This document shows, piece by piece, positions 1 through 35,431 of a DNA stretch of 35,431 nt (its first letter is position 1; every line of letters begins with the position of its first letter). The notes beneath the pieces are model-generated. The model worked only from the letters and a program-made list of their open reading frames with translations, was not told the origin of the DNA and ran no database searches. The position numbers and the translations under genes are program-made. Source of the stretch: an uncultured archaeon (GTDB taxonomy: Archaea; Asgardarchaeota; Lokiarchaeia; Sigyniarchaeales; SOKP01); contig CAZOYD010000001.1 of the NCBI GenBank assembly GCA_964583985.1, positions 1 to 35,431 on the forward strand. The letters are read 5' to 3'.

Positions 1-49
1 TTTCTTCTTCTCTTGCCCTTGAATAAATCAATTTTCCAGAAGAAACCAT
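1..49 (-). CDS. possible 5' end of a gene running off the left edge (MVSSGKLIYSRAREEE...)
   Basis: ATG at 49 on the minus strand, open to position 1. Too short to identify. Confidence 0.35.
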   Translation of the reverse strand, partial: MVSSGKLIYSRAREEE

Positions 50-271
50 GTAAAACTCTGAACTAAAATCCTACATTTGATTTCAATGCTGCATGTATTT
101 CGTGCCCATCGATCGAAAAAATGGAATAAATTTAAAGATAAGGATTTACATTCTCTTTATTTTCTCTAATTTATTTCATATTTTAAGTTATTATTCTATT
201 GTACAATATGATATTCCTTTTTATTTCATTAGAACTACTTTATTTAAGTCTATTTGATATTACATGTTATT

Positions 272-727
272 ATGACTGAAATTGCTACATTTGGTGCAGG
301 ATGTTTTTGGGGAGTCGAACAAAAGTTCGGTAAGCTAAAAGGTGTTATCGATACTGTAGTTGGATATACTGGAGGATCTACTGAAAATCCATCATATAAA
401 GATGTATGTACTAACAAAACGGGTCATGCAGAAGTGGTACAGGTTACTTTCGATCCTTCGATTGTATCATATGAAGAATTATTAGAAATTTTTTGGAATA
501 TGCATAACCCTACAACATTGAATCGTCAAGGTTGGGATGTAGGAACTCAATATAGATCAGCTGTATTTTATCATGATGAGGAACAACGATTAGCTGCGAT
601 AACTCTTAAGGAAAAGCTAGATAAATCGGGTAAATATAATAAACCAATTGTTACTGAAATAGTTCCCATATCAAAATTTACTCGTGCTGAAGAATATCAT
701 CAAAAATATCATGAAAAAAATAGTTAA
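272..727 (+). CDS. msrA: peptide-methionine (S)-S-oxide reductase
   Basis: GCFWG catalytic motif plus [14 protein letters not shown] and [11 protein letters not shown] 272 is preferred over TTG 254. Confidence 0.96.
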
Positions 728-775
728 TCAATAGTCACTACCTAATCCTATTTTTCAGTAAGATTTTAGGAGAAT

Positions 776-1048
776 TTATTTCAGATTATGTAATTTTGTT
801 AACAATTTATCTCTATGTCTATCCCATACTTTATCTACAGCTTTTCTCACAGCAAATTTGACTATTTTTCTTACGCCATATCTATTCATTCTGGGACCCA
901 ACTTGCTGAATACTTTCTCAACTATGAGAGTTTTTAATAATTCCTCTAAAGAAGCATCTTTAGATATTTTATCTATGAATAATGCTAAGGCTTTCTCAGC
1001 CAAGACATCAATTTTTTTTCTTATTTCGGGCGTTAGTTGTTCATCCAT
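776..1048 (-). CDS. hypothetical helical protein (90 aa)
   Basis: Natural composition, GAGG upstream on the minus strand, fills the gap between msrA and the GMP synthase gene. Confidence 0.75.
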   Translation of the reverse strand: MDEQLTPEIRKKIDVLAEKALALFIDKISKDASLEELLKTLIVEKVFSKLGPRMNRYGVRKIVKFAVRKAVDKVWDRHRDKLLTKLHNLK

Positions 1049-1138
1049 AGTAAAACCTCAAAAATTTTACTCATCTTATGGAGTTAATCTTTATAAATGG
1101 GTCTTTTTCACAACACCTTAATAGTTGCACTTAATTAG

Positions 1139-2347
1139 ATGTCCATCTTTAAGATGTTCATGCTAAATCATAGATTAATAGATCCTCCAAGAAAACCCCA
1201 AGATTTTCTAAAATCTGCGACTGAATTTTTGCAAAGACATGCGAAAGGCAAAAAGGTATTCTGTGCTCTTTCAGGAGGCGTGGATAGCTCAGCTACTTAC
1301 ATGGTTTTAAAGGAGGCGGATATCGAGATGATTCCCGTATTTATTGATCATGGTCTCATGCGCATCATTCGAGGCGTAGAAGAGAGAGAATATATTAAAA
1401 AAGTATTTCCCGATGTAAAAGTTATTGATATTAGAGATGATTTTCTTCCTAAAATCCTTGGAGAAGAAGATGCCGAAAAAAAGAGAAAATTATTCAAAAG
1501 AGCATATTCAAATACTATAAGTAAGGTCATTAGGGAGGAAAATTGTGATTTACTCGCAGATGGTACCATTCTTCCAGATATAGAAGAGAGTTTTGGAGCT
1601 TTGATTACAGAATTAAAAGAATCGATGACTCTTGAAGAAGAAAAGGCACTCATGGAAAAAAATAAGAAAGGATTTGTAAAAAGCCAACATAATTTAGATA
1701 TTGAATATGAGGTAGAAGCAACGTTACAACCAGTAGCTAGTTTAACTAAACCAGAAATTCGAGATATTTTGAAATATTTAAATTTACCAATTGAGCACGT
1801 ATATAGAAAGGCATTCCCTGGTCCAGCACTCGCTGCAAGAATAATAGGTCCTGTATCAATGGAGAATCTTTCATATGAAAAAAAGGTACATGACATAGTT
1901 GAGTCAACAATAGAAGATTATTACATGGAAAACCATGGTAAAACAATGATCATAAATGAAAAGGGTGAACAAGAACCATTCCAAGCTTTTGCAGTAACTA
2001 CAACTGATATATTATTACGTAAAGTCACTGGAATTTTAAATGGACAGAGAACCTATGAAGTTCCTCTATCAATTAAAGGTGAATGGGATTTTGATAAGTT
2101 AACTCGTTTTGCTTCTCAGATCAAGGGATATTCCCGAGCGTTATATGAACTACATGAGAGCCACCAAGGGATATATGATACCGTAATACGATCAATTAAT
2201 AGTATTGATGCTAGAACTGCCAGTGTTACCGAGCTACCAATCAGTTTAATTGAAGAGATTAAGTACAAATTACTCGAAATCCATGATACAAAAAATATCT
2301 ATTTCGATATTACATCTAAACCTCCAGGAACCATAGAGTACGTTTAA
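1139..2347 (+). CDS. guaAB: GMP synthase ATP-pyrophosphatase subunit (subunit B)
   Basis: SGGVDS PP-loop, DHGLMR, GTILPDIEES, KSQHN, FPGPALAAR, D-ARTA and C-terminal DITSKPPGTIEYV. No glutaminase domain. Exact start uncertain. Confidence 0.88.
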   Translation: MSIFKMFMLNHRLIDPPRKPQDFLKSATEFLQRHAKGKKVFCALSGGVDSSATYMVLKEADIEMIPVFIDHGLMRIIRGVEEREYIKKVFPDVKVIDIRDDFLPKILGEEDAEKKRKLFKRAYSNTISKVIREENCDLLADGTILPDIEESFGALITELKESMTLEEEKALMEKNKKGFVKSQHNLDIEYEVEATLQPVASLTKPEIRDILKYLNLPIEHVYRKAFPGPALAARIIGPVSMENLSYEKKVHDIVESTIEDYYMENHGKTMIINEKGEQEPFQAFAVTTTDILLRKVTGILNGQRTYEVPLSIKGEWDFDKLTRFASQIKGYSRALYELHESHQGIYDTVIRSINSIDARTASVTELPISLIEEIKYKLLEIHDTKNIYFDITSKPPGTIEYV

Positions 2348-2554
2348 GTGGGTTAAACTTGTAAGAATGTTATCTAACAATTAACAGTCTTTTTTTTTCG
2401 TTATTTCTGTTTTTAAATGCCATGAAATCAATAAAACTATTTAAAAAAACTTCTAATAAGAGATCAAAATCATATCACTCAAGAGTATGATGATAAAATT
2501 TTTATATACAAATGTTATTAACAACCTTAAACAAAAAGTTGATTTGAAAATAAG

Positions 2555-3022
2555 ATGTGGAAAAACAAAGGTTATATTGTTGCATATATCGCAGGTTTTT
2601 TTGGAATTTTATCTCTTATTACTCCAATCGCATATCATGATGATTCTTTAGTAGCATCGTATATCTGGATGTGGGGTTTATATACGTGGAGATTACTTCT
2701 TGGTGACACTACTTTTAATTTTAGTGAGGATACAAACTATTTGACCTGGGGTTTGATAGCTACTTTTTTAATTTTAATAGCAACCATCTCAATTATTATA
2801 ACTGCTCGAAAAGCAGGCAAAAGAAGTCGAAATTATGGAGTCTTGTGGTTTCTGTGCGGAATATTATTTATCGCAGCTCCAATAGTTTTTTACTTCGGTC
2901 TTACATCAGATTTACCCTCTTGGCTAACTGACTTGTTCTGGGATTTTTATAGTCTTCACTTCGCGTTTATTGGATCCTTTATAGCTGGTATATTCGCTAT
3001 TTTTAGTGCTTTCATGAAATAA
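2555..3022 (+). CDS. hypothetical membrane protein (about 4 TM helices)
   Basis: Several long hydrophobic stretches, Trp-rich, followed by a T-tract at about 3084-3093. Confidence 0.8.
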   Translation: MWKNKGYIVAYIAGFFGILSLITPIAYHDDSLVASYIWMWGLYTWRLLLGDTTFNFSEDTNYLTWGLIATFLILIATISIIITARKAGKRSRNYGVLWFLCGILFIAAPIVFYFGLTSDLPSWLTDLFWDFYSLHFAFIGSFIAGIFAIFSAFMK

Positions 3023-3221
3023 AAAAATGCTCATCTAGATTTTATGATATTCAAAACCTAAAATTTGTAGTTTTTTATTACAACTTTTTTTTTTCTATAA
3101 TTTCACTGATAAATTTGAATTCTAATTTTTAGTACTCATCTTTTCGATACATTTAGAAAATTGGAATTTTAAGACTACTCTTTTTTATCGAACGATTAAC
3201 AGGTCATAAAAACTTAGTTAT

Positions 3222-3415
3222 TGATCAAATTATATTTTAGATGATCAAATTTCTATAAAAAGTCACATATTGATCATTTGAACATGACAAACTATAAAAT
3301 TTCTAAAATTTTAACCCTTGATAGTTCGTAAATGTACAAAAAACAAATACGAGTTTGATCGATTTAATTTTTTTTTTGTATGTATTACTATAACAGAAAT
3401 GTCGAAATTTGATCA
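3222..3415. promoter_or_regulatory. cluster of TGATCA palindromes (candidate operator array)
   Basis: Exact TGATCA at 3222, 3242, 3271 and 3410; TGATCG at 3356. Confidence 0.4.
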
Positions 3416-3460
3416 TATTTAAATATTCGGATCGCCTTTACGAACTTGGAGCAGAAAAAA

Positions 3461-3745
3461 ATGAATTTTTCAGAAAAAGCCGAAGAAAAAGCATTGGATA
3501 ATTTTAAAAACATCAAGAAATCAATTAAAGGATTGTTCGATGTTATCAATTTGGGAGTTTCTGAGGATTTGTATTTAAACGCTGGAAAGGAAAACATTGA
3601 AGGGTTATACCAGAATTTTCTTGAATTAATGATGAATGATTCGGGATTGCGAAAAGTTGCAAAGAAAATTCAAGACTCTCAAGTGGAAATTGATATTACC
3701 TTGGATGATTATTTAGTTGAAAATTTAGAAGAAGATCTTCAATAA
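3461..3745 (+). CDS. hypothetical acidic protein (94 aa)
   Basis: ATG 3461 follows GGAG at 3448-3451. Protein-like composition. Confidence 0.75.
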   Translation: MNFSEKAEEKALDNFKNIKKSIKGLFDVINLGVSEDLYLNAGKENIEGLYQNFLELMMNDSGLRKVAKKIQDSQVEIDITLDDYLVENLEEDLQ

Positions 3746-3810
3746 AATCATTTTATCTTTTTAAAATATTCAAATTAAAATCAGACTTCAATTCTTTTTA
3801 AGGTATTTAT

Positions 3811-3984
3811 TTATCGAAGAAAATTGGATGATTCTTTTAGTTTTATTAATTTAGTAGAGTATTCAGGACATATTTTGTAGTCTGGAAAATTACATAAATT
3901 CGGATTCTGTGGCAAAGTACAAAAATGACAGAAAGGACACGCTAATATATTTTCCGCGAGATTACTGTTGGATTCAATGGTCAT
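3811..3984 (-). CDS. small Cys-rich protein (57 aa), not in the ORF track
   Basis: MTIESNSNLAENILACPFCHFCTLPQNPNLCNFPDYKICPEYSTKLIKLKESSNFLR*; AGGT upstream on the minus strand. Confidence 0.6.
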   Translation of the reverse strand: MTIESNSNLAENILACPFCHFCTLPQNPNLCNFPDYKICPEYSTKLIKLKESSNFLR

Positions 3985-4359
3985 TATTTAAAACCTATTT
4001 TTTATCATTATTAAACTTAAAATGTAATTTTCTTTGTTCGTTATATTGATATTAACTTTCAATTGGGAATTTTAATGGAAATGACTAAGAGAATTTAATA
4101 ATTTTTTAGACATTTCTGTAGACTTGTTAGTAACTGAAATACATGACTAGTATGAGATGGATCTAATTAACTGTAAATATTGACTTTATCAGTATTTAAA
4201 CTTAAATGAATTTATTCGGTATGAGGATAAAATTTAAATAGGTATTAGTTTTTTTGATTTATTGTACTCAAATTAGCGAATTTCAAAAATTGCATCTACA
4301 ATTATAACAAATCATATTGATAAAATCAATTTAGAAAATATGGAGATATCTTACAATTT

Positions 4360-5040
4360 ATGGAATCCTATAAAAAGTGGAAGAAAAAAAGGCATTTAAG
4401 AACGATACCAGAGGACATTAAAATTAATACTTTCACTTCCAATTTCATCCCTGAAAAGGAAAATTCGGAACCTCCTATGAAAAAAAATATTATCATGACA
4501 GGATATGATAACACGGTTAAAATAATTGTATTTGGAAATTCTAAAGTAGGGAAAGCAACTTTCCTGAAAAATAATACAAAAAAAATAATTTCCCGAAGTA
4601 AAGCTAATGAAGAAATTGGCATTGAGTTTTATACTAAATCTGTTATGTTAGACAACAAAAGATACCAACTGCAAATTTGGAGTTTCAACGATATTAATAG
4701 ATTTCACTTGTTTTTTTCAACATATACAAAAGGAGCTCACGCGGGATTATTTATTTTTGATATATCTGACCTATATTCATTGGTAAACTATGAAGCTTGG
4801 ATCTCATTAGTTCGAAAAGAAGTTGAAAATACAGAGAGTTTTCCGATAATGATGATTGGTAACAAGATAGATTTGGAAGAAAATAGACAAGTTCAGTCTG
4901 AACAAGCGATACGAATAGCTAAATCAATGAATATTAATGGATATATCGAATGTTCTGCATTAACAGGAGAAAAAGTAGAAGAAATTTTTAATACTATTAT
5001 TCAAAAGATCTTCGATCTATCACATCTGATTGCGTCTTGA
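4360..5040 (+). CDS. Rab/Ras-family small GTPase-like protein with degenerate G1/G3 motifs
   Basis: KIIVFGNSKVGKAT, IGIEF, LQIWSFND, GNKID, ECSALTGEKVEEIF; about 50-aa N-terminal extension. Confidence 0.88.
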   Translation: MESYKKWKKKRHLRTIPEDIKINTFTSNFIPEKENSEPPMKKNIIMTGYDNTVKIIVFGNSKVGKATFLKNNTKKIISRSKANEEIGIEFYTKSVMLDNKRYQLQIWSFNDINRFHLFFSTYTKGAHAGLFIFDISDLYSLVNYEAWISLVRKEVENTESFPIMMIGNKIDLEENRQVQSEQAIRIAKSMNINGYIECSALTGEKVEEIFNTIIQKIFDLSHLIAS

Positions 5041-5080
5041 TAACTTATTATTCAATAAAATAGGAACAATGGTAAAAAAA

Positions 5081-5509
5081 TTACTTGATAATATCGGTAA
5101 TGAAGCATGTTTCCACGATTTTTATCCCTTGAATGCGCGAGATTTTTTCCTCTATTAATGGATTAAATTGCTCAATTGAAGAAATATCAACCTTCATTAA
5201 TAATCCACAATCTCCTGATAAACGCCATATCACGTTTATTTCTTCAATATTCCTTAATTCTGACAAGATACGCTTGATGTCTTTGAAATCTGGTTCAATT
5301 TTAATAGTTGCACTAACTTTTGGTTTCGTATCTACTTCATAATCAATTGTGAAACGCTTGATGATCCCCTCATCTCTCAATCTCTGGACCCTTCTCCTTA
5401 CCGTCGCTTCGGTTTTTTCAATACGTTCACTAATCTCATTGAATGACATTCGACTATTATTTTTTAATTCTTCCAATATTTTGAGATCAATTAAGTCCAT
5501 ATCTATCAT
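5081..5509 (-). CDS. Lrp/AsnC family transcriptional regulator
   Basis: DLIDLKILEELKNNSRMSFNEISERI...TVRRRVQRLRDEGII HTH, and a C-terminal RAM domain (LSGDCGLLMKV). Confidence 0.93.
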   Translation of the reverse strand: MIDMDLIDLKILEELKNNSRMSFNEISERIEKTEATVRRRVQRLRDEGIIKRFTIDYEVDTKPKVSATIKIEPDFKDIKRILSELRNIEEINVIWRLSGDCGLLMKVDISSIEQFNPLIEEKISRIQGIKIVETCFITDIIK

Positions 5510-5750
5510 TAAATACGGTATTTTTTATTCCGTTTTATATAAAAAGTAAAATTGTGAAATTATAATGCAGTGATTATATAAATAGTTTTTTCCATTTTGT
5601 TATTTTTCGATCAATAATTCGTACCCAAATGACCAAAAACCTAAAATTGCTGAAGGAAATTAGAAATGCCTTTCAACCTGTTAAAAAATTCTGAAAAAAT
5701 TGAGTTTTCAATTCACCTTTTACTCCAAAGGAACACTATGCAAGAAATAA

Positions 5751-6050
5751 TACACACTGATTTTATGTGATTCCCACGAGTTCTATCTCGTAATTATTAA
5801 GATTATTACACATTTTTTTATATTGATACACAAACATTTAAATACTACTTTTGTTTATTATTAATTAAAATACACAAAAAAATAAAACATTAAAAAAAAG
5901 AGTGATGAAAAAAATGAACAGATATGAAATAAAAAATGGTTTAATGGACATAGATGAGATGAAGAACAAGTTAAATTCCAATTCTTTAAAGTTAGTAAAA
6001 TTCAATTATTAATCCATTTTTTTCAATTTTTAATACACAATATAAACACA
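5751..6050 (+). promoter_or_regulatory. TACACA direct-repeat array around a TATA box
   Basis: TACACA at 5751, 5807, 5827, 5871 and 6034; AACACA at 6045; TTTAAATA at 5837-5844. Confidence 0.5.
5914..6012 (+). CDS. micro-peptide A (32 aa), not in the ORF track
   Basis: MNRYEIKNGLMDIDEMKNKLNSNSLKLVKFNY*; GAGTGA upstream; matches peptide B in register. Confidence 0.5.
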   Translation: MNRYEIKNGLMDIDEMKNKLNSNSLKLVKFNY

Positions 6051-6140
6051 CCAAGAACTGCTAATAAAAAATTAACCAAAATTAAGAAAAAACAATAATA
6101 ATATATAATCCAAATCTAAAAAAAATCGAGGAAAAAAATC

Positions 6141-6260
6141 ATGAATTATAATAAAAATATGGAGGGATGTCAAATGTCCTTAGAAAAAAAAGTAAGTTTT
6201 GAGGATGTAAAAAACAAGCTTCATGCCAAGGCTTTCATTGTTAGAGCTATTATTTATTAA
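6141..6260 (+). CDS. micro-peptide B (39 aa, or 28 aa from ATG 6174), not in the ORF track
   Basis: (MNYNKNMEGCQ)MSLEKKVSFEDVKNKLHAKAFIVRAIIY*; GAGG before 6141 and GGAGG before 6174. Confidence 0.5.
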   Translation: MNYNKNMEGCQMSLEKKVSFEDVKNKLHAKAFIVRAIIY

Positions 6261-6357
6261 AATTTTATTTTTTTATTTTTTATGGTGCCGAATAGCAAAA
6301 ATTAAATAAAAAATCAATAAAAAGAAAGGAATAAAAGATATATTAGGAGAGAAAAAA

Positions 6358-7320
6358 ATGTCTGAAGATAAGATGAATAAAACGGAAAAAGATGAATCTG
6401 AAAAAAAAGAAGATTTTGAAGAACTTGATGAAATTAAAGAAATAAGAGAAAATTACGTGAAAGAAATCAAGGAAAGGGAAAGAGAAATACAAGATAGGGT
6501 AAGTGAATTCGAAGAAAAGATACGAGAAAAAGAGAGGGAATTGAAAGAACTCGAGAATGCGATAACAGATGACTTAAGACAACTAGAAGAGAACCCTTCA
6601 GATTATTTAAAGGATTTAATAGAAGAGAGGAAAGATGAAAGGCAAGATCTCCGAGAAGAAATTCGAGAGTTAAAGGAAGAATCTCGTGAAGAGTTAATGG
6701 AAAGTAAGGAGGATCTAAGAGAACGACGTGCAGAATTAGCAGAAAAATTCAGAGAAAAGGAGAGAAAAGCACGTGCAAGAGCAAAAAAACAAGACTATAA
6801 AGCACGAAAGGCGAGAGAAAAAGTAACTCGCATAAACATTTCAGTTCCTCCCGATACGAGTGAAGAATGGAGGGAATGGTCGGAAGATTTAGGATCTTCT
6901 GTGTCCGAATTGGTTCGAAAATCGATGAAATTTGTCAAGAATAACATCGGAGATCTTCGGAAATTAGATGAATTCGGGAAAAAAATGGAACAATGGGGAG
7001 ATAATATTGAGAAAGCTGTTGAAGAATCAGGGATCGGAGATATCGGAAGCAAAGTGAAAGTAAAATCTTCTCCAGGCGAATCTATGGTAGATAAAGAAAG
7101 GATAAAAAGAAGAATTACTGGTTTAGTAAAACTTCAGAAAGGGATTCCCATAAATAAATTCGCACAGGCATTAAATAAATCTGAAGAATTTGCGGAAAAT
7201 ATCATCTATGAACTCGTTGCGGAAGGAGTAGAAGGCGAACTTGAAGAAGGCGTGTTCAAATTTTCTGGAGATGTCGAAGAGGTACTTTCCGTTCTGTTTG
7301 GGTTGTTAGATAAAATTTAG
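6358..7320 (+). CDS. coiled-coil protein with an internal ribbon-helix-helix motif and a C-terminal winged-helix/PCI-like region
   Basis: About 150-aa E/K/R-rich heptad region; RINISVP-x-SEEWREWSEDLGSSVSELVRKSM fits an RHH pattern; GIPINKFAQALNKSEEFAENIIYELV helix-turn-helix; AGGAG RBS. Confidence 0.8.
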   Translation: MSEDKMNKTEKDESEKKEDFEELDEIKEIRENYVKEIKEREREIQDRVSEFEEKIREKERELKELENAITDDLRQLEENPSDYLKDLIEERKDERQDLREEIRELKEESREELMESKEDLRERRAELAEKFREKERKARARAKKQDYKARKAREKVTRINISVPPDTSEEWREWSEDLGSSVSELVRKSMKFVKNNIGDLRKLDEFGKKMEQWGDNIEKAVEESGIGDIGSKVKVKSSPGESMVDKERIKRRITGLVKLQKGIPINKFAQALNKSEEFAENIIYELVAEGVEGELEEGVFKFSGDVEEVLSVLFGLLDKI

Positions 7321-7732
7321 TTAGTTTTTTTAAGGTTTTTACTTCTGAAAATCTTTTTCTTATAATAAGTAATAGAATATTTCCACATTCCTGATTCCTT
7401 AATAGCGACTCCCAGCAAGCTTATGATGCATATTAAAGAAGTGTCAATTATTGTGATATACTTAATTCACATCATAAAATTGTTGTATTTCGTTTTTCCC
7501 TCCGAAAACGGATCACTACTTTCACAAATTATACATGTTTGTCGACGAGTTTGCTCATAAATGTCGGTTTTTCGTTCTTCAATAATTAGATTCCGTATAT
7601 TTTGATGTTTTCAATCAATTCATTGCAGATCGATATTCGATTACCAAAAATATGATCATTACATACCACATAATCGTTCATATAATTTGAAAATGATAAT
7701 TTTCTCGTCGATAATGATTAAAAAAGTAAATA

Positions 7733-7740
7733 TTTAAATA
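7733..7740 (+). promoter_or_regulatory. TATA box upstream of the Cys-rich gene trio
   Basis: TTTAAATA preceded by an A-rich BRE-like stretch; TGATCA at 7653 and 7756. Confidence 0.45.
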
Positions 7741-7825
7741 CTAAATTATGCTAAATGATCATTAATAGAAAAATGTGAATTTTTTCCCACAACCTAAAAA
7801 ATAATACAAAAAGTGATAATAAAAA

Positions 7826-8008
7826 ATGTGTAATACTTGCTCGTGTGATAATCAAGATAGATGCTCCGTAGTAGGATGTGTTCCAGTAGGATTTTGTTGT
7901 CCTAAATGCGAGCTCTATAATGATTCATTCGACTGCATTCAATCAAAAATGCGCGTAAAAAATGTCAAACCTGAGGTTTTTGCGCATCTTGAGGTCCTGA
8001 GTGCTTAA
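7826..8008 (+). CDS. Cys-rich microprotein 1
   Basis: MCNTCSCDNQDRCSVVGCVPVGFCCPKCELYNDSFDC; paralog of the next two ORFs. Confidence 0.85.
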   Translation: MCNTCSCDNQDRCSVVGCVPVGFCCPKCELYNDSFDCIQSKMRVKNVKPEVFAHLEVLSA

Positions 8009-8024
8009 ATGAGAGGTGAAAACC

Positions 8025-8261
8025 ATGTGTAATCAATGTCAATGTAGTAATGATAAGTATGATATGTGTTCAATAGTTGGATACATGCCCATAAATTTTT
8101 GTTGTGAACAATGCATAGGATATGAGAACAGGCATTCTTGTGAGCATTATCAGTTAGTATTTTCGAAATTAGATGCCAAAAAGCATGTTATAACTAAAAA
8201 TATAGAAAATACAACTGGAAAGAAAAATGAACAAGTCACGCTAATTGTAAACAAGAGGTGA
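8025..8261 (+). CDS. Cys-rich microprotein 2
   Basis: MCNQCQCSNDKYDMCSIVGYMPINFCCEQCIGYENRHSC; SD GAGGTGA at 8013-8019 supports ATG 8025. Confidence 0.85.
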   Translation: MCNQCQCSNDKYDMCSIVGYMPINFCCEQCIGYENRHSCEHYQLVFSKLDAKKHVITKNIENTTGKKNEQVTLIVNKR

Positions 8262-8266
8262 TCTTC

Positions 8267-8554
8267 ATGTGCAATAATTGTAATTGTGATGCTTACGATC
8301 GTTGTTCGATTGTTGGTTATATGCCTGTTGGGTTTTGTTGTTCCAAGTGCGTGTTATATGAAGAGCATCACACGTGCTTGAAAACAAAATCAAAGCATGA
8401 AGTCTTGAACGAAGATGGAGAGATTAAAGAGGCAGATCGATTCCATCCAATTAGCACCACGATTGAAGATGGCTTATTAAAAGTGGTAATAAGCAAAAAT
8501 GATAAAGAAATTCCAATTGTGATTGATATTCAAAAACAATTGGATTCAAGATAG
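8267..8554 (+). CDS. Cys-rich microprotein 3
   Basis: MCNNCNCDAYDRCSIVGYMPVGFCCSKCVLYEEHHTC; SD GAGGTGA at 8255-8261 supports ATG 8267. Confidence 0.85.
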   Translation: MCNNCNCDAYDRCSIVGYMPVGFCCSKCVLYEEHHTCLKTKSKHEVLNEDGEIKEADRFHPISTTIEDGLLKVVISKNDKEIPIVIDIQKQLDSR

Positions 8555-8598
8555 TGCAATTTAATACTTAATGAAATTATGGGAGTAAATTCAAGCAT

Positions 8599-8694
8599 AA
8601 ATCTTTAGTGTGATAGTCCATTTCAATCAAAATTATGGATATCAGACTTTGGAGATATTAATATGATCTAATATATTCATAGATCCAAAGATTT
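8599..8694 (+). other. structured intergenic segment (long hairpin with alternative pairings)
   Basis: ATCTTTAG/TTGGAGAT, TGATA/TATCA, TCCAT/ATGGA; second stem GATCTA/TAGATC; alternative pairing CTTTGGA/TCCAAAG. Confidence 0.35.
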
Positions 8695-8790
8695 TTGTAG
8701 GAAATTTTATAAAAAATTTAAAAGAGTGTTAAAATTAAGAAATTAAAGGGAAAAAAAGCATAAAAAAAAGAAAAGGTAGGGAATGATATT

Positions 8791-9288
8791 ATGAGTGTAA
8801 TAAATTTCGAATTTAGGAATGAAGTACTCAAACACAATGCATCTTTGAGTTATTGTTACCAATGTTCTACTTGTTCTGGCGGATGTCCTATAGCATTGCT
8901 TACTGAGGGAAAGTATAATCCACGGTTGATAATTGAGGAAGCGATTTTAGGATTACAGGATAAATTAATAGAGATGCAAGATCCAAACTTATGGCTTTGT
9001 TCTACTTGCCAAAAGTGTGTCGAGTTATGTCCTCAAAAAGTGGAGTTGACGGAGATTTTTACTCTAATTAAAAATAGATGTTTTGAGGAAGGTGAAGTTC
9101 CATCTGGATTTGTATCTCAAGGTAAAGCTGTGTTGGATAATGGAGTCGCTATTCCATTTTCAAATGCAATCCTTGCGAGACGAAAAAAGTTGGGTCTTCC
9201 AGAGATAAAGACTGCATCGGTCGATGAAATTAAGACGTTATTGAAAGTGACTAATTTCGAATATCATATCACTAGGAGAGGTGAATAA
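8791..9288 (+). CDS. hdrC: heterodisulfide reductase subunit C
   Basis: CYQCSTCSGGCP and LWLCSTCQKCVELCPQ (2x[4Fe-4S]). Confidence 0.93.
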   Translation: MSVINFEFRNEVLKHNASLSYCYQCSTCSGGCPIALLTEGKYNPRLIIEEAILGLQDKLIEMQDPNLWLCSTCQKCVELCPQKVELTEIFTLIKNRCFEEGEVPSGFVSQGKAVLDNGVAIPFSNAILARRKKLGLPEIKTASVDEIKTLLKVTNFEYHITRRGE

Positions 9289-9290
9289 AT

Positions 9291-10169
9291 TTGGAATATG
9301 ATCTTTTTTTAGGGTGTGTGATTCCAGCAAGGCTGCCATTTTTGGAGGCATCTTCCAGGAAAGTATTTGAAACGTTAGGAATAAAACTAAACGATGTAGA
9401 AGGATTTAGTTGTTGCCCCGATCCAACAGGTATCGAACAGATAGATCACAATACCTGGTTAACAATGGGGGCCAGAAATTTGAGTCTTTCTAAAAATGGG
9501 AATGGTGGCATTCTATCATTTTGTTCGGGATGTGTTGAAACCTTAAAGGGTGTTAATTTTTCATTGAATAAGGATCCTTCTTTAATGGAAGACGTTAATA
9601 AGCATCTAAAAAAGGTTGGGAAGAATTATGATGGAAAAACGAATGTTAAACATTTTGCCCAAGTATTGTACGAGAACTTGGATTTGGTTAAGAAAAAGGT
9701 TTCAAAGCCTTTAGAAGGATTCAAGGTAGCCGTACATTATGGATGTCATTATTTAAGGCCTTCTGAATTCATTCAATGGGATGATCCCTTTAATCCTTAT
9801 ACAATTGATGAAATAGTGAAAGCTTTAGGAGCTGAATCTTTGGATTATGATAATAAAATTGAATGTTGTGGTAATCCCGTTGAAAAATCCGATAAAGATT
9901 TATCATTGATGATGATTGAAAATAAGTTAAAAGCAATTCAATGCTCAGGTGCAAATTGTGTTGCATTAGTATGTCCTGCATGTTATCAACAATTTGATTT
10001 TAATCAGCGTGAATTAAGTAAAAAAGAAGATGCAAATTATGAGATTCCAATCTTCTATCTTTCAGAATTGGCTGCATTAGCTTTTGGATATGATCCAGAA
10101 GATTTGGGCTTAAATTTTCATAGAATCAAACCACAAGAATTCCTTGAAAATATAAATTTTATAAAATAA
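9291..10169 (+). CDS. hdrB: heterodisulfide reductase subunit B
   Basis: FLGC, SCCP, CSGC, HYGCH, CCG and CPACYQQFD (two CCG domains). Confidence 0.95.
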   Translation: MEYDLFLGCVIPARLPFLEASSRKVFETLGIKLNDVEGFSCCPDPTGIEQIDHNTWLTMGARNLSLSKNGNGGILSFCSGCVETLKGVNFSLNKDPSLMEDVNKHLKKVGKNYDGKTNVKHFAQVLYENLDLVKKKVSKPLEGFKVAVHYGCHYLRPSEFIQWDDPFNPYTIDEIVKALGAESLDYDNKIECCGNPVEKSDKDLSLMMIENKLKAIQCSGANCVALVCPACYQQFDFNQRELSKKEDANYEIPIFYLSELAALAFGYDPEDLGLNFHRIKPQEFLENINFIK

Positions 10170-10205
10170 TTCAATCAAGTTAAAATTTTAATTACATGGC
10201 AGTGT

Positions 10206-11522
10206 GTGAAAAAATTGGAAGAGATCTTAAAGGGTGCTTTAATTATTGGTGGTGGAATAGCTGGAATTCAAGCTGCATTAGATTTAGCTAATATGGGGAT
10301 TCATGTAGATGTAGTTGAAAAGAAACCATGTATTGGTGGGAGGATGGCGCAATTGGATAAAACTTTTCCTACAAACGATTGCTCAATTTGTATATTAGCC
10401 CCGAAATTGTCTGAATTCTATAGACATCCAAATATCACGTTATATTCTTATGCTGAAGTCCAAAAAATAGGAGGAACCGCTAATAATTTTACGGTAGATG
10501 TTCTAAAAAAGGCTCGATATGTTAAGGAGGATGAATGCATTAATTGTGGCTTATGTGTCGAAAAATGTCCGATGAGGGTTGAGGATGAGTTTGATCGGGA
10601 ACTGAGAAAACGTAGAGCGATTTATTTGTATTATCTTCAGGGGGTTCCAGCTGTTATGACGATTGATAAAGATAAATGCTTATGGTTTACCAAAAATGCT
10701 TGCAGAATCTGTGAAAAAACCTGTGAGAGGAATGCTATTGATTTTGAACAAGTTGATCAAAAGGTCAAATTAGAAAATGTGGGTTCTATAATTGTGGCAA
10801 CAGGTTATAATTTAATCGAAGATATCGAAAAAGAGGCATTATTCAATTATGGATACGGTAAATTTAGGAATGTAGTTAGTGCTTTAGAGTTTGAACGCTT
10901 GGAATGTGCTTCTGGTCCACAAGAAGGACATATAAAACGTTTTTCAGATGAAAAAACACCTAAGAAAATTGCGTTTCTGCAGTGTATAGGATCCCGCTCG
11001 GATAGAGCTGAGAAATACTGTTCTTCAATATGCTGCATGTATACTACTAAAGAAGCCATAATTGCTCATGAACATGATGATGAATTACAATCTTACGTGT
11101 TTTATATAGATATGAGAGCTGGTGGGAAAGGTTTCCAATCATTTCTACGAAGAGGTGCATCAGAATATAATATCAGTTACATAAAAAGTAAAATTGCTCA
11201 GATCACTGTTGATGAGCAAGAAAATCCTATTATTGTATATGAAGATTTAGAAAATAGACAGATTAAACAATTAAAAGTAGATATGGTTGTTCTTGCGACA
11301 TGTATTGTTCCTCCTCAAGGAATTGAAAAATTAGCGGACGTATTAGGAATTGAGCTAAATGATTTCAATTTCGTGAAAACTCAACCATTTATTCCGGTAG
11401 AAACGACAAAGAATGGGATTTTTACGTGTGGATGTGTACATGAGCCAATGGATATTCCAAGATCGGTTGCTGAAGCTAGTGGTGCAGCTGCAAAAGCAGC
11501 AGAAGTTATTAAAAGAGGTTAA
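10206..11522 (+). CDS. hdrA: HdrA-like flavoprotein, first half of a split ~1000-aa HdrA
   Basis: GGGIAG FAD motif, QLDKTFPTNDCSIC, two ferredoxin motifs, CSSICC, PMDIP. Confidence 0.92.
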   Translation: MKKLEEILKGALIIGGGIAGIQAALDLANMGIHVDVVEKKPCIGGRMAQLDKTFPTNDCSICILAPKLSEFYRHPNITLYSYAEVQKIGGTANNFTVDVLKKARYVKEDECINCGLCVEKCPMRVEDEFDRELRKRRAIYLYYLQGVPAVMTIDKDKCLWFTKNACRICEKTCERNAIDFEQVDQKVKLENVGSIIVATGYNLIEDIEKEALFNYGYGKFRNVVSALEFERLECASGPQEGHIKRFSDEKTPKKIAFLQCIGSRSDRAEKYCSSICCMYTTKEAIIAHEHDDELQSYVFYIDMRAGGKGFQSFLRRGASEYNISYIKSKIAQITVDEQENPIIVYEDLENRQIKQLKVDMVVLATCIVPPQGIEKLADVLGIELNDFNFVKTQPFIPVETTKNGIFTCGCVHEPMDIPRSVAEASGAAAKAAEVIKRG

Positions 11523-11530
11523 GAGGGAAA

Positions 11531-13216
11531 ATGCCAAAAGATAAAATTGATGAAGACGTACGTGTAGGGGTGTTTATCTGTCATTGTGGTTCAAACATAG
11601 GGGGAGTAATTGATTGCAAGAAATTAGCGGAGTATGCTGAGACATTACCGAATGTAACCCATAGCGAAGATAATATGTATACCTGCTCAGAAACGGGCTT
11701 AACAGCAATAAGAACTGCTATTGAAGAAAGAGCCTTGAACAGGGTCGTTGTAGCTTCCTGTACGCCCCGAACTCATGAAAAGTTATTCCGTGAATGCGTT
11801 TCAGAAGTGGGTTTAAATCCATATTTATTTAATTTCGTGAACATACGAGATCAATGTACTTGGGTCCACATGAAGGAAGCCGAAAAAGCTTATAGTAAAG
11901 CTATGGATTTAGTCAAGATGGGCGTGGCAAAAGCCATAAAACTTGAACCTTTAGGAATGATAAATCTTAAAATAAATCCAGTGGGCTTAGTTATTGGAGG
12001 TGGAGTAACTGGATTGAGTGCAGCCCTTAATTTGAGCCAACAAGGATTTAAAACTTTTCTAGTCGAAAAAGAAGATAGATTAGGTGGAAGATTAAACTCA
12101 CTATACAAACTATTTCCACATGATATAGAAGCTTCCGAATTCATAAACGCGTTAATCATTAATGTAAAGAACTCTCCAAATTTAGAAATTTTGACTTCAA
12201 CTAAGGTCAAAAATATCGAAGGTTTTGTAGGAAATTATGAAATTGAAGTCGATCAAGATGGAAAAACGCATATTTTAGAGGTAGGAGCGATAATCGTGGC
12301 GGTAGGATCATCCTTGCTTGATCCTAAAGGATTATTTGGCTATGATGGTCATAAGGTAATAACCCAATATGAATTAGAACCAATATTAAAGAATAAGAAT
12401 CTTAACGCTAAAGATATTGTAATGATCCAATGCGCTGGATCTCGGAATGAGGAGAGAGTATATTGTTCAAGTATTTGTTGCATGACTGCACTGAAAAATG
12501 CTAAGACTATTAAGGAGCAAAATCCGAATGCCAATATAACAATTCTATTTAGGGATATATACAGTCCGGGTACGGAATATGAAGCGTATTATAGAAATGT
12601 GAGAGAATTAGGTGTTCTTTTTGTTAAATATGATGAATTAAAATTACCTAATATAGAGAAAAAGCATGTTAGGGTTTTCAATGAGTTTATTGGAAGTGAA
12701 ATGTTAATCCCTTACGATCTTGTGGTGCTTTCAACTCCTTTAGTAGCTAATGAAGATAACAAGGAATTAGCTCAGATGCTAAAAGTACCTACTGAAGCAA
12801 ATAATTTCTTCTTAGAAGCTCATGTAAAATTACGCCCGAGCGATTTTGCTACGGACGGAGTCTATCTTGGCGGTTCTGCAAAATGGCCCGTCGATATATC
12901 CGAAGCAATCACTCAGGGATATTCAGCAGCTTCACGAGCAAGCACCATATTATCACACAGTTCTATTGAAGTGGAAGGGGCAACATCCTATTTGCCTGAA
13001 TTTAATAAAAGCTTGTGTTCGGGATGCGAGGTGTGCATTAAAGTGTGCCCATATCAAGCAATAATAAAGGATGAAAATGATGAGATTAAAATTATTGAAG
13101 CATTGTGTAAAGGTTGCGGAGTCTGTGGAGCAACTTGCACAAAGAAAGCCATAGTGATCAGGCATTTTACAAATGAACAAATTTTATCTGAAATATATGC
13201 ATTCGGAGGTAGGTAA
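11531..13216 (+). CDS. hdrA: HdrA-like flavoprotein, second half of the split HdrA
   Basis: GVFICHCGSNI, SCTPRTHE, NIRDQC, GGGVTG, CSSICC, HVKLRP and a C-terminal ferredoxin; own RBS (GAGGG). Confidence 0.92.
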   Translation: MPKDKIDEDVRVGVFICHCGSNIGGVIDCKKLAEYAETLPNVTHSEDNMYTCSETGLTAIRTAIEERALNRVVVASCTPRTHEKLFRECVSEVGLNPYLFNFVNIRDQCTWVHMKEAEKAYSKAMDLVKMGVAKAIKLEPLGMINLKINPVGLVIGGGVTGLSAALNLSQQGFKTFLVEKEDRLGGRLNSLYKLFPHDIEASEFINALIINVKNSPNLEILTSTKVKNIEGFVGNYEIEVDQDGKTHILEVGAIIVAVGSSLLDPKGLFGYDGHKVITQYELEPILKNKNLNAKDIVMIQCAGSRNEERVYCSSICCMTALKNAKTIKEQNPNANITILFRDIYSPGTEYEAYYRNVRELGVLFVKYDELKLPNIEKKHVRVFNEFIGSEMLIPYDLVVLSTPLVANEDNKELAQMLKVPTEANNFFLEAHVKLRPSDFATDGVYLGGSAKWPVDISEAITQGYSAASRASTILSHSSIEVEGATSYLPEFNKSLCSGCEVCIKVCPYQAIIKDENDEIKIIEALCKGCGVCGATCTKKAIVIRHFTNEQILSEIYAFGGR

Positions 13217-13221
13217 ATATA

Positions 13222-13992
13222 ATGAGCTTTGAACCAAAAATATTAGGGTTTTTGTGCAATTGGTGCTCTTATGCTGGAGCAGATTTAGCGGGTGTAAGTA
13301 GGATTCAGTATCCTCCAAATATCAGAGTTATAAGAGTTATGTGCAGTGGACGTGTGGATCCGAACTTCATTTTTGAAGCCTTTAAGACGGGGATCGATGG
13401 AGTTATTATCACTGGGTGCCATCTTGCTGACTGTCATTATCTTGAAGGTAATTATGAGGCAGTTACAAAATTTGATATGGTTAAATATTTACTGAGTAAA
13501 ATAAATTTTGAAAAAAGGGTTAGATTAGAATGGGTTTCTGCTTCTGAAGGAAATCGTTTTGCTGAGGTAATAACAGATTTTACAAATCAAATTAAAGAAC
13601 TAGGACAATCCCAATTTGGTAGAAAAAATCAAGACAAAGAACTTTTACAAAAATTAGAAGCATTAGAAATGGCAGCAGGAAGCTATAGAATAAGAGCATT
13701 AGTAGGCAGAGAAAGAAAAATCATTGAACAAGAAAATGTATATGGTGAAAAGTTCTCAAAACAAAGGTTTTCTGAGATTTTTGAGGAGGCTTTGGATAAT
13801 GAATATCTACGTCATCGTATTTTGTTATCTTTAGAAAAAAGTCCAAAATCTGTGAAAAGTTTAGCAATTGAATTAGATGCTAATTCTAAAGAAATATTAA
13901 GTCATATTTTAGTTTTAAAAACACGAAGTCAGATTGTTATGGAAAATATCATTAATAATCAACCTATATATGTAAATATAATGGAGCGATGA
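13222..13992 (+). CDS. mvhD: MvhD/FlpD [2Fe-2S] protein with a C-terminal winged-helix-like extension
   Basis: CNWCSYAGADLAG, MCSGRV, GCHLADCHY, WVSASEG, plus about 120 extra residues. Confidence 0.9.
   Translation: MSFEPKILGFLCNWCSYAGADLAGVSRIQYPPNIRVIRVMCSGRVDPNFIFEAFKTGIDGVIITGCHLADCHYLEGNYEAVTKFDMVKYLLSKINFEKRVRLEWVSASEGNRFAEVITDFTNQIKELGQSQFGRKNQDKELLQKLEALEMAAGSYRIRALVGRERKIIEQENVYGEKFSKQRFSEIFEEALDNEYLRHRILLSLEKSPKSVKSLAIELDANSKEILSHILVLKTRSQIVMENIINNQPIYVNIMER
13693..13728 (+). repeat. 36-bp exact repeat shared with 17485-17520
   Basis: agagcattagtaggcagagaaagaaaaatcattgaa in both mvhD-HTH genes; 13255-13289 is also identical to 17056-17090. Confidence 0.9.
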
Positions 13993-13996
13993 GAAC

Positions 13997-16900
13997 ATGG
14001 AAAAAATCGGAGCAGTTTTAATAGTAGGAGCCGGAATTGGTGGTTCCCAAGCAGCTTTAGATTTAGCTGAATCTGGATATAAAGTATATCTAATAGAATC
14101 AACAACTAGTATAGGTGGAGTCATGGCACAATTAGATAAAACGTTTCCCACAAATGATTGTGCAATATGTATAGTTTCACCTAAATTAGTAGAAGCTGGA
14201 AGACATCCTAATATTGATATCAAAATTAATGCTGTTATTGATAGTTTTTCAGGAGAGCCTGGAAACTTCACAGCAAATATTACAGAAAATTCATTTTATA
14301 TTGATAGGGAAAAATGCACGGGGTGCGGCGTTTGCGGACAGGAATGTCCAGTTGAAGCTATTGATGTTTTTAATGAGGGTTTAGCATTAACGAGTGCAAC
14401 TTCCGTAAAATATCCACAAGCAGTACCATTAGTATATGCTATTGATAGAAATAATTGTATTGGTTGTGGTATCTGTAGTGCTGTTTGTAAAGCTAAAGCA
14501 ATTGATTATGAACTTGAAGATAAAAAGAGTGAATTAAAAGTTGGGGCAGTAATTTTATCCATTGGTTTTGAAGAGTTTGAGCCTCAAAACATGAAACATT
14601 ATGGTTATGGTAAATATGACAATGTAGTGACTAGCATACAATTTGAGCGAATATTAAGTGCAAGTGGTCCTTATTCAGGACATGTGTTAAGACCTTCTGA
14701 TGGGGCAGTTCCACATAAGGTTGCATTTCTTCAATGTGTTGGTTCAAGAGATGTAAAGTTTGGGCAAGAATATTGTTCATCAGTATGTTGCATGTATACA
14801 TGCAAAGAAGCAGTCATTGCAAAAGAGCACATGGAGGGTTTAGAACCAACTATTTTCAGCATGGATATACGAGCGTATGGTAAAGATTTTGATAAATACA
14901 TTGAGCGTGCTCAAGAAGAGTATGGTGTTAAGTATGTAAGAAGCAGAATCTCTTCCATTAGTGAAATAAATGATACAAAAGACTTGAAATTGACATTTGA
15001 AGATGAGAACGGTAAAATTGTTGAAGAAGTATTCAACATGGTTGTCCTTGGAGTTGGATTAAATCCTCCCAAAAGTGCTAAAAAAGTGGCAGAAATATTT
15101 AGAGTCGAATTAAATGAATATGGTTTTATTAAAGCAAAGTCACTCTCTCCAATAGAGACAACAAGACCCGGCGTATTTGTATGTGGTGCTTGTTCATCTC
15201 CAAAGGATATTCCAGAAACTGTCATAGAAGCTAGTGGTGCTGCTGGTAAAGTTAATGAAATTTTATTTCCGGCTCGAAATTCCCTCGTTACCACAAAGAT
15301 ATATCCTAAAGAAATAAATATTGCTGGTAAAGAACCAAGAATTGGAATTTTCATTTGTCATTGTGGAATTAACATCGGTGGTTATGTGGATGTTCCAGAA
15401 GTGACTAAGTACGCAAAAACGCTTCCGAATGTAGTTCTTGCGGATCGTAATCTTTATACCTGTTCTGCAGACACTCAAACCAAAATTAAGGATGCAATTA
15501 AAGACTATGATCTTAATAGAGTAATAGTAGCTTCCTGTACTCCAAGAACTCATGAACCCTTATTTATGGAAACTATTCGTGAAGCAGGTTTAAATAAGTT
15601 TCTATTTCAAATGACAAATATTAGGGACCAATGTTCTTGGGTTCATATGCACCAACCAGAAGAAGCTACCCAAAAAGCTAAAGATTTAGTAAGAATGGCC
15701 GTTGCCAAGGCAAGATTGAATGAGGCATTAGAAACGCATGAATTAGATGTCACTCAAAGTGCTTTAATAATTGGAGGTGGCGTTGCAGGAATGACAGCTG
15801 CTCTTAATTTTGCAAATCAAGGATTTGATTCATATATTATTGAGAAAGAAACTCATTTGGGAGGATTCGCTCTGAACATCCATGAAACTCTTGAAGGTGA
15901 TAATATTCAAGAATTTGTTAGAAATCTGATTGATAAAATAAATTCCCATGATAAAATACAAGTTTTTCTTGAAGCATCTATCGATTTTATAGATGGTTAT
16001 GTTGGAAATTTCAAAACAATATTAAATTATGGACCAAATAAAATAAGTTCTGAAATTAAACACGGAGTAGTGCTTATAGCAACTGGTGCAAAAGAATACA
16101 ATCCTAATGAATATTTATATGGTGAAAATCCAAACATTATAACTCAGCAAGAATTAGAGGACAAGTTATTTAGCTCTACTGAAATATTCAAAAAAAATTC
16201 CATTGTTATGATTCAATGTGTGGGTTCAAGAAATGAGGAACATCCTTATTGTAGTAGAATGTGCTGCGCAGAAGCAATTAAAAATGCATTAAATATCAAG
16301 AAAAAGAATGCTCAAGCGGAAGTAATAATCCTTTATCGAGATATTAGAACATATGGTTTTAAAGAGAAATATTACAGGTTGGCAAGGGAAAAGGGTGTTA
16401 TTTTTATTCGATTTGAAAAAGATAAACTCCCTCAAGTTTCAGAGAAAGGTGGTATATTAGAAGTCTCGATTGAGACTAAAAACTTGGGAAAAATCTCATT
16501 CAATCCAGATTTAGTGGTTTTAAGCACGGGGATTATTGCTCCTGCTGAAGAAAATAATATGATAGCAAAAATGGTTAAGGTACCATTAAATGATGATAAT
16601 TTCTTTTTAGAAGCTCATGTTAAATTGCGACCGGTTGATTTTGCAACTGAAGGAGTATTCTTATGTGGAACCTCTCATGGACCAGCAACTATAAGTGAAA
16701 GTATCGCTCAAGCAAACTCAGCTGTTTCAAGAGCAACTACGATCTTATCAAAAGAAAAATTATTAATTGGCGGTGCCGTATCCATAGTTACTAAAGAACT
16801 TTGTACTGGATGCAAAATTTGCGTAAGAATCTGTCCGTTTAATGCCATAATAAAAGATGATGAAGGTTATGCTTACGTTCAAGCAGCTCTATGTAAAGGA

Positions 16901-17026
16901 TGTGGGTTATGTGCTGCAAGTTGTCCTGAAAAGGCAATTATAACAAAGCATTTCACAAATGAACAAATCATATCTGAAATTTTTGCTTTAGCAAGCATTG
17001 AAATAGGAGGTAAGGAAGTGCAATGA
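13997..17026 (+). CDS. hdrA: large double-FAD HdrA-like protein (1009 aa)
   Basis: Collinear fusion of the two halves at 10206-13216. Confidence 0.93.
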   Translation: MEKIGAVLIVGAGIGGSQAALDLAESGYKVYLIESTTSIGGVMAQLDKTFPTNDCAICIVSPKLVEAGRHPNIDIKINAVIDSFSGEPGNFTANITENSFYIDREKCTGCGVCGQECPVEAIDVFNEGLALTSATSVKYPQAVPLVYAIDRNNCIGCGICSAVCKAKAIDYELEDKKSELKVGAVILSIGFEEFEPQNMKHYGYGKYDNVVTSIQFERILSASGPYSGHVLRPSDGAVPHKVAFLQCVGSRDVKFGQEYCSSVCCMYTCKEAVIAKEHMEGLEPTIFSMDIRAYGKDFDKYIERAQEEYGVKYVRSRISSISEINDTKDLKLTFEDENGKIVEEVFNMVVLGVGLNPPKSAKKVAEIFRVELNEYGFIKAKSLSPIETTRPGVFVCGACSSPKDIPETVIEASGAAGKVNEILFPARNSLVTTKIYPKEINIAGKEPRIGIFICHCGINIGGYVDVPEVTKYAKTLPNVVLADRNLYTCSADTQTKIKDAIKDYDLNRVIVASCTPRTHEPLFMETIREAGLNKFLFQMTNIRDQCSWVHMHQPEEATQKAKDLVRMAVAKARLNEALETHELDVTQSALIIGGGVAGMTAALNFANQGFDSYIIEKETHLGGFALNIHETLEGDNIQEFVRNLIDKINSHDKIQVFLEASIDFIDGYVGNFKTILNYGPNKISSEIKHGVVLIATGAKEYNPNEYLYGENPNIITQQELEDKLFSSTEIFKKNSIVMIQCVGSRNEEHPYCSRMCCAEAIKNALNIKKKNAQAEVIILYRDIRTYGFKEKYYRLAREKGVIFIRFEKDKLPQVSEKGGILEVSIETKNLGKISFNPDLVVLSTGIIAPAEENNMIAKMVKVPLNDDNFFLEAHVKLRPVDFATEGVFLCGTSHGPATISESIAQANSAVSRATTILSKEKLLIGGAVSIVTKELCTGCKICVRICPFNAIIKDDEGYAYVQAALCKGCGLCAASCPEKAIITKHFTNEQIISEIFALASIEIGGKEVQ

Positions 17027-17781
17027 GTTTTGAGCCTAATATTATAGGATTCTTATGCAATTGGTGCTCTTATGCTGGAGCAGATTTAGCTGGAGTGAGC
17101 CGAATTCAATACCCGCCAAATCTTAAAGTTATCAGAGTCATGTGTAGTGGCCGTGTAGATCCGAAATTTATTTTCGAAGCTTTAAAAATAGGTATTGATG
17201 GTGTGATCATTATGGGATGTCATCCCGGTGATTGTCATTATCTTGATGGAAATTTTGAAGCAGAGAAAAAATTTGAAATGATCAGAAAATTCTTAAAATT
17301 AATCGGACTTGATAATAGAGTCAGATTAGAATGGGTTTCTGCTTCTGAAGGTATTAGATTTTCAGAAGTTGTTACTGAATTTACCAATAATATTAAAAGA
17401 CTGGGTCCTTCTAATGTGATACAAGATTTAAAGATTAGAAGCAAGCTTGAGGCAATTGAAAAAGCTGCGGAAAGTTATAGAATTAGAGCATTAGTAGGCA
17501 GAGAAAGAAAAATCATTGAAATGGAAAATGTTTATGGGGAAAAAGTACCTCAAGAAAAATTTACAACTCTTTTTGATTCTGCGATTTATGATGAATTCAT
17601 GAGGTATCAAATATTATTATCGCTTAAAGAAGGCTCAAAATCCGTAAAAGATTTAGCAACTGAAATAGAAATTGATCCAAGTGAAGTGCTAGAACATATA
17701 CTGATATTAAAAGCACGAAGTCAAATTGTTATGGGTGATATTGAAGGAATCACCCCTAATTATGAATTTGTAATGGAGTGA
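17023..17781 (+). CDS. mvhD: MvhD/FlpD with a C-terminal winged-helix-like extension (copy 2)
   Basis: Same motifs as 13222-13992; ATGA overlap with hdrA. Confidence 0.9.
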   Translation: MSFEPNIIGFLCNWCSYAGADLAGVSRIQYPPNLKVIRVMCSGRVDPKFIFEALKIGIDGVIIMGCHPGDCHYLDGNFEAEKKFEMIRKFLKLIGLDNRVRLEWVSASEGIRFSEVVTEFTNNIKRLGPSNVIQDLKIRSKLEAIEKAAESYRIRALVGRERKIIEMENVYGEKVPQEKFTTLFDSAIYDEFMRYQILLSLKEGSKSVKDLATEIEIDPSEVLEHILILKARSQIVMGDIEGITPNYEFVME

Positions 17782-17788
17782 TAACATT

Positions 17789-20700
17789 ATGGAAAAAGTA
17801 GGAGCAGTGTTAGTTGTTGGTGCTGGGATTGGAGGATCACAAGCAGCCTTAGATTTAGGTAATGCGGGATATAAAGTATATTTAATTGAATCCAGCACAA
17901 GTATCGGGGGAGTCATGGCTCAGTTAGATAAAACATTTCCTACAAACGATTGTGCCATGTGTATTGTGAGTCCTAAGCTTGTAGAAACAGGTCGCCATCA
18001 AAATATTGATTTAAGTATTAATGTAGTAATTGAAAATGTTTCTGGTGATATAGGAAATTTTACTATAAGGATTCGTAAGAAATCCCTTTACGTAAATTTA
18101 GATAAATGTACTGGATGTGGTGTTTGCGGTCAAAAATGTCCGGTCGAAGCAATTGATATTTTTAATGAAGGGGTTGCTACTGTTAAAGCCACGTCTGTTA
18201 AGTATCCCCAAGCCGTTCCACTTGTATATTCAATTAATAAAGAGTATTGTATTGGATGTGGTGTTTGTGAAGGAGTTTGCAAAGCAGGAGCGGTAGAATA
18301 TGATTTACAGGATCAAATAATTGACTTGAATGTAGGTGCCATTATATTATCACCAGGATTTGATGAATATGTTCCAGAAGTGGCTAATAAATATGGCTAT
18401 GGTAAATACAAAAACGTGGTTACTAGCATTGAATTTGAGAGAATATTAAGTGCTAGCGGTCCTTATGCAGGGAAAATTTTACGCCCATCAGATGGTGATA
18501 TCCCTGAAAAAGTCGCATTTCTTCAATGTGTTGGTTCTAGAGATCTTAGAGAAGGGCAACCTTATTGTTCTTCCGTATGCTGCATGTATACCTGTAAAGA
18601 AGCTGTTATTGCTAAAGAACACATGGCTCAAGTTAATCCAACTATTTTTAGCATGGATATCAGGGCATATGGAAAAGATTTTGACAAATATATCATCCAT
18701 GCCCAAGAGGCATATGGTGTTCGGTACATTAGAAGCCGAATTTCGTCAATCTCAGAAGATCCTAAGACTCAAAATTTAATCTTAAAATACGAAACTGAAG
18801 ATGGAAAGATCGTTTCAGAAATTTTTAACATGGTTGTTTTAGCAGTAGGATTGAACTACCCTAAAGATGCTGAATATTTAGCAGAAAAATTTGGCATAGA
18901 ATTAAATGAATATAAATTTGCTAAAACAGACATTTTTAATCCCGTGCAAACTTCAAAACCGGGTATTTTCACTTGTGGAGCTTTTCAATCACCAAAAGAT
19001 ATTCCTGAGACCGTAACGCAAGCAAGTGCGGCGGCAGGCTGTGTAAATCAATTATTATACACAGAAATAGGTAAATTAATTACTGAGAAAAGTTTACCTC
19101 CGGAAATATTTGTAGCAGGTCAACCACCTAGAATTGGAGTGTTTATTTGTCATTGTGGGATTAACATTGGTGGTTATGTGGATGTTCCCCAAGTGACAAA
19201 ATATGCAAGTAATCTCCCGAATGTGGTATTAGCAGATCGTAATCTCTATACTTGTTCAGCAGACACTCAAACTATAATAAAAAATAAAATTGGAGAATTT
19301 GCTCTCAATCGAGTTATTGTTGCATCTTGTACTCCAAGAACTCATGAACCATTATTCCAAGAAACAATAAGAGAAGCGGGTCTAAATAGGTATTTGTTCC
19401 AAATGGCAAATATTAGGGATCAGTGTTCTTGGGTTCATATGCACCAACCAAAAGAAGCTACCCAAAAAGCCAAAGATTTGGTAAGAATGGCTGTAAATAA
19501 GGCTCGTAACATACAACCGTTGGAGAGAATTAAATTAAGTGTTACTAAAAAAGCGCTCGTAATAGGTGGGGGGATAAGTGGAATGGTGGCAGCTTTAAAT
19601 TTTGCTAATCAAGAATATGAAACTGCATTGGTTGAAAAAGAAAGGGATTTAGGAGGGCATGCACGGCATATTTTTACTACCCTTGAAGGAGGAAATGTTC
19701 AAGATTATTTATCAGATTTAATAGAAAAAGTAAATTCAAATGAGAATTTACACGTTTACACTCAAGCAGAAATAGAAAATATTGAAGGATTTATTGGTAA
19801 TTTTAAAACAACACTATATTATGGAGATAATAAAGATAAGGTTGAGTTTGATCATGGTGTTGTTGTTGTAGCTACGGGAGCTCACGAGTATGAGCCAAAT
19901 AATTATCTTTATGGAAAAAATGATTTAGTAATTAAGCAATCGGACTTTGAAAAGTTGTTAAATACTTCTGATAAAGTTAAAGCGAAGAAATCGATTGTAA
20001 TGGTTCAATGTGTTGGCTCAAGAGATGAGGAACACCCTTATTGTAGCAAAATGTGCTGTGCGGAAGCTATTAAAAATGCAATTGCAACTAAAGAAAAATA
20101 TCCAAATATCAATATTACTATTTTATTCAGAGATATCAGGACTTATGGCTTTAAAGAAAAATATTATCGTAAAGCGAGAGAATTAGGAATATTATTTATG
20201 AGGTTTGATGAAAAAAATCAACCTAAAGTGGTTTCAAAAGGCTCTCAATTACAAATTGAAGTTTTCACTCCAAGAAAAGATACTGTCTATATTGATTGTG
20301 ATTTGTTAGTACTTAGTGCGGGTATATTTCAAAATCGGGAGGAAAATGAAGAGCTTGCTAAAATGTTAAAAGTACCACTAAATGATGATAGTTTCTTTTT
20401 GGAAGCTCATGTTAAATTGCGTCCCGTTGATTTTGCTACGGAGGGTGTATTCGTAGCGGGATTAGCACATTGCCCAAAACCAATAGAAGACTCAATTTCT
20501 CAAGCGAATGCGGCTGTTTCGAGAGCATGTACAATTCTCTCAAAGGATGAAATTGAAGCGGAAGGAAAAACTGCTGTTGTTAATATTACAAGATGTACTG
20601 GATGCGGGATGTGCGTAGAAAATTGTGCATATAATGCTATTGAAATAATCGAAGATAGAAGATTCGGTACCGTTGCTTCAATAAACCAAGCCCTCTGCAA

Positions 20701-20800
20701 AGGATGTGGAGCATGTTCAGGAAATTGTAGATGCGCTGCTATTGATGTGTTGGGTTTTTCAAGTGAACAAATATTTGCAATGATAGGAGGGAGGTTATAA
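17789..20800 (+). CDS. hdrA: large double-FAD HdrA-like protein (1003 aa)
   Basis: Paralog of 13997-17026 with all Cys motifs intact. Confidence 0.93.
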   Translation: MEKVGAVLVVGAGIGGSQAALDLGNAGYKVYLIESSTSIGGVMAQLDKTFPTNDCAMCIVSPKLVETGRHQNIDLSINVVIENVSGDIGNFTIRIRKKSLYVNLDKCTGCGVCGQKCPVEAIDIFNEGVATVKATSVKYPQAVPLVYSINKEYCIGCGVCEGVCKAGAVEYDLQDQIIDLNVGAIILSPGFDEYVPEVANKYGYGKYKNVVTSIEFERILSASGPYAGKILRPSDGDIPEKVAFLQCVGSRDLREGQPYCSSVCCMYTCKEAVIAKEHMAQVNPTIFSMDIRAYGKDFDKYIIHAQEAYGVRYIRSRISSISEDPKTQNLILKYETEDGKIVSEIFNMVVLAVGLNYPKDAEYLAEKFGIELNEYKFAKTDIFNPVQTSKPGIFTCGAFQSPKDIPETVTQASAAAGCVNQLLYTEIGKLITEKSLPPEIFVAGQPPRIGVFICHCGINIGGYVDVPQVTKYASNLPNVVLADRNLYTCSADTQTIIKNKIGEFALNRVIVASCTPRTHEPLFQETIREAGLNRYLFQMANIRDQCSWVHMHQPKEATQKAKDLVRMAVNKARNIQPLERIKLSVTKKALVIGGGISGMVAALNFANQEYETALVEKERDLGGHARHIFTTLEGGNVQDYLSDLIEKVNSNENLHVYTQAEIENIEGFIGNFKTTLYYGDNKDKVEFDHGVVVVATGAHEYEPNNYLYGKNDLVIKQSDFEKLLNTSDKVKAKKSIVMVQCVGSRDEEHPYCSKMCCAEAIKNAIATKEKYPNINITILFRDIRTYGFKEKYYRKARELGILFMRFDEKNQPKVVSKGSQLQIEVFTPRKDTVYIDCDLLVLSAGIFQNREENEELAKMLKVPLNDDSFFLEAHVKLRPVDFATEGVFVAGLAHCPKPIEDSISQANAAVSRACTILSKDEIEAEGKTAVVNITRCTGCGMCVENCAYNAIEIIEDRRFGTVASINQALCKGCGACSGNCRCAAIDVLGFSSEQIFAMIGGRL

Positions 20801-20805
20801 AAAAA

Positions 20806-21258
20806 ATGACCGTGCAGACAGAACAAGATATAAAAGTAAATGAGAAGTGGGAACCGAAAATTATTGCATTTCTATGTAATTGGTGTTCTTATGCGGGCGC
20901 AGATTTAGCAGGTGTGAGCAGAATTCAATATCCACCCAGTATTAGGATTGTAAGAGTCCCGTGTTCCGGTAGAATAAATCCTTTTTTTATAGTAAAAGCA
21001 CTATTAGAAGGATGGGATGGAGTTTTAGTTTCTGGCTGTCATCCGGGAGATTGCCATTATTTAACCGGAAATTTAGTAGCAAGGAGAAGATTTGGAATTT
21101 TAAAAGATTTGTTAGAATTCTTTGGTATTGAACCAGATAGAGTTAGTTTTATGTGGGCCTCCGCTGCTGAAGGCGAACGTTTTGCAAGCTTAATAAAGAA
21201 AACCACTAAATTAGTTAAAAAACTGGGACCAAATAAAAAATTTGAAAAAAATTGGTGA
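20806..21258 (+). CDS. mvhD: stand-alone MvhD (FlxD-like)
   Basis: CNWCSYAGADLAG, PCSGRI, GCHPGDCHY, WASAAEG. Confidence 0.92.
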   Translation: MTVQTEQDIKVNEKWEPKIIAFLCNWCSYAGADLAGVSRIQYPPSIRIVRVPCSGRINPFFIVKALLEGWDGVLVSGCHPGDCHYLTGNLVARRRFGILKDLLEFFGIEPDRVSFMWASAAEGERFASLIKKTTKLVKKLGPNKKFEKNW

Positions 21259-21265
21259 GATAAAA

Positions 21266-22282
21266 ATGAAAGATATTGAATTAAAAAACCAAGAAATTGA
21301 AAATACAATAAAAGATTTAGCAAAAAATTTACTTAAAGATCGAAAAGTTGATATGATTATTGGATATACGAAGGGAACGGTCCCCTTAAGCTCTTCTCCA
21401 ATTTTCATTACGAGAGAAGAAGATATTGATAAACTAATATGGAATAATTTATGTTATGCTAATTTAGCAAAGTACTTAGCGCCTAGAGGTCCCATACTTT
21501 ACAATAAAGAGGGACAAGAAATAAAGGTGGGCATTATCGCAAAAGGATGTGTTGGAAGAGCTATAATTCACTTAACTGTTGAAAATCAAATTAATCTTGA
21601 AAATATTAAAATGATTGGAATTCTATGTAATGGAATTATAAATCGAAAAAGAATCGAGAAGGAAATTGGAGAAAGAGAAATATTAGAAACATCTGTGATG
21701 GGGAAAAACATCATCGTTAAGGGATGTGATTTTGAAGAAACATTTCCTTTCGATGATTACATGAATGAATTATGTAAAAAATGCAAAGTTAAATCTCCTC
21801 CTAAAGTTGCTGATTCTTGTGTAGGAGAATGCTTAGAGAGCCCCCCACTTATTGAAGATGATTTTAACGATATTTCTGATTTTGAATCTAAAACTTCTGA
21901 AGAAAAGTGGGATCTTATAAAAGAGACTCTAAGCACATGTACGAGATGCTATGCTTGTAGAGAAGCGTGCCCGATGTGTTATTGCAGTCTATGCTTTGTG
22001 GATCAAAACAAGCCCATTTGGTTTGGAAAAACAACTGATTTTACAGATATTTTTGCGTTTCATTTTAATAGAGCAATGCATTTAGCAGGTAGATGTGTTG
22101 CTTGTGGTGCTTGCAGTAGTGTTTGCCCCATGGGCATAGATTTGAATTTTATAACGAGGAAATTAGAGAAAATTGTAAAAGAAAAGTTCAATTTTACTTC
22201 AGGTATAGATAAAGAAACGCTACCTCCAATGATGACGTTTAGAATGGATGATAATGAAGAATTTATGATGGAAGAGGATTAA
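21266..22282 (+). CDS. FlxC-like / FdhB-like Fe-S protein
   Basis: WNNLCYANLAKY, KGC, CTRCYACREACPMCYC, AMHLAGRCVACGACSSVCP; GGTGA RBS before ATG 21266. Confidence 0.8.
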   Translation: MKDIELKNQEIENTIKDLAKNLLKDRKVDMIIGYTKGTVPLSSSPIFITREEDIDKLIWNNLCYANLAKYLAPRGPILYNKEGQEIKVGIIAKGCVGRAIIHLTVENQINLENIKMIGILCNGIINRKRIEKEIGEREILETSVMGKNIIVKGCDFEETFPFDDYMNELCKKCKVKSPPKVADSCVGECLESPPLIEDDFNDISDFESKTSEEKWDLIKETLSTCTRCYACREACPMCYCSLCFVDQNKPIWFGKTTDFTDIFAFHFNRAMHLAGRCVACGACSSVCPMGIDLNFITRKLEKIVKEKFNFTSGIDKETLPPMMTFRMDDNEEFMMEED

Positions 22283-22283
22283 T

Positions 22284-23345
22284 ATGCAAGAAATGATTTT
22301 AATGAAAGACCAAGTTGCAAAGTTATTTACTGAATTATCAGAAGAGTATAATGTCTTTGCTCCCATCAAAGATAATGGTTATATTGCTTATAGAAAAATT
22401 ACAAATGTGGAAGAAATTGAATTCGACTATTTCAATTCCAAAATCCCGCCAAAAGAAATTTTGTTTCCACAGATGGAAGTTCTTTTTGAATATAAAACTG
22501 ATGGTAAAAATGTAATAGAGATTGAAGATAGAAAAGATTTAGATGAGAAAAATTTACTTTTTGGCATAAGACCATGTGATGCTCATAGTTTTGTTCTTTT
22601 AGAACAATTTTTTGCTTTTGGGAATTACCAAGATGAAATTTTTCTAAAAAAAAAAGAAAATTCAATAATAGTAGGAATTGGGTGCAACTCTCCAAAAAGC
22701 ACGTGTTTTTGCACCTCAGTAAATGGATATCCTTTTCAAAAAGATGATATGGATATCTTCCTCGTTGATCTAGGTGATAAATATTTAGTAGAAGCTGTAA
22801 GTGATAAAGGTAGAGAATTAATTCAAAGATTTGCATGGCTTTCAAAAGCCTCTAAAGCAGATGTGAAAAAAGGACAAGAACTAGCCAAGAAAGCTGAAGA
22901 TTTAATAACTACAAAATTAGACCTAACTAACACTAGTGAATGTTTAGAAAGTAATTTTAGCAACAAGATTTGGGAAGAGATTAGCGAAAATTGTTTAGGG
23001 TGTGGATCATGCTCATTTCTTTGCCCTACTTGCACTTGTTTTGATGTTATTGATGAGAATGCTCAATATGAGAATCGTGGTAGAAGAATAAGAATCTGGG
23101 ATACTTGCCAATTCTGTCTTTATACTCTCCATACTAGCGGTCACAATCCCCGCAATAGTTCTATTGAACGATGTCGAAATCGTGTGTTACACAAATTTAG
23201 TTATTATCCAATAAATTATGGTTTAATTGGGTGCGTGGGATGTGGAAGATGCATCCAAGCATGCCCAGTTAATAATGATCTTAGAGAAATAATAAAGAAA
23301 ATAAATAACATAAAGACTAAAGAGGAGGAAAATATCATTGCCTAA
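22284..23345 (+). CDS. FlxB-like (AsrA/HydB family) Fe-S protein
   Basis: GIRPCD, CFCTS, CLGCGSCSFLCPTCTCF, WDTC, GHNPR, HKF, CVGCGRCIQACP. Confidence 0.85.
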   Translation: MQEMILMKDQVAKLFTELSEEYNVFAPIKDNGYIAYRKITNVEEIEFDYFNSKIPPKEILFPQMEVLFEYKTDGKNVIEIEDRKDLDEKNLLFGIRPCDAHSFVLLEQFFAFGNYQDEIFLKKKENSIIVGIGCNSPKSTCFCTSVNGYPFQKDDMDIFLVDLGDKYLVEAVSDKGRELIQRFAWLSKASKADVKKGQELAKKAEDLITTKLDLTNTSECLESNFSNKIWEEISENCLGCGSCSFLCPTCTCFDVIDENAQYENRGRRIRIWDTCQFCLYTLHTSGHNPRNSSIERCRNRVLHKFSYYPINYGLIGCVGCGRCIQACPVNNDLREIIKKINNIKTKEEENIIA

Positions 23346-24177
23346 TCCTTACATCCCGATGTTGACCATAATAAAAAGTATTGTTTCTGAAAATCAAGCT
23401 AATGATATCAAAACTCTTGAACTTGAATTTAAAAATGAAGAAGATTATAATAAATTCAATTATATTCCTGGACAGTTCGCTGAGATAAGTTTAATAGGAA
23501 AAGGTGAATCGCCTATAGGAATTGCGTCTTCTCCGACTGAAGAAGGTACGATTAAATTTACCATAAAAAAGATGGGAACCGTAACATCGGGATTTCACGA
23601 TTGCAATATCGGAGATGTTATAGGTGTGAGAGGCCCTTTTGGAAACGGTTGGCCTGTTGAAGATATGAAGGGAAAGGATATTGTAGTTATCGGTGGAGGG
23701 TTCGCGTTTTCCACTTTAAGATCACTGATTACTTACTTGTTAAACGAAAATCATAGAAAGGATTACGAGAAAATCACTGTAATATATGGAAATCGCGACC
23801 CAGGTGAAGTACTCTATCGTGATATTTTAGAAGAATGGAAAAAACACGATAATATTGAAGTGGTTTTAACCATCGATCGTGAAGTAGAAGGGTGGAAAGA
23901 TAAAGTTGGTTTCGTAGCACCTATAGTTAAAGAAGTTGGACCTTCCTCGGATAATGCTATAGCTGTAGTGTGTGGTCCCCCAATCATGATAAAAACAACG
24001 ATAGCAGTTCTAGAAGAATTAAAATTTAAAGATGAACAGATTTTAAATTCATTAGAAATGAGGATGAAATGTGGAATTGGAAAATGTGGGAGATGTAATA
24101 TTGGAAATAAATATGTTTGTATCGATGGTCCCGTGTTTTCCTTGGCAGAGCTTAAAAAATTGCCAGCTGAATATTAA
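23338..24177 (+). CDS. FlxA-like (AsrB/HydG/PyrK family) FAD/NAD(P)-binding [2Fe-2S] oxidoreductase
   Basis: PGQF, RGPFGNG, GGG, CGPPIM, LEMRMKCGIGKCGRC, CIDGPVF. Confidence 0.88.
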   Translation: MPNPYIPMLTIIKSIVSENQANDIKTLELEFKNEEDYNKFNYIPGQFAEISLIGKGESPIGIASSPTEEGTIKFTIKKMGTVTSGFHDCNIGDVIGVRGPFGNGWPVEDMKGKDIVVIGGGFAFSTLRSLITYLLNENHRKDYEKITVIYGNRDPGEVLYRDILEEWKKHDNIEVVLTIDREVEGWKDKVGFVAPIVKEVGPSSDNAIAVVCGPPIMIKTTIAVLEELKFKDEQILNSLEMRMKCGIGKCGRCNIGNKYVCIDGPVFSLAELKKLPAEY

Positions 24178-24225
24178 AAAATTAAATATATTTCAAATAA
24201 AAATAAGAAAAAGGTAATTGAAAAA

Positions 24226-25338
24226 ATGATAGAGGAAATTTTACCAAAATCATTCGATGATTTAATAAAAGATGTTCATGAACTTGGAATCTGCGGAGAA
24301 TGTGGGGGATGCGTGAGCTTTTGTTCAGCACACGAGATAAAAGCGATTGAAATGTCTGAATCAGGTCCTCCAAGATATTATAATAAAGATAATTGCTTAA
24401 AATGTGGTATTTGTTATTTAATTTGCCCCCAAACTCACGTCTTGGATAAGGAATTAAATGAGAAATACAATTATAAGGTATCCATCGGTAACTGGTTAAA
24501 AATCACTACAAATCGAGCCAGTTCGAAGGAAATTTTAAAGAACGCGACTGATGGAGGTTCGGTCACTGCCATTCTTAATTATTTGTTAGATCATAACTTA
24601 ATAAATGGGGCAATTGTTTCTAAAAAAGAAGTCCCGTTTAATAGAGTGCCATTCTTTGCAACAACTAAGGAAGAACTAATTGAAGCCGCAGGATCTCACT
24701 ATGATTTATCTCAAGGTGTTGTTGGTTTAGAAAAGTATAATACGTTCATTCCTACAATTACGAAACTAAAAAATGTTGTTAACTCTGATATGATGAACAT
24801 AGCTGTCGTTGGTACTCCTTGCCAGATCATGTCTATTCGAAAAATGCAAGAATTGAGTATCTTGCCTGCTCATATAATAAAATACACTTTAGGGCTCTTT
24901 TGTAATTTAAATTTTTCCTTCAGTAGCGAGGGAAGAAAAGAATTGGAGGAAGAATTTCATTTCTCCTTCAACGATGTTGAAAAAATGAATATCAAAGAAG
25001 ATTTGATAATAACACTTCACAATCAAAAAACCATCCACATCGATTTTGATGAATTAGGAAGAATTACAAGAGCTGCTTGTTATGCTTGCCGAGACTTCTC
25101 CAATGTATATGCAGACATATCGTTTGGAGGTTTAGGATCGAAAGATGGATTCACATCCACAATTGTAAGGACTAAAATTGGTGAAAAAATTTATAACAAT
25201 GCTTTAAAAGAAGGTTATATTAAAGAACCAAATGAATTTAATACATCAATCAAAAAATCGGAAACATTGGCTAAAATAATAGGTTTCGGTAAACGGAAAT
25301 ACGAAAGATATGTAAAGTCGATGAAAGAAAGATTATAA
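24226..25338 (+). CDS. FrhB-family (F420-binding beta subunit) protein with an N-terminal ferredoxin
   Basis: CGECGGCVSFC, CLKCGICYLICP, DGGSVT, AAGSHY, VGTPCQ, GLFC, CYACRDF, ADISFG. Confidence 0.87.
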   Translation: MIEEILPKSFDDLIKDVHELGICGECGGCVSFCSAHEIKAIEMSESGPPRYYNKDNCLKCGICYLICPQTHVLDKELNEKYNYKVSIGNWLKITTNRASSKEILKNATDGGSVTAILNYLLDHNLINGAIVSKKEVPFNRVPFFATTKEELIEAAGSHYDLSQGVVGLEKYNTFIPTITKLKNVVNSDMMNIAVVGTPCQIMSIRKMQELSILPAHIIKYTLGLFCNLNFSFSSEGRKELEEEFHFSFNDVEKMNIKEDLIITLHNQKTIHIDFDELGRITRAACYACRDFSNVYADISFGGLGSKDGFTSTIVRTKIGEKIYNNALKEGYIKEPNEFNTSIKKSETLAKIIGFGKRKYERYVKSMKERL

Positions 25339-25381
25339 TAAGCAATTTTAATTTCTATTTTTTTTTATCTTTACCTATTAC

Positions 25382-25456
25382 CTATTGAGGTTCTATTTCC
25401 TTATACTCTCGTCTGGTGACCCACATATGAAATTTTTTGATCTCTCTTTCGTTCAA
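25382..25456 (-). pseudogene. diverged duplicate of the actin 3' end (fragment or micro-ORF)
   Basis: 25385-25426 encodes [14 protein letters not shown] versus actin [14 protein letters not shown] (25564-25605); 34/42 nt identical. Confidence 0.75.
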
Positions 25457-25542
25457 GAAAAAATTACTCAAAAAAAAGAAAGAAAATAAAAAACTTTAAT
25501 TTAAAAAAATGTTTTTGAAATTATGTAAAGGAGATCCCCCGA

Positions 25543-26688
25543 TTAGAAGCATCGGTGAATCACTTGCGGTCCCATCTCCTTATATTCACGTCGTGTGACC
25601 CACATACGATGGAAAGTCTTTAAGGAGCTCAAGATTGACCCACCAATCCATACAGAATACATACGTTCTGGAGGAGCAATGATTTTGACATCAACGGATT
25701 CTGGAATCTGTTCTTTGATTTCTTTGGTCAAACGTTCCTTAATACCTGGGAACATAGTAGATCCACCAGAAAGCACGATGTTGCTGTAGAGATCTCGGCG
25801 TAAGTCAACGTCACACTCTGAAATAGCGCCAACAATAACGTCATCTAAAGGTTCTAATTCTTTTCCTATCACAGATGGGTTAAAGAAGCATTCAGGTGCT
25901 AAAAATCGTTCTACGCCAACGTTGATGGTCTCACCGTCAGGAAGCATGTAACTTTTCTCCATTCCCGCGACTTTCTTGCTCAACATCATTTCCTTTTCAG
26001 GGTCGATGGCACAATAACATAGTTTCTCCTTTATATCTCTCACAATCTCTTTTTCTGCCGAGGTTGTGAATGAGTAGCCTTTTTGCCTGAGTAATCTCTG
26101 TAGATATGTGGTAATATCTCGACCAGCGAGGTCAATTCTTTGGATTGCGTGGCTTAATGCAAAGCCTTCAAAGATTGGTACTACGTGAGAAACTCCATCT
26201 CCAATATCTATTACACATCCAGTAGTACGACCAGAGGCATATAGGGACAAGACAGCTTGCATTGCTACGTAAAGCGCGGGAACGTTGAAAGTTTCAAACA
26301 TAATTTCAGCCATTTTTTCCCGATTAGGTCTTGGATTCAATGGGGCTTCAGTTAAAAGAACGGGATGTTCACTTGGGTCGATTCTTAGGTCGGTGTAGAA
26401 AGTATAGTGCCAGATTTTTTCCATTGCTGTCCAATCTTCGATGATACCATGTTCTACAGGGAACATTAATTTTAAGACACCCTTGAGTTGCATTGCTTCT
26501 TCACCGATATAATATTCTCGAGTATAATGTTCGACATCTGTCATTATGGACTCATATTTTGGGTATCCAATGAGAGTTGGGAACACTGATCGAGGTTGAT
26601 CTTCACCAGCGAAACCGTTTTTAGAGATACCAGTACCATTATCAACAACCAAGGCTTTGGCATTTAAAAAAGATTCTTCTTCTGCCAT
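25543..26688 (-). CDS. actin homolog (lokiactin type)
   Basis: [74 protein letters not shown]-terminal HRCF. Confidence 0.97.
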
Positions 26689-26736
26689 ATTTCGTTTTCA
26701 GCTCTTATTTTTATTTATTATATGTTTGAGTTAATT

Positions 26737-26744
26737 TATATAAA
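26737..26744 (-). promoter_or_regulatory. TATA box of the actin gene
   Basis: TTTATATA on the minus strand about 50 nt upstream of the ATG. Confidence 0.5.
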
Positions 26745-27131
26745 AATTCATATTTTAATACCAAGCGTAATTTTTAGTATTTAATTTTAACTCGTTTTTG
26801 TTATTAAAATCTTAGTGATAACAAATTAAGACTAAAATTATAATCGGTTAAATAAATATAAATGTTGAGAAAACAAAAAATTTTTCACCTTGTAATGGAT
26901 AACAGTTAAATCTAAGAAGTAACACAAATGAAATTTTTTGAATCAACAAATAATACCTATTGGATGTTAAATCGTATTTTAAACGATCTTCCGCTCATAA
27001 TCGAATAATTTTGAGTAGTATAGAATTATAATATAGAATATTTTATTTTATCGACATTGCATTTTGTTTTTGAGTATTTTTTATTTAAAAGCCAAAATTT
27101 AATTTATGAGAAAAGATATAAATACTTAGTG

Positions 27132-28244
27132 ATGAGTGAGACAGATACTAAGGCAGTTCAGAAGAGAATCAGTATTTTGGAGAAAGAAAATCGACTTCTC
27201 AAGCAAGAGATTGAATCATACAAGCAATATGTAGAAAATTTGAAATCAAAACCTCTCATTATTGGTTCTGTTGAGAGAATTTTGAATGATGGGAGAATTG
27301 TAGTTTCTCATTCTCCAGGCAATAGAGTATTACTTCCTGCTAGTTCCTTGATTACTCCAATTGCAGGAGACTCTGTGACATTGCATGGACAGACTTTTCA
27401 GATAATAGAAATTCTTTCGCGTAAGATAAGGGGGCGAGTAGCATCAATGGAATTGATAGAGATGCCATCCGAGACTTTTGAAGATATAGGTGGTTTGGAT
27501 GACCAAATTCAAGCCATACGGGAAGTGATTGAATTACCATTGCTTCATCCGGATCTTTTTGAGAAGATCGGCATCGATCCTCCTTCTGGAGCCCTTCTCT
27601 CGGGACCTCCTGGAACGGGTAAGACTTTATTAGCGAAAGCTATCGCGAATTCTACACATGCAAGATTCATTCATTTGGTTGGATCTGATTTGGTTCAGAA
27701 ATTTATTGGGGAAGGTTCTCGGATGGTTAGAGAAGTTTTTGTTTTAGCCAAGGAAAACGTCCCAGCGATCATTTTTATTGATGAAATCGATGCTATAGCT
27801 GTGAAACGGACGGATGATGTATATAAAGGTGATAGAGAAGTACAACGAACTTTCATGCAATTATTGAGTGAATTAGATGGTTTTGCGAATACTGAAGGGA
27901 TAATGTTTTTAGCGGCAACAAATCGAGAAGATGTGCTTGATCCAGCAATATTGAGACCTGGTCGTTTTGATCGAATAATCAGATTTAATTTACCGAATGA
28001 AACTGCTAGATTAATGATACTTCAAATTCATACTAGAAGGATGAATTTAAAAAATGTGGACTTGAAAATCATTGCAAAAAAGACTGACGGTTTTAGTGGG
28101 GCTCAATTAAAGGCTTTGTGTACAGAATCAGGAATGCTCGGTCTCAGGGAGGGTAAAACAGAAGTGACACAAGAGTTATTTGAGAGATCTATCATTGATT
28201 TCTTAGATAAGGAGCATTCTGTTAAAGAGTATATTTATACGTGA
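27132..28244 (+). CDS. pan: proteasome-activating nucleotidase (AAA+ ATPase)
   Basis: N-terminal coiled coil and OB region, DIGGL, GPPGTGKT, KFIGEG, IFIDEID, DPAILRPGRFDR, C-terminal HbYX (IYT). ATG 27132 preferred. Confidence 0.92.
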   Translation: MSETDTKAVQKRISILEKENRLLKQEIESYKQYVENLKSKPLIIGSVERILNDGRIVVSHSPGNRVLLPASSLITPIAGDSVTLHGQTFQIIEILSRKIRGRVASMELIEMPSETFEDIGGLDDQIQAIREVIELPLLHPDLFEKIGIDPPSGALLSGPPGTGKTLLAKAIANSTHARFIHLVGSDLVQKFIGEGSRMVREVFVLAKENVPAIIFIDEIDAIAVKRTDDVYKGDREVQRTFMQLLSELDGFANTEGIMFLAATNREDVLDPAILRPGRFDRIIRFNLPNETARLMILQIHTRRMNLKNVDLKIIAKKTDGFSGAQLKALCTESGMLGLREGKTEVTQELFERSIIDFLDKEHSVKEYIYT

Positions 28245-28347
28245 TTTAAGAGTAGTTGGAATTTTATTTTCAATTGAGAGTTAATTTTTTTTTAAGGATG
28301 AAGATCAATTTATCAATTAAAAAATTTAATCATCGCGAGATTTTGGT

Positions 28348-29787
28348 ATGGATCCCTCTTTCATAAAGGAAAATCTTGCTCATTTAGGAGAAACGGAAGC
28401 AAGAAAGCTTCTAGTTGAATGGATCATTAACTCCACTGATCAAACTTCAAGAAAAGATGCTTTAAATCTATTTGCTGGTATTGATAATCATAGATGTTAT
28501 AATTTTTTGGAGCAATTATTCCTCTCAGATGAAAATCTTGAGATTCGGTTTATGGCGAGTAAAATCTTAGCAACTAATTATCCTCATCATGACAAACTAG
28601 TTTCATTATTAACTTTTACACTTAGAGAAGAACCTAATATTGATTTGAAGTTTCTTGCAATTGAAACATTGTATGCAATGGATTCTAAAAGGACAAGAAA
28701 AATTATATTCGAGTTTTTAGACAATATCCTTCTATCAGATCAGAATCAAATGATTAAGGGAATTCTTGAGAAATTTTTAGCTCAATCTGATGGAGAATGC
28801 ACCTTGACTGAAGAGATCTTGGAATATTGTTATAACTTTATATTACGCGAATTTTATGTGAATCAATGCAATTTTTATGCAGTAATGAGAGATGGATTCA
28901 TTATTCTTTTGAATGTTGAGAATGCAAGATTATCGAATTTTTCTCAGATTCAAGGATTATCAAAATTAACTCATTTAGAACATTTTCTATTGAAGAACAA
29001 TCACATTAGCAGGATTGAAGGCATAGAATTTCTGAGAAATTTGAAGATTTTAAACCTATCATTTAATAATATAACTGAGATAAAAATCCCTAAAACATTG
29101 ATTGATCTGGAGGAATTATATCTTTCCTCGAATAGAATCAAGGAGATTAAGAATCTTCAGCATTTACGGAACTTGAGAAAATTGTTTCTTGACCATAACC
29201 AGATATCTCACATTGAAAACCTAAATGCTTTAAATAAATTAACGAACTTAAACTTAAATGATAATGAATTAAAGGAAATAAACGATTTAAATGAATTAGA
29301 GAGTTTAAATCACTTGAATTTAGCTTCAAATATAATTGAGAATATAGAAGGATTGCAAAATTTGAAAAGACTCACTTCTTTATATCTCAATGATAATAAG
29401 CTTACTCAAATAACTAATTTAAGAGGTTTAACAAGATTAAAAGTTCTAAGTTTATCTAATAATTTCTTGAGTAGAATAGAAAATCTTGAAGATCTTGTAA
29501 AGTTGACAAAATTAGAGATTTCTAATAATAGAATCAAGAAAATTGAAGGACTAAATCATCTCATAAACCTCCAAGAACTATTTATCGATGGTAATCTAAT
29601 TGAGAAGTTTGAAGGATTAGAAAATTTAAAAAATTTGATAATTTTATTTCTCGATCACAATGAAATATCCGAATTTAGCGAAAAACATGTTCAAACCATG
29701 AAAAATTTAAATTTTATTTTTTTAAATAACAACCCACTAAACTCCCAGAGTTTATTAGAATATCGAAAAAGATGTAAATTTCCGTAG
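28348..29787 (+). CDS. HEAT-like N-terminus plus SDS22-type leucine-rich repeat protein
   Basis: About 11-12 repeats of LxxLxLxxNxIxxIExLxxLxx with 22-residue periodicity. Confidence 0.9.
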   Translation: MDPSFIKENLAHLGETEARKLLVEWIINSTDQTSRKDALNLFAGIDNHRCYNFLEQLFLSDENLEIRFMASKILATNYPHHDKLVSLLTFTLREEPNIDLKFLAIETLYAMDSKRTRKIIFEFLDNILLSDQNQMIKGILEKFLAQSDGECTLTEEILEYCYNFILREFYVNQCNFYAVMRDGFIILLNVENARLSNFSQIQGLSKLTHLEHFLLKNNHISRIEGIEFLRNLKILNLSFNNITEIKIPKTLIDLEELYLSSNRIKEIKNLQHLRNLRKLFLDHNQISHIENLNALNKLTNLNLNDNELKEINDLNELESLNHLNLASNIIENIEGLQNLKRLTSLYLNDNKLTQITNLRGLTRLKVLSLSNNFLSRIENLEDLVKLTKLEISNNRIKKIEGLNHLINLQELFIDGNLIEKFEGLENLKNLIILFLDHNEISEFSEKHVQTMKNLNFIFLNNNPLNSQSLLEYRKRCKFP

Positions 29788-29796
29788 TAATTTCCA

Positions 29797-30366
29797 TCAG
29801 AACTCAGAATTTTTTAAATAGTCATCGATCCAGAGTTCCATTAGAATTTCATCGTAATATTTACCCTCCATGTAGAATTGTCTTTTTCTAACTCCAACTT
29901 CTTTAAAACCAATTCTCTGGTAGAGTTTAAGGGCTCTTTCATTATTCAGGAAGCTTGAAAGGATTATTTTTTCCTTATAATTTAATTTTCTTGACTCTCG
30001 AATTGCTACGTCAATTAGATGATATCCTATTCCTAGATCTCTAAATTCCTTTTTAACAATAATTCCCAAGCGACCTACGTGATTAGCAGCATCCCATTCC
30101 AGATTAGATATTTCACATTGCCCGATAACTGCTTGTGATCCCTTTACCAGTGGATTTATTGCCACGATACAGATTTCTTTATCGCGTTTTAACGTGTTAT
30201 ACCAATTTTGTTTCTCAAATTGAGATCTGACGGGAAAGAATACGGGTAAATAGATACCTTCATCCACTACTTCATTAAAATTATTCCAAACCCCATCAGT
30301 ATCTGATTCTCTAACGTGACGAATGAGTATTTCTTCTCCGTTTTTGATCGCTATAACCTTTTTCAT
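29797..30366 (-). CDS. GNAT/RimL-type N-acetyltransferase
   Basis: FRDLGIG acetyl-CoA motif, NERALKLYQRIGF, YYDEILM. Confidence 0.9.
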   Translation of the reverse strand: MKKVIAIKNGEEILIRHVRESDTDGVWNNFNEVVDEGIYLPVFFPVRSQFEKQNWYNTLKRDKEICIVAINPLVKGSQAVIGQCEISNLEWDAANHVGRLGIIVKKEFRDLGIGYHLIDVAIRESRKLNYKEKIILSSFLNNERALKLYQRIGFKEVGVRKRQFYMEGKYYDEILMELWIDDYLKNSEF

Positions 30367-30411
30367 TAGGTGAATAAAAATTTTTATAATTAAATTCCTT
30401 ATGATAATATT

Positions 30412-30873
30412 ATGGTCGATGAAAATGATGCGGAAAATTCAAGAAAAGAGCAGGAAGAAAAGGAGAAAATCGGAGAATACATCGCAAAAGCTATGGAAGG
30501 AAAAAAGAAGGCCGTAGCTAAAGATTTAGTTCAATTATCGCATGTAGAAGTAAAAAAGCAAGAGTTAAGCAAAGATACTCTTAACCTAGCTCAAACATTA
30601 CGAGATCAACTCGTGCAACATGATCAATTTGAGATCCTTTCTAATGATGAGATTACGATTCTTGAATCATTCAATGGCAAAAGATTATTTTTAACGCGAA
30701 TTGCTATCGTGGTTAATCAAAGTAGAGTTCCTTTAGGAATCGAACCTTTCAAGAAAGCAGAATTAGAGAAATTATTATATAGTCTTATTTCTAAAGGTTA
30801 TATTAAATCAGAGAAAGTAGGAGATAATGAAGTTTATTTTCTTACTGAACGTGGAAATTATCGCGTCCAGTGA
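30412..30873 (+). CDS. hypothetical protein with a C-terminal winged helix
   Basis: LEKLLYSLISKGYI...YFLTERG winged-helix signature. Confidence 0.75.
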   Translation: MVDENDAENSRKEQEEKEKIGEYIAKAMEGKKKAVAKDLVQLSHVEVKKQELSKDTLNLAQTLRDQLVQHDQFEILSNDEITILESFNGKRLFLTRIAIVVNQSRVPLGIEPFKKAELEKLLYSLISKGYIKSEKVGDNEVYFLTERGNYRVQ

Positions 30874-30882
30874 GTTTTTTGA

Positions 30883-31194
30883 TCAATCCTTTTTTAAAAT
30901 TAATTTACTTATCGGAATATCTTGAAATTCTCCATTAGGCATTTCACGTCTCAAAGTTAGAGGGAGAATTTTAGATTTTAATTCGGCTAATGCAATTTTA
31001 ATGGGATCAATAAGGTTTTTAGGCTTTTCTATCAAGATAGGTGCTCCAAAACTTATTTGTAGTGCTCTAGCACCAACAATACGGGCTTTTTCATACCTTG
31101 TGAGAAAAATAGAGCCTATTTTGACATATTCCTTTACTTCTCTATATTTATTTCTTAATTCACGAGATTCTATAAAAGATGACATAATGTTCAT
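30883..31194 (-). CDS. rpoK: DNA-directed RNA polymerase subunit Rpo6/K
   Basis: [35 protein letters not shown]. Start may be ATG 31185. Confidence 0.94.
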
Positions 31195-31316
31195 AAAAAG
31201 AGGTAATTAGTTGATTAAATAATCGATAGAATAAAACTTTTTGGATTATATTTGAGATAAGAGGAAATCACATTTTTTAAAAAATGGTGCGCGGAGGGAG
31301 ATTCGAACTCCCGACC

Positions 31317-31347
31317 TTCGTTAATTTTGAATTAAATATTCAATATA
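31317..31347 (-). other. tRNA intron 2 (31 nt, about position 44/45)
   Basis: Central helix CGUG/AACG (3 of 4 pairs), inner stem TTGAAT/ATTCAA, ends in AA. Boundary ambiguous by 1 nt with the same product. Confidence 0.8.
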
Positions 31348-31363
31348 TACACGGTGTGAGCGT

Positions 31364-31391
31364 TTAACGTTTTTATATGAGATATAAAAAA
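31364..31391 (-). other. tRNA intron 1 (28 nt, position 28/29)
   Basis: Central helix AACG/CGUU, bulge AC|U, 9-bp stem TTTTTATAT/ATATAAAAA, 3' junction AA|A. Confidence 0.88.
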
Positions 31392-31558
31392 GTCGTTATA
31401 CCAGGCTAAACCATCCGCGCTTTTTTTTGTTCGGTTTAAAATATGATTTTCCTATTTATTAAAAAGTTATTAATCGAATTTAAGAGATTCTAAAGACTCA
31501 CTATCTATATTAGATCGATAAAATAAATATATCTACAAACTACTTGGAATAATCATGA

Positions 31559-33886
31559 TTGGTGATTACGTTATCTGAGAAATTTCTATCTCATCCACTT
31601 TTAAAAGAGAATACGGTTCTTAGACGTGCTTACCAAGAAGATATCTTTATTAATTGCTTAAACAAAAATTGTCTCGTTGTAATTCCAACGGGATTAGGTA
31701 AGACAATAGTAGCTCTCATGTTAGCCATACATAGACTTTCTGAAATTCCTGATTCCAAGATCGTTTTTTTAGCACCAACCAAACCATTGGTTGATCAACA
31801 TTATAAATCATTCATGGAATTGACAAAGATTGATAATGAAAGCTTACAATCAATAACTGGAACTACTCCTCCTGATAAAAGAAAAGTGTTGTGGAACGAT
31901 ATTAAAATTGCTTTTATGACTCCACAAGTATTGCAAAATGACTTAATTTCTAATATGTATTCGATCCAAGATGTTGCTTTGATTATTTTTGATGAGTGCC
32001 ATCGTGCAATTGGTGATTACGCTTATTGTTTTATAGCTCAGAAGTACATGGAATTATCAAAATCACCTCAGATTTTAGGATTAACTGCAAGCCCTGGATC
32101 AACAGAATTAAAAATAAACGAAATTAAATCGAACCTTTTTATTGACCACATTGAGATTAGAACGGATTCTGATAAAGATGTTAAACCTTACATTCAGAAG
32201 GTAGATAATGAATGGATCAAGATTCCTTTACCACCTGAATATATAGAAATTAAGAAACTCATCGTTGAAAAATTGAAAAAAGTCTATAAATTTCTTAAAA
32301 ATAGGGATTTATTGAATTCTTCTGATGTAAACAAGGTTTCTCGAAAAGATTTATTGAAATTAGATAAATTGATAAACAAAAGAATTTCTTCAACAAGAGA
32401 TGATGAAGCCAAATATGAGATGTTCATAGCCAAAAAACATAATGCTAATGCCATTCGGTTATCTCATATTGATGAATTGCTTGAAACTCAAGGAGTTAAT
32501 GCCCTTAAAGATTATATAGATAAGAATATTGCGAAAATAAAATCACGAACGGCGAATAAATCCTTAATCGAGTTATTTTCGGATTATGATTTTAAAAAAG
32601 TTATAGAATTAGTAGATATTGCGCAAGAAAATGGATTGGTGCATCCAAAATTAATTAAATTGAAAGAACTATTACATAATCAGATATGTGAAAATCAAGA
32701 ATCACGTATTTTAGTGTTTTGCCATTATCGAGATTCAGTAAAAAATATAGTCCAATATCTCAATAATGATCCTGAGATTAAAGCACACAAATTTGTCGGA
32801 CAACGCTCAAATGCTACAGATAAAGGCTTAAAACAGAAAGAACAGATAAAATTATTACAAGATTTCAAAGAAGGTATTTATAACACGTTAATAGGAACAA
32901 GTGTAGCAGAGGAAGGTCTTGATATCGCAGAATGTGACATGGTAGTTTTTTATGATGTGGTCCCTAGTGCTGTCAGATCGATTCAAAGAAGGGGTCGTAC
33001 AGGGAGGAAAAAGGAAGGGAAGGTTTTTATTTTAATAGCCGAAGGGACTCGAGATGAGGGATATTATTGGGCAGAAAAACATAAGGAAGAGAGCATGAAC
33101 AGAAATTTAAAAAAACTCAAGGATCCTGATTCGCTTCCTAAGGAACAAGCAAATCTAACTCAATATATTAACACCCCTGCTAAAAATGATTCAACAGAAA
33201 AAGTTATTATTAATTTAAAAGATAGATTTCGAGAAATTGATGATGCAATAGTAATTATTTGCGATACTAGGGAAACAAAATCCCCCGTAGTTAGAAAACT
33301 TTCCTTAATGGATGCTGAGATAAAATTAGAGCAGTTACTTGTTGCTGATTATATTATTTCGGAAAATTGTGGAATTGAAAGAAAAGCAGCTCAAGATTTC
33401 ACGGATTCTATTAAAGATGGTAGGTTGTTTAAGGAATTATTTGAGCTCAAGAATTTTTTTAATCAACCTATTCTAATTCTTGAAGGGGAACTTTTTACAA
33501 CTAGTTTCAATGAAAACGCTTTATATGGAGCGATATCATCAATAATTCTAAATTTAGGAATAAACGTGTATCGTACCGCTGATACCAATGAAACAGCCTC
33601 ATTTATTTATCATTTAGCGAAAAAAGCTCAAATAACTTCTAAAAGCGATTTTAAAATTAGATTTGAAAAAAAACCTTTTGATGATTCTGAATTATTAGAA
33701 TTTATTATCGCTGGAATTCCAGGTATTAACGCACTGCGAGCTAAAAATCTTTTAATGGAGTTTAAATCACTTCAAGGAATTTTTAATGCCGAAATCGATG
33801 ATTTGATTAAAGCTGAAAAGATTGGAAAGAAAATTGCAGAAGAAATTTTTAGAGTAAGTAGATATGAATATGATAAAGAGTTTTAA
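31559..33886 (+). CDS. hef: Hef (FANCM/XPF-like) helicase-nuclease
   Basis: PTGLGKT, DECH, TASPG, SVAEEGLDI, QRRGRTGR; ERCC4 nuclease DTRE/ADY/ERKAAQD; C-terminal HhH (IPGIN). Confidence 0.94.
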   Translation: MVITLSEKFLSHPLLKENTVLRRAYQEDIFINCLNKNCLVVIPTGLGKTIVALMLAIHRLSEIPDSKIVFLAPTKPLVDQHYKSFMELTKIDNESLQSITGTTPPDKRKVLWNDIKIAFMTPQVLQNDLISNMYSIQDVALIIFDECHRAIGDYAYCFIAQKYMELSKSPQILGLTASPGSTELKINEIKSNLFIDHIEIRTDSDKDVKPYIQKVDNEWIKIPLPPEYIEIKKLIVEKLKKVYKFLKNRDLLNSSDVNKVSRKDLLKLDKLINKRISSTRDDEAKYEMFIAKKHNANAIRLSHIDELLETQGVNALKDYIDKNIAKIKSRTANKSLIELFSDYDFKKVIELVDIAQENGLVHPKLIKLKELLHNQICENQESRILVFCHYRDSVKNIVQYLNNDPEIKAHKFVGQRSNATDKGLKQKEQIKLLQDFKEGIYNTLIGTSVAEEGLDIAECDMVVFYDVVPSAVRSIQRRGRTGRKKEGKVFILIAEGTRDEGYYWAEKHKEESMNRNLKKLKDPDSLPKEQANLTQYINTPAKNDSTEKVIINLKDRFREIDDAIVIICDTRETKSPVVRKLSLMDAEIKLEQLLVADYIISENCGIERKAAQDFTDSIKDGRLFKELFELKNFFNQPILILEGELFTTSFNENALYGAISSIILNLGINVYRTADTNETASFIYHLAKKAQITSKSDFKIRFEKKPFDDSELLEFIIAGIPGINALRAKNLLMEFKSLQGIFNAEIDDLIKAEKIGKKIAEEIFRVSRYEYDKEF

Positions 33887-33988
33887 GAAATATAACATTT
33901 TTAAATGTATAAGATTGATAAAAATATTTAACCATTACATTTTATATAATATTATAACTGAATTGAATTCTATATCACAAATAAGTTA

Positions 33989-34635
33989 ATAACTGGTGAA
34001 AATAAAATTATAAAATTTAAGGTTGTAGTCGCCGGAGCTAAAAGATAAATTTATTTCCGAATATCTCGGTTATTTAGTAAGATGTAGGGAAGACCTCCCT
34101 CATAAGGCGATATGCAACTGGTAAATTCGATAAATCAACGCTATCTACAATTGGAGTGGATTTTGAAACGAAGAAAGTGGTTGTAGATGGAACTGAGATC
34201 CTCCTAAACATCTGGGATTTCGCAGGTGAAAAGAAATTTAGGGAATTAATTCCTTCCTATGTATCGGGTGCTTCTGGAGCTTTAATATTATATGATCTTT
34301 CTAATAAAGAATCATTAGAGGATTTATATGATTGGATAAAAGTAATTGCTTCAATTCCGAATAGCCCAAAAACAAAGATATTAATTGAGGCGAAGATTGA
34401 CTTGGAAGATCAGAGAGAAATTAAAAAAGAAGATGCTAAAAAATTCTTCGAAAACCATAATTTCCAAGGGGATATTATAGGAGTATCCTCTAAAACGGGT
34501 GAAAACGTAGAATTAGCATTTGAGACGCTTGGTCGCGAAATTTTGAAGAGCTCATTGAAAAAATGCGTCAATTGTGGAAAATTCTACCCTCTTGAATTAA
34601 AATATTGTCAATATTGTGGTCAAAAAACACTCTAA
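33989..34635 (+). CDS. Rab-like small GTPase with a C-terminal zinc ribbon; interrupted gene, join(~33989..34042,34081..34635)
   Basis: Joined frame reads KFKVVVAGAK|DVGKTSLIRRYATGKFDKSTLSTIGVDF...IWDFAGE...AKID...SSK, then CxxC-x10-CxxC. No ATG/GTG/TTG in frame in exon 1; ATA 33989 is the assumed start. Confidence 0.8.
34043..34080 (+). other. putative 38-nt bulge-helix-bulge-type mRNA intron
   Basis: Central helix GCUA(34037-40)/UAGU(34075-78), junctions AA|A and AA|G, stems GAUAA/UUAUU and CCGA/UCGG; in-frame TAA at 34046-48. Confidence 0.78.
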
Positions 34636-34775
34636 ATACAAAACAATGTTCAAATAACGATACCATTTCCTTTATTCATAATCTGTCTTAATTGCCTGTT
34701 TTTGATTGATAAATTTAATAATACCATATTAATTTTAGTAAGATAAAAATTAGATATAAATTGCGTTGATATAGC

Positions 34776-35431
34776 ATGGGTTATCATATAGAAGACGATA
34801 TCAGTGAAATTAATAACCGTCTTGAAAAGGAAAGCATCTCATTTAAAGATAAAATAATTTTAGTAAGTGGTGGTGCCGGTTTTTTAGGTTCTTGGGTTTG
34901 TGACGTCTTAATCAAGCAAGGAGCAATATGTGTATGTATAGATAATTTGAGTTCCGGTTCTTTTAGCAATATATTGCACCTAATGGATAAAAAGAACTTT
35001 CGATTTATCAATCATGATATCTCTAAACCCATATATTTTGGTTTCAGTAACTATCCCAATAGTGTATGCATCGGGGATATTAAAAAAATTGATATAGTAA
35101 TGCACATGGCTAGCAGAGCTTCACCCTTTGAATTTAAGGAGCATCCAATATCAATACTAAAAAGCAATACTTTAGGGACAATGAACGCACTAGGAATTGC
35201 AAAAGCACACAACGCCATATTTTTTTATACCAGTACATCAGAAACATATGGAAATCCCCCCGATGAAGCGATTCCAACTCCTGAGACTTATTTTGGTAAT
35301 GTTAACCCTGTAGGTCCCAGAAGTTGTTACGATGAATCTAAGCGTGCTGGAGAAGCTTTCGTCAAGGCTTATGAACTGCAGCATAAAATTAGAACAAAAA
35401 TTGTGAGGATTTTTAATACTTCAGGGCCTCG
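34776..35431 (+). CDS. UDP-glucuronate decarboxylase-like NAD-dependent epimerase/dehydratase (partial, runs off the right edge), not in the ORF track
   Basis: SGGAGFLGS, IDNLSSG, HMASRASP, TSTSETYG, GNVNPVGPRSCYDESKR, RIFNT. Confidence 0.92.
   Translation, partial: MGYHIEDDISEINNRLEKESISFKDKIILVSGGAGFLGSWVCDVLIKQGAICVCIDNLSSGSFSNILHLMDKKNFRFINHDISKPIYFGFSNYPNSVCIGDIKKIDIVMHMASRASPFEFKEHPISILKSNTLGTMNALGIAKAHNAIFFYTSTSETYGNPPDEAIPTPETYFGNVNPVGPRSCYDESKRAGEAFVKAYELQHKIRTKIVRIFNTSGP

What the first reader, a model, noticed from the sequence alone, without database searches (positions are those of the whole stretch)
34037..34083. Putative tRNA-endonuclease-type (BHB) intron splitting the P-loop of a Rab-like GTPase mRNA
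Seen: the ORF track's 34156 protein lacks G1. Upstream, KFKVVVAGAK and DVGKTSLIRRY lie in different frames, separated by 38 nt containing a stop. Excising 34043-34080 restores GAKDVGKT exactly. Independently of the protein, the RNA places these cuts where an archaeal splicing endonuclease would: 4-bp helix GCUA/UAGU, each strand followed by two nucleotides and then the cut (AA|A, AA|G), closed by inner stems GAUAA/UUAUU and CCGA/UCGG. Only the outer exon-exon helix is weak, as in tRNA intron 1 nearby, and all three introns end in AA. The rest of the gene shows no decay. Established: EndA cuts after the second bulge nucleotide, and archaeal mRNA introns of this type are rare, with crenarchaeal cbf5 the classic case. 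Inference: this Asgard lineage splices protein-coding mRNAs, here a eukaryotic-signature gene, with tRNA machinery, possibly as an on/off switch. Such micro-introns would be routinely mis-annotated as frameshifts. I cannot verify whether this has been reported.
Basis: partly seen in the sequence, partly recalled or inferred. Interest (0 to 1): 0.92.

Follow-up and report, generated by a model that had tools for sequence, protein, structure and literature searches.

The report
tRNA-type mini-intron in GTPase gene
A 38-base insert that breaks the nucleotide-binding loop of a Rab-like GTPase gene in a Loki-type Asgard archaeon is most likely a real intron, cut out of the mRNA by the cell's tRNA-splicing enzymes; several essential genes in the same genome carry similar inserts.

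Summary
Window 34043-34080 (38 nt, with a stop) separates KFKVVVAGAK from DVGKTSL. Removing it restores GAKDVGKT and gives exactly the junction found in intron-less orthologs.

The insert is real DNA and is tolerated. Five alleles from separate assemblies carry an insert of 38, 38, 32, 33 or 33 nt at this site. The genes stay under strong purifying selection (dN/dS 0.05-0.08). The central 4-bp helix and inner stems covary.

One ortholog has a second, textbook bulge-helix-bulge (BHB) insert before the G3 motif.

The genome encodes two EndA subunits and RtcB. The tRNA-Val 2.6 kb upstream needs two such excisions. I verified inserts that obey the same cut rule in rpo1N, rnhB, nadE and leuS.

The best reading (0.85) is a relaxed (HBh') BHB mRNA intron.

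Caveats:
- There are no RNA data.
- The BHB fold is not the minimum-energy fold.
- A competing 6-bp helix that pairs the 5' bulge fits the alleles slightly better.
- The "on/off switch" idea is untested.

The kind is known from crenarchaeal cbf5. Its occurrence in Asgard, and in many genes, appears unreported in the literature I could search. Earlier notes of this scan flagged similar inserts elsewhere in this genome.

The parts
33940..33949 (+). TTTTATATAA, a candidate archaeal TATA box about 55 nt upstream of the start codon (inference only)
   Evidence: Read. Its position in the 120-nt intergenic gap after the upstream gene ends at 33886. Not tested.
33995..33999 (+). Shine-Dalgarno-like GGTGA, 7 nt upstream of the inferred start
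   Evidence: GGTG(N) is conserved at this spacing in the orthologs.
34007..34042 (+). Exon 1: 12 codons, (I/M)IKFKVVVAGAK. It starts at a non-canonical ATT that aligns with ATG in 50 of 79 orthologs. No ATG, GTG or TTG lies in frame after the stop at 33959-61.
34037..34040 (+). Central helix H, 5' strand (GCUA, exon), pairing with 34075-34078
   Evidence: Covariation U-A to C-G and G.U to G-C across alleles.
34041..34043 (+). 5' bulge AA|A. The cut falls after 34042. Cuts after 34040 or 34041, with matching 3' cuts, would give the same mRNA. These two A's can instead pair with 34073-34074.
34043..34080 (+). The 38-nt intron (21% G+C). It shifts the frame, and the exon-1 frame runs into a TAA at 34046-48.
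   Evidence: Precisely absent in L011 and L012. Present in L013, L015, L044 and L136.
34044..34048 (+). Inner helix h', 5' strand (GAUAA), pairing with 34070-34074 (UUAUU)
   Evidence: Two compensatory A-U to G-C changes in the 33-nt alleles.
34049..34056 (+). Unpaired internal loop AUUUAUUU. It holds all four differences from the G022 allele and is deleted in the 32-nt and 33-nt alleles.
34057..34069 (+). Apical hairpin CCGA-AUAUC-UCGG, conserved in all five alleles. The closing pair runs A-U, A.C, G-C across alleles.
34075..34078 (+). Central helix H, 3' strand (UAGU, intron)
34079..34081 (+). 3' bulge AA|G, with the cut after 34080. No adjacent outer helix closes it, so the motif is the relaxed HBh' form.
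   Evidence: RNAalifold finds only a remote CGCC/GGCG helix.
34081..34635 (+). Exon 2: 184 codons plus TAA. It holds the rest of the P-loop (DVGKTS), G2-G5 and a C-terminal CxxC...CxxC tail. The spliced protein is 196 aa.
   Evidence: Pfam Ras 4.5e-38 and DZR weak. Best PDB matches are Rab8A, Rab14 and Rab1.
31288..31420 (-). tRNA-Val(CAC) gene with two BHB introns: 31364-31391 (28 nt, position 28/29; H is AACG/CGUU, 9-bp stem) and 31317-31347 (31 nt, position 44/45). It is an in-window positive control for the splicing machinery.
   Evidence: Rfam match of 133 nt. ARAGORN finds nothing in the precursor but a perfect 74-nt cloverleaf after excision.

Best explanation
Window 34043-34080 is a bulge-helix-bulge-type (relaxed HBh') intron in the pre-mRNA of a functional Rab-like small GTPase. 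The gene is transcribed with the insert. The last four exon nucleotides before the Lys codon's final AA (GCUA) pair with UAGU near the 3' end of the insert. An inner stem (GAUAA/UUAUU) and an apical hairpin (CCGA/UCGG) hold this 4-bp helix in place. The heterotetramer-type splicing endonuclease (two EndA paralogs) cuts two nucleotides 3' of each helix strand. RtcB then joins the exons to give ...GCU AAA|GAU GUA GGG AAG..., which restores GAKDVGKT. The 196-aa protein is translated from an ATT start. Shown here: the geometry, the precise junction, persistence under selection, covariation, presence of the enzymes, and other substrates of the same kind in this genome. Inferred: the cleavage and ligation themselves, and which of two competing folds the enzyme binds.
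For: (1) Junction. Intron-less orthologs L011 (95% identical) and L012 (90%) read GCTAAAGAT, exactly the predicted splice product.
(2) Persistence. Own, G022, G023 and G055, plus metagenome contig Ga0209636, carry inserts of 38, 38, 32, 33 and 33 nt at the same site. They come from independent assemblies.
(3) Selection. Every exon is intact. Between intron-bearing pairs, dN/dS is 0.053 (own vs G022) and 0.077 (G055 vs Ga0209636, dS 0.50).
(4) Intron substitutions. Between the last pair the intron differs at 5 of 33 positions. All five are unpaired or preserve a pair.
(5) Structure. 90.8% of cells are paired, against 18-48% for slid controls. Four pairs show compensatory changes, one of them in the central helix (U-A to C-G).
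(6) Second intron. The G010 ortholog has a 30-nt insert with an in-frame TGA before WDFAG. It is a textbook BHB: H is UAAU/GUUA, the bulges are AU|A and AA|A, and the stem is 9 bp. The rule-predicted cuts restore LLNIWDFAG. dN/dS against its intron-less sister is 0.038.
(7) Machinery. Two EndA genes and RtcB are present. Asgard EndA is reported as the (alpha-beta)2 type with the L1 loop linked to broad specificity (PMC5829648).
(8) Same rule elsewhere in this genome. The tRNA-Val in the window. rpo1N, where Pfam positions 2-73 and 74-312 are split by 31 nt and the rule gives GHFGH|IELARPV. rnhB, with 30 nt inside DEAGR|GP. nadE, joined at NAD_synthase positions 143|144, and leuS.
(9) Chance. 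About 0.002 for the strict motif at a protein-compatible cut.
Against: There is no transcript, circular-intron or enzymatic evidence.

The BHB conformer is not the minimum-energy fold. It scores -4.5 kcal/mol, against -9 to -10 for the MFE, and the z-score of the region is 0.

RNAalifold prefers a continuous 6-bp helix, GCUAAA/UUUAGU, in which the two '5' bulge' nucleotides are paired. That model fits the five alleles slightly better (96.7% vs 90.8% paired).

The G023 allele has only 3 of 4 central-helix pairs and 3 of 5 inner-stem pairs.

No adjacent outer exon-exon helix exists.

My strict-motif plus ORF-fusion census was not enriched over frame-shifted controls (805 vs 791-873). The genome-wide extent therefore rests on individually verified cases, not on a statistic.
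Confidence: 0.85

Rival explanations
1. The insert is removed at the RNA level, but not by EndA acting on a BHB. Some other endonuclease or ligase pathway would recognise the conserved 6-bp helix plus the CCGA/UCGG hairpin.
For: The alternative fold with the 5' bulge paired fits the five alleles slightly better than the BHB model. The G023 allele makes a poor BHB.
Against: Only the BHB rule predicts cut sites that restore the protein here, in the G010 insert, in rpo1N, rnhB and nadE, and in the adjacent tRNA. I found no other candidate machinery. The two folds share the central helix and differ by two A-U pairs that could breathe.
Confidence: 0.06
2. The gene is a pseudogene, or the insert is a tolerated disruption, and no full-length protein is made.
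For: The frame is broken and there is no canonical start codon. An annotator would call only the 159-aa ORF from 34156.
Against: dN/dS is 0.05-0.08 between intron-bearing alleles separated by dS 0.5-0.8, with no further stops or frameshifts. Exon 1 and the ATT/ATA start context are conserved. Inserts of the same type sit in rpo1N, leuS and nadE, which cannot be dispensable.
Confidence: 0.03
3. The ribosome bypasses the 38 nt during translation, as in T4 gene 60 or the mitochondrial 'byp' elements.
For: A stop codon lies one codon after the take-off position, and a hairpin lies in the gap.
Against: Take-off and landing codons do not match. AAA at 34040-42 has only AAG at 34079-81 downstream, and landing there gives AUG UAG. 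Inserts of the same geometry occur in a tRNA gene, which is never translated. Insert length varies (32-38 nt) while the helix geometry is kept.
Confidence: 0.03
4. The insert is an assembly or binning artefact.
For: The source is a draft MAG of 138 contigs.
Against: The same or homologous inserts occur in four separately assembled species genomes and in two JGI metagenome contigs.
Confidence: 0.01

Closest known systems
The cbf5 pre-mRNA intron of Crenarchaeota (Desulfurococcales and Sulfolobales; PMC2738675 and the work cited there)
   Same: A short BHB-type intron in an archaeal protein-coding gene. It often has a relaxed motif, occurs in hosts with a hetero-oligomeric EndA, and has a patchy phylogenetic distribution implying gain and loss.
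   Different: The phylum differs (Loki-type Asgard), and the gene differs (a Ras-superfamily GTPase, split in the P-loop). cbf5 was described as the only confirmed case in its lineage. Here the same genome has such inserts in at least rpo1N, rnhB, nadE and leuS too. The cbf5 splicing was shown experimentally; this one is not.
Non-canonical tRNA introns with relaxed BHB motifs (HBh', hBH, BHL) cut by (alpha-beta)2 or epsilon2 EndA, including the heavily interrupted Asgard tRNA genes (PMC5829648; bioRxiv 10.64898/2026.10.13.758758)
   Same: The geometry matches (4-bp helix, a cut two nucleotides 3' of each strand, an inner stem). The size range of 28-38 nt matches. The enzyme set is the same. 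The tRNA-Val 2.6 kb upstream carries two of them.
   Different: The substrate is an mRNA with no tRNA body to help recognition. The Asgard tRNA-intron preprint does not mention protein-coding genes.
HAC1/XBP1 unconventional mRNA splicing (Ire1 endonuclease plus tRNA ligase or RtcB)
   Same: A short frame-changing intron is removed from an mRNA by a protein endonuclease and a tRNA-type ligase, without a spliceosome. In that system splicing acts as a switch. (Established knowledge; RtcB-HAC1 is cited in the reference list of PMC5829648.)
   Different: The nuclease and the recognition motif differ (Ire1 recognises twin 7-nt loops). Nothing here indicates regulated splicing.
Programmed translational bypassing (T4 gene 60; yeast mitochondrial byps)
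   Same: Short stop-containing inserts with hairpins inside otherwise intact ORFs.
   Different: There are no matched take-off and landing codons, and the same inserts occur in tRNA genes. Rejected.

Membership tests
Archaeal BHB intron (EndA substrate) | A 4-bp central helix formed by exon and intron sequence | tested here: met
   GCUA/UAGU. 95% of cells are paired in five alleles, with a U-A to C-G compensatory change and a G.U to G-C change. The G023 allele has one A.G mismatch.
Archaeal BHB intron (EndA substrate) | Two 3-nt bulges on opposite strands, each cut after its second nucleotide | tested here: inconclusive
   The cut positions required by the protein fall exactly two nucleotides 3' of each helix strand. 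However, the two 5' bulge nucleotides can pair with 34073-74 to form a 6-bp helix, which RNAalifold prefers. The 3' bulge is not closed by an adjacent helix.
Archaeal BHB intron (EndA substrate) | An inner helix h' closing the 5' bulge | tested here: met
   GAUAA/UUAUU is 5 bp in own and G022, 4 of 5 in the 33-nt alleles with two A-U to G-C compensations, and 3 of 5 in G023.
Archaeal BHB intron (EndA substrate) | An outer exon-exon helix h (the canonical hBHBh' form) | tested here: not met
   No pairing lies adjacent to the 3' bulge. Only a remote CGCC/GGCG helix is predicted. The motif is therefore the relaxed HBh' class, not the canonical one.
Archaeal BHB intron (EndA substrate) | Excision by the rule restores a functional product | tested here: met
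   It restores GAKDVGKT, and the junction is identical to that of intron-less orthologs. Pfam Ras 4.5e-38.
Archaeal BHB intron (EndA substrate) | The host encodes a broad-specificity EndA and an RtcB ligase | tested here: met
   Two PF01974 genes of about 206-208 aa. RtcB at 3e-167. I took the presence of the L1 loop from the literature (PMC5829648) and did not check it in this genome.
Archaeal BHB intron (EndA substrate) | Observed cleavage, ligation and a circular intron | not testable with these tools
   No transcript data are available. An exact search for the spliced junction in metagenome contigs gave 0 hits.
Ras-superfamily small GTPase, Rab-like | G1 motif GxxxxGK[ST] together with G3 DxxG and G4 NKxD-type motifs | tested here: met
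   G1 is met only after excision of the insert. WDFAGE and EAKID are present in exon 2. Pfam Ras 130.8 bits. The best solved relatives are Rab8A, Rab14 and Rab1.
Ras-superfamily small GTPase, Rab-like | A C-terminal Cys prenylation motif, as in eukaryotic Rabs | tested here: not met
   The C-terminus is CVNCG...CQYCGQKTL, a zinc-ribbon-like tail (weak Pfam DZR match). The protein is Rab-like by its core domain only.

The most novel reading that the evidence does not exclude
This Loki-type Asgard genus routinely interrupts protein-coding genes with 28-38-nt BHB micro-introns that the tRNA-splicing machinery removes. Affected genes include the RNA polymerase largest subunit, LeuRS, NAD synthetase, RNase HII and a eukaryote-like GTPase. 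The introns are gained, lost and exchanged between species on short recombination tracts. At this locus, a competing helix that hides the 5' splice site could make splicing conditional.
Probability: 0.7. Interest if true: 0.9.

Novelty: new member of a known kind. Interest (0 to 1): 0.8.

Why it matters
Spliceosome-independent mRNA splicing in archaea has rested on essentially one gene, cbf5, in Crenarchaeota. Here a close archaeal relative of eukaryotes has the same type of intron in a eukaryote-like GTPase. By my own checks it also has them in essential genes: rpo1N, leuS, nadE and rnhB.

If transcripts confirm this, three consequences follow.

First, interrupted protein genes and obligatory mRNA splicing exist in Asgard archaea. 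That bears on debates about how intron-tolerant gene expression arose.

Second, gene callers will mis-annotate these genes as frameshifted, truncated or missing. That would distort Asgard gene inventories, pseudogene counts and ESP catalogues.

Third, this locus is a good test case. It offers five alleles, presence/absence polymorphism between close relatives, and a second intron in an ortholog. These can be used to study how BHB introns arrive and leave.

Tried and rejected
- Single-sequence folding of 34022-34100 does not give the BHB. The z-score is 0.00, so thermodynamics alone is uninformative.
- ARAGORN on the window finds no tRNA. The tRNA appears only with Rfam and after I removed the introns.
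- blastn-short of the three intron alleles against the whole genome finds only AT-rich chance matches. The intron is not a repeat or a mobile family.
- Genome-wide census. There are 136,097 strict motifs. Requiring that excision fuse two ORFs of at least 40 codons gave 805 hits, against 791-873 for controls with one cut shifted by 1-2 nt. The filter is swamped by fusions of adjacent genes and does not measure intron number. I used it only to pick candidates, which I then checked with Pfam.
- An exact search for the spliced junction (30 nt) in metagenome contigs gave 0 hits.
- Translational bypass: I looked for a landing codon matching AAA. Only AAG at 34079-81 exists, and it leads straight into UAG. 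Rejected.
- I first read the low divergence of the intron between own and G022 (4 of 38) as selection on the intron. I rejected that reading, because the adjacent 84 exon nucleotides are just as similar (4 differences, against about 15% elsewhere). This points to a shared recombination tract.
- Six literature searches found no report of BHB introns in Asgard protein-coding genes. The library is open-access only, so this is not proof of absence.

Full report
**What is in the sequence.** The frame 33962-34042 ends ...IIKFKVVVAGAK and then runs into AGA TAA. A different frame opens at 34081 with DVGKTSLIRRY and runs 184 codons to TAA at 34633-35. Between the two lie 38 nt (34043-34080). Exon 2 is a Ras-family domain (Pfam PF00071, 4.5e-38). 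Its best solved relatives are Rab8A, Rab14 and Rab1. It ends in a CxxC...CxxC tail rather than a prenylation motif. The only ORF that would be called automatically starts at GTG 34156 and lacks G1. Removing 34043-34080 gives GAKDVGKT.

**Start codon.** Exon 1 has no ATG, GTG or TTG after the upstream stop. The codon aligned with the orthologs' start is ATT 34007, 7 nt after GGTGA. At that position 79 orthologs have ATG (50), TTG (5), ATA (14) or ATT (9). Most of the ATA and ATT cases have no canonical alternative. The start is therefore probably non-canonical, not lost.

**Geometry.** Each strand of a 4-bp helix, GCUA (34037-40) with UAGU (34075-78), is followed by two nucleotides and then the protein-defined cut. 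An inner 5-bp stem (GAUAA/UUAUU), an 8-nt internal loop and a CCGA/UCGG hairpin follow. This is the arrangement in which archaeal EndA cuts. The outer exon-exon helix is missing, which makes it the relaxed HBh' form. Seven 38-nt excisions would restore a P-loop. The strict motif occurs at 2.4e-4 per position and length in this genome, so the coincidence has a probability of about 0.002.

**Comparative evidence.**
- The genome is a 3.8-Mb MAG of a genus of Loki-type Asgard archaea. Relatives are labelled Promethearchaeota.
- Most orthologs, including the closest (L011, 95%; L012, 90%), are uninterrupted. They read GCTAAAGAT, exactly the predicted junction.
- Besides the window itself, only 3 of 80 species-level orthologs carry an insert at the identical site: G022 (38 nt), G023 (32 nt) and G055 (33 nt, in frame but with a TAA). 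A degenerate pattern search found a fifth allele on JGI contig Ga0209636_10037302, and the G023 allele again on Ga0315542_1000028.
- These are independent assemblies, so the insert is not an artefact.
- Intron-bearing genes remain intact and constrained. For own vs G022, dN is 0.044, dS 0.83 and dN/dS 0.053. For G055 vs Ga0209636, dN is 0.039, dS 0.50 and dN/dS 0.077, with differences spread evenly along the gene.
- In the G055 vs Ga0209636 pair the intron differs at 5 of 33 positions. All five are unpaired or preserve a pair. One turns an A.C mismatch into G-C.

**Structure across alleles.** On the five-allele alignment the BHB model has 90.8% of cells paired, against 18-48% when partners are slid. 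Four pairs show changes on both sides, including U-A to C-G in the central helix.

The counter-evidence is real. RNAalifold, run without guidance, extends the central helix to 6 bp (GCUAAA/UUUAGU) by pairing the two "5' bulge" nucleotides. That model scores slightly better (96.7% paired) and is equally or more stable. Neither model is the single-sequence MFE. The two models share the central helix and the hairpin, and they differ by two A-U (or A-U and G-C) pairs. I conclude that the helix and the cut geometry are well supported, while the open 5' bulge is an inference.

**A second intron in the same gene family.** The G010 ortholog has an intact P-loop. It carries 30 nt beginning with TGA between LLNI and WDFAG. 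This insert is a textbook BHB: H is UAAU/GUUA, the bulges are AU|A and AA|A, and the stem is 9 bp. The rule-predicted cuts give CUU AAU AUA UGG GAU, exactly the uninterrupted sequence. dN/dS against its intron-less sister is 0.038.

**Machinery and other substrates.**
- The genome has two EndA paralogs and RtcB. Asgard EndA is described as (alpha-beta)2 with the L1 loop associated with broad specificity (PMC5829648).
- Only 23 tRNAs are detectable by Rfam in a genome scored 100% complete, and many exceed 95 nt.
- The tRNA in the window becomes a perfect tRNA-Val(CAC) once 28 nt and 31 nt are removed by the same rule, at positions 28/29 and 44/45.

**Other protein-coding genes.**
- Without using any motif, Pfam coordinates show rpo1N split between profile positions 73 and 74 by 31 nt. 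The rule gives GHFGH|IELARPV.
- rnhB has 30 nt with a TAA inside DEAGR|GP, with a 9-bp stem.
- Candidates from my motif scan also held up. nadE joins NAD_synthase positions 143|144. leuS joins the catalytic core to the editing domain.
- Pfam gave only partial support for the 30-31-nt inserts in dnaG, an AIR-synthase-family gene and a thiolase.
- Earlier notes of this scan list similar candidates in this genome. I confirmed those for Rpo1N and RNase HII and partly confirmed dnaG and the thiolase. I did not test uL11, and I did not reproduce gyrB with PF00204.
- Among 49 GTPase paralogs, only this one has a split P-loop.

**Gain and loss.**
- In the gene tree, the five species around the window form a clade in which intron-bearing and intron-less genes alternate. 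G055 lies elsewhere in the tree.
- G022 (with the intron) and G001 (without) are nearly identical in the middle of the gene (3 differences in 252 nt). They differ at 26 of the first 210 nt around the intron site.
- In that 5' stretch G022 resembles the window (4 differences in 84 nt).
- This mosaic indicates that the intron-bearing or intron-less state moved on a short recombination tract. The direction is unknown.

**Comparison with what is known.** The mechanism is that of the crenarchaeal cbf5 intron and of relaxed-motif tRNA introns. It resembles HAC1/XBP1 splicing only by analogy. Six full-text searches found no report of such introns in Asgard protein-coding genes. The recent Asgard tRNA-intron preprint does not mention them.

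**Verdict.** This is a real, conserved insert that is almost certainly removed from the RNA, and most likely a relaxed BHB intron (0.85). It is a new member of a known kind, in a lineage and at a frequency that would surprise specialists. RNA-level proof is still missing.

Noticed in passing
window 34007-34012; orthologs L051-L130: The GTPase orthogroup starts at ATA or ATT in 23 of 79 species (ATG in 50, TTG in 5). The codon always lies 6-9 nt after a GGTG-type Shine-Dalgarno. In 19 of the 23 cases no canonical start lies in frame. This looks like conserved non-canonical initiation.
   Followed up: partly
window 31288-31420 (-): A tRNA-Val(CAC) gene carries two non-canonical introns (28 nt at 28/29 and 31 nt at 44/45). 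ARAGORN cannot see it. Genome-wide only 23 tRNAs reach the Rfam threshold, many of them longer than 95 nt. This implies heavily interrupted tRNA genes in a Loki-type lineage.
   Followed up: partly
G000 C2:24757-24787 (-): A 31-nt frame-shifting insert splits the RNA polymerase largest subunit (Rpo1N) between GHFGH and IELARPV. Pfam positions 73|74 are contiguous across it, and the BHB rule fits (H is GGAC/GUCU).
   Followed up: yes
G000 C1:127777-127806 (-): A 30-nt in-frame insert with a TAA sits inside the RNase HII DEAGR|GP motif. It has a 9-bp stem and a central helix made of four G.U pairs.
   Followed up: yes
G000 C85:7886-7915 (+) and C64:4237-4266 (-): 30-nt BHB inserts occur in nadE (joining NAD_synthase profile positions 143|144) and in leucyl-tRNA synthetase (between the catalytic core and the editing domain).
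   Followed up: yes
G000 C26:12729-12759 (+), C123:4513-4542 (-), C2:124178-124207 (+): Further 30-31-nt candidate introns lie in dnaG, an AIR-synthase-family gene and a thiolase. Pfam supports the flanking exons only in part.
   Followed up: partly
L045 / L074 (G010, JBHLON010000036.1): The ortholog of this GTPase in another species has a different, textbook BHB intron of 30 nt before the G3 motif. Its P-loop has no intron.
   Followed up: yes
L053 vs L052 vs window (5' 210 nt of the gene): Divergence is mosaic. Two species that are nearly identical mid-gene differ by 12% around the intron site, and one of them matches the window there. This suggests exchange of the intron-bearing segment by homologous recombination.
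   Followed up: partly
window 34037-34042 with 34073-34078: A 6-bp helix, GCUAAA/UUUAGU, competes with the BHB fold. It pairs the 5' splice-site nucleotides and is kept, with covariation, in all five alleles. It could mask the 5' site; its function is unknown.
   Followed up: partly
window 31559-33886 (+): The upstream gene is a 775-aa Hef/XPF-like helicase-nuclease, judged by eye from a DECH box and a C-terminal nuclease and HhH-like region. It starts at TTG and ends 120 nt before the GTPase start. Not analysed.
   Followed up: no
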